A DNA stretch of 59,767 nt, counting the filler. It is 4 parts of 4 records of this genome, joined end to end, with 100 filler letters (N's around TTAATTAATTAA, not from the genome) between each part and the next. Parts side by side here need not be neighbours in the genome. Positions count along the whole stretch, not along the records: positions 1 to 12,715 come from SRR22947727_2963; 3 more parts are not named here. The stretch is one strand, 5' to 3'. Under the pieces are notes generated by a model. That model was not told the origin of the DNA. It saw only the letters and a list, made by a program, of their open reading frames with translations, and searched no databases. A program made the translations under genes and the position numbers. Positions 1-59,767 of this stretch are shown here, in pieces (the stretch's first letter is position 1; each line of letters begins with the position of its first letter).

Positions 1-147
1 GAATAAGTATATTAAAGGTGAGACTGCTAAGGTGTTTAGACTACATGAATCTAATTTTATGCCTAAGATATTAGTACCTTAATGAATTGATCCAAGCTTG
101 GTGATGCAATGTGGTCACCTTTTATTTTAACTATTAACACAAACATT

Positions 148-291
148 ATGGACGAAGATAACGATATAGAAAGAGAAGAACTCCGTTGGGAGTACAAGCA
201 GGAAATAAGAAGAGACATCAGTAGACACAGAGGACTCATTGACTTTGATATAGACTACGAAGAAGAGGAAGAAGAAGATAGTGACACATAA
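148..291 (+). CDS. Small, highly acidic phage early protein (47 aa)
   Basis: ATG at 148 after an A/T-rich leader; 21 of 47 residues are D/E; overlaps the next ORF. Confidence 0.6.
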   Translation: MDEDNDIEREELRWEYKQEIRRDISRHRGLIDFDIDYEEEEEEDSDT

Positions 292-490
292 TTACGAGGA
301 CTTTGAATCCTATTTCTTTGCTGACTCTCGACAGTTCTCTTACGAAGTAGCTGAGAAGTTTGATCTCTTTTGGCAGAACAATGAGCTTGGCTATGATAAG
401 AATGGTAAGTTGATCCGAACGGATAGACCAAGGAAGAAACCTAAGCATGAGTTTGACTTCACCAATAAGAACAAGAAAAAAAGAACATGA
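281..490 (+). CDS. Hypothetical phage early protein
   Basis: 69-aa ORF whose stop overlaps the RNAP start (ATGA at 487-490). Confidence 0.65.
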   Translation: MTHNYEDFESYFFADSRQFSYEVAEKFDLFWQNNELGYDKNGKLIRTDRPRKKPKHEFDFTNKNKKKRT

Positions 491-2865
491 GTAGTGAACA
501 CTTAACTGCTTCGATGGTTGAGCTTGGCAAGGCTCGGTACAGGAACGCTAAGAAGTTACGAACACAGAACCAGTTATCATCCGAGACTCCTGCTTATACT
601 AGACTAGCTGATCAGATGCACGAAGGTGTAGCTAATGTAATACAGAAATTCTTTGATGATTGCTCACAAGTACACGCACCTTGTCCTGTTTGGTTACCTT
701 TAGTGTGGGAATTAGAAGCAGATGAAGTAGCTCTGTTGGCAATTAAAAGATCGTTTGATTTACTGGATGGTAACGATATGACCTTTGCTTATGTGTCTTT
801 TGAACTAGCTAAGTCTATAGAGGATGAAGTACGAGTCCGTTACTTTAAAGATTATGTGGACAAGAATACTTGGAAGTTATTGCAAAGGGACAGGAAAAAT
901 GTCCGTAGTAGACAGCAGTATATATCTAAGTTCTGGGATAAAGAAAAGAATTTACATAGTAAGGGCAGGTACGAACGATTTACGCTGTGGACTAAAACAA
1001 ATAAAGCAAAGATTGGTGCTTGGTTGTTAGAGACTATCCGTATGCAAACAAACCTCTTTACTTTGAAGAGTACACTGACCAGGAGGGGATCAACAATTAA
1101 AAAGATAGCACCTAATCCACAGCTACAGGAATGGGTTAGACAATTTGATGAGAACAGTGAGTCACTCCGTCCGTTTTGGTTGGCTACAACTGAAGAACCT
1201 TTGAGGTGGGAGAGTAATTACGGAGGTGGATACATGAGTGATGACTTACCTTGCCTACCAATAATGAAGAAAGCATTTGACTTACGGAACAGAGACTTGA
1301 GTAAGTTGTATGAACCACTTAACCGACTTCAAGAAGTACCGTATCGAATAAACAAGAAGGTACACGATATAATGTTATGGGCTTGGGAAGGGGATGTCTC
1401 TATCGGAGCGATGGAAAAGAGAGACCTGTTACCTGTCCTTGAACCTGTTGAGAATTTAAAACAGACAGACCCTGAAGCATTCACAGCGTGGAAAAGAGAA
1501 GCTAAGTATGTACACGACTGGAACTTAGAGACTAGTGGTAGAAGGATGAGGTCACTACGGATTATGTATGTTGCAAAGTTATACAGTCAGATGGAGAAGT
1601 TTTATTTTCCTGTACAGGTGGACTACAGAGGTAGAGTGTATAGCGTACCATCCTTTGTCAGTCCTCAAAGCTGTGACCTTGGTAGGAGTTGCTTGGAGTT
1701 TTACCGAGGTGTACCAATTAAGTGTGAGGAAGATGCTAAGTGGTTAAAGATACACGGAGCGAATGTATGGGGGAGAAAGGGTACATTTGAGGATCGCATA
1801 GCTTGGGTGGAACAGAACACTAAAGAGATTGTAACGATAGCTGAAGACCCTAGAACCTATAAGCTATGGCAAGACGCATCTGAGCCTTGGGCTTTCCTGG
1901 CTTTTTGTTTTGAATATGCTGAGTATAAGAAGGAGGGATATGGATTTGTTACTCACCTACCTTGTAGGATGGATGCAAGTTGTAACGGTATTCAAATACT
2001 ATCGCTGTTGTTAAAGGACGAGGAGATAGGCAAGCTAACAAACTTAGTACCTGACCTACCACCACAGGATGTATATCAACACATCGCAGATCGAGTGAAC
2101 GATAGCTTACACAAACAAAAGAGTAAGAATAGTTTGGCAGGTGACTGGTTAAAGTGGGGGATAGATAGAAGATACACGAAGAGAATAGTAATGACTAAAC
2201 CTTTTGGTATGAATGGATACACTAGTACCTTTGAGTTGGAGAGTGTGTTTCTAAAAGAGGTAAAGAATGGTAGGAGTAATCCGTTTGGAAAGAGTGAGTA
2301 CTTAGAAGCTTTACTTTACCTGTCCACGATTGTTAACAAGCAAACTAATATCGTGTTAGAGAACCACATCAACTTTATGAAGTGGATCAAAGCACAGGTT
2401 CTTACTTGTCCAGATACTTTAAAGTGGAAGACACCATTCGGAATAGAGATTCAACAACACATCTACGAGACCGTACAGATTGGATTGTTTTCTGTGTTAG
2501 GAATGGAAAAGACCACACTTAACTATCGAAAGAACACAGATAAAGTTGATCCTAAAAGACAAGCTAAAGCAGTGGTTGCCAACTACATACACAGTATCGA
2601 TGCAAGTGTCGTACATTTTTTAGCTTGCAAATCTGATTACGATGTCACAACTATACATGACTGCTTTGCTACGCACAGTACACACGCACCGAAGATGCAC
2701 ACAGATTTAAGAGAGATTTACCACGAGATATTTAATCAAGACCTCACAGGAAAGTTCAAGAGTGAGTTATTGAATCAATCAGGGAACACCGAAGTGACAG
2801 ACAGCTTTGAACTTGGCACATTAGATGTGTCGGCACTAAACGACTGCACTTACATGTTCTCTTAA
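487..2865 (+). CDS. gp1: Single-subunit T7-like DNA-dependent RNA polymerase
   Basis: DYRGRVY, motif A DASCNGIQ, motif B RRYTKRIVMTKPFG, NYIHSIDA, motif C IHDCF, C-terminal YMFS. Confidence 0.97.
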   Translation: MSSEHLTASMVELGKARYRNAKKLRTQNQLSSETPAYTRLADQMHEGVANVIQKFFDDCSQVHAPCPVWLPLVWELEADEVALLAIKRSFDLLDGNDMTFAYVSFELAKSIEDEVRVRYFKDYVDKNTWKLLQRDRKNVRSRQQYISKFWDKEKNLHSKGRYERFTLWTKTNKAKIGAWLLETIRMQTNLFTLKSTLTRRGSTIKKIAPNPQLQEWVRQFDENSESLRPFWLATTEEPLRWESNYGGGYMSDDLPCLPIMKKAFDLRNRDLSKLYEPLNRLQEVPYRINKKVHDIMLWAWEGDVSIGAMEKRDLLPVLEPVENLKQTDPEAFTAWKREAKYVHDWNLETSGRRMRSLRIMYVAKLYSQMEKFYFPVQVDYRGRVYSVPSFVSPQSCDLGRSCLEFYRGVPIKCEEDAKWLKIHGANVWGRKGTFEDRIAWVEQNTKEIVTIAEDPRTYKLWQDASEPWAFLAFCFEYAEYKKEGYGFVTHLPCRMDASCNGIQILSLLLKDEEIGKLTNLVPDLPPQDVYQHIADRVNDSLHKQKSKNSLAGDWLKWGIDRRYTKRIVMTKPFGMNGYTSTFELESVFLKEVKNGRSNPFGKSEYLEALLYLSTIVNKQTNIVLENHINFMKWIKAQVLTCPDTLKWKTPFGIEIQQHIYETVQIGLFSVLGMEKTTLNYRKNTDKVDPKRQAKAVVANYIHSIDASVVHFLACKSDYDVTTIHDCFATHSTHAPKMHTDLREIYHEIFNQDLTGKFKSELLNQSGNTEVTDSFELGTLDVSALNDCTYMFS

Positions 2866-2894
2866 TTAACAAAACACATAGAAGGAGAGATAAG

Positions 2895-3533
2895 ATGGCG
2901 ATTAAAGCTAGAACAAGACACCCACAAACAGTGACACCAGTAGGTACAGCTAAGTATCCATATGTTAACACACCTAACACTAGGTTTAACGATGAAGGTG
3001 AGTACAGTTGTGATATAATAATAACAAAGGAAGAAGCAGATGCTTTGAACTTACAATTCCAACCTTTATTCGATGCTGAATATCAAGCTAAGTTAGAGGA
3101 GTTAGGAAAGAAAAAGTTAAAACTATCTGATGCACCTGTGCGTGAAGATGATGAAGGTAACTGGGTAGTCAAAGCAAAACTAAAGAATGTACTTCCTGGT
3201 ACTTATAAGAACGGTGACCCAAGAGCTGCAAAATCTATTGCTTTGTATGATTCACAAGGTAAACCTTTAAAGGATACATTGGTAAGAGGTGGATCAAAGG
3301 TTAAGTTAGCAGTGCGTCCAAGGTTTTGGTATGTCGCATCGACTGGGTTTGGAATGAGCCTTGATTTGTTAGCAGTCCAAGTCATCGAGTTAGGAGATGG
3401 TGGTCTCAGTGATAAAGCAGCTGAAAGCTTTGGGTTTACTGAAGTTGAAGGCGGCTATGTTAACGGAGGTGAATCACTCGAAAAAGCACTCGATGCCGAA
3501 GAAGAAGAAGACATCATTAAGGCAGACTTTTAG
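2895..3533 (+). CDS. gp2.5: Single-stranded DNA-binding protein (T7 gp2.5-like)
   Basis: TPVGTAKYPYVNTP, GGSKVKL, LLAVQVIEL; acidic tail ending in Phe; GAAGGAG RBS. Confidence 0.92.
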   Translation: MAIKARTRHPQTVTPVGTAKYPYVNTPNTRFNDEGEYSCDIIITKEEADALNLQFQPLFDAEYQAKLEELGKKKLKLSDAPVREDDEGNWVVKAKLKNVLPGTYKNGDPRAAKSIALYDSQGKPLKDTLVRGGSKVKLAVRPRFWYVASTGFGMSLDLLAVQVIELGDGGLSDKAAESFGFTEVEGGYVNGGESLEKALDAEEEEDIIKADF

Positions 3534-3990
3534 GTCGGGCTTTGAAGAGAGAATAGCAAACCAACTTAAAAGGTGTGGGGTCTGCTACTCTTACGAGTCG
3601 TTAGTCATTGAGTACGAGAGACTTAGTACCTATACTCCTGACTTCATCTTACCTAATGGAATCATTATTGAAACTAAAGGTAGGTGGGTCACGGAGGACA
3701 GGTCTAAACATCTGTTAATCAAACAACAACATCCTGATTTAGATATTAGGTTGTTATTTCAAAACGCATACAACAAGATTCGTAAGGGTAGCAAGACTAC
3801 CTATGCCATGTGGTGTGAAAAGAAAGGAATATTATATGCACATAAACAAATACCAAAGTCATGGCTTTCACTAGAACGCATCAGCAGTGTGCAAAGTGTG
3901 GATCGAGTGACGCTCTTGCGGTCAACGATGACGGAAGCACAAAATGTTTCAGCTGTGATTCATACAGTCGAGGCAGACAACAAACTATGA
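3493..3990 (+). CDS. gp3: Endonuclease I / Holliday junction resolvase (T7 gp3-like)
   Basis: FRSGFEE, YTPDFILPNGIIIETKGRW, HPDLDIRLLFQ, SKTTYAMWC. Start moved to ATG 3493. Confidence 0.93.
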   Translation: MPKKKKTSLRQTFRSGFEERIANQLKRCGVCYSYESLVIEYERLSTYTPDFILPNGIIIETKGRWVTEDRSKHLLIKQQHPDLDIRLLFQNAYNKIRKGSKTTYAMWCEKKGILYAHKQIPKSWLSLERISSVQSVDRVTLLRSTMTEAQNVSAVIHTVEADNKL

Positions 3991-5462
3991 CAATACCTAC
4001 AACTAATAACGACACCTCATTTATCACAGGTAAAGCACAGGAGATAGCTAGGAGGAACTTAACTAAGGAGACTTGTCAGAAGTGGGGCTATCAGATTGGT
4101 ACACACAACGGAGAACCAGTTCACATAGCTAACTACAAGAGTAGGAACGGAGCACTTGTCGCACAGAAACTACGATTCGCTAACAAAACTTTCTCAATCA
4201 AAGGAGAGCTGTATGGCTTATACGGACAGCACCTTTGGAGTAGTGGTGGAAGAAGAGTGGTAGTGTGTGAAGGTGAGATTGATGCACTATCTGTAAGCCA
4301 AGCATTCGGTAACAAGTGGGCTGTTGTATCTGTACCTAACGGAGCAGGTGGAGCAAAGAAGTATGTATCACAAGCTATCGATTGGTTGGAGTCCTTTGAG
4401 AAGGTAATCTTCTGCTTTGATAATGATGATCCAGGGAGAGATGGAGCAGCTAAATGTGCTGCACTATTGACACCAGGAAAAGCACACATTGCAGAGTTAC
4501 CTCTTAAAGATGCTAACGATATGTTAGTGGCAAAGCGTAGCGAGGAGTTGGTGACAGCTTTATGGCAAGCTAGAGAGTATAGACCTGATGGGATAGTTAG
4601 TGGTGAGGACATATGGCAAGCAGTGATAAAGGAGGACACCTCTGAATGTCAGCCCTATCCGTATGCTTCACTCAACACTATGACACATGGACTGAGGAGA
4701 GGGGAGTTGGTGACACTTTGTGCTGGATCAGGGATAGGTAAGTCCTTGTTCTGTCGTGAAGTATGTCACCATCTCCTTGGACTTGGAGAGACAGTAGGTT
4801 ATATAGCACTGGAAGAATCAGTCAGACGAACTGCACTTGGTATCATGGGTATCCATCTTAACAAACCGTTACACCTTGAGAATGATTTGAAGGAGGAGGA
4901 GTTACGCAAAGCATTCGATGAGACAATGGGCAACAAGAACTTCTATACCTATGACCACTTCGGAAGTACGGAGAGTGATAACCTATTAAGTAAGATCAAG
5001 TACCTGTGCAAAGGATTAGGATGTAAGTGGATATTCCTTGACCATCTATCTATTGTAGTTAGTGGTATCCAAGGAGATGATGAACGAAGGTTAATTGATA
5101 ACACTATGACACAACTTAGAAGCTTAGTGGAAGAGACAGGATGTGGAATGGTGTTAGTGTCTCACCTTAGAAGACCACCGAATGGTGGAGGACATGAAGA
5201 GGGTGGAGTCACTAGGTTATCAGACTTGAGAGGTAGTCATTCGATACCACAACTCAGTGATATGGTAATAGGATTGGAGAGAAATCAACAAAAAGAAAAC
5301 AATAACGAAACAAAAGTAAGAGTCTTAAAGAATAGATTCTCAGGTGAGACTGGGCTTGCTACTACCTTGTTATATGATCAAGACAGTGGCAGGTACACGG
5401 AAGATGAGAATGTATTCAAAGATAAAACAATAACAATCAACAGCGGAGCGAGTCCGTTTTAA
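3861..5462 (+). CDS. gp4: Primase/helicase (T7 gp4-like)
   Basis: CAKC..CFSC zinc domain, TOPRIM EGEIDALS and FDNDDPG, Walker A AGSGIGKS, FLDHLSI, DLRGS, LKNRFSGETG. Confidence 0.97.
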   Translation: MAFTRTHQQCAKCGSSDALAVNDDGSTKCFSCDSYSRGRQQTMTIPTTNNDTSFITGKAQEIARRNLTKETCQKWGYQIGTHNGEPVHIANYKSRNGALVAQKLRFANKTFSIKGELYGLYGQHLWSSGGRRVVVCEGEIDALSVSQAFGNKWAVVSVPNGAGGAKKYVSQAIDWLESFEKVIFCFDNDDPGRDGAAKCAALLTPGKAHIAELPLKDANDMLVAKRSEELVTALWQAREYRPDGIVSGEDIWQAVIKEDTSECQPYPYASLNTMTHGLRRGELVTLCAGSGIGKSLFCREVCHHLLGLGETVGYIALEESVRRTALGIMGIHLNKPLHLENDLKEEELRKAFDETMGNKNFYTYDHFGSTESDNLLSKIKYLCKGLGCKWIFLDHLSIVVSGIQGDDERRLIDNTMTQLRSLVEETGCGMVLVSHLRRPPNGGGHEEGGVTRLSDLRGSHSIPQLSDMVIGLERNQQKENNNETKVRVLKNRFSGETGLATTLLYDQDSGRYTEDENVFKDKTITINSGASPF

Positions 5463-5466
5463 TAAT

Positions 5467-7341
5467 ATGAAAATACTATTCTTTGATATAGAAACCAACG
5501 GCATTGAGGACTTCACTAATCTGAGTGACCTCAAAGTCTGTCATTGCTTGTCGATCTACGATCCAATAGCAGGTAAGATGATTACCTTTAGTGGTGATGG
5601 GATAAAGGAAGGAACAAGGATGTTAGCAAAAGCTGACAAGATCATCGGACATAACATCGTAGGTTTTGATCTACCTGTGTTAGCTAAGTTGTATGACTTC
5701 TATCCTCCATTAGTTCAAGTACAAGATACACTAGTAATGAGTAGGTGTATATACCCTGACCTTAGAGAGGACGACTTCAAACGAAAGGACTTTGATCCTA
5801 AGATGATTGGTAGTCACAGCTTGAAAGCTTGGGGACACAGGATGGGTAAGATGTTAAAGCTTACTTATGGAGAGAATGAGGATGCTTGGGACAGCTACAA
5901 TGATGAGATGAAGAAGTACTGTGAACGAGATGTCCTTGTTACCAAGACCTTGTACGAACACTTCCTTAGTAAAGAACCTAGTAAGAAGATGGTGGACATA
6001 GAACATTGGTTCGCTTACATCATACGCTTACAGGAAAGCAAAGGGTTTGGGTTTGATATAGCAGCAGCAGAAGTGTTAGAACAAAAGTTGATTCTGTTAA
6101 GAGCAAAGCTACAAGATAAACTACAAGCTATGTTTGAACCTACCGTTAAGAAGATGAAGACTCCGAAGGGATACTCATTAACTGTTGAACGCACGGACGG
6201 AGTCGAAGTAATCAACGCACCTACAAAAGCAAAGTTAAAAGCTATACTAAAAGAAAGAGGTATGGTACAGAACTTAGTTAACAAAGCTGAAGCACTTGAT
6301 GTAAAGGAGGAGATCATACCTTTCAATCCTGGTAGCAGGAAGCAGATCAAAGAACGCTTTGAAGAACTAGGATATGAGATACCTGTCAGTGAAGACGGTA
6401 AGACTATAAAGGTGGATGAACCTACTCTTAAAAAGATAAACCACCCAGCTGCCAAGCTTCTGCTAGAGTATCTGTTAGTCGTAAAAAGACTAGGAGCTTT
6501 GGCTGAAGGCGAGAATGGGTGGCTTAAATTAGTTAAAGATAAGAGACTACACGGACGAGTCAATACAAACGGTGCAGTCACAGGTAGATGTACACATTCC
6601 AAACCTAACTTAGCACAAGTACCTGCCACAAGAGCAGAGTACGGTGAGGAGTGTAGAAGTTTATTCATCCCTCTTAACGGTAATGTATTAGTAGGTGTTG
6701 ACGCTAGTGGGTTAGAGTTAAGAATGCTGGCACACTACCTAGCTATTTGGGATGGTGGTGAGTACGCTAGGAATATATTAGAGGGTGACATCCACACAGT
6801 TAATCAACAAGCTGCTAAGTTAGAGACGAGAGACCAAGCTAAGACATTCATCTATGGATTCTTATATGGTGCAGGTGACGCAAAGATTGGACAGATAGTG
6901 GAAGGTTCAGCAAGAGAAGGAGCAATCTTAAAGAAGAAGTTCCTGTCTAACTTACCTGCGTTAAAGATATTGAAGCTAAAGATAGAGGAGAAAGTCAGAC
7001 GATCTGCTTGTTTAACAGGACTAGATGGTAGAGTATTACCTGTCAGATCAGAACACGCTGCACTTAATATGTTACTTCAATCAGCAGGTGCTGTGGTTAT
7101 GAAGGTAGCACTGATAAAGTTACACAACAAACTACAGCAGTTAGGATGGCAACACGGTAGGGAATATTCTTTTGTTGGTAATATCCACGATGAGTTCCAA
7201 GCTGAAGTTAAACCTGACCTAGCTGAGACATACGGAGAGTTAGCAATCCAAGCAATCCAAGCAGCAGGTAAAGACTTAAAGTTGAACTGTCCTATGGATG
7301 GTGAGTATAAGATAGGCAAGTCATGGGCAGAGACACACTAG
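5467..7341 (+). CDS. gp5: DNA polymerase family A with 3'-5' exonuclease (T7 gp5-like)
   Basis: FDIETNG, GHNIVGFD, DASGLELR, AKTFIYGFLYGAG, IHDEFQ, C-terminal SWAETH. Confidence 0.97.
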   Translation: MKILFFDIETNGIEDFTNLSDLKVCHCLSIYDPIAGKMITFSGDGIKEGTRMLAKADKIIGHNIVGFDLPVLAKLYDFYPPLVQVQDTLVMSRCIYPDLREDDFKRKDFDPKMIGSHSLKAWGHRMGKMLKLTYGENEDAWDSYNDEMKKYCERDVLVTKTLYEHFLSKEPSKKMVDIEHWFAYIIRLQESKGFGFDIAAAEVLEQKLILLRAKLQDKLQAMFEPTVKKMKTPKGYSLTVERTDGVEVINAPTKAKLKAILKERGMVQNLVNKAEALDVKEEIIPFNPGSRKQIKERFEELGYEIPVSEDGKTIKVDEPTLKKINHPAAKLLLEYLLVVKRLGALAEGENGWLKLVKDKRLHGRVNTNGAVTGRCTHSKPNLAQVPATRAEYGEECRSLFIPLNGNVLVGVDASGLELRMLAHYLAIWDGGEYARNILEGDIHTVNQQAAKLETRDQAKTFIYGFLYGAGDAKIGQIVEGSAREGAILKKKFLSNLPALKILKLKIEEKVRRSACLTGLDGRVLPVRSEHAALNMLLQSAGAVVMKVALIKLHNKLQQLGWQHGREYSFVGNIHDEFQAEVKPDLAETYGELAIQAIQAAGKDLKLNCPMDGEYKIGKSWAETH

Positions 7342-7805
7342 AGCTTGAACACGATTACTACTTGAAGGTTGCCGAATTGTACGATACAGTTGACCTAACA
7401 TTTCCTATGCCCTCATCAAACACACAACGAATAGGAGCGATAGCAGAGTCTAGGTTTATAACAGAGTGTTTAGAAAGAAACTTTGAACCGCACCTACCTA
7501 CCACACCCATGCCTTGGGACTTTATTGTTACTTGTCCAGCAGGTACTTTAAAAGTTCAGATCAAAGCTTCAAGCAGGAAGTCATCTGTTAATACATACTG
7601 TATAAATAGTGGGACAGGATGTAAGAGTAAGGATACTATGTGTGAAACAATAGATGTTGTCGGGTGTTATATTATACCTGAGCAAACTTGGTGGATGATA
7701 CCGAGAAAAGAAATAAAAGGAGTAACACTAAAGTTAAACATCCTACCAGATAGTAAATCAAAACATAAAAAATACCAAGAGAACTGGAGCATATTCTATG
7801 AGTAA
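7323..7805 (+). CDS. PD-(D/E)XK endonuclease, putative free-standing homing nuclease
   Basis: GAIAE..WDFIV..KVQIK pattern. The start may be ATG 7407. Confidence 0.7.
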   Translation: MGRDTLELEHDYYLKVAELYDTVDLTFPMPSSNTQRIGAIAESRFITECLERNFEPHLPTTPMPWDFIVTCPAGTLKVQIKASSRKSSVNTYCINSGTGCKSKDTMCETIDVVGCYIIPEQTWWMIPRKEIKGVTLKLNILPDSKSKHKKYQENWSIFYE

Positions 7806-8718
7806 AACAACCATACTAATTGACGCAGATGTATTAGCATTTGAATCGTCAATCATAGCACAAGAAAATATACAATGGGAAGAAGAACTGTGGACTGTAC
7901 ACGCAGACATGACAGTAGCAAAGGAACGAGTCATTGGAAGGATAGAACAATTCAAAGACTTACTCAAAGCCGATGAAGTAGTGTTAGCGTTAAGTGACCG
8001 AGCAAACTTCAGAAGGAAACTATTCCCTGAGTACAAGTCTAACAGAAGGAAGTCAGTGTTACCTGTCATCTTAAAACCTATGAAGGAATGGATGATCAAT
8101 GAACTAGACGCACAACTGTGGGCTAACATAGAAGCAGATGATATATTAAGTATCCTTGCTACTGAGTATCCTAACAGACAAGACAAGCGAATCATAGTTA
8201 GTATAGACAAGGACTTCAAGAGTGTACCAGGAATCTTCTATGATTATAACAGACAAGAATACCACCAACCAACAGAAGAGGAAGCAGATAACTTTCATTT
8301 GATACAGACATTGATGGGAGATACTACAGATGGATTCAGTGGAGTCAAAGGAGTCGGTCCTGTAACAGCACAGAGATGGTTAGATAAACATGGATACACT
8401 TGGGAGTCTGTTGTTGCTTTGTACGAGAAGAATAGACAGACAGAACAGGATGCTTTAACAAATGCTTGGATGGCAAGACTACTAAGAAAAGAACAATACA
8501 ATAAAAAACAAAAACAAATAACAAAATTATGGACACCGAAGAACTACCAAACCACGGACAAAAGGAGAATTACATCACAGGTGCACAGCGTGACAGGGCT
8601 ACTGGACGAGGACGATTCAGCCTTATTCCTCCAATCGCCCTTCGATCCCTTGCCAAACGATTTGAAGACGGAGGAAGACTCTACGGAGACAACAACTGGC
8701 ACAACGGATTCCCATTAA
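7798..8718 (+). CDS. gp6: 5'-3' exonuclease (T7 gp6-like)
   Basis: LIDADVL, YKSNR, EADD, SIDKDF, GDTTDGFSGVKGVG. Confidence 0.93.
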   Translation: MSKTTILIDADVLAFESSIIAQENIQWEEELWTVHADMTVAKERVIGRIEQFKDLLKADEVVLALSDRANFRRKLFPEYKSNRRKSVLPVILKPMKEWMINELDAQLWANIEADDILSILATEYPNRQDKRIIVSIDKDFKSVPGIFYDYNRQEYHQPTEEEADNFHLIQTLMGDTTDGFSGVKGVGPVTAQRWLDKHGYTWESVVALYEKNRQTEQDALTNAWMARLLRKEQYNKKQKQITKLWTPKNYQTTDKRRITSQVHSVTGLLDEDDSALFLQSPFDPLPNDLKTEEDSTETTTGTTDSH

Positions 8719-8894
8719 GTAGGTTAATAGATAGTATGAATAGGCATCTGTTAGCGTTGAACGAAGGAGATGACAAGGAAGATCACGCAGGTGCTATACT
8801 GTGGAATGCCAGTGCTTTCCTGTGGACCGAGGATCAAATTAATAAAGGTAACTTACCTCAAGAACTAGATGACAGGAGTTATATAAACAAATGA
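8529..8894 (+). CDS. dATP/dGTP diphosphohydrolase-domain protein (DUF5664-like)
   Basis: TGAQRD..GRFSLIP..GGRLYGDNNWHNG..SMNRHL..EDHAGAILWNA. Confidence 0.8.
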   Translation: MDTEELPNHGQKENYITGAQRDRATGRGRFSLIPPIALRSLAKRFEDGGRLYGDNNWHNGFPLSRLIDSMNRHLLALNEGDDKEDHAGAILWNASAFLWTEDQINKGNLPQELDDRSYINK

Positions 8895-9091
8895 ATAACG
8901 AAGAAGAACTACTACCAGCTATAAGTGAAACTTTAGTTAAAAGATTAGAGAAACTATTTCCTGATAAATGTCCTGACTTGACGAACACAGAAAAAGATGT
9001 TTGGTTTAAAAGTGGACAAGTGTCTGTAATTAGATTTCTAAGACAAACTTATAACGAACAGCTTCAACAAAACATTTTAACAAAAGACTAA
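8891..9091 (+). CDS. Small hypothetical podophage protein
   Basis: 66-aa ORF coupled by ATGA to the upstream gene; LEKLFPDKCP..GQVSVIRFL. Confidence 0.75.
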   Translation: MNNEEELLPAISETLVKRLEKLFPDKCPDLTNTEKDVWFKSGQVSVIRFLRQTYNEQLQQNILTKD

Positions 9092-9093
9092 CT

Positions 9094-9297
9094 ATGTGTA
9101 TGTCAGCACCAAATATTCCTCCTCCTCCACCACCTCCAGCACCACCGCCACCACCACCTCCTGTTGCTGAAGCACCTAAGACTGTCAGACAAACACAGCC
9201 TAAGAAGAGAAGAAGAGGAGCACAAGCTCAGTTAGCACGAACTGCTAGACCTACACTAGGTGGAATGTCAGGTGGTACTGGTGTTAATATGTCTTAA
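9094..9297 (+). CDS. Small proline-rich virion protein (gp6.7/gp7.3-like position)
   Basis: MC start, poly-Pro tract, basic patch and GGTGVN end resemble the small genes that precede the portal in T7-like phages. Confidence 0.65.
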   Translation: MCMSAPNIPPPPPPPAPPPPPPPVAEAPKTVRQTQPKKRRRGAQAQLARTARPTLGGMSGGTGVNMS

Positions 9298-9330
9298 CAA
9301 ATTTTTATTAACTAATAACTATATATTATC

Positions 9331-9648
9331 ATGCTTCGCACACTCTCAAAAAAGACTTTGCTATCATCTGTTACTTCAACAGGGGCTGGCAGTTCATTCT
9401 CAGTAGAGCGTTCTAAGGGTTGGACCTTTGTAATCGCTTCTTCATCAGTAACTTCAGGAGGTACAGTAGACATAGAAGCCTACATCGGTGGTGCTTGGTA
9501 TGTTGTTCACTCTGAAGTAGTAACAGCAGACGGAGCAGTAATGGTCAGAGATGATCACGGACACTACGAAAAGATAAGAGCTAATCTATCTGCTAGAACA
9601 GATGGTACTTACAGTGTATTCGCTACAGGTACTACAGACTCTCTTTAA
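9331..9648 (+). CDS. Hypothetical beta-rich structural protein
   Basis: 105-aa S/T/G/V-rich ORF that opens a tightly packed cassette. Confidence 0.7.
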   Translation: MLRTLSKKTLLSSVTSTGAGSSFSVERSKGWTFVIASSSVTSGGTVDIEAYIGGAWYVVHSEVVTADGAVMVRDDHGHYEKIRANLSARTDGTYSVFATGTTDSL

Positions 9649-9652
9649 TTAG

Positions 9653-9850
9653 ATGTCTTTGATTTATCCATATGCTACTCAGGAGAAACCGAATGGCATT
9701 GTCATTGCTCCTAGTAACTTCATCCGTCCTGAGTTTGGGGAGACCTATGCTTTTGATGAACGAGATGAGATGTTACTTACTGAGTTACTACAAGCGTTAT
9801 TGACTGAGGATAATGACCGCATCACAATAGACAACGAAATAGATAATTAA
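9653..9850 (+). CDS. Small hypothetical fibre-associated protein
   Basis: 65 aa with repeated LLTE motifs, directly before the fibre-like gene. Confidence 0.65.
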   Translation: MSLIYPYATQEKPNGIVIAPSNFIRPEFGETYAFDERDEMLLTELLQALLTEDNDRITIDNEIDN

Positions 9851-9855
9851 ATAAA

Positions 9856-10524
9856 ATGGCTAACAAGAAGATAACAGAACTTTCAAACCTGGCTACTCCT
9901 AATGGTGCTGATGTATTGGCTATTGTGGATGACATTGCAGGTACAGCTACCACTAAAAAGGTAACAGCAACTAACCTAATGACCCTTGCACCTGTTCAAT
10001 CAGTAGCAGGAAGGACAGGTACAGTAACACTTAGCAACACAGACATTAGTGGATTAGGCACAGCGGCTACTCAGGATGTAGGTACAAGTGCTAATAATGT
10101 AGTACAGTTAAATGGATCAGGTGATTTACCTGCTGTTGACGGTAGTAACTTAACAGGTATTACAGTATCAGTCAGTGCAGGTGAATTAACAGATGGTAAC
10201 TTTGATGGAACTGCAATCTTAGGCTTTGACGCTAGTATAAATGATCAGACAGGAACTGCATACACTTTATTAGCTGGAGATAATGGTAAGGTAGTAGTCC
10301 TTGATAATGGGTCAGCAGTTACAGTAACAGTTCCAAGCGGATTAGGTGCTGGATTTAATTGTAGCTTCGTTCAGAAAGGTGCTGGTCAAGTTAGCTTTAG
10401 TGCTTCAGGTACTACCATTAACAACAGACAGTCTCACACGAAGATCAACGCTCAGTACGGAGTAGCAAGTATAGTAGCTTATGCTGACAATGTTTTTGTT
10501 TTAGCTGGAGACACAGCTTCCTAA
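9856..10524 (+). CDS. Tail or head fibre-like protein
   Basis: MANKKITEL N-terminus, VQSVAGRTGTVTL and LGTAAT..VGTSANNVVQL fibre segments, beta-rich C-terminal domain. Confidence 0.7.
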   Translation: MANKKITELSNLATPNGADVLAIVDDIAGTATTKKVTATNLMTLAPVQSVAGRTGTVTLSNTDISGLGTAATQDVGTSANNVVQLNGSGDLPAVDGSNLTGITVSVSAGELTDGNFDGTAILGFDASINDQTGTAYTLLAGDNGKVVVLDNGSAVTVTVPSGLGAGFNCSFVQKGAGQVSFSASGTTINNRQSHTKINAQYGVASIVAYADNVFVLAGDTAS

Positions 10525-10526
10525 GT

Positions 10527-10742
10527 ATGTTCGTTCTTCCTACATTCAGTCTTGGGGTAGTAGGTAGTCCCACTTCAGTTTTTGACAGTAGTTTAACATT
10601 CCCAACCATTCAGGTATTTAACACTGAAGCAGACTTCATTTCCAACACAGACGCACCTAACTACACCATCGTCCATGCTAAAGACACCAATAGTTTGTAT
10701 GTTTGGGTAGGTTCTTTTTGGCGAGTTTTCCAATCAAATTAA
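10527..10742 (+). CDS. Small hypothetical structural protein
   Basis: 71-aa ORF; AKDTNSLYVWVG resembles ETDTNKIIVWDG in the next protein. Confidence 0.65.
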   Translation: MFVLPTFSLGVVGSPTSVFDSSLTFPTIQVFNTEADFISNTDAPNYTIVHAKDTNSLYVWVGSFWRVFQSN

Positions 10743-10747
10743 TAAAT

Positions 10748-11605
10748 ATGAGTACACTTAATACTACCACTTCCTCAAGTCGTCCTAGTTTAGGTTCATC
10801 CGATATAGGTAGATCATACTACGAGACTGACACTAACAAAATAATAGTTTGGGACGGTGTAGGTTTTGACGAATACAATGCAGATTATATAGCTAATCCA
10901 GCTTTCGTTAATGGATTTGCTCTTAATTTTGACGGTACTAACGACAAGGTCAGTATACCGCACAACTCAGCCTTAAACGGTACAAACGGTTTTACTATTT
11001 CTGCTTGGGTAAATCACAACGGTTCACTCAGCGGTTACCCACAAATTGTCAGCAAGCGAACTGGTAATACTGCGTATCAGTTAAACATTAAAAACACAGG
11101 TGAATTATATTTTGGTGTAGATGGAACATCTTTCGTTACAGGAAGTACTTCATTATCGTCCAATACTTGGTATCATGTTGCGGTTACTTGGACTAACGGA
11201 ACAGGGGCTGTTGCTTTTTATGTAAATGGATCATCGGACGGTACAGGGACATCAAAATCTTCGATAACTAGCAATACAGGAGCGTTTGAAATCGGGAAAA
11301 ATCCTGCCTTTACTAATTGGTTTGGAGGGGCGATGGATGAAGTGGTGTTTTATGATTATGTATTGACACCGACAGAGGTAAATAGCCTCGTTCAAACCAT
11401 TAGTAGTACTTTAAAACCTAACGATGCAAATACTTTAAGCCCTGTAGGTTGGTGGAGAATGGGAGATAGTACTGGAGATACTTCATCGACTATAGTAAAT
11501 ACCGCAACAGGAGCAAATACTGCTGGTTCATCCATAAACGGTTCAATATCAGGGGCTACATCTAGAGATTTAAGCACTATTCCTGACTCAATTTATAATC
11601 CGTAA
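10748..11605 (+). CDS. LamG/concanavalin A-like lectin-domain virion protein
   Basis: ALNFDGTND, FTISAWVN, NTWYHVAVTW, FYVNG, FGGAMDEV, VGWWRMGD. Start at ATG 10748. Confidence 0.85.
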   Translation: MSTLNTTTSSSRPSLGSSDIGRSYYETDTNKIIVWDGVGFDEYNADYIANPAFVNGFALNFDGTNDKVSIPHNSALNGTNGFTISAWVNHNGSLSGYPQIVSKRTGNTAYQLNIKNTGELYFGVDGTSFVTGSTSLSSNTWYHVAVTWTNGTGAVAFYVNGSSDGTGTSKSSITSNTGAFEIGKNPAFTNWFGGAMDEVVFYDYVLTPTEVNSLVQTISSTLKPNDANTLSPVGWWRMGDSTGDTSSTIVNTATGANTAGSSINGSISGATSRDLSTIPDSIYNP

Positions 11606-11607
11606 CC

Positions 11608-11835
11608 ATGAGAACATATATAATAGTCAGTTCCACTGAAGCTAGTAACTTTGATTTCAGTCAGTTAGTAGACAACGATGAATCGTCCAGCCGTAAGAGT
11701 TTAGACGGTAGTAAGATACTAGCACGATTTGAAGGTGACACTCCTAGCTTTTTAATAGGTGAACAGCAATACACTCAAGAAGAGATACTCCCGATAACAA
11801 ACGGTACTGAGTGGTCTAACCCTGACGGTGTATAA
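11608..11835 (+). CDS. Small hypothetical protein after the LamG gene (possible fibre chaperone)
   Basis: 75-aa ORF that exactly fills the gap between LamG and portal. Confidence 0.7.
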   Translation: MRTYIIVSSTEASNFDFSQLVDNDESSSRKSLDGSKILARFEGDTPSFLIGEQQYTQEEILPITNGTEWSNPDGV

Positions 11836-11836
11836 G

Positions 11837-12715
11837 ATGCAAGAAACAGCACAAGGGCTATACCACTCCTTAGAGAACCAACGGTGGTCTTTCTTAGATA
11901 GAGGTCGTACCTCATCTGAGTTGACTATTCCTTACATAATGCCGCCTGATGGTCATAGTCACGCTACTAAGTACTACACACCATATCAAGGAGTAGGAGC
12001 TAGAGGAGTTAACAACTTAGCATCTAAATTACTATTAGCTTTGTTACCACCTAACGCTCCATTCTTCCGTCTTGTTATTGACAGATATGAATTAGATAAA
12101 GCAAAGCAGGAGTTAGGACCAGAGGGAGGAGAGCAGTTACGATCTGACTTAGAGAAAGCACTAGCAGATGTAGAACGAAGTGTATCTCAAGAAGTAGAAG
12201 TTGAAGCATTTCGAGTAGGAGTGTTTGAAGCGTTAAAGAATTTATTAGTGACAGGAAATACTTTGTTATACTTACCTGATGACGGTGGGATGAGAGTATT
12301 CAGACTTGATAGGTACTGTGTAAAGAGAGACCCAATGGGCAATGTAACACACATAGCTATCAAAGAAACTGTTGCTCCAATGATGTTACCTGAGTCTGTA
12401 AGAGAGGAAGTATATCGTCAAGAGAAAGAAAATAGTTGTGACTTGTACACCTCTGTAGTTAGAGAAGGTAATGAATATGTAGTACAACAAGATGTTAAAG
12501 GAATTGTTATTGAAGAGTCAAAGGGTAGATATCCTATCGAGAAGACTCCATTCCTACCTCTTCGTTATACAAGAATAGATGGTGAAGACTACGGACGAGG
12601 ATTTGTTGAGGAGTACATCGGTGATCTTAAATCTTTAGAGTCGTTAACAAAAGCGATAGTCGAAGGTAGTGCAGCAGCAGCTAAGGTATTGTTCATGGTT
12701 AATCCTAACGGTACA
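11837..12715 (+). CDS. gp8: Portal / head-tail connector (T7 gp8-like), 3'-truncated by the contig end
   Basis: TPYQGVGARGVNNLASKLLLALLPPNAPFFRL, GEDYGRGFVEEYIGDL. Confidence 0.96.
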
Positions 12716-12815
12716 NNNNNNNNNNNNNNNNNNNNNNNNNNNNNNNNNNNNNNNNNNNNTTAATTAATTAANNNNNNNNNNNNNNNNNNNNNNNNNNNNN
12801 NNNNNNNNNNNNNNN
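12716..12815. other. Artificial contig linker
   Basis: N44-TTAATTAATTAA-N44 with stops in all six frames; composition changes across it. Confidence 0.98.
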
Positions 12816-12816
12816 T

Positions 12817-13560
12817 GCAAATAAAATTGCCGACGGTACTGTTTTTGTGAGCACTTGGATTAAAGATTTATATAAAGAAGTTGGAATAGATTTAAAAAAT
12901 TCAAAAGTAATACTATCAGGGTCAGATAAAAAAATATTTAATGATATCAATGGCACAAATTGGGATAAAAAATCAGAACTAAAAATTGTTACTCATCACT
13001 GGGGAGATAATTGGAAAAAAGGTTTTGATACTTACAATATTCTTGATGAGATAGTGAAAAATGATTTTTACGACTACGACCTATCTTTTACATATATAGG
13101 GAAAATACCAAAAAATTATAAATTTATTAACTCAAATTATATTACCCCACTATCCGGCAATGAATTAGCAGATGAAATAAAAAAACATCACATCTATGTC
13201 ACAGGATCTCTAAATGAACCTTCAGGAAATCACCATATAGAAGGTGCGCAATGTGGACTTCCTTTACTTTATATTAATAGTGGGGGTATACCCGAATACT
13301 GTAACGGTTATGGAGTAATGTATGATATTGAAAATTTTAAAGAAAAACTAAAAGAAATAATAATTAATTATGATGTTTATAAAAATGCTATCAAAACATA
13401 TAAAAATGATTCTCAAGTTATGTCCAAAGAATATGAAGAATTTTTCTTTTCATTGATAAAAATAAAACACCAACTAATTAAAGAGCGAGAAAAAAGTACA
13501 GAAAATAAAATAATTTATTTTATAAAAAAAATTATCTTTAAAATTAGAAATAGTTCGTAG
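12817..13560 (+). CDS. GT-B glycosyltransferase (GT4-like), 5'-truncated
   Basis: KKG, EPSGNHHIEGAQCGLP, SGGIPEY. Confidence 0.8.
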   Translation, partial: ANKIADGTVFVSTWIKDLYKEVGIDLKNSKVILSGSDKKIFNDINGTNWDKKSELKIVTHHWGDNWKKGFDTYNILDEIVKNDFYDYDLSFTYIGKIPKNYKFINSNYITPLSGNELADEIKKHHIYVTGSLNEPSGNHHIEGAQCGLPLLYINSGGIPEYCNGYGVMYDIENFKEKLKEIIINYDVYKNAIKTYKNDSQVMSKEYEEFFFSLIKIKHQLIKEREKSTENKIIYFIKKIIFKIRNSS

Positions 13561-13568
13561 GAAATAAA

Positions 13569-15014
13569 ATGGAAATGATAAATCAACTTAAAAATAATAA
13601 GACAATCTTAAGATGGTATTTTCTTTTATTAGGCTTAACAATGCTATTCGGACGCTCTTTTACGGGATTAACTTTATTTAATTATCGATTAGGAGAAATT
13701 ATTGTAATATTATCTTTTTTTACATCAATCTTCGTATTTACCTCAGCTTTCGATCGGATAATTGATAAAAATATACTGATATTAAATAGGATTTTAATTT
13801 TATCTTTTTATATTTATATCTTAATTTCTGATGGTTCCTTAACTAATCCTTATACGTACAAATCAAGTTCATATATTTGGACTTTTGCTTTTGTCTATCT
13901 GGGATCTTTTGCCAGTTACCTAGTTAAAAAAACAAAATTTGATATGAGGTACTTGTTAACACTTCTACCAATAACCTACATCTTAAGTTCAGTGTTTTAT
14001 CCTGAAGTCATTCAGAAATTTTTTTTGAAATATTCTGATGTCTTTGATTTTCTTAAAGCATCAGACTTATTACTAGTTTTTGTTGTCACGAATTACTTTT
14101 ATTTTGTAAGTAGTAAACATAAAAGTAATTCTTTTATATATTTAATTATTTCTGCATCAATATTTTTTCCATATATGGCATTTAAAAGTAAAGGAGCAAT
14201 AGTGCCTGGAGTAGTATTTATGATATTGATCCTATACCAGTACAGAAAATTTATCTTTAGCAAGACTTGGTTTGCTATTTTTATATTGTTTGTCGGAGTT
14301 ATTTTTTTTGGTTTTTCAACTATTAGAACTTTTGGGAGTATTCAAAATGTTGATTACGGTATGTTTTTTAGTGAAAGAGAAGAGAATACACCAATGCATG
14401 AAAGATTTACTAATTTTCAAAGCATTATAAAAACACAGCCAGAAAGATACGAAGAAGCTGTTGTTCCTGAAAGATACGAACAACAGGAAGCAAGCGAAGT
14501 AGAAGAGGAGATATATATTAATATTGTTCCTCCAGAGAAAGAATATACTAATGTCAACCAGTTTTGGATATTTACACTTGCAGATGGAAGGCTTTACTCC
14601 AATGAGACTAACGTAGATTATAGATTACAAATTTGGCAAGATGTTTTGATTGACTTAAAGCTTCAGGGACAACTTTTTACAGGGTATGCCTTTAATGAAA
14701 TAATACCAGCAATGACACCGGCTGAAAGAAGAGGTTGGGACGGCAGTAATGAAAATGTCCATAATTATTTAATTAATATACTTGCTAGAGGAGGAGTAAT
14801 TCATCTTGCTATTTTCATAATGATTAATTTCTATATAGTCCGTAATTGGTATTCAAGGAACAAGAACTTTTTAATTTTAACATATATGACACCTGTTATT
14901 TTGACTGCATTATTTGACGTGACAATGGAAAGTGCTAGATATCCTTTAATTTATTATTCATTTTTAGGGTTCTTCATGATGCATGAAACTCAAAATAAAG
15001 AAGAGATAATTTAA
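13569..15014 (+). CDS. O-antigen ligase/polymerase-like membrane protein
   Basis: Multiple TM segments, RLQIW, HNYLINILARGG. Confidence 0.75.
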   Translation: MEMINQLKNNKTILRWYFLLLGLTMLFGRSFTGLTLFNYRLGEIIVILSFFTSIFVFTSAFDRIIDKNILILNRILILSFYIYILISDGSLTNPYTYKSSSYIWTFAFVYLGSFASYLVKKTKFDMRYLLTLLPITYILSSVFYPEVIQKFFLKYSDVFDFLKASDLLLVFVVTNYFYFVSSKHKSNSFIYLIISASIFFPYMAFKSKGAIVPGVVFMILILYQYRKFIFSKTWFAIFILFVGVIFFGFSTIRTFGSIQNVDYGMFFSEREENTPMHERFTNFQSIIKTQPERYEEAVVPERYEQQEASEVEEEIYINIVPPEKEYTNVNQFWIFTLADGRLYSNETNVDYRLQIWQDVLIDLKLQGQLFTGYAFNEIIPAMTPAERRGWDGSNENVHNYLINILARGGVIHLAIFIMINFYIVRNWYSRNKNFLILTYMTPVILTALFDVTMESARYPLIYYSFLGFFMMHETQNKEEII

Positions 15015-15044
15015 AACAAAAGTTATGATTTTATTAAGGAAAAT

Positions 15045-16076
15045 ATGAAAAAAGCATTAATAACAGGGATAACCGGTCAAGATGGGTTTTATTTAACAAA
15101 GCTACTTCTTGAAAAGGGATATGAGGTTAGTGGAACTATAAGAAGATCCTCTTCAATTAATACTGACAGGATAGATCCTCTAATCTCACAATTTTCTGAA
15201 GATGGTCAGTTAAAACTTTATTACTCAGACTTAATTGACTCTTCATCTTTAAATAATTTAGTAAACACTATTGGACCGGATGAAATATATAACCTTGCCG
15301 CTCAATCACACGTACAAGTGTCTTTTAAGAATCCAGTTTACACATCTCAGACTGGTACCTTGGGAACGCTATCTTTATTAGAGGCCGTGAAAAATTCAAA
15401 TAAAAAAATAAGATTCTATCAGGCATCATCATCTGAGATGTATGGTGGTATTAACAATGAAAAGTTAGACGAAAGTTCATTATTTGAGCCAAAAAGTCCG
15501 TATGCAGCAGCAAAAGTATTCTCACATAATGTAACAAAAATCTATAGAGATTCATATGATTTATTTTGTGCAAATGGAATTTTATTTAATCATGAATCTC
15601 CGCACAGAGGGGAAACGTTTGTTACTAGAAAAATAACTAAAGCTGTTGGTCGAATAGCAGCAGGAATGCAAAAATATGTCACACTTGGAAACCTTGAAGC
15701 ACATAGAGATTGGGGATTTGCAGGTGACTATGTCGAAGGTATGTGGAAGATGTTACAGGTAGACCATCCTGATGATTGGGTTTTGGCTACAGGTGAGACC
15801 CATACAGTAAAAGAATTTGCAAAGATGGCATTTGAATATGTTGGTCTTGATTCTGAAAGATATATAAAAATTTCAGAAAAGTATTTCAGACCAAACGAAG
15901 TAGAACATTTACTTGGTGACTATTCAAAGGCAGCAAAAGAATTGAACTGGAAGCCTAAAACTTCTTTTAAGGAACTGGTTCAGATGATGGTTGAACATGA
16001 TGTTGAGGAAGCAAGTAGAGAAAAAGTATTAATTGAAAACAATCTTCTTAAGCCAACCTGGGAAAACCCAATCTAA
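15045..16076 (+). CDS. gmd: GDP-mannose 4,6-dehydratase
   Basis: ALITGITGQDG, YNLAAQSHV, FYQASSSEMYG, NHESPHRGETFVTRKIT, RDWG. Confidence 0.97.
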   Translation: MKKALITGITGQDGFYLTKLLLEKGYEVSGTIRRSSSINTDRIDPLISQFSEDGQLKLYYSDLIDSSSLNNLVNTIGPDEIYNLAAQSHVQVSFKNPVYTSQTGTLGTLSLLEAVKNSNKKIRFYQASSSEMYGGINNEKLDESSLFEPKSPYAAAKVFSHNVTKIYRDSYDLFCANGILFNHESPHRGETFVTRKITKAVGRIAAGMQKYVTLGNLEAHRDWGFAGDYVEGMWKMLQVDHPDDWVLATGETHTVKEFAKMAFEYVGLDSERYIKISEKYFRPNEVEHLLGDYSKAAKELNWKPKTSFKELVQMMVEHDVEEASREKVLIENNLLKPTWENPI

Positions 16077-16079
16077 CCC

Positions 16080-17000
16080 CTAATACGTGTTGTTTATAAA
16101 CCATTTAAAAGTTTTTTCTAGACCTTCATTTAAAGTAACTTCCGGCACCCATCCATAATTATTGATTTTTGAAGAATCTAAAAATTTCCTAGGATTACCA
16201 TCTGGTTTAGAATCGTCAAAGACAAGTTCTCCTTTAAAATTAACAACATTCCTGATTTTTCTAGCTAAATCAAAAATAGTTATTTCTTCACCACTGCCAA
16301 TATTTAGTAAATCATCATTAATATTATTTCTGATTATGTACTCAATAGACTTTGATAGATCATCGACATACAAAAACTCTCTTAGAGGTTTCCCAGTACC
16401 CCAGATATGAAATTCATTTTGATTATTTAATTTTGCTTCGTACATACGCTTAATAAGTCCCGGTATTACGTGACTCTCTTTTTCAGAAAAATTATCATTA
16501 GGTCCATAAAGATTTGTGGGCATTAAATTTATAACGGCATGGCCATATTGACTTTTCATTGCTCTCCCAATTTCAATAGCAGACAATTTTGCCATCGCAT
16601 AGGGTGAATTTGTTGGTTCAAGTGATCCAGTCATAAAGTCTTTTTCTTTAATGGGATTAGTTGCATTTAGAGGATAAATACAACTACTTCCTAAGTTTAT
16701 AATTTTTATTTTATTATTTGGAATGCAAGACTCCAGTACATTTAAGTTTATTTTTAGATTGTCAATAATGAAATCAGTCCTTTTTGTATTGTTTGCATAG
16801 ATACCGCCAACTTTTGCTGCAGAGTTGATAATAATATCTGGAGAGGATTCGCTTATTAAGCTGGAGGTTTCTTTGAAACTAAATAGATTAACTTGTTTTC
16901 TTGTTGATAAAATTAAGTCAGATACAAGGTCAGAGTCTTTTAGAGTCTTACTTATGGATGACCCAACTAAACCATTTGAACCAAGCACTAAAACCTTCAA
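16080..17000 (-). CDS. fcl: GDP-L-fucose synthase
   Basis: AAKVGGIYAN, LGSSCIYP, YAMAK, PTNLYGPNDNF, WGTGKPLREFLYVDD. Confidence 0.95.
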   Translation of the reverse strand: MKVLVLGSNGLVGSSISKTLKDSDLVSDLILSTRKQVNLFSFKETSSLISESSPDIIINSAAKVGGIYANNTKRTDFIIDNLKINLNVLESCIPNNKIKIINLGSSCIYPLNATNPIKEKDFMTGSLEPTNSPYAMAKLSAIEIGRAMKSQYGHAVINLMPTNLYGPNDNFSEKESHVIPGLIKRMYEAKLNNQNEFHIWGTGKPLREFLYVDDLSKSIEYIIRNNINDDLLNIGSGEEITIFDLARKIRNVVNFKGELVFDDSKPDGNPRKFLDSSKINNYGWVPEVTLNEGLEKTFKWFINNTY

Positions 17001-17001
17001 G

Positions 17002-17760
17002 TTAAGCCTTTCTAAAATATTTTTGTTTTAACCCAAAAGCATTATATCCAAATTGTTCAGGTTTAAGATTATTAATTTTCTCTATTATATATTTTGGGTG
17101 CTCATTAATTTCTAAAATATTTTTATGCTTCTTGTATCTTTTTTTTATCATCTTAAACCATGCTTCAAAAGCTTCATCAGGATTATCCTTACCTTTTTCC
17201 CAATTTTGGAAATATCTATTCCATGCCCTTGCAAACCGAACCCTGTCTTCGGAGATAATCTCTTTAGTTCTAAAGAAAGTATCATAATTCCATATTGGTA
17301 TATTTGCTTCTGGAACATCGGAAGGATTAATTTCAATAGAGTCAATTGTAGGTTGGCATAAATCACCACCGCCATTGAGTTTAATATTAGGATGCAACTT
17401 CTTATTAAATGCTATACATATTTTACTTTTTAAATTATATCTTTCGGGAGTAAAAATTTGATGTTTCGGAAAACTAATAGCGGGTTGATCTGAGTGTTTT
17501 ATAAGAGTATCACGAAGATTAGATATATTGTCTTGATGGAAGAAGTAATCGAGATCCATTCTAATAACCCAGTCACCGGTACATTTATCGAATCCTTCTT
17601 GAAAAACATTTCCGATTTTTTCCCAGCTGAAATCATAATCCCAATCTTTTCCAACAACGATGACCTCATCAGCAAAATCATTGTAACACTCAAGGGCTTC
17701 CTTCCAAGGATCCATCCTTTCTTCTGGATTAGTCATACTTGTAAAAATTGAGATTTTCAT
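17002..17760 (-). CDS. Glycosyltransferase, GT2-like
   Basis: GT-A N-terminus, CTGDWVIRMDLD (DxD). Confidence 0.75.
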   Translation of the reverse strand: MKISIFTSMTNPEERMDPWKEALECYNDFADEVIVVGKDWDYDFSWEKIGNVFQEGFDKCTGDWVIRMDLDYFFHQDNISNLRDTLIKHSDQPAISFPKHQIFTPERYNLKSKICIAFNKKLHPNIKLNGGGDLCQPTIDSIEINPSDVPEANIPIWNYDTFFRTKEIISEDRVRFARAWNRYFQNWEKGKDNPDEAFEAWFKMIKKRYKKHKNILEINEHPKYIIEKINNLKPEQFGYNAFGLKQKYFRKA

Positions 17761-17761
17761 T

Positions 17762-18886
17762 TTAATTATTTAAAATATCAATAAATTTATCATTAAATAA
17801 TTTTAATGTATAATTATTTTTTATTGTTGTCATACCAAACGCAGATAGTTTTTCTAAACTCTTAGTATTACTGTAAGTACTTTCAATGGCTTCTCTCCAT
17901 GTGTTTATATTATTATTTGTTATAAAAACTATGTTTTTGTAGTTTTCATAAGACATTTTGTCCCAAAACCCAGAAGTTTTTGTTATCAGTACTGGAGTTC
18001 CCACGTTCATCGATTGCAATGCAACGCTTTGACCTGATGGTTGAATAGTTTCTTTTAAAGGTAGGATTGTTAATCTCGAACTTTCATAAATATTTTTCAG
18101 TTCCGTATCTGTTAGTAGAGATTTATTCCATTTTCCATTAATCAACTTTACATTATTACTAATAACTTGATCTTTGTTAATTTGTGAAGTGATAAATGTA
18201 AATTCATATTCTTGCATTTCTGATGCTAGCTGAGTAACAAAACGGTAATCTCTAAAGCTATCATTTCCTACAAATAAAATACCTGTTTTGTTATCAAAAT
18301 CTATATCTTTATCACCACTCCAAAAATCAGTATCTATTGAAAAGGGGATGAATGAAAACTTATTTTTATAGTTAGGAAAACTTAGCTCAGCCTTTTCCTT
18401 TTCAGGATTTCCTAAAAAAATGAATTGAGTAGTAAGCCTTGAAAATAAGATTAAAATACTTCTCTGTATAAACTGGATGTATTTTTTATTTGACTGATTT
18501 GAAAATAAACCCATAACAAAAACATATACATCTATTTTTTTATAAATTTTTACTAACAGAAGCATTGGCAATATTGATAATCCAATCCTGTCGTTAGTAG
18601 CAACTATAATATCTGATTTTCTTATTTGTTTAAAATTTGCTCTGGATGTTATTGAATTTGTAAAGAAAGATAATTTTGAAATTTTACGTAATACTTTATC
18701 AACAAATATATACATTTTATTATTATTTTTATCATTAAATTCAATAAAATCTAGTCCTAAAGCTTTATCTGCTATATCAAAATATGAATAAAAGAATTCT
18801 TTTGGGAACTCTTCATCAGATAGGAGCTTCTCTTTTCTGCCAGAACCAAAGATGTATGTTATATTTTTTGTTTTTAATCTATTCAT
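17762..18886 (-). CDS. Glycosyltransferase family 4
   Basis: IDTDFW, ILFVG..RD, SGQSVALQSMNVGTPVL. Confidence 0.8.
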   Translation of the reverse strand: MNRLKTKNITYIFGSGRKEKLLSDEEFPKEFFYSYFDIADKALGLDFIEFNDKNNNKMYIFVDKVLRKISKLSFFTNSITSRANFKQIRKSDIIVATNDRIGLSILPMLLLVKIYKKIDVYVFVMGLFSNQSNKKYIQFIQRSILILFSRLTTQFIFLGNPEKEKAELSFPNYKNKFSFIPFSIDTDFWSGDKDIDFDNKTGILFVGNDSFRDYRFVTQLASEMQEYEFTFITSQINKDQVISNNVKLINGKWNKSLLTDTELKNIYESSRLTILPLKETIQPSGQSVALQSMNVGTPVLITKTSGFWDKMSYENYKNIVFITNNNINTWREAIESTYSNTKSLEKLSAFGMTTIKNNYTLKLFNDKFIDILNN

Positions 18887-18943
18887 TTAATTTAATTTAA
18901 GCATAATACCAATACTTAGTTTGAATGAGTATTCTTATTATAT

Positions 18944-19981
18944 ATGAACACTTTTTCAGAATCAGATATAATTTCTGGTTACAATTTTTCGCAAAAATGT
19001 AATTTCATATATTCGAGATATATTTCTCATTATGAATTTAATTTAATGAACCATAAAGATGTAACAATTATGCAGAAGACAAAAGACTATGTGTTTTATC
19101 GGATGAATTATGTTGAGCTAAAAGATGGTTACACAATATTTTCCAATAATTTTGCATTAAAGACATTATTCAGAATTTTGAATCAAGCTTCGAATTTTAG
19201 TAATATCAAGCTTGTAACAAGCCAGACAGATTTAAGTATTACCAATGAGATATTCACATCAATGCCTAAGTGTATTTCTCACTGGTATTCAATAAATGTT
19301 AATTACGAAGATAGAGCATTAACACCTTTACCACTTGGGATAGGTAACAGTTTTCAAGATAAATACATCACTGATAATTTATTCTATTCGTCAGATATGG
19401 ATGTACAATCAAAAAAAACTTCGAAATTGTATGTTAATTTCAGGGAAAATACTAATACTAAACATAGGAAAAATCTTCAAGATTACTTTAGAGATAAAAA
19501 CTGGGCAACTGTTGATTCACCAAATCTAACACCAGAAGAATATGTTAATAATATTAAAAATCATGATTTTATTTTATCCCCATGGGGTAATGGAATTGAC
19601 ACACACAGAATATGGGAATCTCTTTACATTGGCGCTATTCCAGTAACAAAATATCACCACACTTTGAGTACATTGAATGATTTACCAGTTTTATTCATAA
19701 ATAATTATGAAGACCTCTCACAAGACCATTTAATAAAAGCTAAAAATGAAATTGATTCGAATGAGTTTAATTTTGAAAAATTGAAAACTGATTGGTGGGT
19801 AAATGAAGTAATTAATATTCGAGATTACCACAATGATATAAATCCACAAATATTTAGAGGAAGTCAATTTTTTGATAGTATTGATAAATTACTTTTTTCA
19901 ATAGGACGAGAAATAGAAAATAAAATGAAAAAACTTCGATATTATGTAATAAAAATATCAGGTTTATTTAGAAATATTTAG
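18944..19981 (+). CDS. Exostosin (GT47)-like glycosyltransferase
   Basis: FILSPWGNGIDTHRIWESLYIGAIPV. Confidence 0.65.
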   Translation: MNTFSESDIISGYNFSQKCNFIYSRYISHYEFNLMNHKDVTIMQKTKDYVFYRMNYVELKDGYTIFSNNFALKTLFRILNQASNFSNIKLVTSQTDLSITNEIFTSMPKCISHWYSINVNYEDRALTPLPLGIGNSFQDKYITDNLFYSSDMDVQSKKTSKLYVNFRENTNTKHRKNLQDYFRDKNWATVDSPNLTPEEYVNNIKNHDFILSPWGNGIDTHRIWESLYIGAIPVTKYHHTLSTLNDLPVLFINNYEDLSQDHLIKAKNEIDSNEFNFEKLKTDWWVNEVINIRDYHNDINPQIFRGSQFFDSIDKLLFSIGREIENKMKKLRYYVIKISGLFRNI

Positions 19982-20560
19982 CTTCCACAAGTCAGCTTCA
20001 TTCTCCTCAACCATTACCGCATCAGGAAGGTAGTTTAATGCTTTCATCATGTCAATATAATGTTCAACATCACTCAATCTTCCCCACCTGCTTGGAGAAA
20101 CAAGACATGTTTTAAATTTTTTCAATGTATCAATATTTGATTCACCTATTGGAAGTTTGTTGAATGTATCAATCCATAACCACTCAATTTCTTTGACAAA
20201 ATGTTCTGAATTAGAAATATCTTCATATTCTGAAAATCTATTAGAAAGCCATAAGCCACTATTTTTTTTATTTTTTACTATATAGGGAAACTCAACATCT
20301 AGTAAAAAGAAATTATCAATTTTTCGACTTGTAATTTCATTTATTACTAAATCTTCAATTCCAGAATCTTTAATATTTGCCACTAGTAATTTATGCCCAT
20401 ATGCATCAAGCCAGTCCGTAAAATTTAGATTTAATTCATTTAGATCATGACCAACTACAAGGTTTCCATCACGAAATCTAATGTCTACCTCAATTCCGCA
20501 ATCATAATCAATTCTATTTAATTTTTCTAGATTATTAACTTCATGAACAACATATTGCAC
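19964..20560 (-). CDS. PLC/GDPD-like phosphodiesterase-fold protein
   Basis: HEVN..GIEVDIR..LVVGHD..NIK; WLWIDTF; CLVSP. Confidence 0.6.
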   Translation of the reverse strand: MQYVVHEVNNLEKLNRIDYDCGIEVDIRFRDGNLVVGHDLNELNLNFTDWLDAYGHKLLVANIKDSGIEDLVINEITSRKIDNFFLLDVEFPYIVKNKKNSGLWLSNRFSEYEDISNSEHFVKEIEWLWIDTFNKLPIGESNIDTLKKFKTCLVSPSRWGRLSDVEHYIDMMKALNYLPDAVMVEENEADLWKLNISK

Positions 20561-20573
20561 ATTACAATTTTAC

Positions 20574-22106
20574 TTGATGATAAAGAATTTACTATCTTTA
20601 ATAAAAAATGAAGCTTTCAGTATTGAGCCAAAATGGTTAGGTGCTGTAAATCTTATTTCTTTTATGTTTGTGTTTTATATAATTGCAAGACTTATTTATT
20701 ACACATTTTTTTTAAACTATTACGAGGTTTTACATATTGATGAGAGGATCATTATTAATGATATTTATAATGTATGGACACTAGATAACGAATTCAATAG
20801 ATATCCTACAATAGAAAACAAACTTATAAAGAACATTTACTTAGTGATAACTGAAATTTCTTATGGCGGAGATTTAAGATATGGAAGAATATGGTCAAAT
20901 ATTTTCATACTATTAATGGGACCATTTTCTCTGTTTGGCGACCAAGTGCTGATTACTGCTGTCAGGATATTTACGATTTTAATATACTTCATTTCTTTGA
21001 ATATACTTATAAATTTATTTCTAAATAAAAATTTAAGATGGCTTTATTTATTGATATTTTACTCTTTACCTGGGGTTGTTTACTTTAATTCTCTTCCTAA
21101 ACCTGACCCTTTTGTTATATTTTTTTTAAGCATATCTTTTCACTTTCTTATTAAGAAAAAGTATTATTTCGCGGTGTTATTATTTGCGATATCTACTGGT
21201 GTCAAAATAGTTGGCGTTTTTGCATTAGTTTTAGTTATCTTGCATCTTTTTTATACAAGAAAAATACCTCTTACCCGTAATTCATTATTAAAAGTTTTAT
21301 TAAATTCATGGATTGGAATCGTGATTGCAAATCCTGTATTGATAATTCCACCATTCCCAATATTTGAAATTCCTAATTTTTATAAAATTTACTACCACTG
21401 GTTAGACTCTCAATCTAAATATGATCAATCTCTAAGATTTAGCTATGAATATTTTCAAAATTGGTTAGAAACTTTAGCAATTCACTTCACTTACAATCTA
21501 ACAAGAAGCCCAGTTATATTTATTTTATTTTCAGTATTTATTTTGTACATCCTATTCAAATTTTCTCAAAAAAATGAGTCTGTTATTCAATTAGTTACTC
21601 TCGTCGGTTTTTCTCATTTAATTTTTATAATAATTTCTATTCAAAGACAGTGGATTTTGTACTTAAATTATTCATTTATATTTTTAATAATTGGAATTAT
21701 ATTTTTTATAAATTCACATACAAATAAGAAAATACTTTTTCATATATTATTGTTTATGATTATTGTTCCTAATGGCCTTCTTAAAATTAATGGTTCACTA
21801 GAAACAAGGCAAACTATCCCAAGTGAAGATTTTCTTACTATATCACTAGTCACAGATAAAATATCAGATTTATATCAAATCCACTCTAAAGATACAAAGC
21901 TAGTGTACTGGGATCCATCCATAGGTATGGCAAGAAACAAAGTAACTTATAATGATATCTTTCAGGTTAGAGAAAATTGGGAAGGACACGAATTAGAATA
22001 TATTTTTAAAAAATCAGATTTTTATGTGACAAAACAAAATTTAACTTCAGACAAATATTCTAAAATAGAGGTTGAAAATTTTAATATTTATTATTTGGAC
22101 AGTTAG
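20574..22106 (+). CDS. Polytopic membrane protein, putative GT-C glycosyltransferase
   Basis: DE motif after the first TM helices, KPD, many TM segments. Confidence 0.6.
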   Translation: MMIKNLLSLIKNEAFSIEPKWLGAVNLISFMFVFYIIARLIYYTFFLNYYEVLHIDERIIINDIYNVWTLDNEFNRYPTIENKLIKNIYLVITEISYGGDLRYGRIWSNIFILLMGPFSLFGDQVLITAVRIFTILIYFISLNILINLFLNKNLRWLYLLIFYSLPGVVYFNSLPKPDPFVIFFLSISFHFLIKKKYYFAVLLFAISTGVKIVGVFALVLVILHLFYTRKIPLTRNSLLKVLLNSWIGIVIANPVLIIPPFPIFEIPNFYKIYYHWLDSQSKYDQSLRFSYEYFQNWLETLAIHFTYNLTRSPVIFILFSVFILYILFKFSQKNESVIQLVTLVGFSHLIFIIISIQRQWILYLNYSFIFLIIGIIFFINSHTNKKILFHILLFMIIVPNGLLKINGSLETRQTIPSEDFLTISLVTDKISDLYQIHSKDTKLVYWDPSIGMARNKVTYNDIFQVRENWEGHELEYIFKKSDFYVTKQNLTSDKYSKIEVENFNIYYLDS

Positions 22107-22786
22107 TTTTCAAAAATTATATTTAAAGATTCAAATAATGAAAGAGAATAGTCGACATATTGACTTTTTGAATTATTGTTAATTAAAAATGTATCTGCAT
22201 TAAATCTAATCTTCCAGGGCTTGAGGTCATTATCTATATTGTCTCCTATCGCATAAAAATTGTAACCTAGCCCTTCAAGTTTTTCTAGGTCTTCGATGAC
22301 AAATTCTTCGAATTTTTTACTTGGCTTCTCTGCGCCAGCTTCTTCAGATGTAACTATTTTGTCAAAAAAATCTAATCCCCATGTACTTATTTTCTGCATT
22401 TGAATGTCTGTAGTCAAGTTTGTATACAAGTGGTGCTGAATATCTTTGGCTTTATTTCTAGTTATTAAATCTTTGACTTGTTTAGTTACATCTACCGATT
22501 TAATAAAAGCTTCCCAGTATAAATCTGTGAAAGTGTTTACTAATTTGTATTCTTTGCTACCTACAAGATCTAACATATTTTTAAAATATATTGCTCTATT
22601 GTGTGATGATGCACTATTAACAAGGGGTGGTTTAGAAACTTTTCTAGCTTGATTATACGCCTCGGTAAATTTTTCTAAATCTTGAAAAATATTTTGGTGA
22701 TGAAAAACTCTTAACATCCCAGCTTTATGTGAGTTTTCATATTTGTAAAAAGTATTATCTAGGTCAAAAATTAATAATTTTTTCAA
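22103..22786 (-). CDS. HAD-superfamily hydrolase
   Basis: FDLDNT, TN, SEEAGAEKP, IGDNIDND. Confidence 0.9.
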   Translation of the reverse strand: MKKLLIFDLDNTFYKYENSHKAGMLRVFHHQNIFQDLEKFTEAYNQARKVSKPPLVNSASSHNRAIYFKNMLDLVGSKEYKLVNTFTDLYWEAFIKSVDVTKQVKDLITRNKAKDIQHHLYTNLTTDIQMQKISTWGLDFFDKIVTSEEAGAEKPSKKFEEFVIEDLEKLEGLGYNFYAIGDNIDNDLKPWKIRFNADTFLINNNSKSQYVDYSLSLFESLNIIFEN

Positions 22787-24694
22787 TTAAATTAGTTCCA
22801 ATTTTTTTGCAAGAAAATATATGATTATCGAACTTTTAATGTTCATTTCATCTGACACAAATTCGAAAGAATAATTTTTTATATTCTTTAATCTATTTGA
22901 ACACGTTTCAATCAGGTTGTAGTTATCAATTTCGGAAGATAATACAACCTCTGCATTTGCACCATCATAATCATGACTTAATATTTCCACATTATTATTC
23001 CTTAAGATATCTAAAAATTCTTCTAAGTATTCTGTAGAAAATTTTAACTTGATCGTTACAGAACCATCATTAATTGATTTAGTTATCACAGAAATGTCTG
23101 CGTTCGCTTGTTGTGGCTCAATGTAATTAATAAAGTCTTCAGTCCTACTTTCAATTTGTGCATTTATTTCATCGGGCGTCTTATTTCTTTCAATATCTCT
23201 AGCAAATTTAAAATCATCTTTTAGTTGTTTATCTAAATCTATATAAACTTTTAAATTAAACACTTCATTTAGGTCACTCATCATTAGGGTGTGTAGTCCC
23301 TCGACTAAAATAAAATCGTTTACTTTTAAGTGTTTAATTTCATCAAATTTTCCAGTTAGATGATTATATTCTTTTATTTTTTCAACGTTACCTGAGATAA
23401 TTTCGATTAGTTGTTTTTTAAATAATCCTAACTGGTTAACTATTGGGTCAAGATGGGTTTTGGTATCCCATATCTTGCTATTTCTTTCATACTTATGATA
23501 ATTATCAGTTTCTATTGTTGTTGTATTTTGCTTACCTAGAAAATCCGTTAGGATTCCACTAATTGTAGATTTCCCAACTCCGGAATCTCCGGCGATGGCA
23601 ATAACTACTGGTTGAGACTTTATCCTATAGTATTTATTTTGAGTCAAAAACTGGTAAAAATATCGAATAATTATTAATGAAAAGAAAAACTGCAGGGCTA
23701 TTAAATTCTCATTTAATGCTATTGTGAAAATTTCAATTTCTACAATAACTACACAAATAAAATATAAATATATCAAGTATCTTCTTGAATTTTCCAGAGA
23801 AATAAATACATATACAATAGCTGGAATTGACCAAAGAAACCAACCAAGGTTTGAAAAGTTTAGGATAAAAAGTGGAAATGTACATATTCCTAAACAAACC
23901 ACAAGTCCAAAATAGTCCATTTTTTTTATGTTCTTCCAGAAAAAATAATAGGTTATAAAAATTATTGTCTGTGAAATTATAAGAGTATTTAGATTAAATA
24001 TGCCACTGTATTGTAGAACCTTTGACCCTTCTTTAATACCTGAAATTACTGAGGCATAATAGAATTCGTTAAATAACATAGGTCCATAAAAAATTGTGAT
24101 ATAAACAAATGACCGAATGGATAAAACTATTGTTTTGTTAACATCATCAAGGTTTTTATGAATATATGTTATGAGTAAAGGAAGTATTAAAATAAGTATT
24201 ACTTTAGAACCTATTCCTAAGCATAGAAAAAATAATGCAGCATCAAATTTTCGATTTTTGAAGCTACTTAATGACAATATAAAAAACAATAAAGGAATGA
24301 AATCTAGATAACCTTTAGCTACAACTGAATATACAATTATCGGATTTAGTATAAATGGAAGTAATAGACTTCGTTCATCAACATCATAAAAATTCTTAAG
24401 AATATTGATTGCTAGTACTTCTACGACAATATATGAAAAAATAACAAATGATATATTTAAGAAATTAGCAATTTTGAAAAAAGGTATAAGAAAAATATAC
24501 ATAACATAACCATATGGAAAGCTAAGAGTAGTGCTTTCAAATGAATATATATTCTTAAAAGGGTCTGTACAGAATCCAGAACAAGAGTCAAAAAATTGGT
24601 AAAATCTTTCAACCTCTAGTTCAGGTGAAAATTGTAAGATCACAATATATTTGATAAACATTAAGAAATATATATAAAACTTGTTTTTTAGCAT
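22787..24694 (-). CDS. Fusion of a GT-C-like membrane domain and a phosphoribulokinase/uridine-kinase-family domain
   Basis: About 350 aa of multi-TM N-terminus, then IAGDSGVGKST, DNYH, YNHLTGKF, VEGLH, ARD. Confidence 0.8.
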   Translation of the reverse strand: MLKNKFYIYFLMFIKYIVILQFSPELEVERFYQFFDSCSGFCTDPFKNIYSFESTTLSFPYGYVMYIFLIPFFKIANFLNISFVIFSYIVVEVLAINILKNFYDVDERSLLLPFILNPIIVYSVVAKGYLDFIPLLFFILSLSSFKNRKFDAALFFLCLGIGSKVILILILPLLITYIHKNLDDVNKTIVLSIRSFVYITIFYGPMLFNEFYYASVISGIKEGSKVLQYSGIFNLNTLIISQTIIFITYYFFWKNIKKMDYFGLVVCLGICTFPLFILNFSNLGWFLWSIPAIVYVFISLENSRRYLIYLYFICVVIVEIEIFTIALNENLIALQFFFSLIIIRYFYQFLTQNKYYRIKSQPVVIAIAGDSGVGKSTISGILTDFLGKQNTTTIETDNYHKYERNSKIWDTKTHLDPIVNQLGLFKKQLIEIISGNVEKIKEYNHLTGKFDEIKHLKVNDFILVEGLHTLMMSDLNEVFNLKVYIDLDKQLKDDFKFARDIERNKTPDEINAQIESRTEDFINYIEPQQANADISVITKSINDGSVTIKLKFSTEYLEEFLDILRNNNVEILSHDYDGANAEVVLSSEIDNYNLIETCSNRLKNIKNYSFEFVSDEMNIKSSIIIYFLAKKLELI

Positions 24695-24723
24695 AACTAT
24701 TTACATTATATTACTTATATAGC

Positions 24724-25662
24724 ATGACGGATATAAAGAAATTTTATAATGTATCGGAAGAAATAGGCAAAAATTATTCTTTAATTCAGGGTGCAGGTGG
24801 CAATACTAGTTTTAAAGATGGTGACTATATAGCTATAAAAAAATCAGGATCAAACTTAAGTGAGTCTAGCAAAAATGATATTTTCTCTAGCAAAAATTTA
24901 ATAGATCTAAAAAATTTCTACAATAATGAAACTCAAAATAAAAAATATTCTGATGAGTTGTCCATTGAAACACCCCTTCATATAATATTTTCTGAAAAGT
25001 ATGTATTTCACTATCACAGTCTTTTGTCAATAATAATTTCAGTAGGGCAACATAAAGATAATGTTAAAAAAATATGTGAAAGATTAAATATTTCATGGAT
25101 TCCTTATAGGAGACCTGGGGTTGAGTTAGCAAAAGAGGTAGATTCTAAACTAGCCTCAAGCAATAATCATATATTTTTTTTACAAAATCATGGGATGCTC
25201 CTAGGAGCAAATGAAATCGATGAGGTATCAGGAACCATAACAAGATTAGAAAATAGTTTTTTGGAGTTACTTGGACTAACTGATTCATTCTGTAAAATAA
25301 ATCTAAACTATTTAGGTTTAAGCAATGATTCATTACATATGTATGGTGTAACTGGCTCTGCAAATTTAGAAAACTTAGAATTAATAAATGATAAATTTTT
25401 ATTTCCAGACCATGCTGTTTTTGGAAATTACAAATATTTCTCAAAGGATAAAGTTACTTCTTTTAAGGAAAATGAATTATTTTGGAAAGATGACTATCTT
25501 TTCTCTTTAGATAGAATACCTGCTACTGAACTAGAAACTTTACGATCTGTGGTAATTATTACAACCCATATTAAAAAAATTTATAATTTCATAGATGCAA
25601 CTACTGCTTTGAATCTAATCTCATCAGAAGATGAACAATATAGGATAAAAAAGAATAAATGA
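24724..25662 (+). CDS. Class II aldolase/adducin-family protein
   Basis: QGAGGNTSFK, SIETPLH, HYH, PYRRPG, LQNHG, FPDH. Confidence 0.88.
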   Translation: MTDIKKFYNVSEEIGKNYSLIQGAGGNTSFKDGDYIAIKKSGSNLSESSKNDIFSSKNLIDLKNFYNNETQNKKYSDELSIETPLHIIFSEKYVFHYHSLLSIIISVGQHKDNVKKICERLNISWIPYRRPGVELAKEVDSKLASSNNHIFFLQNHGMLLGANEIDEVSGTITRLENSFLELLGLTDSFCKINLNYLGLSNDSLHMYGVTGSANLENLELINDKFLFPDHAVFGNYKYFSKDKVTSFKENELFWKDDYLFSLDRIPATELETLRSVVIITTHIKKIYNFIDATTALNLISSEDEQYRIKKNK

Positions 25663-27176
25663 AAATATTAATACCGATGAGTGGAATTGGAAAAAGATTT
25701 CGAGAAAAAGGTTATAAAAATCCCAAGTACCTCTTAGAGATATTTGAAAAACCAATTTTAGATCATATTTTAAAACTTTTTCCAAACGAGGATGACCTGC
25801 ATCTGATTCTCAATAAAGAAGATTATGAAAATTCAGATATAATAAATAAAATCAAAGAAATTATTGGACCAAAAAATATTACAATTCAACATATAACAAA
25901 GCATAAAAAAGGTCCAGGGCATGCATTGTTAGTCTCTGGATTGCTTGATACTGAAGATGACGTATTTATAAATTATTGTGATTTCTCAAATATTTGGGAT
26001 TGGGAGAAAGTTAAAAAATACATAAATACCCATCAACCCGATGGGTTACTTCCTGCCTACAAAGGAATACACCTTCATACAATTTATGGAAGTAAATATG
26101 CTTTCATAAAAGAAAAAAATGGGAAGGTTGAAGGAGTAAAAGAAAAAGAGCCATTTACTGATAATCCTCAAAATGAATATGCTTCCACCGGAGGATATTA
26201 TTTTTCATCAGGAAATAAAGCAAAAAAATATATTGAAAATTTATTTATGAGTGAATCTTTAATTAATGGAGAAGCTTATATCTCTAGTGCTTATGATTTA
26301 ATGGTTAAAGATGGTTTAGACGTTCAAGTTTATGGCATAGATCACTTTTTTCAATGGGGCACACCTGAAGATTATGAAGAATTCAAATATTGTATGGCTG
26401 AATATAAAACTATTATTTCAGGCAATCAGTTAGATTTAATGAATATGAACCTAGTTCTACCTATAGCTGGTAAAGGGCAACGCTTTAAGGATGAAGGATA
26501 TGTAACACCGAAAGTTTTATTAGATTTAAATAATAAGCCAATGATTGAGCAAATACTAAATAAATTCTCTAATTACAGTGCGGCTTATGTATTAAGTAGT
26601 CAAGAAATTGAATCAGAAATTATAGAAATTTTTAAGAAAAATAAAAAAATTATTGTATCTTCAACACCCGCTATTACAAGGGGACAAGCTGAAAGTGCAT
26701 TAATTCTTATTGAAAAAATAAATAATGAACATCCAATATTTGTCCAATCTGGTGATTCCATACTTGGACATACCGATCTTCAAAATTTATTATCTTCAGA
26801 TATAGATATGGCAGTTTTTACAAAAAAAAACTATAGAAGAGCTTTTACAAACGCAAATAATTTTGGCTGGGTGGCTTCAGAAAATGATTTAATTACTGAA
26901 ACTAAAATAAAGAAGTCTCCCGGAAGTAAAAATTATTCTATGATACTTGGATCTTTCTGGTTTAAAAATAGTTTAATTTACAAGACCTTATATAACGATA
27001 TAGCAAATGGAGAATATAAAGAGTTGCATATTGACCATATGATTGATGCAGCATTAAGAAGAGATATGCAAGTTTTAGAAGTTAATATTCCCGACACAGC
27101 GGTAATTGGAACCCCTCTTGAGTACGAACTGAGCAAATATAGTGAGATAGTTTACAGGTCATTTGATGAAAGTTAA
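25659..27176 (+). CDS. Tandem two-domain nucleotidyltransferase (BcbE-like GT-A fold)
   Basis: Two copies of the motif: IPMSGIGKRF..PK and LPIAGKGQRF..PK, ending in WGTPEDY and IGTPLEY. Confidence 0.85.
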   Translation: MKILIPMSGIGKRFREKGYKNPKYLLEIFEKPILDHILKLFPNEDDLHLILNKEDYENSDIINKIKEIIGPKNITIQHITKHKKGPGHALLVSGLLDTEDDVFINYCDFSNIWDWEKVKKYINTHQPDGLLPAYKGIHLHTIYGSKYAFIKEKNGKVEGVKEKEPFTDNPQNEYASTGGYYFSSGNKAKKYIENLFMSESLINGEAYISSAYDLMVKDGLDVQVYGIDHFFQWGTPEDYEEFKYCMAEYKTIISGNQLDLMNMNLVLPIAGKGQRFKDEGYVTPKVLLDLNNKPMIEQILNKFSNYSAAYVLSSQEIESEIIEIFKKNKKIIVSSTPAITRGQAESALILIEKINNEHPIFVQSGDSILGHTDLQNLLSSDIDMAVFTKKNYRRAFTNANNFGWVASENDLITETKIKKSPGSKNYSMILGSFWFKNSLIYKTLYNDIANGEYKELHIDHMIDAALRRDMQVLEVNIPDTAVIGTPLEYELSKYSEIVYRSFDES

Positions 27177-27867
27177 TTTAGTAATACCTTGTTACAATGA
27201 AGAAGAAGCAATAAAAAAACTTTTTGCAAGCTTGGTAACTTTCAGCAATGAAATTGACATCAATTTTTATATTCTAAATAATGGTTCTACTGACGGAACT
27301 TTAGATATTATGAAAACCTTGAATGAAAGAGAAAATATAAAGTTCATTTCACTTAAAGAAAACAAGGGATATGGTTATGGAGTAAACTATGGTTTAAATT
27401 ACATAAAAGATGCAGATTATATAGGGTGGTTTCATGGCGATCTGCAATTTGATATTAAGAATTTAGAAAATATTTATGAGATTATAAATAATGAATTTAT
27501 TAATGAAAATAAACAGATATTTTTTAAAGGTATTAGAACTGGAAGAAATTTTATATCTCAATTGTTTTCATATTTCATGGGATTATTTGCAACACTTTTA
27601 CTGAGGAAGCATTTTCATGAGATAAATGCACAACCTACTATATTTTCAGCTGTTTTGTATGACTCCCTCTCCGATTATCCATACGATTTTTCATATGACA
27701 CGTACGTATATTGGGTTGCAAAAAAAAATAGATATAAATTTTTAAGAAAAAAAGTCACTTTTCCAAATAGACCATATGGTACATCTAAATGGGATTTTGG
27801 GATTTATTCAAAGATACAATTTTCCTACAAAAATCTTAAATATCTCTCATCTTTAAGACAGCACTAG
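27163..27867 (+). CDS. GT2 polyprenyl-phosphate sugar synthase-like protein
   Basis: VIPCYNEE, NNGSTDGT, NKGYG, HGDLQ, R..GTSKW. Confidence 0.85.
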   Translation: MMKVNLVIPCYNEEEAIKKLFASLVTFSNEIDINFYILNNGSTDGTLDIMKTLNERENIKFISLKENKGYGYGVNYGLNYIKDADYIGWFHGDLQFDIKNLENIYEIINNEFINENKQIFFKGIRTGRNFISQLFSYFMGLFATLLLRKHFHEINAQPTIFSAVLYDSLSDYPYDFSYDTYVYWVAKKNRYKFLRKKVTFPNRPYGTSKWDFGIYSKIQFSYKNLKYLSSLRQH

Positions 27868-27883
27868 GTTAGATTTAAACAAT

Positions 27884-28564
27884 ATGCTAAAAATTATTTC
27901 AAATCTAACCTTATTACATTCTTTTTACAGTTTTTTAATTAATTTGTTACCTGGATTTTTAATTCACAATACATCCAAATACATAGTCATAAAAAAAATA
28001 CTTATCAATCTTTGGATAGACCAAATAGAGGGAGACTACATAGAGTTCGGTATATTTACTGGTTCCAGTTTTAAACATACAATCAGAACTGAAAATAAAG
28101 TAAATAAAAGTAATATTACAAAGTTCTATGGGTTAGATTCATTTGAAGGTTTTCCTGATAATGATCATCCATTTTTTCAAGATGTAAATTTTAAATCAAG
28201 TTACAAAAGAGCAAAAAAAATTGAAGACAAATTTAAAGATAAAGCCTTTGTATTTAAAGGCTATTTTAAGGATTCCCTGAGTAGTGAATCAAAATTAATG
28301 AACATTAAAAAATTAAAATTTGTAAACATAGATTGTGACTTATATCTTTCATCAATTGAACCTATGGACTTTATAGTTCCACGTCTATCAAAAGGTGCGT
28401 ATATTATGATTGACGATTTCACAAATATAGATCCCGAAGGTAACAGTATACGTAACTTATTCTATGAAAAATTTAATAATCATGATTTTGAGATCACAAA
28501 TTCCTTCGGTATTGATGGTGTTGTAATAAGATATTTTGGACTAAAAAATAAGACACAAAATTAG
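27884..28564 (+). CDS. TylF/MycF-family O-methyltransferase
   Basis: GDYIEFGIFTG, DSFEGFP, IDCDLY, IDDF. Confidence 0.85.
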   Translation: MLKIISNLTLLHSFYSFLINLLPGFLIHNTSKYIVIKKILINLWIDQIEGDYIEFGIFTGSSFKHTIRTENKVNKSNITKFYGLDSFEGFPDNDHPFFQDVNFKSSYKRAKKIEDKFKDKAFVFKGYFKDSLSSESKLMNIKKLKFVNIDCDLYLSSIEPMDFIVPRLSKGAYIMIDDFTNIDPEGNSIRNLFYEKFNNHDFEITNSFGIDGVVIRYFGLKNKTQN

Positions 28565-28594
28565 TTAATCCTAAAAAAGAAGTATTATTCATAT

Positions 28595-29599
28595 ATGAAA
28601 ATTTTTATAACTGGGATTGCAGGCTTTCTCGGAGGTCATGTAGCAGAAAGATTAATCGAAGATGGTCATGAAGTTAGTGGATGTGACAATCTAATTGGCG
28701 GCTATCTTGATAATGTACCTGATAAAGCTGAATTTTTTCAAGTTGATGCTATTTACCTTAACCAAATGAAAAAAATGACTAAAGATTCAGATCTAATTAT
28801 TCATACTGCTTGTACTGCCTATGAAGGTTTGAGTGTTTTCTCTCCTTATTTAGTTGGTCAAAATACATACCAGATATCTATGGCTGTGTTCTCTGCAGCA
28901 GCTGAAAATAAAGTACCAAAGGTAATTAACTTTTCCAGCATGGCTAGATACGGAGAACAAAGTGTAATGCCCTATACAGAAGATATGGTTGCATCTCCAC
29001 AGGATCCCTACGGTATAGCAAAATTAGCATCAGAAAAAACTTTAGAGGTTCTTGGTGATGTTCATGGCTTCGAATATGTTAACTTAGTACCACATAATAT
29101 AATCGGCCCTAAGCAAAAATATGATGATCCATATCGTAATGTAGTATCAATAATGATTAATAGAATATTGAACAACAAAGCTCCGATAATCTATGGAGAA
29201 GGTGATCAAATGAGGTGTTTCTCAGATATAGATGATGTAGTTAATCCACTAGTTAAATCTATGACAAGCGAAAGAGCAGTCGGTGAGACAATAAATATAG
29301 GTCCCGATGAAGATATTATTTCTATAAAAGATTTATCTTATAAAATCCTTGATGTACTGAATAGCGATCTTGAACCTATATTTGTTGAACCAAGACCACA
29401 GGAAGTAAAATTTGCTCACTGTTCAGCTGATAAGTCACGTGAGTTATTAGATTACAAAACTTCTGTAAATCTAGATAAATCTATTGAGAAAATTGCAAAC
29501 TGGATAATTAAAAGAGGTCCTAAAGAATTCAGATATCATCTTGATGTTGAAATTATAAATGAAAAAACTCCTAAAACATGGAAAAATAAGTTAATTTGA
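28595..29599 (+). CDS. NAD-dependent nucleotide-sugar epimerase/dehydratase
   Basis: TGIAGFLG, SSMARYG, YGIAK, IYGEGDQMRCFS. Confidence 0.92.
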   Translation: MKIFITGIAGFLGGHVAERLIEDGHEVSGCDNLIGGYLDNVPDKAEFFQVDAIYLNQMKKMTKDSDLIIHTACTAYEGLSVFSPYLVGQNTYQISMAVFSAAAENKVPKVINFSSMARYGEQSVMPYTEDMVASPQDPYGIAKLASEKTLEVLGDVHGFEYVNLVPHNIIGPKQKYDDPYRNVVSIMINRILNNKAPIIYGEGDQMRCFSDIDDVVNPLVKSMTSERAVGETINIGPDEDIISIKDLSYKILDVLNSDLEPIFVEPRPQEVKFAHCSADKSRELLDYKTSVNLDKSIEKIANWIIKRGPKEFRYHLDVEIINEKTPKTWKNKLI

Positions 29600-30303
29600 A
29601 GCAATCTCTACCCATTGATATAGCTATAGTGAATTGTGTCAATCAAGACGAAGCTATTAAAACTTTAAATTACTGTAATAGATTTTTCAATTTTAATAAT
29701 TCTTTTTTATTTTCTGATAATAATCCTTATGAAAATGAGAATACCTTTGTAGAGATTAAAAAAATTCAGAACATAAATCAATATAACAATTTCATGCTAC
29801 AAATTGGTAAGTATATCAAATCAGACTTTCTCTTGGTAGTTCAGGATGATGGACATATAGTGAATAGTAATAAGTGGTCTGAAAATTTTTTAAATTATGA
29901 TTACATTGGAGCACCCTGGCCAAATTCAAGGAAATGGAATAAAAGGTGGAAAGGTCATAATAGAGAGTTGATTATTAATAATCTCGCTAATAATAGGGTT
30001 GGAAATGGTGGGTTTAGCCTCAGGAGTAAAAAGTTTCTAGAATTTAGTGCACAATATGTGAACTGTGAGGAATACGCCGAAGATGTTTTTTTATGTATTT
30101 TAAAATACGAAGAAGCAATAAAAAATGGAATCAAGTTCGCCCCTTATGATGTTGCATCCGAGTTTTCTATGGAGGTTCCTCAAGGCGGCTTTAGGAATAG
30201 GAAAGAGATGAAAAATAAAAACTTTAATATAGAAAATCATTTTGGGTGGCATGGAAAAAGATTCAAAAATTCTTCAGATTTACTTGATCTTAAGTTTTCC
30301 TAA
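29596..30303 (+). CDS. DUF5672-like putative glycosyltransferase
   Basis: VQDDG, YDYIGAPW, VGNGGFSLRSK, ED, FGWH. Confidence 0.8.
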   Translation: MKQSLPIDIAIVNCVNQDEAIKTLNYCNRFFNFNNSFLFSDNNPYENENTFVEIKKIQNINQYNNFMLQIGKYIKSDFLLVVQDDGHIVNSNKWSENFLNYDYIGAPWPNSRKWNKRWKGHNRELIINNLANNRVGNGGFSLRSKKFLEFSAQYVNCEEYAEDVFLCILKYEEAIKNGIKFAPYDVASEFSMEVPQGGFRNRKEMKNKNFNIENHFGWHGKRFKNSSDLLDLKFS

Positions 30304-30327
30304 GAATAGTTAGCTAAAATTTAAAAT

Positions 30328-31272
30328 ATGTCAGATAGTATTCATTTTGTATATGCAGTAGATAAAAACTATAACCATCAGTTATTGATTTCGATAAACA
30401 GTTTGTTGTCTAAATTTACAGGCAAAGCAATAATACACATTATTCATAAGGATGCAAAAAGTATTGAAAAACAGCTTAAAAAAATACAGAGTTATGAAAA
30501 CCTTGAACAAATTAATGTCTATCAATTTATTAAAGATAACAATAGTTTCCCAAATATTGAAGGAACACACATATCTGAAGCAACATACTATCGATTATTC
30601 ATAAATAAGTACATTCCCGATGATATAGATAGCTATATATATTTAGATGCGGACATAATATGCTTGAATGATGCTTATGAGAAAATTAACAAAACCTTTT
30701 CTGTGCTAAAAAAAAGTAATTATAAAGTTGCTGCAAGAACGGAGATGCAGAGAGAAACTAATGAGCTGAAATTTTCCTCCTTGGGCATCAAGGGAACAAT
30801 ATACTTTAATGCTGGTGTATTATTTGTAAACAATAAATTGTGGAGAAAAGAAGAAGTATATGATCGACTGTTAGCTCATCTTGAAAAGATTAAAGATAAA
30901 TTAGAGTTTTGGGATCAAGATGTTTTAAATTCTTTTTTCGAAGGATACTATTTAGAGATAGAAGATGGATTAAATAATGGGTTGGATCTTTCTAAACCCA
31001 CAAAGAACTATCAAGGAACTTTTTCAAGTACTATATTTTTGCACTATCAAGGGAGTAATAAACCGTGGTCAATTCAGGGAAGTCTTCATTCCGGAAGTAA
31101 ATACTATCATTCAGAATACAATAAATTTTTTGATAAAAAGTATCATATTAAATCAAGATACTCTAAAGGTGATTTAATTATATTATTTAGAATGTTGTTT
31201 TCAGGAAGAATATTTTCCCTAGAATATCCATTTATATTTTTCTACTATTCATTAAAAGCAATTTTAAGATGA
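30328..31272 (+). CDS. Glycosyltransferase family 8
   Basis: TYYRL, YLDADII, YFNAGV, DQDVLN, HY..KPW. Confidence 0.92.
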   Translation: MSDSIHFVYAVDKNYNHQLLISINSLLSKFTGKAIIHIIHKDAKSIEKQLKKIQSYENLEQINVYQFIKDNNSFPNIEGTHISEATYYRLFINKYIPDDIDSYIYLDADIICLNDAYEKINKTFSVLKKSNYKVAARTEMQRETNELKFSSLGIKGTIYFNAGVLFVNNKLWRKEEVYDRLLAHLEKIKDKLEFWDQDVLNSFFEGYYLEIEDGLNNGLDLSKPTKNYQGTFSSTIFLHYQGSNKPWSIQGSLHSGSKYYHSEYNKFFDKKYHIKSRYSKGDLIILFRMLFSGRIFSLEYPFIFFYYSLKAILR

Positions 31273-32063
31273 GCATGAATAATTTTATACACGCAGACGA
31301 CTTTGGCATGAATGACTCTATATCAAAATCAATTTTAGATTGCATACAGACAGGTTCTATAAATAGTGTTTCAGTAATGCTTGGAGGATCTACAAAATAT
31401 TATCAAGACTTGATAAAAACAGGAATTAAAATTAAGTTGCACCTAAATCTAACAAGTAACCCTAAAATCTATAATTCAAGCAATAAAAACTTGCTGGATG
31501 AACTTACTTTCTTCAAACTCTTATATATGAAAAAACAATTTAGAGAACAAATTCTTGGTGAAATAAGATTACAGATTAAAGATTTCAGTGAATTTTTTGA
31601 ATCAGAAAGAATCGCTCTCGATGGCCATCACCACATTCAAATTATTCCTTGGATTTATGAATCTTTTTCTACTTTTGAAGAGTTTAATATTTCCGAAGTG
31701 AGAATATCTAAAGAAAGAATATTTATCGATAAATATTCTGTTTTATTAAATTCTAGATTTTATAGAAACCTAACAGCTGTTTTACTTCTTAAAAAGGTAT
31801 GCTCTAGCATAGAAAATAAATATGAAAATACGCCAAATTTTTATGGATTACTATATTCGGGCCTACATAGTATTTCTACTATTGAAAAATTTAAGACTAT
31901 TCAACATGATCAATTAAGTGAAATATCATTTCACCCAGGATTAATTGAAGATAATGATATTTTAAATATGCATCCAAAAGACTTTAATTATTACAATAAC
32001 GACTACAGAAAAACTGATAACAAATTAGTTTCATCTAAAGAACTTAGAAAACTTTTTTTATAA
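31269..32063 (+). CDS. YdjC/ChbG-family carbohydrate deacetylase
   Basis: ADDFG, LHLNLT, DGHHHI, E..FHPG. Confidence 0.88.
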   Translation: MSMNNFIHADDFGMNDSISKSILDCIQTGSINSVSVMLGGSTKYYQDLIKTGIKIKLHLNLTSNPKIYNSSNKNLLDELTFFKLLYMKKQFREQILGEIRLQIKDFSEFFESERIALDGHHHIQIIPWIYESFSTFEEFNISEVRISKERIFIDKYSVLLNSRFYRNLTAVLLLKKVCSSIENKYENTPNFYGLLYSGLHSISTIEKFKTIQHDQLSEISFHPGLIEDNDILNMHPKDFNYYNNDYRKTDNKLVSSKELRKLFL

Positions 32064-32768
32064 GTACATTTTTCTTATTTTAAATAAATTTATTAACATT
32101 TCAACTGAATCTTTAAACACACCTACATTTGAATGTTTCCCCATTACTACGACTTTAGTAAAAATGGGAATAGGCTTAATACCTATTTTCTTTGCAAGTA
32201 AAAACAATTCAATATCAAAATCAAAATTATCTGATGTAAAATTTGCACAGTTAGTGAATATAGATTTATCAATAAATTTGAAACCAGCCTGAGTATCATT
32301 TGAATCGATTTTAAGTATTTTTTTTACTAAAAGATTGTAAACTCTTCCAGCAACTAATCGAAGTAGGGAAACATTAGAAAATAATTCTCTTGATAGTTTT
32401 CGACTTACATACATAAAAGATGATTTAGGGTGCCCCTTTTCATCGAAAAACTTTTTTAAATTATCGATGTTATAGGAAAAATCTGCATCAAATATTACAA
32501 TATTTTTAAATTCTGAATTTATCAACCCTTGTTTCACAGCTGCCCCTTTCCCTGGTTTATCCAATATCATATGATTCACGAAATAGTGATGTTTTATATC
32601 CTCAATTAAATTAAGTGAGTCGCTACTACTTCCATTTGATATGATTAGAATTTCAAAAGACTTTATATTTTCAGTACAAAATTTTTTTAATTGGGCAAAG
32701 TTATTTAAGATACTTTCTTCATGATCTTTAGTCGGAAGTAATAATGTAATATTTTTCACTTTAGCCAA
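32058..32768 (-). CDS. GT2 polyprenyl-phosphate sugar synthase-like protein
   Basis: GKGAAVKQG, DAD, DTQAGFK, FDFDIEL. Confidence 0.85.
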   Translation of the reverse strand: MAKVKNITLLLPTKDHEESILNNFAQLKKFCTENIKSFEILIISNGSSSDSLNLIEDIKHHYFVNHMILDKPGKGAAVKQGLINSEFKNIVIFDADFSYNIDNLKKFFDEKGHPKSSFMYVSRKLSRELFSNVSLLRLVAGRVYNLLVKKILKIDSNDTQAGFKFIDKSIFTNCANFTSDNFDFDIELFLLAKKIGIKPIPIFTKVVVMGKHSNVGVFKDSVEMLINLFKIRKMYL

Positions 32769-32814
32769 TCTTAATAAAGTTTTTTTAAAAAAGAATATAA
32801 TTTATAATTGTAAA

Positions 32815-34488
32815 ATGAATCAAATCATACATAAAAATAAAAATTTACTCTTTTACGGCATCTTGTTTATTTTTTTTATATTCCAAGTTAGATATATTTC
32901 GCTTGGCGGAACTACTTACGATGCTGATGGGCTAAGATTTGGAAGCAATATAGTCTTAGAAAAAATTCAACGGATTCTAAATTTTAATACAAATTTTAGT
33001 GATCTCCCATTTACTAATGTTGAATATTACGGAATGATAGTTATATTACCTGCATATATTTTTTCTCAAACCTTAATTAGATTAGTTAATGATCCGAATT
33101 TTTTTGGTTATGAAAATCTCGATGGAGTCATATATTTTCTAATGAATTTCTATCTAATAGTTTATGTGTGTGCATGTTTACTGCTAATTTATAAAAAACT
33201 AGAGAAAAACTTAAATTGGGAAACAAGTTTATCTTTTCTAGTGTTGCTAATTATGACGCCAAGTTTTAGTGGACATTCCTTGTTTAACCACAAGGATATA
33301 CCCTATATGATGCAACTTTTTTTATTTGCAGTTTTTTTCCAAGAGTTTATAGAAAAGTATAAAAGCCGAGAACTTATAGAAAATACTTTTGTATATAAAT
33401 TAGGTTTATTAATGGGGCTTATTTTATCTGTAAGGATTAATGCAATATTTTTTGCTTCACTAATAATATTTATTGGATATACATATTTGATAGTTGCAAG
33501 TAGAGTGAGTCATTTTGAAATTCTTAAAATCTTTTTAAGAATTTACATTATCGGGTTTATAGTACTTTACACCCTAACACCCTCTGCTTGGCTGGAACCC
33601 ATCAATTGGCTGTCAAAAGCATTGTCCATTCAATTTGATCATAATTGGAGTGGATCAACCCTAACAAATGGTGAATTCGTAATAGCTGAAGAGATGAATC
33701 GAACTTATCTCCTAAATTGGTTTTTTTATAAATTACCATTAATTTTTCATGCTTCATTTTTATGTTATATATATATAAAATTAAAAAAAATTAAGCTCAA
33801 TCTACTAACGGAACTTTCCCTTGCATTTATCGCTTTAACTTTTATAACATTTTCAATTATTAGACCTGGAGTTTATGATGGATTACGACAATTTTTGTTC
33901 TTAATTCCCTTTTTTACTATCTTTGCGACAGATGTTGTTTTGACTATAGTCAAACTTAATAAGACTAATTCAAAATATATTCTTTTCATAATATTTTTAT
34001 ACTTAAGTTTTTCTCAATTTGGCCTCGGTCCTTATAAGTACGCTTATTTTAATGAGTTAACTAATATCGATGAAATAGCTATTGAATGCAATAATGTAGA
34101 TGGGTGTGGAAATTGGCCAACTGACTATTGGGGCTACTCAGGTAAAGAAATTGCAATATTTATAAATAACAATTTATTAACTGAAGAATTTGGTTCAATT
34201 TCTAATTATGCCTGGAGGGGAAATACTACTTCGGTTTTATTTTGTAGACCAGCAATAGCTACCTCTCCATATTTAAATAAAGATTTAAATTACAACAAAC
34301 TAACGACTGGAGATTACTCCAGAAGTGAATTTTATATAGTCACCTATCATAGACCAAGATTTAATGATGATTCCTGTTTATTTACCGCTAATAATCTCGA
34401 ATACTATTGTGATGAAGTGAAGTCATTTTCTAAAAAAATAAGGTTTCAGGAAATAAAATTAGCATACATCAAAGAATGTAGGATTTAA
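32815..34488 (+). CDS. ArnT/PMT-like GT-C membrane glycosyltransferase
   Basis: Multi-TM; YYG, GHSLFNHKDIP, YDGLRQFLF, DYWG. Confidence 0.7.
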   Translation: MNQIIHKNKNLLFYGILFIFFIFQVRYISLGGTTYDADGLRFGSNIVLEKIQRILNFNTNFSDLPFTNVEYYGMIVILPAYIFSQTLIRLVNDPNFFGYENLDGVIYFLMNFYLIVYVCACLLLIYKKLEKNLNWETSLSFLVLLIMTPSFSGHSLFNHKDIPYMMQLFLFAVFFQEFIEKYKSRELIENTFVYKLGLLMGLILSVRINAIFFASLIIFIGYTYLIVASRVSHFEILKIFLRIYIIGFIVLYTLTPSAWLEPINWLSKALSIQFDHNWSGSTLTNGEFVIAEEMNRTYLLNWFFYKLPLIFHASFLCYIYIKLKKIKLNLLTELSLAFIALTFITFSIIRPGVYDGLRQFLFLIPFFTIFATDVVLTIVKLNKTNSKYILFIIFLYLSFSQFGLGPYKYAYFNELTNIDEIAIECNNVDGCGNWPTDYWGYSGKEIAIFINNNLLTEEFGSISNYAWRGNTTSVLFCRPAIATSPYLNKDLNYNKLTTGDYSRSEFYIVTYHRPRFNDDSCLFTANNLEYYCDEVKSFSKKIRFQEIKLAYIKECRI

Positions 34489-34506
34489 GTAGTAGGATTA
34501 AATAAC

Positions 34507-35199
34507 TTGAATATTAAAAAAACATCCGGCGTTTCAGTAGTAATGAGTGTTTTTAATGACTCTAAAAGAGTATCAACTGCAATAGAAAGTATATTAACTC
34601 AATCTCATACAAATTATGAATTTTTAATAATGGATGATTGCTCCACAGATGAGACTTATAAGATTTGTAGTGAGTATGAAAAAAAGTACGATCAAATAAA
34701 ACTGTTTAGAAATAGTAAAAATATTGGACTTACAAAATCCTTAAATATTTTATGCAAAGAAGCACAGTATGAATATATAGCTCGGCAAGACTCAGATGAT
34801 TACAGTAGGCCAGAAAGATTTACACAACAACTAAATTTCATAAAAAAAAATAATTTAGACATTTGTCTAACAAGAGCAACACTTAATGACACCCAAAGAA
34901 AAAGACCAACACTTAGCTATTTATTTCCTCCAAAGCTTGTAGTAAGATTTAAAAATCCGTTTATTCATGGGACATTAATGATTAAAAAAACTACTTTAAT
35001 TAATCTAGGTTTTTATAACGAAAACTATAAATATGCTCAAGATTACAAACTCTTTTCCGATGCTATTAAGAAAAGATACAAAATTAAAACTTTGCATAAA
35101 ACTCTTTATACCTTAAACACAAAAAATAATATTTCTTCAAAGTATAAAAAAGAGCAAAAATATTATGCTGAGTGCGTAAAAAATGAAGTATTACCATGA
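34507..35199 (+). CDS. Glycosyltransferase family 2
   Basis: SVVMSVFN, DDCSTD, GLTKSLN, ARQDSDD, QDY. Confidence 0.9.
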   Translation: MNIKKTSGVSVVMSVFNDSKRVSTAIESILTQSHTNYEFLIMDDCSTDETYKICSEYEKKYDQIKLFRNSKNIGLTKSLNILCKEAQYEYIARQDSDDYSRPERFTQQLNFIKKNNLDICLTRATLNDTQRKRPTLSYLFPPKLVVRFKNPFIHGTLMIKKTTLINLGFYNENYKYAQDYKLFSDAIKKRYKIKTLHKTLYTLNTKNNISSKYKKEQKYYAECVKNEVLP

Positions 35200-36647
35200 C
35201 TGCTAAATTAATAAATATAGAGTATTTTAAAAGAGGCATTTCTTTAAATATATTACAAGTTTCTTCATCTCTGGCATTAGGTTTAGTTACTTCAATTATG
35301 TATTTTTCATTGCTTAGCGGTAAAGATTTCGTAATTTATACATTGATTCAGTTGACAGTTTTTTTCTTTGTAAACTTTTCGAGTCTTGAATTAAATCAAT
35401 ATATTAGAAAGTATATTCCAGTCATGGATAATGATAAATCCCTTCTTTTTCTTGCAAAAATATTAGTAACTGTGATTAGATTCTTTCTAGCTGGAATACT
35501 TATTTACTATTTTATTCTTCAATATTCAAATATTTACTCTACTTTTGAAGAGTCCAAAAATCTTATTTACGTATCTATTTTTGTACTTTCGATAACCCAA
35601 ATATTTGCAAGTTTTATATCAACTTTTATTTCAGCACAAGAAAAATTTGATCTTATAGAAAAAAAGTATTTTTATTTCTTAACACCGTATAAAGTAATTT
35701 CAATTATATTTTTTTACTTTTTTAGTAGCAACTTAATAACGGCGATTGTACTGAATTTTTTCTTGAGATTACTTCAATTGATATTGATTATAAACTTTTT
35801 AGAAAGAAAAAAATTATTTAAACATATTTTAAATAAAAAACCTGAAATTAAAGAGTTCAATTTAAAAAAGAATATAAAATTTACAACCAAAAACTTTTTG
35901 TATATGAATTATCCACTTTTATTTCTATCTTTAATTCCAACATATCTTAGTAAAAGTTATAGCTTAGATGATGTAGCAGTTTTTACATTAGTTTTAACAT
36001 TATTCAACTCTATAAAACCTATTTTACATGCAATCTCAACTTTAATAAATCCATCGATTGTAAATTTAAAAAATATGGATAAGACTAGAGAACTAAATTT
36101 AATAATTAGAACCACTATAAATATAATTGTTACACTTCATGTTTCTGGAATTTTAATCATATGGCTTCATTTGAATTACGATGGATTTACTGAATTCTTT
36201 TTACAATATTTTAGCTACAATTTATTTTCAGATTTTATTAACTCAATTCTTGTAATATCGTTATTTAGTGTACTAACAATGATTCAACAGTCATATTATT
36301 TAGCTTCTAGTTACGAAACTAAGTTCTTTGCAACATCATTTTTAGCAACTTTTTTGAGTATTGGTTATATTATAATATTCGTACTCCAAGAGCTTAATCT
36401 GAACTTTGTTTTGGGGGTGCTTGTTGTCTTTTACTGTGTTAAGTATTTTTTATCACTTTATTTAGCATATGATAGTATCAAATTTTCCTTCATTACACCA
36501 CTAGGCGTAATCATCTTGTTTCCATTTTCATTGATTACTTTTAAATTTGATAATTTTACAGTGTATATGATCTCATTATTAGCTATTTTATTAATTACTA
36601 TTTATCTAATTATTAAACTTTACAATCAACTCAAAACAGGTAAATAA
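35196..36647 (+). CDS. Wzx-like polysaccharide flippase
   Basis: About 12-14 hydrophobic segments in 483 aa, inside the glycan cluster. Confidence 0.6.
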   Translation: MTAKLINIEYFKRGISLNILQVSSSLALGLVTSIMYFSLLSGKDFVIYTLIQLTVFFFVNFSSLELNQYIRKYIPVMDNDKSLLFLAKILVTVIRFFLAGILIYYFILQYSNIYSTFEESKNLIYVSIFVLSITQIFASFISTFISAQEKFDLIEKKYFYFLTPYKVISIIFFYFFSSNLITAIVLNFFLRLLQLILIINFLERKKLFKHILNKKPEIKEFNLKKNIKFTTKNFLYMNYPLLFLSLIPTYLSKSYSLDDVAVFTLVLTLFNSIKPILHAISTLINPSIVNLKNMDKTRELNLIIRTTINIIVTLHVSGILIIWLHLNYDGFTEFFLQYFSYNLFSDFINSILVISLFSVLTMIQQSYYLASSYETKFFATSFLATFLSIGYIIIFVLQELNLNFVLGVLVVFYCVKYFLSLYLAYDSIKFSFITPLGVIILFPFSLITFKFDNFTVYMISLLAILLITIYLIIKLYNQLKTGK

Positions 36648-36650
36648 TAT

Positions 36651-38177
36651 ATGAAAGTTTATGATTTATCATGGAAAATTTTTACCTACTATGTGTTAGC
36701 TATACTTTATTTAGGAAAACCTCTAGTCAAAGTTACTTTTATTGAAAATTCTGAATTTTATTTAGTGTTCATTTTTACATTTTATTATCTTACTTTACAT
36801 GTTGTTGAATTAGTGATTAATTTTCTAAAAAATAAAAGTTTATCTTTTAGTGAATCTGTATATTTTTTAATATTCTTATATATATTCTTTCAGTTGTCAT
36901 TATTAGAAGATATTTCCCTCCTAGCGTTGAAAAAATTTTGGATTCTTATCTCATTCCTAATTTGTATATTAATTTATAACAATAAATTTAAAATTCAAAA
37001 TCATTTGACTATCGTATTAGAGAAAATTAACAACTATCTATTGATACTGTCATTCTTACTTTTTTTTCAAACTCTTTTGGGTAAAGCTGGAACTTACGGA
37101 TTAATTTTTTATTCTAATTCTTATATATCTCAAAATTTATTCGATTTCAAACCTCAACGTATATTTATAGCTATATTATTTACTTTCTTGTTCTTAAGCT
37201 CAAAAAAGTATTCAATAGGTAATTTACTCCTAATAGTTAATACTGCGTTATTACTTTCATTTTCTCGAATTATTGTAGTAATGTTTGTTGTTTCATTATG
37301 TATGTATTTTATTTTATTTAAAGAATACAAAACTTCAGTGTATATTTGTACTGCAGTAACAATCTTTCTACTTTCGGGGTTAGTTGATGTAGTAGGTAAT
37401 GTAAGTAACAGAATTATAGTTGATGAAAAGGGGGAAGAGTTTATCGCATTAGTGTGTGCTCGAAACCTTGATGACGGTATAGATATTAATGAGAAGCTTT
37501 TAAAAGAGCTGTATGTTAAAAGAAATGTTGATTATGGACAATATCCAACTTTACCTAGATACTTTTCATTTTCCAATATTTTAGAATCATTTAATTTTAT
37601 AGAAAAAAATATTCCTGAACTTTATTATTTTGGTAAAAAAGATATTTGTAATAATTATTCAGACAAAATCATACGTTCGAGTTTGTATGTTAAAGATTGT
37701 AATACATTGGAAAATAAAAAATGCGCAAGTGATATAAATAATCCAGATCTTTTTAAGTCACAGTCTCAATCTGCTCAACTTGGTGGGAATATAGAGTTCA
37801 GGATTGGCCTTTGGTCAAAAGTAATTCAAAAGCAAAATAGTGAAGAGGGCAATAAATTTATTGGACTTAAGGTTAAAGATAGCTTGCCAAAAATAGTCAA
37901 TCCAGATATAAATTATGGGAATCTATGGCATGCACACAGCTCTATATTTTCAATATATGGTTTTTTTGGTTTTTCAGGCATACTACTTTTTCTGATTTCA
38001 CTTACTTCGGTAATAATTAATGATTATGAATTTGATAAAAGATACTTAGTTATTTTTACCTCAATATTTATTTTATCAATTTCTGATGGGGTGCTTGAAA
38101 CTCCTGATTTGTCAATTCTTTTTTCTTTTTTTGCTGCTTTCTTAAAAAACAACTACAACACAAATACAGAAACGTAG
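36651..38177 (+). CDS. O-antigen ligase/polymerase-like membrane protein
   Basis: Multi-TM; SFSR, RIGLW, HAHS. Confidence 0.65.
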   Translation: MKVYDLSWKIFTYYVLAILYLGKPLVKVTFIENSEFYLVFIFTFYYLTLHVVELVINFLKNKSLSFSESVYFLIFLYIFFQLSLLEDISLLALKKFWILISFLICILIYNNKFKIQNHLTIVLEKINNYLLILSFLLFFQTLLGKAGTYGLIFYSNSYISQNLFDFKPQRIFIAILFTFLFLSSKKYSIGNLLLIVNTALLLSFSRIIVVMFVVSLCMYFILFKEYKTSVYICTAVTIFLLSGLVDVVGNVSNRIIVDEKGEEFIALVCARNLDDGIDINEKLLKELYVKRNVDYGQYPTLPRYFSFSNILESFNFIEKNIPELYYFGKKDICNNYSDKIIRSSLYVKDCNTLENKKCASDINNPDLFKSQSQSAQLGGNIEFRIGLWSKVIQKQNSEEGNKFIGLKVKDSLPKIVNPDINYGNLWHAHSSIFSIYGFFGFSGILLFLISLTSVIINDYEFDKRYLVIFTSIFILSISDGVLETPDLSILFSFFAAFLKNNYNTNTET

Positions 38178-38350
38178 TTCTATTTATTATTCATATACAC
38201 TGCGAGAAAGTATAGTTTCCAGATTCTGAGAGCATTTATTCTTGACTTGTATTTAAATAACATCCACACATTATTTTTCTCTTTTACTTAATACTTTTGA
38301 ATTATATATTGATGATTTAATTAGAGAAATAAAGTAAGTATTATTATGTT

Positions 38351-38954
38351 ATGAAAAATTCACACTTATTAGTTGTGACACCTACTTACAATGAGGCTGA
38401 GAATATTGAATATTTTATGCAAAATGTTAAATCACTAGGTTTAGATTTATTAATCGTTGATGACAATTCACCAGATGGAACCTCAAACTTAGTTAGAAAA
38501 TTTGCAGATAAATCTAATGGATTATTTCTGATTACAAGGGGTGCAAAATTAGGTCTTGGTTCAGCATACAGAGAAGGTTTCAACTGGGCATTAAATAAAA
38601 ATTATAACTCAATAATTGAAATGGACGCTGACTTTTCACACACATTTGAAGACTTACAAAATTTAATAAAACAAACCAAAAACACTGATTTAGTGATTGG
38701 TAGTCGCTATATAGACGGTGGTAGTACTTTAGGTTGGGACTTTAAGAGAAAACTACTATCAAAAACTGCAAATATAGTCACTAAATATTTAGTAGGGTCT
38801 AGTGTGAATGATCTAACTAGTGGATTTAGAATTTATAGCCATGGTGCATTAAAAAAAATTGATTTTAATAACATAAAATCTGATGGATATTCATTTCAAA
38901 TAGAGATGACTTGTGAAGCAATGAAAAAGAACCTTAGAGTAAAAGAGTATCCGA
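38351..38954 (+). CDS. Polyprenol monophosphomannose synthase, 3'-truncated
   Basis: PTYNEAENI, DDNSPDGT, KLGLGSAY, EMDADFSH, GSRY, DLTSGFR, GYSFQIE. Confidence 0.9.
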
Positions 38955-39054
38955 NNNNNNNNNNNNNNNNNNNNNNNNNNNNNNNNNNNNNNNNNNNNTT
39001 AATTAATTAANNNNNNNNNNNNNNNNNNNNNNNNNNNNNNNNNNNNNNNNNNNN
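38955..39054. other. Artificial contig linker
   Basis: N44-TTAATTAATTAA-N44. Confidence 0.98.
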
Positions 39055-39109
39055 CATATCTAAAAATATATACAAATCGAAATCATTTTAAATGTTGACA
39101 ATGAATAAA

Positions 39110-39138
39110 TTGCTTGTATTCTTCATGCGGTTTATAAT
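39110..39138 (+). promoter_or_regulatory. Sigma70-type promoter of the TonB-dependent receptor
   Basis: TTGCTT-17 nt-TATAAT; GAGG RBS downstream. Confidence 0.6.
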
Positions 39139-39176
39139 ACAGATATAAATAAGCTTATTTAAAGAGGAAATTACAC

Positions 39177-41585
39177 ATGAAAAATGTAAAGCTATTAATG
39201 TTAATGTTAATCCCATTTGTTCTGGTTTCGCAAGAAGTCGAGGAAGTGGTCGTAACAGCTAATAAAAAAGAACAAACAGTCCAGGATATTCCGATGAATA
39301 TCTCTGTAATCACTGAAGCTTCACTAGAAGAACGAGGTATTAATAATCCAGAGGATTATTTGAGATCATTAGCAGGCGTTTCAACTCCTGGTGGTTCAAA
39401 CTATTACACTTTTAGAGGCTTAAACACCTCTACATCTCAACGTTCATCAGGAACATCGACCACCTATGTAGATGAAGTTGGCGGTTCTTTAATGAGTTTA
39501 TTCGATATTGAAAGAGTTGAAGTCTTAAGGGGGCCTCAAGGCACACTTTATGGTTCAAATGCTATTGGTGGAACAATAAGATATATAACCAATAAGCCAG
39601 ATTCTTCTGCTGCATATGGAAAAATTAAATTAGGTTATGGTTCAAAAAGACTTGCTTCTGATCCAGAAACAACTATTGAAGCGATGTATAACTTACCTAT
39701 CTCTGATTCAATAGCGCTAAGAGCAGTATACTCACAATTGGTTTCTCCTGGTATATATAAAAATATCCAAACAGGAAATACTGTTGGTGAAGAAGATGAT
39801 GCTCAATTAACGTTAACTCTAGGTTTTAATGATGGCGGAAACCTTGATGGTTATGTAAGATATTTCAGCGCTAACAATAAAGCATTCGGTATTCTTGAAC
39901 CTGGACAAAGTAAACCAGGTAGTGCTGATGTTTATGTTGAAGGTTGTCCACAAGCTTCAAGTTGGTGGTATAACTGGGATGGAGATCCAACTTGTTCCAG
40001 ATTAAGTGCTATTTCCACTTTCGCAGCTTCAGAAGCAGACTATCCTAATGGTAGTTCTGTGCTTACAGACTATGATCCAAGGTTTGCTCATGCTTTAGCT
40101 GCAGATGAATCAGAAGAAGATAGAACGGAAATGATTTCAGCTACTATAAATTATGATTTTGGTCTCTTTGATTCAACTCTAGTTGTTTCAGATAGAAAAG
40201 TTACTTCAGACGCCGTTACTGATTGGGCAAGAATTGATATGGATGATTATGTACCAGCACCATTAATAATCGAAGGCGATAGAACAAATATGAAAACTAC
40301 TGAACTCAGACTAACCTCTAAACCTGGTATGTTTGAATGGACTGTAGGTTACTATGGTTACGATTGGCAGGAAGAACCTAATTCAGTTAGTCAAACTCAA
40401 TATGCAGTATCTAATTATTGGTTAGAATATGTTGCATCAATTGCAGCTAGTTTAGATCCTGCAGACTATGACGCTACAGCATACTGTCCTCCATTTTGTG
40501 AAGGTCATATAGGTTATCCCAATCTTTACTATGCTTCTTACACTACTTTTAACCAAATCAGTGAAGAATCATACTTTGGACAATTTGATTTTCATGTTAA
40601 TGATAAATTGACATTAACCTTTGGTATTAGAGACTATGAGATTGAAGATTCGTCTGAGTCATCTCAATATGGTATTTTTTACATGGCTAATGAAGGTTGT
40701 GATCAAGAGACAGATGCAAATGGAGATCCAGTTCCTGGTACCGGCTCATCACCAGCTGGAACTCAGTGTGCTCAGCTATCTGGCGGTGAGTCTGATACAA
40801 GAACTAAGTTTGCTATCAGCTATGAAATTAATGATGACTTAACTTTATATACAACTAGAGCTGCAGGGTATAGGCCTGGTGGAAACCAAGCTCCTCTTCC
40901 TCCTTCATGTAGTAGTGATGAAACTGCTGGAGATACTTGGGCGCCCAGATTTAACTCAGATGAAGCAGAAACTACTGAATTTGGTGTAAAAGCTAGAGGA
41001 GAAAATTACACTGCTAATGTTACTTATTTCCAAGTTGATTGGGATGGTATTATTATCTCAGTTACTCCTGGTTGTGGTTGGTCTTATAACTTTAATGGTG
41101 GTAAGGCAGAAACATCTGGTTGGGAAGTTGAATTTACATATGGTTTAACAGACGCACTATCTCTTGATTTTGCAGGAAGCAATATGGAAGCAATAACTTC
41201 AATTGATTTAGATTCATTAGGTGCTTCAGCAGGTGATAGATTGCCTAATACTGTTGAGTCTCAATGGAATATAGGTGTTGTTTTGGATACAACTATCTTA
41301 ACTGTTCCATCATATGCAAGACTAGATGTTAACTTTTACGGTGATAGCTTTAACACATTTGCAGAAAATCCTAACTCTAGTTCACCTGAATATACGAAGT
41401 TAAACTTTAACTTAGGCATGGACTTAAGCGAATCATCTAAGCTTACATTATCGATTGATAATCTGCTTGATGAAAGAACTGAAGCATATATCTATGCAGT
41501 AGATGATACATCCTGGAGACCTAGAAACTGGATGCAGTGGATACCTCCAAGAACAGTAGCTGTGAAATATAGCTACAGCTTTTAA
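39177..41585 (+). CDS. TonB-dependent outer-membrane receptor
   Basis: Signal peptide, EEVVVTA TonB box, DIERVEVLRGPQGTLYG plug, C-terminal YSF. Confidence 0.95.
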   Translation: MKNVKLLMLMLIPFVLVSQEVEEVVVTANKKEQTVQDIPMNISVITEASLEERGINNPEDYLRSLAGVSTPGGSNYYTFRGLNTSTSQRSSGTSTTYVDEVGGSLMSLFDIERVEVLRGPQGTLYGSNAIGGTIRYITNKPDSSAAYGKIKLGYGSKRLASDPETTIEAMYNLPISDSIALRAVYSQLVSPGIYKNIQTGNTVGEEDDAQLTLTLGFNDGGNLDGYVRYFSANNKAFGILEPGQSKPGSADVYVEGCPQASSWWYNWDGDPTCSRLSAISTFAASEADYPNGSSVLTDYDPRFAHALAADESEEDRTEMISATINYDFGLFDSTLVVSDRKVTSDAVTDWARIDMDDYVPAPLIIEGDRTNMKTTELRLTSKPGMFEWTVGYYGYDWQEEPNSVSQTQYAVSNYWLEYVASIAASLDPADYDATAYCPPFCEGHIGYPNLYYASYTTFNQISEESYFGQFDFHVNDKLTLTFGIRDYEIEDSSESSQYGIFYMANEGCDQETDANGDPVPGTGSSPAGTQCAQLSGGESDTRTKFAISYEINDDLTLYTTRAAGYRPGGNQAPLPPSCSSDETAGDTWAPRFNSDEAETTEFGVKARGENYTANVTYFQVDWDGIIISVTPGCGWSYNFNGGKAETSGWEVEFTYGLTDALSLDFAGSNMEAITSIDLDSLGASAGDRLPNTVESQWNIGVVLDTTILTVPSYARLDVNFYGDSFNTFAENPNSSSPEYTKLNFNLGMDLSESSKLTLSIDNLLDERTEAYIYAVDDTSWRPRNWMQWIPPRTVAVKYSYSF

Positions 41586-41606
41586 GTTAAAAATAACTTA
41601 TACTTT

Positions 41607-41632
41607 AAAAGCCCCTTTATGGGGCTTTTTTT
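41607..41632 (+). terminator. Rho-independent terminator
   Basis: AAAAGCCCC-TTTAT-GGGGC followed by a T run. Confidence 0.85.
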
Positions 41633-41645
41633 ATGTATATATTAA

Positions 41646-42902
41646 ATGAAAATACCAATTAGATTTAGACTAGTCTTTATGTCATTTTTGGCAGTTTTTA
41701 TCTGTTACATTGATCGTATAAATATTTCTGTAGCTATTATCCCAATGCAAGAACAGTTTGGGTGGAGCGAAGCTCAGATTGGTATTATTTTTTCTATTTT
41801 TTATGTCGGTTATTTTATCTCAATGGCTCTTGGAGGATTTTTAGCTGATAAATACGGAGGTAAGGTAGTTTTAGGTATTGGGGTATTATTATGGTCACTA
41901 TTTACAATACTAACCCCAGTATTTTCTTACAATGGTTTTCTTGCGTTACTTTTTATAAGAGTGTTAATAGGTTTGGGGGAAGGGATAACTTTTCCATCAT
42001 GGCATTCTATGTATGCTCACTGGATACCATTCAAAGAAAGAACTAGAGCTGTAGCAATTACGAATAGTGGTATACCTATTGGTACAATATTTGCCTATAT
42101 TATTTCAGCTCTAATAATTGCATCTTATTCATGGGAGTGGGTATTTTATTCTTTTGGTGCGCTTGGCGTAATTTGGTTCTTTTTCTGGCACAGATATATT
42201 TACGCATACCCTCATCAGGATAAAAAAATCACATATGAGGAATTAACACTCATTAAAAATGAAGCGCCTGCTGATTCAACTGCATTAACAATTCCATTAT
42301 CAAGTTTGTTAAGAAATCTTCCCTTTATGTCGATTTCCGTTGCAACATTTTGTAATAACTGGGCTTTATTTACTTTTTTATCTTATTTACCCAAGTTCGT
42401 TAATAGTCTGGGCGTGAGCTTAGATTCATCTGCTTTTTTATTAATGATTCTTATTCCAAGCATTGTTTCGGTAGCGGCTCTTATTTCAGGAGGTTATTTA
42501 GCTGATTACTTAATAAAAAATGGATATAAGGTTATTAAGGTTCGAAAAACTGTAAATACAATAGGTTTTTTTGGAGCTGCCTTTTGTTTATTTATGGTAC
42601 CACTGCAAGAATCACTTATATCAATTATTATCTTGCTATGTATTACTAATTTATGCACTGGAATAGGAGCTGGAGGTTTTGGTGTAAATCATGCAGATCT
42701 AGGCCCAAATTATACTGGTACTCTTTTTGGAATAGCTGGAAGTATTGGTATGATAGCTGCAATAATAAGCCCTTTAGTTGCAGGTTTTATTCTTGAACTT
42801 ACAGGCTCATGGTCTTTAATATTTCATATATGTTCTGCCGTTTTAATTTTTGGTGGGGCTTTTTATTTAATTTTTGCGAGCGCTACAAAGCAGTTTAAAT
42901 AA
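41646..42902 (+). CDS. MFS transporter, anion:cation symporter (ACS/SLC17) family
   Basis: YIDRINISVAIIPM, GGFLADKYGG, GLGEG, W.PFKERTRA. Confidence 0.9.
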   Translation: MKIPIRFRLVFMSFLAVFICYIDRINISVAIIPMQEQFGWSEAQIGIIFSIFYVGYFISMALGGFLADKYGGKVVLGIGVLLWSLFTILTPVFSYNGFLALLFIRVLIGLGEGITFPSWHSMYAHWIPFKERTRAVAITNSGIPIGTIFAYIISALIIASYSWEWVFYSFGALGVIWFFFWHRYIYAYPHQDKKITYEELTLIKNEAPADSTALTIPLSSLLRNLPFMSISVATFCNNWALFTFLSYLPKFVNSLGVSLDSSAFLLMILIPSIVSVAALISGGYLADYLIKNGYKVIKVRKTVNTIGFFGAAFCLFMVPLQESLISIIILLCITNLCTGIGAGGFGVNHADLGPNYTGTLFGIAGSIGMIAAIISPLVAGFILELTGSWSLIFHICSAVLIFGGAFYLIFASATKQFK

Positions 42903-42954
42903 TTTAAAAATTATATTTCTTTTTACATAAATTTATCTAAGGCTATAATGATGA

Positions 42955-43728
42955 ATGGATACAAAATTAGAAATAGCAAAAAATTGGCTTCCTAGATACA
43001 CTGGAATGCCATTAGAACAATTTGGTGAATATATTCTTATAACCAATTTTAAGGATTACGTAACTAAATTTTCAGAAAGGTTTTCTTCAGAAATTTATGG
43101 TGAAGGAAGGGCAATGCAAGCCTCCACCAACAATGACGGCTTAACAATAATTAATTATGGTATTGGTTCACCCAATGCAGCAACAATTATGGATTTATTG
43201 GTTGCTGTAGCTCCTAAAGGGGTTCTTTTCTTAGGTAAATGTGGGGGTCTTAAGGATTCATCAGAAATTGGTAATTTTATTCTTCCAATTGGTGCCATTA
43301 GAGGCGATGGAACATCAAACGACTATTTTCCACCCGAAGTTCCTGCACTCCCATCATTTAAATTACATAAGTTTGTTTCAGATATTGTCATTGAAAAAAA
43401 TAGCGATTATAGAACGGGTGTAATCTTTACAACAAATAGAAGGGTATGGGAGCATGATAAACGCTTTCTAAAGAGGTTAAAAAAGACTACTGCTATAGGT
43501 GTTGATATGGAGACAGCAACTGTTTTTTCTGTTGGACACTATAACGAGATAGCTCGAGGAGCTTTATTACTTGTATCTGATGTACCTTTAACTCCAGAGG
43601 GAGTTAAAACAGAGACTTCCGACAAACAAGTCACACAAAAGTGGGTAGATCTTCATCTAGAAATTGGCATAAAAGCAATGACAGATATAGGTCAAAGCGG
43701 TGAAGAAATAAAGCATTTTAAATACTGA
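42955..43728 (+). CDS. amn: AMP nucleosidase (short form)
   Basis: NWLPRYTG, ITNF, GSPNAATIMDLL, GKCGGL, TTNRRVWE, DMETAT. Confidence 0.9.
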   Translation: MDTKLEIAKNWLPRYTGMPLEQFGEYILITNFKDYVTKFSERFSSEIYGEGRAMQASTNNDGLTIINYGIGSPNAATIMDLLVAVAPKGVLFLGKCGGLKDSSEIGNFILPIGAIRGDGTSNDYFPPEVPALPSFKLHKFVSDIVIEKNSDYRTGVIFTTNRRVWEHDKRFLKRLKKTTAIGVDMETATVFSVGHYNEIARGALLLVSDVPLTPEGVKTETSDKQVTQKWVDLHLEIGIKAMTDIGQSGEEIKHFKY

Positions 43729-43731
43729 TAA

Positions 43732-44244
43732 TTATTGAATTAGTGACTGGAAATAGTTAAATATTTCTTGTTGCTTCCTATCTCTTGCAGTTGTCCATTC
43801 TTTGGTAGAGTCCATGTTTAGTATATTTTTATTTTTATCAAAAACAAGAACTCTAGGCACACCTTCTTCTTTTGGTATATTGAAGTAACTAATTAGACTC
43901 ATATTTTTGTCATATCTACCAACATCTACATGCATGATTCTATAGTATCTATTCATATATTTTTTTATGGTTGGAAGTTGAAGAGTTCCATCCAGTATTC
44001 TGCAATCAGGACACCAGTTCCCCCCAAATATAATTATAGGTTGCTTTGATTGTTTGATAGTTTTGTTTAAAAATTCTTCAACATCATTCTCAGAGTATAT
44101 TTCTCCATTATATGGAAGGGGTAATGGCATCTCTAAGACTTCATTGGAGGGTATGTTTATATTGTTTGCAGTCATGGCCAATGCAAATACAACGATATAA
44201 AAAAAGAAACAATATTTAATTACATTAAAAATCATATAAAGCAT
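43732..44244 (-). CDS. Exported thioredoxin-family protein
   Basis: Hydrophobic N-terminus, GGNWCPDC, GVP. Confidence 0.85.
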   Translation of the reverse strand: MLYMIFNVIKYCFFFYIVVFALAMTANNINIPSNEVLEMPLPLPYNGEIYSENDVEEFLNKTIKQSKQPIIIFGGNWCPDCRILDGTLQLPTIKKYMNRYYRIMHVDVGRYDKNMSLISYFNIPKEEGVPRVLVFDKNKNILNMDSTKEWTTARDRKQQEIFNYFQSLIQ

Positions 44245-44276
44245 ATTACAATAATAAAAGATATTGGAGTATTAAA

Positions 44277-44687
44277 ATGTTATGGATTGTTAGATTATAT
44301 TTATTTTTGATGGGTTTAATTTATCTTGTCATTGGTGTATGGGCAATTTTTGATTCACTATTTGATTCATTGCCATCATTCATGGAGGCTGTTGGACTAG
44401 GTGTAACCTCTGAAATTGGTTATTCAGAGATTGCAGGATTGTATGGGGGACTTAATATATGTATAGGTTTAATGTGCTTACTTGGTCTTTTTAAAGAGGA
44501 AGTAGGGGTATTTTCAATTCAATTTCTAACTTTCTTAACAGGATCGATAGCATCAGGAAGAGTTATATATTCTTTCATTCCTGCCACCCCAAGTTTCTTT
44601 AATACTTTTTTTATATTTGAGATAATTGCATGCCTTTTAGGGCTATGGTTTTTAAGATCATTTAAAAAATTAGATCAAGTTGCTTAA
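44277..44687 (+). CDS. Four-TM membrane protein (DUF4345-like)
   Basis: E..GLYGG, GR, E pattern; GGAG RBS. Confidence 0.65.
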   Translation: MLWIVRLYLFLMGLIYLVIGVWAIFDSLFDSLPSFMEAVGLGVTSEIGYSEIAGLYGGLNICIGLMCLLGLFKEEVGVFSIQFLTFLTGSIASGRVIYSFIPATPSFFNTFFIFEIIACLLGLWFLRSFKKLDQVA

Positions 44688-45623
44688 GTTTAAGATATAG
44701 GCCAAATAGCCTAAAAGAAAAGTAAACCCAACAAATCTTATAAATTTAAGATTTACTTTTGAAGAAGAATAACCCCAAGCAATTAAAACAAATAAAACCG
44801 ATACTATTGCCAAAATTAAAAAATCTCTTGAAAGGATGCTTGCCTTAAAAGTTGTGTCTGAAAATAGTCCAATAATTGGAACAACCAAAGCAATGTTCAT
44901 TACATTTGAGCCAATAACATTCCCAATTACCATGTCATTCTTCTTCTTAATTATTGCTGATATAGTTGCAGCCAGTTCTGGCAAGCTAGTCCCAATAGCA
45001 ATTATTGTTAGACCTATTATCACTTGAGGTACCTCTAGTATGACTGCTATTTTTTCTGCATTAACCACAGCATAGTTAGAGCCAATAATTAATGCGAGAA
45101 GCCCAATAACTAAAAATATTATTGTCTTTATAGTATTTATCTCTGAATGATGCTCTTCATTGTTATTAGTATCTGGGGTTCTAAAAACATAAGTTATATA
45201 CATAAAAGCAGCAAAGAGAAATAGAAATTCTATACTTTCACCTTTAGTAATTTTTAAATCAAGAAGACCAAGGCCCAAAATAATTACACCGAGAATAAAT
45301 GGTAAAAATTGAATAGGGTTTGTTTTAGCAGGTCTAATCGAGATTCCTATACAGGATACCCCAAAAATTAAAGCAATATTTGATATATTGGATCCAATAA
45401 CAGTTCCCATAGCAATAGCTTCAGTTCCGTTTAATACCGATGAAATGCCTACAAATATTTCTGGAGCTGAAGTTCCAAGTGCAACTATAGTTAATCCAAT
45501 TGTTAGCTCACTTAGGCCAAACTTTTTTGCAATCAATGAAGCATTATCAACAAATTTGTCAGCCCCCCAGACAAGAACTGCCAAAGCAACAAACAAACCA
45601 AAAAGATTATAAATAATCATCAC
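44670..45623 (-). CDS. Calcium/sodium antiporter (YrbG family)
   Basis: Two alpha repeats: GTSAPE..GSNI and GTSLPE..GSNV. Confidence 0.92.
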   Translation of the reverse strand: MMIIYNLFGLFVALAVLVWGADKFVDNASLIAKKFGLSELTIGLTIVALGTSAPEIFVGISSVLNGTEAIAMGTVIGSNISNIALIFGVSCIGISIRPAKTNPIQFLPFILGVIILGLGLLDLKITKGESIEFLFLFAAFMYITYVFRTPDTNNNEEHHSEINTIKTIIFLVIGLLALIIGSNYAVVNAEKIAVILEVPQVIIGLTIIAIGTSLPELAATISAIIKKKNDMVIGNVIGSNVMNIALVVPIIGLFSDTTFKASILSRDFLILAIVSVLFVLIAWGYSSSKVNLKFIRFVGFTFLLGYLAYILNLSNLI

Positions 45624-45746
45624 TCATTCTAACATTTATATACTGATATATTATGCGCATTAATAAACGTATTTAGAAAGATTATTAAAGCCAATATTTC
45701 AAACTATTCAATATATAATGATGTTCTAAGTTAAAGGGAGACTATT

Positions 45747-46544
45747 ATGGAAATAAATAATTTATTTAGTGTTAAAAATAAGGTTGCAGTTGTTACAGGT
45801 GGTTCTAGAGGCATTGGAGAGATGATTACTGCTGGATTTTTAGCAAATGGTGCAAAAGTTTATATTACCGCAAGAAAAGCTCCTGCACTTATTGAAAAAG
45901 CTAAAGAGTTATCTGATAAGTATGATGCAGAATGTATAGCTTTTCCTTGTGATCTAAGCACTATGGAGGGTATAGATTCGCTTGTAAGTCTGATAGCAGA
46001 AAAAGAAGAAGGAATAGATTATCTTGTTAATAATGCTGGTGCTGCATGGGGAGAGCCTTTTGAGAGTTTTTCAGAAAGTGGCTGGGACAAAGTCATGGAT
46101 TTAAATGTAAAGAGTCTCTTTTTTCTAACTCAAAAAATGAAATCATTGCTTGTTGTGAGAGCATCACTAGAAGATCCATCTAGAGTTATCAATATTGGCT
46201 CCATTGATGGTCTAGATGTTCCTGCATTTCCAACTTTCTCTTACAGTGCATCTAAGTCAGCCGTCCATCACTTGACAAGACATCTTGCATCGCAGCTTGT
46301 ATCAGAAAATATTACAGTTAATGCTATTGCTCCTGGACCCTATCCAAGTGCAATGCTAGGCTCAGCAGTGAATTCTGATTATTCAGAAATAGAAAGAAGA
46401 AATCCAAGAAAAAGAATAGGTAGCCCTGAAGATGTTGCAGGTTTGACAATTTTCTTGTGTTCTAGAGCAGGGGCTTATGTTGTAGGTGAGACTATTGCTT
46501 CAGATGGAGGAATAGTTAAAACAGGTGGTCATAATTTAGGTTAA
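45747..46544 (+). CDS. SDR-family oxidoreductase
   Basis: TGGSRGIG, NNAG, YSASK, VNAIAPG. Confidence 0.93.
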   Translation: MEINNLFSVKNKVAVVTGGSRGIGEMITAGFLANGAKVYITARKAPALIEKAKELSDKYDAECIAFPCDLSTMEGIDSLVSLIAEKEEGIDYLVNNAGAAWGEPFESFSESGWDKVMDLNVKSLFFLTQKMKSLLVVRASLEDPSRVINIGSIDGLDVPAFPTFSYSASKSAVHHLTRHLASQLVSENITVNAIAPGPYPSAMLGSAVNSDYSEIERRNPRKRIGSPEDVAGLTIFLCSRAGAYVVGETIASDGGIVKTGGHNLG

Positions 46545-46555
46545 AAAAAATTCTT

Positions 46556-47458
46556 TTATTTTTTTGCTGCAACAAAAGCTTTGATTATTAGATCTTTCAT
46601 CCAGATATGACCGCCGTCACCTTCATCACTCTTGTGCCATATTAAGAAATACTCCATAGAAGGAATTTCTGCAGGTATTTCAATAAAAGGAAGGTTATTC
46701 GCTTTTGCAAAGCTTCTTGTTGCAAATAGAACTAAATCAGTTGATTTGATAATTGTTGGAGCAATTAAAAAATGTTGACATCTTAAGGCTACATTTCGAC
46801 TGTGCCCAATTTTATCAAGCTCTACATCAATTAAATGTGAGCCGGTTCTTCTACTAGAAACGTGTAAGTGTTGTTGGGCAAGAATATCATCAATTGATGG
46901 ATTGTTTATTTGAGACAGTGGATGGCCTTCTCTATGAATTGCCACGAAGTCATCTTCAAATACCTTATATGAATTTATTTCATCAGAGACAGGAATGACT
47001 GGGTCTACAACAAAATCTAAATTATGGGTAGCTAAAGCATGAACTTGATCACTTCTTTTATAGGCATAACTTCCAACAGAAATATATTTTGCATGTTGAT
47101 CAATTTCTTTCATTATATAAGGCAAGACTCTTCCTTCAGAAATATCACCAAGCGATAATTTAAAAGTCCTTGAGGTCTTATTTGCATCAAAGGTATCTGG
47201 CTCATTAACGCTTTGCTGCATTAGGGTTAATGCGCTTTGAATATCATTTATAATATTTTCTGTTTTTTGAGTTGGAACCATCCCAGTACCAGTTCTAATA
47301 AAAAGATCGTCATCAAACTTTTCACGCAAACGTGATAACGCATTACTTACAGCAGGCTGTGTTATGCCAACAACTTCAGCAGCCTTTGTTAGACTCCCTT
47401 CGGTATAAATCGCGTTTAATATAACAAATAGATTTAAATCAAAGGTACTTATTTTCAT
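46556..47458 (-). CDS. LysR-family transcriptional regulator
   Basis: DLNL..SLTKAA..TQPAVSNALSRLR HTH. Confidence 0.95.
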   Translation of the reverse strand: MKISTFDLNLFVILNAIYTEGSLTKAAEVVGITQPAVSNALSRLREKFDDDLFIRTGTGMVPTQKTENIINDIQSALTLMQQSVNEPDTFDANKTSRTFKLSLGDISEGRVLPYIMKEIDQHAKYISVGSYAYKRSDQVHALATHNLDFVVDPVIPVSDEINSYKVFEDDFVAIHREGHPLSQINNPSIDDILAQQHLHVSSRRTGSHLIDVELDKIGHSRNVALRCQHFLIAPTIIKSTDLVLFATRSFAKANNLPFIEIPAEIPSMEYFLIWHKSDEGDGGHIWMKDLIIKAFVAAKK

Positions 47459-47480
47459 AGTTATTAATTTTTACAGTAGT

Positions 47481-47496
47481 TATGCATAAGTGCATA
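47481..47496. promoter_or_regulatory. Palindromic operator candidate between divergent lysR and acyl-CoA dehydrogenase
   Basis: TATGCA-TAAG-TGCATA. Confidence 0.45.
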
Positions 47497-47603
47497 TAGC
47501 TTTGATTGGAACATAAAGCTATTATAGGAGTAATAGTTAATTGTATTATTCATCACACTTATAATGGTACCAAATATTAGTGTATATGGGGAGTTAAAAT
47601 AGA

Positions 47604-48404
47604 ATGTTACCTAAATTACGACCAGAGGCTGAAGATCTTATATCAAGGGTAAAAGACTTTATTGAAAAAGAATGTGTTCCAGTTGAATATACTTTTCATG
47701 AACAAATTCAAGTTGGCGAGAACAGATGGAAGTCGTATCCACCAATAATGAATGAGTTAAAAGACAAGGCAAAATCACTTGGTTTGTGGAATTTATTTTT
47801 ACCCGAAAGTGAATTCGGTGCAGGTTTAACAAATTATGAATATGCTCATCTAGCAGAAGCTATGGGAACTTGTCATATTGCATCAGAAGCAATGAATTGT
47901 CAGGCTCCAGATACAGGAAACATGGAAGTTATAGCTAGATATGGGAATGAAGATCATCAAAAAGAATGGCTTCAACCCCTTCTTGATGGTGAGATAAGAT
48001 CTGCTTTCGGAATGACAGAGCCTGGGGTTGCATCTTCTGATGCTACAAATATGCAGGCATCTGCAGTCTTGGATGGAGATGAATACGTAATTAATGGTGA
48101 GAAATGGTGGACATCTGGTGCTGGAGATCCAAGATGTAAAATAATTATATTTATGGCCGTTACCAATCCTGATGCAGCTAAACACCAAAGGCATTCTATG
48201 ATGCTGGTACCTATGGAATCTGAGGGCATAGAAATTAAACAAATGATGCATGTCTTTGGTTATGATGATGCTCCTCACGGTCATGCTCATATCAAATTTA
48301 ATAATGTAAGAATACCAAAAGATAATCTTTTACTTGGAGAAGGAAGAGGGTTTGAGATTGCTCAAGGCCGCTTAGGCCCTGGAAGAATTCATCACTGCAT
48401 GAGA
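47604..48404 (+). CDS. Acyl-CoA dehydrogenase, 3'-truncated
   Basis: [48 protein letters not shown]. Confidence 0.95.
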
Positions 48405-48504
48405 NNNNNNNNNNNNNNNNNNNNNNNNNNNNNNNNNNNNNNNNNNNNTTAATTAATTAANNNNNNNNNNNNNNNNNNNNNNNNNNNNNNNNNNNNNNNN
48501 NNNN
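48405..48504. other. Artificial contig linker
   Basis: N44-TTAATTAATTAA-N44. Confidence 0.98.
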
Positions 48505-48587
48505 GTTGTGATGGCTCGCGGCGAGGGGATCACCTAGTCGAAACGATCCTCGCTTGACCGGAAGGGCATTCCCTTCCGCACTCTTTC

Positions 48588-48632
48588 GAAGCCACAAATC
48601 AGGAGACTGATTTGTGGCTTCTTTGTCTTTTT
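48588..48632 (+). terminator. Strong hairpin or intrinsic terminator upstream of glgA
   Basis: GAAGCCACAAATCAG-GAGA-CTGATTTGTGGCTTC (15-bp perfect stem) followed by TTTGTCTTTTT. Confidence 0.65.
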
Positions 48633-48659
48633 AAAAAACGTCAGCTCAATTTATCCGCA

Positions 48660-49862
48660 TTGAAAGCACTTCTTCTCACCAACGAATTTCCTCCCAAAAT
48701 TTACGGAGGAGCCGGTATTCACGTTCAGTATTTGTCGCGCGAACTTGCGAAGCTCTGTGATGTCGAGGTGCGTTGTTTTGGTGATCAGGATTCACCCGAT
48801 ACCAATCCTGTTGCGCTTGGGTTTGAGGCCAATGCAGATGATTTCACATCGCCCGACGCCTTGAATTCTGTCTTCACGTCGCTTCAGCGGTGTCTCGATT
48901 TCAATACGAAAAACATCGATGCGGACGTCGTCCACCTGCACACGTGGTATTCGCATTTTGGCGGGATTTTGGCGAAACTGAATTACGGCATTCCTCTGGT
49001 CTTGACTGTTCACTCGCTTGAGCCACTTCGTCCGTGGAAACGCGAGCAGCTTGGTGGTGGTTACGATTTCACGCTGTGGCTTGAAAAAACGGCCATCGAA
49101 ATGGCGGATGCGGTCATTGCGGTTTCGACCGAAACCAAAGAGGATATTCTACGGCTTTTTGATGTGCTGGAAGAGAAGGTGCCGATCATATATAACGGGA
49201 TCGATCCTGAGGAATATCAGATCCGCGAGGACAAAGATGTGTTGCGTCGGCTTGACGTTGATCCTGAGAATCCTTTTGTGCTTTTCGTGGGTCGAATCAC
49301 TCGCCAGAAGGGCATTATTCATTTGGTGAATGCGATTCTCCATCTCGATCCCGGCACGCAGGTTGTACTTTGTGCGGGAGCGCCTGACACGCCAGAGATC
49401 GCGGCGGAAATGAAAGCGGCGATCGATGCCGTGAAATCAGACTTTGATGGCAAAGTCGTTTGGATTGAGGAAATGCTTCCCGACGATCAGAAAATCAATC
49501 TCTACAGCCACGCGGCAGTATTCTGTTGCCCATCAATTTACGAGCCGTTTGGCATCATCAATCTTGAAGCCATGGCTTGCGAAACCCCGGTCGTTGCGAG
49601 TAAAGTTGGCGGCATGAAAGAAGTCATTCTTCACGACGAGACCGGATTGCTCATTCCGCTCGAACAGCAGAAGGAATCACCGTTCGAAGCGACCAACCCC
49701 GAGCAATTTGCAAAAGACCTCGCCAGTGGCATCAACGAACTGATGCGCGATCCTGAGCGCCGCGAGCGCATGGCCAAAGCTGGTCGCGAGCGCGTGATTG
49801 AGAAATTCAGCTGGGCTGAAATTGCTCAGGAGACGTTGGATCTGTATAAGAGTTTGGTGTGA
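48660..49862 (+). CDS. glgA: Actinobacterial-type glycogen synthase / maltose-1-phosphate synthase (GT4)
   Basis: EFPPKIYGGAGIHV, HTWY, HSLEPLRPWKREQLGGGY, VGRITRQKG, YEPFGIINLEA. Likely TTG start at 48660. Confidence 0.9.
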   Translation: MKALLLTNEFPPKIYGGAGIHVQYLSRELAKLCDVEVRCFGDQDSPDTNPVALGFEANADDFTSPDALNSVFTSLQRCLDFNTKNIDADVVHLHTWYSHFGGILAKLNYGIPLVLTVHSLEPLRPWKREQLGGGYDFTLWLEKTAIEMADAVIAVSTETKEDILRLFDVLEEKVPIIYNGIDPEEYQIREDKDVLRRLDVDPENPFVLFVGRITRQKGIIHLVNAILHLDPGTQVVLCAGAPDTPEIAAEMKAAIDAVKSDFDGKVVWIEEMLPDDQKINLYSHAAVFCCPSIYEPFGIINLEAMACETPVVASKVGGMKEVILHDETGLLIPLEQQKESPFEATNPEQFAKDLASGINELMRDPERRERMAKAGRERVIEKFSWAEIAQETLDLYKSLV

Positions 49863-49864
49863 AA

Positions 49865-49891
49865 GTAGCTTCGACTGTCAGTCGAAGCTAC
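49865..49891. repeat. Perfect palindrome between convergent genes
   Basis: GTAGCTTCGACTG-T-CAGTCGAAGCTAC. Confidence 0.8.
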
Positions 49892-49900
49892 GGCTGAAAC

Positions 49901-51346
49901 CTACTTCCCAAGTAACGAATCAAGCAAGCTCTTCCCGACTTTCTCAAGATCATCGATCGCATCTTTGCTACCGCCGATCATCTCGCTCAGATTACCAAAC
50001 GGCGTAGCGATGTCAGCTTTTGGATCGCTCATGTCGCCTTGTGAAATCACGTCGAGAATGATCGTATCGCCTCGTTTAACCGGGCTGAGCACGATGTCCT
50101 TGAGGCCATTGATTCTGAAACCCTTCGTCTTTTTCGCCAAATATTGATCGACCATTTTTTCGACAGCTTTAGTCGTTTCTGGCGACAAAATGAGCGAGCC
50201 TTTGATCATGTGCTGATTCGTAGCGGTATCGACCCAGCTCTTTTCCTTCACCGCCAGACCTGTATCGGGGAGTTGCAAAATCAGCGGCTGATCAAATCGG
50301 TATTTTCCCTGATACTGAGTGATTTGCGTCTTCGCATCCGCCATCAATTCACCGCGCAGAGTCAGATTGCTGAGATCGATTCCTGCAGTGTCGATCTTCC
50401 CAAGCATTTCGCGTATTTTCTCCAACACAGGAAAGGTATTCATCTGGGCGCCTTTCGAAATCGTCAGGTCAACCGCCCAGGCAGGGTCCAATGTGCCGGT
50501 CGCGGCGTTGAACGGCTTTATGTCGCCCAATCCGTCGACATGAGCTGTGAGGAGATCGGTTGTGTCAGAATCGACGACTTTGAGATCACCGCCAAATTGA
50601 AATTTGGCCCGGTTGTGAGCGTTCAAATCGCGCGGGTTCACGTCGATTTCGGTGAACGCGATGCTGAAATTATCGATCGAAACTGTAGAACTCGAGGATT
50701 CGAGAAAGACGTTCACATTGGCGTCTTTCAGTTCAAAACGATCCGCTAACAGCGCTACGGGGAGGTCTCCGACGTCCATTGCCGCGTCTTCGGTTTCAAT
50801 GCCAAGATCAACAGGCTTGACGACGATTACATCGCTTGCCGCCGCTTCCGGTATCGCAACTGGAACTGGCGCAGCAGTAACTTCGGAAGCGGTTACAGTA
50901 ACTTCGGAAGCGGTTACAGTATCGACTGGGGCGTCATCAACTGGCTGGAAAAGTTCAGCGAGCGAAGATTTTCCGTCGCGACTGACTTTCGAATTTACCG
51001 AGACGCCGCTTAGTTCCAGATGATTGATTCGAAGCCGACGAGCGATCAAATCCGCCGTTTTTACTTCTAAATCGACTGTCTCCGCGTGGATCGGGGCTCT
51101 GGCAACCATGCGGGCTGTGTCTTCGCGGGGAAAAAGCGTCAGTCCTGTGATTTTTACCGTCGAAGTGCCAAGGACGCTGGACTCAACCGAGTCGATTTTT
51201 GCGCGACAATTCCAGCGTGACTCGATTTGTTCAGTCAAAAACTCAGGCGTTAGGTAACCGATGACCATGTTGCGTCCGATAAACAGCGCTGCCACTGCAA
51301 GAACGACCAGCGCGATAAGAGTAATGAGGATGACTTTTAATTTCAC
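49901..51346 (-). CDS. AsmA/DUF748-like membrane-anchored protein
   Basis: N-terminal TM anchor and a long beta-rich body. Confidence 0.6.
   Translation of the reverse strand: MKLKVILITLIALVVLAVAALFIGRNMVIGYLTPEFLTEQIESRWNCRAKIDSVESSVLGTSTVKITGLTLFPREDTARMVARAPIHAETVDLEVKTADLIARRLRINHLELSGVSVNSKVSRDGKSSLAELFQPVDDAPVDTVTASEVTVTASEVTAAPVPVAIPEAAASDVIVVKPVDLGIETEDAAMDVGDLPVALLADRFELKDANVNVFLESSSSTVSIDNFSIAFTEIDVNPRDLNAHNRAKFQFGGDLKVVDSDTTDLLTAHVDGLGDIKPFNAATGTLDPAWAVDLTISKGAQMNTFPVLEKIREMLGKIDTAGIDLSNLTLRGELMADAKTQITQYQGKYRFDQPLILQLPDTGLAVKEKSWVDTATNQHMIKGSLILSPETTKAVEKMVDQYLAKKTKGFRINGLKDIVLSPVKRGDTIILDVISQGDMSDPKADIATPFGNLSEMIGGSKDAIDDLEKVGKSLLDSLLGK
50875..50921. repeat. In-frame 21-bp tandem repeat (VTASEVT)
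   Basis: CAGTAACTTCGGAAGCGGTTA twice, plus CAGTA. Confidence 0.9.
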
Positions 51347-51355
51347 GTGGCCAGT

Positions 51356-52468
51356 CTACCGTTGCAAAAACTTCACGCAAACGGGAATGCCTACCCCAAT
51401 TTTTTCACCAGTGAACTTCAAATTGCCGGTGTCTTCGTTGATTTTAAAAACGGCGACCGAATCAGAGCCCTGTCCTGCTGCAAAAAAGTAGCTTCCCGTT
51501 TCATCGATACCGAAGCCACGCGGGGTTTTGCCTTCGATCGATACGTTTCCAATCTTCGTGAGTTTTCCGTTACTGAAATCAATATTAAACGCAGCGATCG
51601 TGTCGTGCCCGCGGTTCGATCCATACAAGAACCGGCCACTCGAATGAACCTGTACTTCAGCAGTAGAAAGTCCCTTCTGCGATTTGTTCTTTTCTGGAAT
51701 GGTCTCGATGGTTTGAAATTCTGTTAATGTTCCTGCTTCGTGATCGAAATTAAACGCAGTCACCGTCATCCCCATTTCATTGATCGCGTAGGCCTTTGTG
51801 CCGTTCGGGTGAAATGCAAAATGCCGGGGCCCCGAGCCGGGTTTCAGCTTGGCAACGCCGTGTTTCGTCATTTTAGCGGTCGTGGAATCCAGCTTATAAA
51901 TCACGATCTCGTCCGTTCCCAAGTCAGCGACAAACACAAACTTCGAATTGGGTCCGGCATTGGCTGAATGCGCATGCGGAGCCTCCTGCCGCCGCTCATT
52001 CACGCTACTGCCGGTGTGCTGGAAAAAGCTCGCCTCTGAAATTGAACCATCATCAGCGATGGCGTAACTCGCTGTACTTCCGCCCGTGTAATTTGCGATA
52101 AAAAGACAGCGCCCATAAGGCTCCGTTGAAACATGGCAGGGATGCGCGCCTTGAGTCGGGAGTGTATTGATCAATGTGAGCAATCCAGTTTCGGAATCGA
52201 TTTTGAATGAACTTACCGATCCTTCTTTGACCTCAGAAACGGCGAAGAGATATTTTTTCGAAGGATGAATCACCAGAAACGAAGGCCGTTCCATTTTCGC
52301 GGCGAGGGCAGGTTTGCCAACTTTTCCCGTTTCTGAATCAAACGTCGCAATGTAAATGCCGTCGCTTTTCTCTGGTTCTGTATACGTTCCGAAGTAAACA
52401 AATTGATCCGCAGCAAATGCGGAAACCGAAGCAGTTACGGCCATGGCGAGGAGAGTAAGTTTTTTCAT
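51356..52468 (-). CDS. pgl: Lactonase family protein (6-phosphogluconolactonase, beta-propeller) with signal peptide
   Basis: YFGTYT, ANYTGG, RQEAPHAH, ADLGTD, GSGPRH, SNRGHD. Confidence 0.88.
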   Translation of the reverse strand: MKKLTLLAMAVTASVSAFAADQFVYFGTYTEPEKSDGIYIATFDSETGKVGKPALAAKMERPSFLVIHPSKKYLFAVSEVKEGSVSSFKIDSETGLLTLINTLPTQGAHPCHVSTEPYGRCLFIANYTGGSTASYAIADDGSISEASFFQHTGSSVNERRQEAPHAHSANAGPNSKFVFVADLGTDEIVIYKLDSTTAKMTKHGVAKLKPGSGPRHFAFHPNGTKAYAINEMGMTVTAFNFDHEAGTLTEFQTIETIPEKNKSQKGLSTAEVQVHSSGRFLYGSNRGHDTIAAFNIDFSNGKLTKIGNVSIEGKTPRGFGIDETGSYFFAAGQGSDSVAVFKINEDTGNLKFTGEKIGVGIPVCVKFLQR

Positions 52469-52510
52469 TGGATAACCGAAAACTAGCGATTGTTGAAACA
52501 GACGTCAATT

Positions 52511-52626
52511 CACGTTCTCACGAAGCAATAGGGTGCGTTCATCGATCAGACCCTGTTGCTTCGAAATGGCGTTTCGAACGTACAGGGTTGGTTCAGCGAA
52601 CGTACCCTGTTGATTCGTGAGAATGT
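52511..52626. repeat. Long imperfect inverted repeat built from four 22-nt units (REP/BIME-like)
   Basis: Units at 52519-52540(-), 52544-52565(+), 52573-52594(-), 52598-52619(+); flanks CACGTTCT / AGAATGTG also pair. Confidence 0.8.
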
Positions 52627-52749
52627 GAGAATTCATCCAGACCGGAATGGCTTTGGCTTGCGGCTTCTGATCGGATCTCGGAATACCTAAAATTCGCTCT
52701 TGAATTCAGCTGGCGTCCTCCCATCTTTGCGCATCGTATCCTCTGGTGA

Positions 52750-53772
52750 ATGACGTCTCCTGAATTCGCATTTCTTAAGCTTGCTCCAAATCGCTATCTG
52801 TGCGGTTGGGGGCCATTTCAGTCTGTGGCGCACCGCCCCACAGAGGCAGGTGCCGTGGCGTTTTACCGAAACAACTTCACGTTGTCCTATCCATTGCCGT
52901 GGAAAATTCCAGTGCGGGTTTTCGAAACAGCCGATCTGCGGGATCTGTTGCCTCAAAACGGGGCAACGCCGCTGCCGGAAATCGAATGGCACGGTTTGGG
53001 CGATAGCGGAGTCCGTGCTGTTTTTGATGAAATTCTCGCTGAAATCGAATCGGGTGCTTTGGAAAAAACAGTTCCTGTTTTGACTGAGCGAGGCCGGCTT
53101 CGTGAAGGCGAGCCTGCTGCCCTGGTAAAAGCAATTGCGGCAGCTCCTGATGAAATGTGGGGCTACGGATTTCGCGAAAAACAAACGGGTGTGGTCGGTG
53201 TGACTCCGGAACAATTATTCACGGTTTCAGGTGGTGTGTTGAAAACGATGGCGCTCGCGGGAACGGCTCCACGCCATGAAGCGGCTGATTTTTTAAATGA
53301 TGTGAAGGAAATTCGCGAGCACGAATTGGTCGCGGATTACTTAACGGAAAAACTGCAAACGATCGGTGACGTCACCCGCGGAGAGCGCACCGTGATGGAT
53401 CTGGGATCGATCGTTCATTTTCTGACTCGGATCGAAGTGAATCTAAATGATCCCGAAACTGATTTGAATGAATTGATTCGCCTGATGCACCCGACGCCGG
53501 CGCTCGGTGCTTATCCACGAGGTGAGGGGGCTTTAGAACGGCTCATGTCATATCGCAAACGATTGGACGTGCCGCTCGAGTTTGGCGCGCCATTCGGCGT
53601 CTGGCATGACAACCAGTTTGAATCGATTGTGACGATTCGAAACGTGTCGTGGGATGGTGACGATGTCTTTTTGCCCAGCGGTGTTGGCATCGTCCAGGGC
53701 AGCCGTTTTGACCGCGAATGGCGTGAACTGGCGCTGAAGCGAAATTCAGTGAAATCCCTTCTGGGAGTTTGA
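52750..53772 (+). CDS. Chorismate-binding enzyme (isochorismate synthase-like)
   Basis: TPEQL, ALAGT, KEIREHELV, HPTPALG, IRN, GVGIV. Confidence 0.85.
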   Translation: MTSPEFAFLKLAPNRYLCGWGPFQSVAHRPTEAGAVAFYRNNFTLSYPLPWKIPVRVFETADLRDLLPQNGATPLPEIEWHGLGDSGVRAVFDEILAEIESGALEKTVPVLTERGRLREGEPAALVKAIAAAPDEMWGYGFREKQTGVVGVTPEQLFTVSGGVLKTMALAGTAPRHEAADFLNDVKEIREHELVADYLTEKLQTIGDVTRGERTVMDLGSIVHFLTRIEVNLNDPETDLNELIRLMHPTPALGAYPRGEGALERLMSYRKRLDVPLEFGAPFGVWHDNQFESIVTIRNVSWDGDDVFLPSGVGIVQGSRFDREWRELALKRNSVKSLLGV

Positions 53773-53805
53773 GAAAATCGCTTAAATGCTTTTTGAAAAC
53801 GTCGG

Positions 53806-55278
53806 TCAGAGCAATTCTGGAAAAACCGACTTCACGTCGAGTTTGTCTCCCGTCTCTTCCTGCAGCTTGAGAAAATTCTGAAACAACGACTTTGCGAGGT
53901 CTTTGTTATCGTCGTAAACGTTGATCATTTCGTCGGGATCATCCTTGGTATTGAAAAGCTGAATCAGTGGAACGCGTGGGAAAAGCATCAGTTTGTGATC
54001 GCCTTTGACAACGCAACGCTGGCCTTTCAGATAGCCGCCGTAGATCGCGTCGTAGCTTTTCTTTGCTGAGCCATCGAGGAGCGGAAGGATGCTTTTGAAT
54101 TGCACGTGATCAGGAATCGGCGCACTGGCGAGCTCCATGGCCGTCGGCATCACGTCTTGCAAATACACTTTCGCAGCATGTTTTTTTCCTTTCTCAACGC
54201 CGGGGCCGGCAACGATGAAGGGCACGCGGATACTGTGGTCAAACAGGTTTTGTTTTCCAAGGAGTCCATGATGACCCACACTCAAGCCGTGATCGGCGGT
54301 GAAGAAGATCCACGTGTTGTCTGCTTTTCCAGTCGCTTCGAGCGCATCGAGGATGAGTCCCACCTGTTCGTCCATGTGTTCGCAAATCGCGTAGTATTCC
54401 TGGCGATTTACTTTAATGGAATATTCCGTCCGTGGAAACGGCGCCAGCTTTTCATCGCGCAAACCCTTGCCGCAATCGACAGCGTCCTTGTAAGGATACT
54501 CCGGCATAAAATTCGTCGGTAATTCAATTCGGTCGAGCGGATAGCGATCGATGAAGTCTTTCGGTGCTTGACGTGGATCATGAACCGCGTTGAACGCAAG
54601 CGTCATGAAAAACGGTTTATCTTTTTTTTTCGCGGTGTTTAAAAATTCAAGAGCATCGTCTTTCACGACTTCACTCCAGTGCTTGCCGCCTTCCCAGAAG
54701 CCACCGAATTTGGGATCGTAGGGACTCCAAGTATCCGGCTGACCTTCGATCGGGCGATTGTAGCCTTCGGTCGTCTGCTTGGGCATTCCTCCACGCACAT
54801 TTTTCGCGGTTTGGTAAATGTCCTCCGCCTTTGCTTTGACATGCCACTTGCCGGTGAAGTAAGTGTCGTAACCAGCTTTCTCCATCATTTGTGACCACAT
54901 CAACCCTTGTTCAGCCAGATTTTTTGCCGGCTTAGGTGGAGCTTCGCCTTTCTTTTTCTTTTTGCCGCCGCCGAACTGATTGTAAGTTTCTTCAGCCTTC
55001 CAGACGAATGCCCCGGTGTTGATCATGTGACGGCTCGCCACGCAAACGGCACCGCTCCACGAGCCCATGTTATAGGCGTGAGTAAAAGTCGTGCCGCGCT
55101 GGACAAGCTTATCCAGATTGGGCGTATCGATATCGGTGTGCCCAAATTCACGAATGATTTCAAAACACATATCGTCCGCGAAGAGAAAGAGGATGTTCGG
55201 TTTTTCCTCGGCATTTGCGGTGAAGGATACTAATAAACCAACAAATAATAGCAGGGGAATTGTGACTTTTTGTAGCAT
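53806..55278 (-). CDS. Formylglycine-dependent sulfatase with signal peptide
   Basis: KPNILFLFADD, TPNLD, CVASR, GKWH, HDP, ADHG, GKQN. Likely start ATG 55278. Confidence 0.93.
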   Translation of the reverse strand: MLQKVTIPLLLFVGLLVSFTANAEEKPNILFLFADDMCFEIIREFGHTDIDTPNLDKLVQRGTTFTHAYNMGSWSGAVCVASRHMINTGAFVWKAEETYNQFGGGKKKKKGEAPPKPAKNLAEQGLMWSQMMEKAGYDTYFTGKWHVKAKAEDIYQTAKNVRGGMPKQTTEGYNRPIEGQPDTWSPYDPKFGGFWEGGKHWSEVVKDDALEFLNTAKKKDKPFFMTLAFNAVHDPRQAPKDFIDRYPLDRIELPTNFMPEYPYKDAVDCGKGLRDEKLAPFPRTEYSIKVNRQEYYAICEHMDEQVGLILDALEATGKADNTWIFFTADHGLSVGHHGLLGKQNLFDHSIRVPFIVAGPGVEKGKKHAAKVYLQDVMPTAMELASAPIPDHVQFKSILPLLDGSAKKSYDAIYGGYLKGQRCVVKGDHKLMLFPRVPLIQLFNTKDDPDEMINVYDDNKDLAKSLFQNFLKLQEETGDKLDVKSVFPELL

Positions 55279-55428
55279 TCCTATGTCTAAGGACGCGACT
55301 GCGTGTTGTAAAGTCGCATAATTCAGCGTCATCCTGCTTGACCTGTCAACAGTTCCGCCGACTTTATGAGCCTCGCAACCCCTTATTAATCAGGGAGAAA
55401 ACCACTAACTGACTATCCCACAAAATAT

Positions 55429-55764
55429 ATGAGTAAACTTGATGACCTAGTTGTTAAATTCGCCAAGGATCTTGAAAGCCTTGACCAGAAAGTTGACGCA
55501 AAACTGCTTCGTGCAGTTGCAAAAAGCTGCGGCCCGTCAATTTACCGCTCAGACGCAAGTCTTGTTGCGATGTCAGACCCGAAAGAAGTTGCACGGGTGA
55601 AGAAGAATTTTTGCATCGGTCGTCTTGGGCTCAAAGATACGCAGAAGACCGATGAAGGAATCGCTGCCGTGAAAAAGCTCTACAAAAAGAACCGCAAACT
55701 CCGTGCGGTTTTTTATTACCTTCTCGTGAAGCATTTTCGTAAAGGATCGCTTTACAAGGACTGA
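55429..55764 (+). CDS. DUF2853-like protein
   Basis: GPSIY.SDASLV, VKKNF, RAVFYYLL. Confidence 0.8.
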   Translation: MSKLDDLVVKFAKDLESLDQKVDAKLLRAVAKSCGPSIYRSDASLVAMSDPKEVARVKKNFCIGRLGLKDTQKTDEGIAAVKKLYKKNRKLRAVFYYLLVKHFRKGSLYKD

Positions 55765-55801
55765 GGTTAGAATTTTCTCTTAGCCATTTTTTGGTTTTAA
55801 T

Positions 55802-55833
55802 AGGCCCTTTCCGGAAATGGGGAGGGCTTTTTT
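55802..55833 (+). terminator. Rho-independent terminator
   Basis: GGCCCTTTCC-GGAAAT-GGGGAGGGC followed by TTTTTT. Confidence 0.75.
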
Positions 55834-55921
55834 GCGTCTGCCTGACCTGCGGGAACCGGCTATTCGATTCCGTTAGACCTCGCGTGAAACCGATGCATGT
55901 TCTTTAAGAACCAACCATGTC

Positions 55922-56803
55922 ATGACACCAGCTGAACTCGAACAGATTGATCCCAAGCCGATCATTATCGACCTTCGCCTTGAGGAGGATCACGCTTCGG
56001 GAAGTATTCCGGGATCTTACAACAATTGTATCTTCGAAACTGCGTTCGTTGGTCGAATGCCTGTGATAGCTACAGAACTAGACGCGCCTGTTTTGGTATA
56101 CGGAGCAGACGCACGCAGTTACGAGTGCGAAATGGCTCTTCCGAAACTTAGCAAACTCGGATACACGAAAGTCACTGTTTTGGAGGGTGGCTTCCAGGCC
56201 TGGGGGGATGCAAAACTTCCGATCATAGGCACCAACGAAGCTCCAGCCGTTCCCGAAGCGAAAGATGGCAATCATGAAATCGATTGTGTTGAAAGTTCGA
56301 TTCATTGGACCGGCCGAAATTTGCTGAACAAACATGTCGGCTCAGTGGGGATCAGCCGAGGTGACATTGAACTCGCCGGTGGGCTCATCGTTGCGGGCTC
56401 CTTTGAGATCGATATGAGCTCGATCTGTGCAACGGATCTCGAAGGCGAACAACGCGAGGGGCTAAATCAGCATTTGAAAAGCGACGACTTTTTTGATGTC
56501 GAAAATTTCCCCGCAGCCATTCTCCGTGTTCTCGGTTCGGCTCCCGTCGATGGAAACACGATTGGCGGTCCCAATCTTCAAATTGATGCTGAGTTGACGA
56601 TTCGCGCCAGCGTGGTTCCAGTCAGGTTTGATGTCGCTTGTGGCATTGCGCCCAACGGGCAGCTTGCGGCGCAAGGGTTGTTCAGCATTGATCGAACCCT
56701 GTGGGGTGTTCTTTATGGATCCGGCAAATTTTTTCACCGCCTCGGGATGCATTTGGTGAATGATCTTATCGATATTGAGGTTAAAATTGTGACAGAAGTG
56801 TAA
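55922..56803 (+). CDS. Rhodanese-YceI fusion protein
   Basis: IIDLR..G.IPGS..LEGGFQAW, then S.IHWTG..HLKSDDFFDVENFP..IDRTLWG. Confidence 0.85.
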   Translation: MTPAELEQIDPKPIIIDLRLEEDHASGSIPGSYNNCIFETAFVGRMPVIATELDAPVLVYGADARSYECEMALPKLSKLGYTKVTVLEGGFQAWGDAKLPIIGTNEAPAVPEAKDGNHEIDCVESSIHWTGRNLLNKHVGSVGISRGDIELAGGLIVAGSFEIDMSSICATDLEGEQREGLNQHLKSDDFFDVENFPAAILRVLGSAPVDGNTIGGPNLQIDAELTIRASVVPVRFDVACGIAPNGQLAAQGLFSIDRTLWGVLYGSGKFFHRLGMHLVNDLIDIEVKIVTEV

Positions 56804-56860
56804 TTTTATTACTATTTTTATGAAACTTGCTCGAAAGGGCGGGGTTTTAGGTATCAGACA

Positions 56861-57280
56861 ATGGAAAATCCAGATACATCCGATCAGCTTAACGAAACCG
56901 ACCACAAAACGTGGGATCTTCTGAAGCATGCTTCTACGACAGAGCCGGGCGCTTTTTTCTCCCGGAATGTCGTTCGTGAAGTTCGGCGGTTGGTCGCGGA
57001 TGAATCTGAAGCCGAAAATCGTGGTGGTCTGTTTGGATGGTTCCGAAGCCCTGTGGGAGCATTTACCGGTGTGGTTGCGGCGATTGCGATTGCGATTGTG
57101 GCAATCAGCCTTGCCCCGTCAGGTGATGAAAACGTTCAGGTGACTGTCGCGTCGATCACTGAAGCTGAATTTATCAGCAGCCCGACCGACGAATTTGCCG
57201 ATGTTGAATACCTCGGTGAACTGATGGCGGTGAGTGATCCCGCAATGCTGACCGATCAGGCGTTCGCCGATCTTTTCTAA
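56861..57280 (+). CDS. Single-TM hypothetical protein (anti-sigma-like architecture)
   Basis: WDLL..P.AFFSRNVVREVR, one TM segment, acidic C-terminus. Confidence 0.7.
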   Translation: MENPDTSDQLNETDHKTWDLLKHASTTEPGAFFSRNVVREVRRLVADESEAENRGGLFGWFRSPVGAFTGVVAAIAIAIVAISLAPSGDENVQVTVASITEAEFISSPTDEFADVEYLGELMAVSDPAMLTDQAFADLF

Positions 57281-57296
57281 AGGCGAGGGGGTTTAC

Positions 57297-57394
57297 GAAC
57301 CACCCCTATTGGTTCGAAGAACAGACCCTGTTAATTCGAAACGGCCTTCCGATCAGATACTATCCGTTCGATGAACCGGCCCTATTGAATCGGC
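57297..57394 (+). repeat. Four direct 22-nt degenerate repeats
   Basis: Units at 57297, 57319, 57351 and 57373; same family as at 52519-52619. Confidence 0.7.
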
Positions 57395-57532
57395 GGAATG
57401 TTTTTAAAAATAAATCCATAAATTTTTAAAAATTAAGTTCTAAATTTAAGATTTATTGATTTTTAATTGAAATTAATCTAATGTTTTTGTGTTGAGTCCG
57501 TTTCGTTTCTGAACATTCTTCTCTTTATTCCT

Positions 57533-58333
57533 ATGCGAGTTTTCGCCCCTCTGATTTCTTCTGTTGTTGCGTTGGCCCTTTTTGTAGCCGGTATTTCTGC
57601 GTGTAATTCGGTGCCTGACACTCAGCGTAGGCAGTTCAACATCCTTTCTCTAGGAAAGGAAGCGTCGCTCGGCTTTTCGGAGTTTGAGAAGATGAAAAAG
57701 TCGAAGCAGATTTCGAATAATTCCAGCTACAATGCACAGGTTCAGCGGGTAGGGACGCAGCTCGCACGGGTCATGCCAATTGAAGTAGCACAGTGGGAGT
57801 TTGTGGTATTTGAAGACGATACGCCGAATGCATTTGCACTTCCCGGTGGTAAAGTGGGTGTTCATACAGGGCTTTTTCAAGTGACACAATCCGATGCAGG
57901 CCTGGCTGCCGTGATCGGTCATGAAGTCGGGCATGTGGTGGCTCGTCACTCGGGTGAGCGAATGACGCAAGGCGTGGTGAGCGCGGCAGCGGTTGCTGGA
58001 ACCGCTGCATTGCTGAAGAAAAAAGCGGGTGAAGGTTCGGTGGCACCGGGAATCGCGGCCGGTGTGTTGGGCGGCGCGGCGTTGGTTTATAATCGGAAAT
58101 TTTCGCGGGATCAGGAACTGGAAGCTGACAAATTGGGGGCACTTTACATGGCCCGGGCAGGCTATGATCCTCGTGAGTCGGTCAGTCTTTGGCAACGGTT
58201 CTCTGCTTACAAAACTTCGAGTGGAGCGGCGCAAAAGGGTTCGATTTTGAGCACCCATCCTGTCGACTCGGTTCGTATCGAACAATTACAGGCCTTTATG
58301 CCGCGTGCGTTGCAGGAGTATAAGGAGAGTTGA
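57533..58333 (+). CDS. M48-family zinc metallopeptidase, probable lipoprotein
   Basis: ISAC lipobox, NAFALPGG, HEVGH, ELEAD, STHP. Confidence 0.93.
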   Translation: MRVFAPLISSVVALALFVAGISACNSVPDTQRRQFNILSLGKEASLGFSEFEKMKKSKQISNNSSYNAQVQRVGTQLARVMPIEVAQWEFVVFEDDTPNAFALPGGKVGVHTGLFQVTQSDAGLAAVIGHEVGHVVARHSGERMTQGVVSAAAVAGTAALLKKKAGEGSVAPGIAAGVLGGAALVYNRKFSRDQELEADKLGALYMARAGYDPRESVSLWQRFSAYKTSSGAAQKGSILSTHPVDSVRIEQLQAFMPRALQEYKES

Positions 58334-58337
58334 ACGA

Positions 58338-58931
58338 ATGTCCGAAGTCGACAATAAACGAGAAGCGAAGAAAGCGCTCCGGCGTGAGTGCTTCGCCGCG
58401 ATTCGTGGGCTTTCGGTCTCAGAAAAAGCTGAGTCTTCGTCGCGAATCTGCAATCACCTAAGAGAGTCCGCTGTTTTTAAAACGGCGACTTCAATCGGGA
58501 TTTATATCGCGGTGCAAAGCGAGCCGGATCTGAGTGACTTGATTTGGAATAGCCACGGGAAGTCGTTTTCTCTGGCGCGGATTGGCGAAGACGAAACGCT
58601 TCATTTTCATCGAATTTCGTCCAAAGATGATCTTGTCATTGGTGAATTTGGAATCGCTGAGCCGAATCCTTTGACGTGTCCTGCGATCGCTGAATCAGAA
58701 ATCGATGCGGTGTTGGTTCCGGGTGTCGCGTTTGATCCAGATAGCGGTGCTCGTCTGGGACGGGGGAAGGGTCACTACGATCGCTTTCTCGAAAAATTGC
58801 GGAGCGAGGAAAATAAAAAACGTCCTGTGATCGGAGTCAGTTTCGGGATTCAGCACCGATCTGTGAATGCGGAATCACATGATCAGCCTATGGACGGATT
58901 GGTTACCGAGAGTGAGCTGATTGCGATTTGA
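58338..58931 (+). CDS. 5-formyltetrahydrofolate cyclo-ligase
   Basis: KKALR, EP, VPGVAFD..RLGRGKGHYDR, HDQPMD. Start ATG 58338 after AAGGAG. Confidence 0.92.
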   Translation: MSEVDNKREAKKALRRECFAAIRGLSVSEKAESSSRICNHLRESAVFKTATSIGIYIAVQSEPDLSDLIWNSHGKSFSLARIGEDETLHFHRISSKDDLVIGEFGIAEPNPLTCPAIAESEIDAVLVPGVAFDPDSGARLGRGKGHYDRFLEKLRSEENKKRPVIGVSFGIQHRSVNAESHDQPMDGLVTESELIAI

Positions 58932-58956
58932 GTGATCAGCACGCTTTCCGAATCGC

Positions 58957-59766
58957 TTACTTCTTTGTCAGTTTTTTGAACTGATGAATCCCCAAAACGA
59001 GGAAGAGCGCGTTGGGAATCCACACGAGGATGAATGGCCAGGCATTGGAGTTTTCGCGCATCATTTCGAAAATCGACATCAGCAAAAAGTAGATCACCAC
59101 GATGATCAGGCTGATGGCAAATCCGACAGAGGTTTCGCGGCGCTGGGCGGTAACGCCCAGCGGGATTCCAATGATTCCGAGTGTGATACAAGCGCAGGAA
59201 AAAGAGAGTCGTTTTGAAATCTCGGTGCGAATTGAAGAGCGGTCTGAGCTCGTCAGGCCGGGCTTTCCGACGACTTTGAAAAGCTCGAAAAACGGAATGA
59301 TATCGGGTTTCAGGCGATCGTTGCTCTCTTTCAGTTTATCGAGTTCGATCTTCATCGGAGCAAATCGGGCAGCAAACGGCGTTGATTCGGCAAACTCAGC
59401 ATTTTCGGCACCGTTTTTCATTTCGAAGTAGGCATTGTGCATCCCGAAATTCATCGAAGCTTCGTTTTCTGTGATGTCTACGGTCACATCGACATTGTCG
59501 GCGATGATAAGTATCTCCGGACGGAAATACTCGTTCATTTTCACCATCTGAAAGTTCACCAATTTACCGTCTTTTTTCGACGCGTAGATGAGGTGGCGCG
59601 AGATTTCGTCCATCACTTTTCCGTCCGTGAAGAGCGCGAGCGGCTCTTTTTTGGCCATGTTGATGAAGGTATTTTTCATACCCTCCATTTCCGCCTTTGC
59701 CGCCGGGGCGACGGTTAGATTCATCCAGCCACAGAGCACTGTGAAAAGGATCGCGATGACTCCGGT
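58957..59766 (-). CDS. LptF/LptG-family LPS export permease, 5'-truncated
   Basis: E..KR.S..C....IGIPLG, three C-terminal TM segments, WIPN. Confidence 0.85.
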   Translation of the reverse strand, partial: TGVIAILFTVLCGWMNLTVAPAAKAEMEGMKNTFINMAKKEPLALFTDGKVMDEISRHLIYASKKDGKLVNFQMVKMNEYFRPEILIIADNVDVTVDITENEASMNFGMHNAYFEMKNGAENAEFAESTPFAARFAPMKIELDKLKESNDRLKPDIIPFFELFKVVGKPGLTSSDRSSIRTEISKRLSFSCACITLGIIGIPLGVTAQRRETSVGFAISLIIVVIYFLLMSIFEMMRENSNAWPFILVWIPNALFLVLGIHQFKKLTKK

Positions 59767-59767
59767 A

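Follow-up and report, generated by a model that had tools for sequence, protein, structure and literature searches.

In T7-type RNA polymerases (RNAPs), Y639 is the textbook discriminator between ribo- and deoxynucleotides, and its mutation to Phe is the basis of standard reagents for the synthesis of 2'-modified RNA. The locus described here encodes a phage RNAP with Phe at this position. The question is whether this residue is genuine, how far it extends among relatives, and what it implies for sugar selection by the enzyme.

The window, that is, the whole stretch of DNA analysed (59,767 nucleotides, filler included), consists of four unrelated contigs separated by N linkers, of which the one at 12716-12815 reads N44-TTAATTAATTAA-N44. 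The GC contents of the four parts are 40.5, 28.0, 34.4 and 49.9%, and phage DNA is confined to the first. Deducing a host from neighbouring sequence was rejected, the neighbours being linker-joined contigs of differing GC. The phage contig starts upstream of the RNAP gene and ends inside a portal gene cut by the contig end; its Pfam matches comprise SSB_T7, endonuclease I, T7 primase-helicase, DNA_pol_A, 5'-3' exonuclease and head-tail connector. Viral contigs match it at the 80-99% nucleotide level, and in three relatives the match runs up to 12716. The context of the RNAP gene is the canonical T7-like module (RNAP, SSB, endonuclease I, primase-helicase and DNA polymerase), and in a complete relative of 39.4 kb, 37 of the 49 ORFs of at least 70 aa share the strand of the RNAP gene, which they tile. 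A phage-encoded RNAP ahead of a T7-like replication module, with the genes running in one direction, marks the genome as of the Autographiviridae type, the family to which the closest named record is assigned. The features discussed below are collected in Table 1.

Table 1. Features of the phage contig and of its RNAP gene, in window coordinates
Feature	Position	Strand	Basis
Phage contig, T7-like podovirus genome fragment	1-12715	+	Pfam matches, viral-contig matches
Single-subunit DNA-dependent RNA polymerase gene, 792 aa	487-2865	+	PF00940, PF14700, T7 RNAP matches
Motif A, D496-A-S-C-N-G501 (T7 D537...G542)	1972-1989	+	Group residue table
Motif B / O-helix segment, R561-G574 (T7 R627-G640)	2167-2208	+	phmmer, MAFFT alignment
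F573 (TTT), at T7 Y639, the ribose 2'-OH sensing Tyr	2203-2205	+	phmmer, MAFFT
M575-N576 (T7 S641-K642), clade-specific partners of Phe	2209-2214	+	Group counts
H702 (T7 H784), second 2'-OH contact	2590-2592	+	Group residue table
H724-D725 (T7 H811-D812), motif C catalytic Asp	2656-2661	+	Group residue table
T7-type ssDNA-binding protein gene	2895-3533	+	PF21265 2.2e-8
T7-type primase-helicase gene	3861-5462	+	DnaB_C, Helic-prim_T7_N, Toprim domains
Family A DNA polymerase gene, motif B ...YGFLYGAG	5467-7341	+	PF00476 1.6e-46
Small DUF5664 / dATP-dGTP diphosphohydrolase N-domain protein gene	8529-8894	+	PF18909 5.7e-19; phrog_801 5.3e-18

The assignment of the gene to the T7-type RNAPs, made in an earlier note from the sequence alone, was borne out by domains, chain matches and fold. 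PF00940, the RNA_pol catalytic domain, was matched at 9e-69 (232.8 bits against a gathering cutoff of 22) and PF14700 (RPOL_N) at 8.8e-8 (32.3 bits, cutoff 30.1), while a phmmer search of PDB chains returned T7 RNAP with E 5e-70. An AF2 model built on a 121-sequence alignment reached pLDDT 91.9 and pTM 0.88; a model from 9 sequences, which scored pLDDT 51 overall and less than 50 around the active site, was discarded. Foldseek matched the model to the T7 elongation complexes 1msw, 1h38 and 1s76 with TM 0.85-0.86 (E about 1e-42), at a structural-alignment identity of only about 23%. Identity as a family A DNA polymerase was considered and rejected, given Gly501 in place of Glu and a Pfam assignment to PF00940, not PF00476; a separate PF00476 polymerase, distinct from the RNAP, is encoded at 5467-7341. 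The RNAP gene is under purifying selection: dN/dS is 0.06-0.11, with dS up to 1.39, and stop codons are absent from all nine full-length copies. No convincing phage promoter repeats were found in the contig of about 12.8 kb or in the complete 39.4-kb relative, where the search gave weak A-rich words only (AACCAATAAA, 4-5 copies, for the most part close to the starts of genes). Metatranscriptome X14 was rejected as proof of transcription, since it is a single RNA library with partial RNAP contigs, none of them over 2087-2566.

The motif B segment at 2167-2208 reads AGA AGA TAC ACG AAG AGA ATA GTA ATG ACT AAA CCT TTT GGT, which translates to R-R-Y-T-K-R-I-V-M-T-K-P-F-G (codons 561-574 of the ORF, with the K565 codon at 2179-2181). 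A gapless phmmer alignment sets '...tkrivmtkpfgmngy' against T7 '...tkrsvmtlaygskef', and a MAFFT alignment including T7 gene 1 from NC_001604 places F573 and T7 Y639 in one column, so that both methods agree with the ungapped correspondence first proposed. Where Tyr is expected, the protein has Phe573, and it is in this sense a 'Y639F-type' sequence; the gate Tyr is a near-universal residue, and it is no deciding criterion for family membership. In the confident AF2 model, the motif B region forms helices at 561-569 and 571-573, a loop at 574-576 and a further helix at 577-593; the O-helix carries F573 at its C-terminal end.

Public data were then consulted at this codon. Among Logan contigs, which are assemblies and not raw reads, the one from run X2 over 1882-2207 has a single difference, at 2067, and therefore carries TTT at 2203-2205; contigs from runs X1 and X4 span the codon with no listed difference, one difference per covering contig being undisplayed. 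Viral contigs give stronger independent support, since Phe is the residue in each of the 23 that span the codon (16 with TTT, 7 with TTC). These were retrieved with patterns lying away from the gate site, and hence without bias; a wider, partly biased retrieval gave Phe in 72 of 72 viral contigs of the clade. Relatives with Phe, some of them using TTC, were what the earlier note had asked for as a test, and they exist. Phe is the residue at the gate, and sequencing error is effectively excluded.

We next considered the distribution of this residue. Phe is present in all 11 proteins of a monophyletic clade (52-98% identity; support 1.0 in the tree), and no reversion to Tyr was seen within it. 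Tyr is found in the sister group of six sequences (P0010, P0011, P0017 and P0122-P0124, whose union with the Phe clade also has support 1.0) and in the outgroups; Phe is therefore the derived state. The family search listed the best 150 of 7147 representative matches. That Tyr is the norm elsewhere, as had been stated beforehand, holds for 349 of the 353 homologues outside the clade, the others having Phe (three) or Asn (one). The three Phe cases, P0030, P0144 and P0361, are separate lineages; Phe (TTT) recurs in one independent viral contig for P0030, and a search for such a contig for the P0144 lineage found none. RNAPs of the Phe clade occur in at least 19 public runs from 11 studies, among those listed, and the clade is one of abundant, aquatic T7-like phages. 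Taken together, the distribution shows a clade-wide replacement of an ancestral Tyr by Phe, kept under purifying selection.

The remainder of the active site is conserved. The RNAP carries D379-Y380-R381-G382-R383 and I723-H724-D725 (T7 I810-H811-D812), and the intactness previously ascribed to DYRGR, the motif A Asp, the H784 equivalent and IHD was found throughout. The clade shows no variation at D379, R381, R383, K431, D496, Q503, Y530, R561, K565, M569, H702, D705, H724, D725 or F791, and of these D496, D725, R561 and K565 (T7 D537, D812, R627 and K631) are constant across the family as well. D496 is Asp in 10 of 10 clade sequences. His at the T7 H784 position is universal (10/10 in the clade, 6/6 in the sister group, 247/247 in others). 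At G501, nine of the ten clade sequences have Gly and one has Ala; an excerpt of PMC11617373 places the Glu steric gate of family A DNA polymerases at this T7 G542 position.

Which residues, then, accompany Phe? The K-P pair preceding it, in place of L-A in T7, had been suggested as a compensating change. This idea had to be abandoned because K/R-P also precedes Tyr, in all six sister-clade sequences and in further Tyr-bearing homologues (recorded, for example, for P0010 and P0014-P0016), and Pro is the family majority at this position (304 of 353 non-clade homologues). A screen for positions that are fixed within the clade, and at which at least 80% of the other sequences agree on a different residue, returned Y380, V391, S465, A497, N617, S731 and C787. 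The sister-clade tabulation covered four of these, Y380, A497, N617 and C787; these four are at least partly common to the Tyr-bearing sister clade, and were therefore rejected as Phe-specific partners. The two residues following F573-G574 behave differently from K-P: where T7 has S641, 11/11 clade proteins but 0/353 others carry Met, and where it has K642, Asn is present in 11/11 against 2/353. Coupled in this way and never reverting to Tyr, F-G-M-N argues for co-adaptation of the pocket; this might equally be a sign that 2'-OH discrimination has been restored by other means.

Our favoured reading, which we hold to be somewhat better than an even bet, is that of a transcriptase which works but whose sugar-selection site has been remodelled, the O-helix Tyr having been replaced once by Phe, which was then held together with Met and Asn. 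The RNAP would be a functional transcriptase of middle and late genes in an uncultured aquatic T7-like phage. In one phage lineage, the Tyr that detects the 2'-OH on the ribose of an arriving nucleotide would have given way to Phe, which would then have been fixed along with Met and Asn two and three residues downstream. Loss of the Tyr hydroxyl would weaken the pre-insertion check of the 2'-OH, and the 2'-OH discrimination of the clade enzyme is probably relaxed, although it may be partly restored. This we infer by extrapolation from two engineered enzymes, T7 Y639F and Syn5 Y564F, at about 23-30% identity. According to excerpts of the respective papers, Y639F keeps rNTP activity at the wild-type level and gains dNTP use (PMC4223216), and Y564F lowers discrimination against 2'-F-dNTPs (PMC4538805). 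Selection of rNTPs would then operate via His702, via Gly501, which leaves no steric gate, via the remodelled G-M-N loop, and via the far higher level of rNTPs than of dNTPs in the cell. The enzyme would still make RNA in the cell, while accepting dNTPs and 2'-modified NTPs more readily than its Tyr-bearing relatives do. With T7 Y639F in E. coli, ssDNA-dependent editing was close to nil (3.39e-7, in an excerpt of PMC11775612), and such an enzyme would therefore remain an RNA maker in vivo. A stronger claim, that the F-G-M-N RNAPs form a natural class with a sugar gate that is intrinsically open and kept open by selection, is put forward tentatively, as something that may well not hold.

A rather unlikely alternative, less so than those that follow, is a compensated site: discrimination against dNTPs would equal that of Tyr RNAPs, the lost check being supplied by the Met575/Asn576 loop or by other changes, and Phe would be a neutral-to-beneficial structural variant that does not loosen specificity. 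The essentially exclusive association of Met and Asn with F573 in the clade fits this, as do the strict maintenance of Phe without drift and the intact H702 and G501. Intrinsic 2' discrimination moreover differs among Tyr enzymes (PMC4538805, excerpt), so that residue 639 is not the sole determinant. T7 position 641 does affect sugar selection (PMC8155940, excerpt); however, the sole experimental datum on it goes the other way, S641A markedly enhancing dNTP use by the Y639F polymerase. Met and Asn side chains two to three residues on are also no obvious substitutes for a phenolic OH, and the three other natural Phe lineages lack both.

It is quite improbable that Phe reflects an adaptive new activity, an open gate used for mixed ribo/deoxy transcripts or primers, for non-canonical nucleotides or against host nucleotide-based defence. 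F-G-M-N is fixed and entrenched across deep divergence, and its hydrophobic +2 residue recalls family A DNA polymerases (YGIS in PolA of genome G001, YGMS in those of E. coli and Taq); but V, L or I is found at +2 in 33/353 RNAPs, mostly Tyr-bearing, the steric-gate position is still Gly, a primase-helicase and a DNA polymerase are encoded by the phage itself, and there is no sign of modified nucleotides in the genome. The dATP/dGTP-diphosphohydrolase-like N-domain gene of the phage could also be cited in favour of such an activity. Its interpretation as an adaptation linked to the RNAP was rejected, since it is found in hundreds of unrelated phages, many of them from genera not usually associated with single-subunit RNAPs; any link between the two genes is speculative. 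Finally, a sequencing or assembly error for TAT or an inactive relic gene, suggested by the single base separating TTT from TAT and by the patchwork nature of the window, is effectively refuted by the independent contigs with two Phe codons, TTT in a public contig, the low dN/dS, the uninterrupted copies and the retention of all catalytic residues.

If the favoured reading of a remodelled site is taken as far as an open gate, these RNAPs would, in their natural form, polymerise dNTPs and 2'-F/2'-OMe NTPs with ease, and strict 2'-OH checking at the O-helix Tyr would be dispensable for a phage transcriptase in vivo. In the passages returned by a full-text literature search, no mention of a natural Phe at the gate of a phage RNAP was found. 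With Phe as its wild-type residue, this abundant aquatic clade provides a natural experiment, in which one can ask how strict the sugar selectivity of a transcriptase has to be in vivo. The clade also offers diverged, presumably well-folded natural scaffolds for modified RNA synthesis, and it raises a question of epistasis between F573 and M575/N576.

How does this clade compare with known systems? The nearest named phage is Ayaqvirus S45C18 (uncultured phage MedDCM-OCT-S45-C18, AP013544), which has the same gene order (RNAP-SSB-endonuclease I-primase-DNAP-exonuclease) and a DNA polymerase that is 52% identical; its RNAP, however, is only 32% identical and has Tyr at the gate (..YSYGLT..). The sister clade shares the unusual DYRGR, A/C at T7 G538, N/Q at T7 W682 and K/R-P before the gate, but differs by the Tyr gate itself, by A/Q instead of Met at +2, and by the lack of Asn in the residues tabulated for +3. 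With the engineered T7 Y639F and Y639F/S641A enzymes, the clade has in common the fold, the catalytic residues, the O-helix Phe and an altered position 641; here, in contrast, Phe is natural and fixed, residue 641 is Met and not Ala, and 642 is Asn. Another likeness is with the RNAP of cyanophage Syn5, also from a marine T7-like phage, for which an excerpt of PMC4538805 shows that 2' discrimination can be low as an inherent property and drops further with the Tyr-to-Phe change. Wild-type Syn5 RNAP nevertheless has Tyr564 and its Phe form is man-made, whereas in the clade described here Phe is the wild type.

Translation of the window gives exactly the motif B that the earlier note had described, with a Phe at the position of T7 Tyr639. 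The motif aligns without gaps to T7 '...TKRSVMTLAYG...' by HMMER, and F573 and Y639 share one column of a MAFFT alignment of 266 sequences, in which T7 gene 1 was the translation from NC_001604. The AlphaFold2 model of the RNA polymerase (RNAP), built on a 121-sequence alignment (pLDDT 91.9), is predicted to adopt the T7 elongation-complex fold (TM 0.85-0.86 to 1msw, 1h38 and 1s76), with an O-helix at 561-573 bearing F573 at its C-terminal end, then the G-M-N loop and a helix at 577-593. Apart from the near-universal Tyr, every test places the protein among the T7-like single-subunit RNAPs.

Features of the phage contig
Feature	Position	Strand	Details
Single-subunit RNAP gene	487-2865	+	792 aa; RNA_pol (PF00940, 9e-69) and RPOL_N (PF14700); match to T7 RNA polymerase chains (E 5e-70)
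Motif B, codons 561-574	2167-2208	+	R-R-Y-T-K-R-I-V-M-T-K-P-F-G
F573 codon, TTT	2203-2205	+	aligns with T7 Y639
dATP/dGTP diphosphohydrolase N-terminal domain protein	8529-8894		121 aa; PF18909, 5.7e-19; phrog_801
Small ORF, long proline run (PPPPPPPAPPPPPPP) then basic tail	9096-9299		conserved in the related viral contig L001
Laminin_G_3 / concanavalin-like lectin-fold protein	10703-11605		300 aa; 2.2e-30

TTT is one base from TAT, and the earlier note had cautioned that the Phe might be a sequencing error. This is ruled out by the Phe of relatives, encoded by two codons. It is carried by a fragment and by all nine of the closest proteins in the database, at 52-98% identity; with the query this makes 11 of 11 members of a clade, hereafter the Phe clade. 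A search with six peptide patterns, all off the Phe site, brought up 27 viral contigs (80-99% identity). Four stop short of the site and the other 23 all encode Phe (16 TTT, 7 TTC), which is the support that the note had looked for among relatives, TTC codons included. A wider retrieval gave Phe in 72/72 clade contigs (64 TTT, 8 TTC), a count biased to Phe because one of the two search patterns contained K-P-F, and which serves only for codon diversity and depth; three distant contigs (34-36% identity) encode Tyr (TAC). Logan contigs were compared for four public sequencing runs. In run X2 the contig over 1882-2207 differs from the window only at 2067, and TTT is therefore present at the Phe site; in X1 and X4, contigs span the site with no difference listed, one difference per covering contig being undisplayed. 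The Phe is real, robust and clade-wide.

The gate residue was then read from an alignment of 364 sequences, made up of T7, the query and 362 database proteins. Tyr is the norm, as the note had it: it occupies the gate in 349 of the 353 sequences outside the clade and is thus nearly as invariant as the catalytic aspartates. The exceptions are three Phe (P0030, P0144, P0361) and one Asn (P0266). In a FastTree tree of 264 sequences (two of less than 650 aa were left out, and P0361, added later, is absent), support is 1.0 both for the Phe clade and for its union with a sister clade of six Tyr sequences (P0010, P0011, P0017 and P0122-P0124). P0030 is the next branch to join, weakly (0.40), and P0144 lies elsewhere. 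Given the Tyr sister and this placement, the Phe arose within a Tyr background, and Tyr was lost independently a few times. In the P0030 lineage, an independent 36.7-kb viral contig likewise has TTT at the gate. The Met/Asn signature described below is missing from all three of these other Phe sequences, P0030, P0144 and P0361, the last of them a hypothetical protein from a contig of Paracoccus denitrificans. P0266, which represents 40 member sequences, has the Asn (..IPNGVT..).

Comparison of the window copy with eight full-length relatives gave a pairwise dN/dS of 0.06-0.11, for dS of 0.15 to 1.39, and none of the nine RNAP copies contains a stop codon. Within the clade no variation occurs at the equivalents of T7 D421, R423, R425, K472, D537, Q544, Y571, R627, K631, M635, H784, D787, H811, D812 and F882. 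The equivalent of G542 (Gly501) is Gly in 9 of 10 members, so that there is no DNA-polymerase-type steric gate. The phage also encodes a family A DNA polymerase and a primase-helicase of its own, within a canonical T7-like order (RNAP, SSB, endonuclease I, primase-helicase, DNA polymerase, exonuclease, then virion genes), and of the 49 ORFs of at least 70 aa in a complete relative (39.4 kb), 37 tile the RNAP strand. Selection, catalytic residues and gene context together indicate that the RNAP is the working transcriptase of the phage.

The suggestion that the adjacent K-P compensates for the Phe had to be abandoned: Pro is the family majority (304/353), and all six sister sequences, like several other Tyr homologues, have K/R-P ahead of their Tyr. 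Most departures of the clade at conserved sites (Y380, A497, N617 and C787) are also found, at least in part, in the Tyr-bearing sister clade. Specific to the clade is Met at the T7 S641 position (11/11, compared to 0/353 outside), accompanied by Asn at the K642 position (11/11, compared to 2/353). F-G-M-N is constant throughout; the flanks vary (T/C at 570; K/R/Q and other residues at 566). This coupled Met/Asn signature is newly noted. The hydrophobic residue at +2 may recall family A DNA polymerases, as a lead only: PolA of one genome (G001) reads YGIS at the matching motif, and the E. coli and Taq enzymes read YGMS. Outside the clade, however, 33 of the 353 RNAPs also carry V, L or I at +2. 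Position 641 is experimentally relevant, because S641A markedly enhances dNTP use by T7 Y639F (excerpts of PMC8155940).

According to excerpts of PMC4223216 and PMC11617373, the Tyr639 hydroxyl checks ribose against deoxyribose at pre-insertion through a Mg- or water-mediated 2'-OH contact, and Y639F keeps wild-type rNTP activity and gains dNTP incorporation; Syn5 Y564F behaves alike towards 2'-F-dNTPs (excerpt of PMC4538805). In E. coli, ssDNA-dependent editing by T7 Y639F is almost nil (3.39e-7), and an enzyme of this type is therefore overwhelmingly an RNA maker in cells (excerpt of PMC11775612). By analogy, the pre-insertion sugar check of the natural Phe enzyme would be weakened, and the remaining choice of rNTPs would rest on H702, the open Gly501 position, the G-M-N loop and the cellular rNTP excess. 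In bacteria, rNTPs exceed dNTPs roughly ten-fold or more. A functional RNAP with relaxed discrimination is, on this analogy, the reading that we favour as probable.

Tyr lineages stay Tyr and the clade stays Phe over a divergence at which synonymous sites are saturated. This argues against simple neutrality and speaks for entrenchment by epistasis with M575/N576. A co-adapted M575/N576 pocket could act either way, holding the gate open or closing it again by another route; full compensation, with discrimination restored, is a possibility that we hold to be rather doubtful. That a new activity is positively used seems improbable. An artefact or decay is hardly credible in the face of two Phe codons and low dN/dS.

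Linkers of the form N44-TTAATTAATTAA-N44 (12716-12815, 38955-39054 and 48405-48504) join four contigs of 40.5, 28.0, 34.4 and 49.9% GC. Only the first is phage; the others are cellular (Wzy-like protein, TonB receptor, MFS transporter, glycosyltransferase, sulfatase). The source assembly looks mixed, and adjacency in these joined contigs therefore says nothing on the phage host. Public runs listed with near-identical sequence number 19, from 11 studies, and those with strong matches bear the labels of seawater, estuary or freshwater metagenomes. All 11 spanning relatives have some 240 extra bases at window 8891-8894, absent from the window; in L001 (14938-15186) these make up an ORF of 82 aa, flanked by the DUF5664-like gene on one side and the following small gene on the other. 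At the primase-helicase/DNA polymerase junction (5462-5467), relatives such as L018, L025 and L020 have inserts of about 0.2-1.5 kb, which may be mobile small genes, for example homing endonucleases. The diphosphohydrolase-domain gene is a tempting dNTP-pool link to the Phe gate, an unsupported one; homologues of it, annotated as DUF5664 or as hypothetical, are present in 482 phage records, most of them from actinobacterial phages. The Laminin_G_3 product is likely a virion or adhesion protein, for which a place between replication genes and the portal gene is unusual in T7-like phages.

Among cultured phages in the collection none was close, every RNAP match being below 60% identity, with no megablast match. 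The nearest named phage is Ayaqvirus S45C18 (AP013544; Autographiviridae), an uncultured marine phage. Its genes follow the same order and its DNA polymerase is 52% identical, but its RNAP is only 32% identical and carries Tyr at the gate, as do the RNAPs of Pelagibacter phage HTVC109P and Vibrio phage 1.204.O. Against AP013544, the RNAP (487-2865) is far more diverged (32%) than the DNA polymerase (5467-7341; 52%). Such divergence suggests an RNAP fast-evolving or replaced in the query lineage. In the open full-text literature that was searched, no description of a phage RNAP with a natural Phe at the gate came to light. By analogy, the closest functional counterparts of this naturally occurring variant, which alters a very familiar enzyme at its best-known specificity residue, would be the engineered T7 Y639F and Y639F/S641A enzymes.
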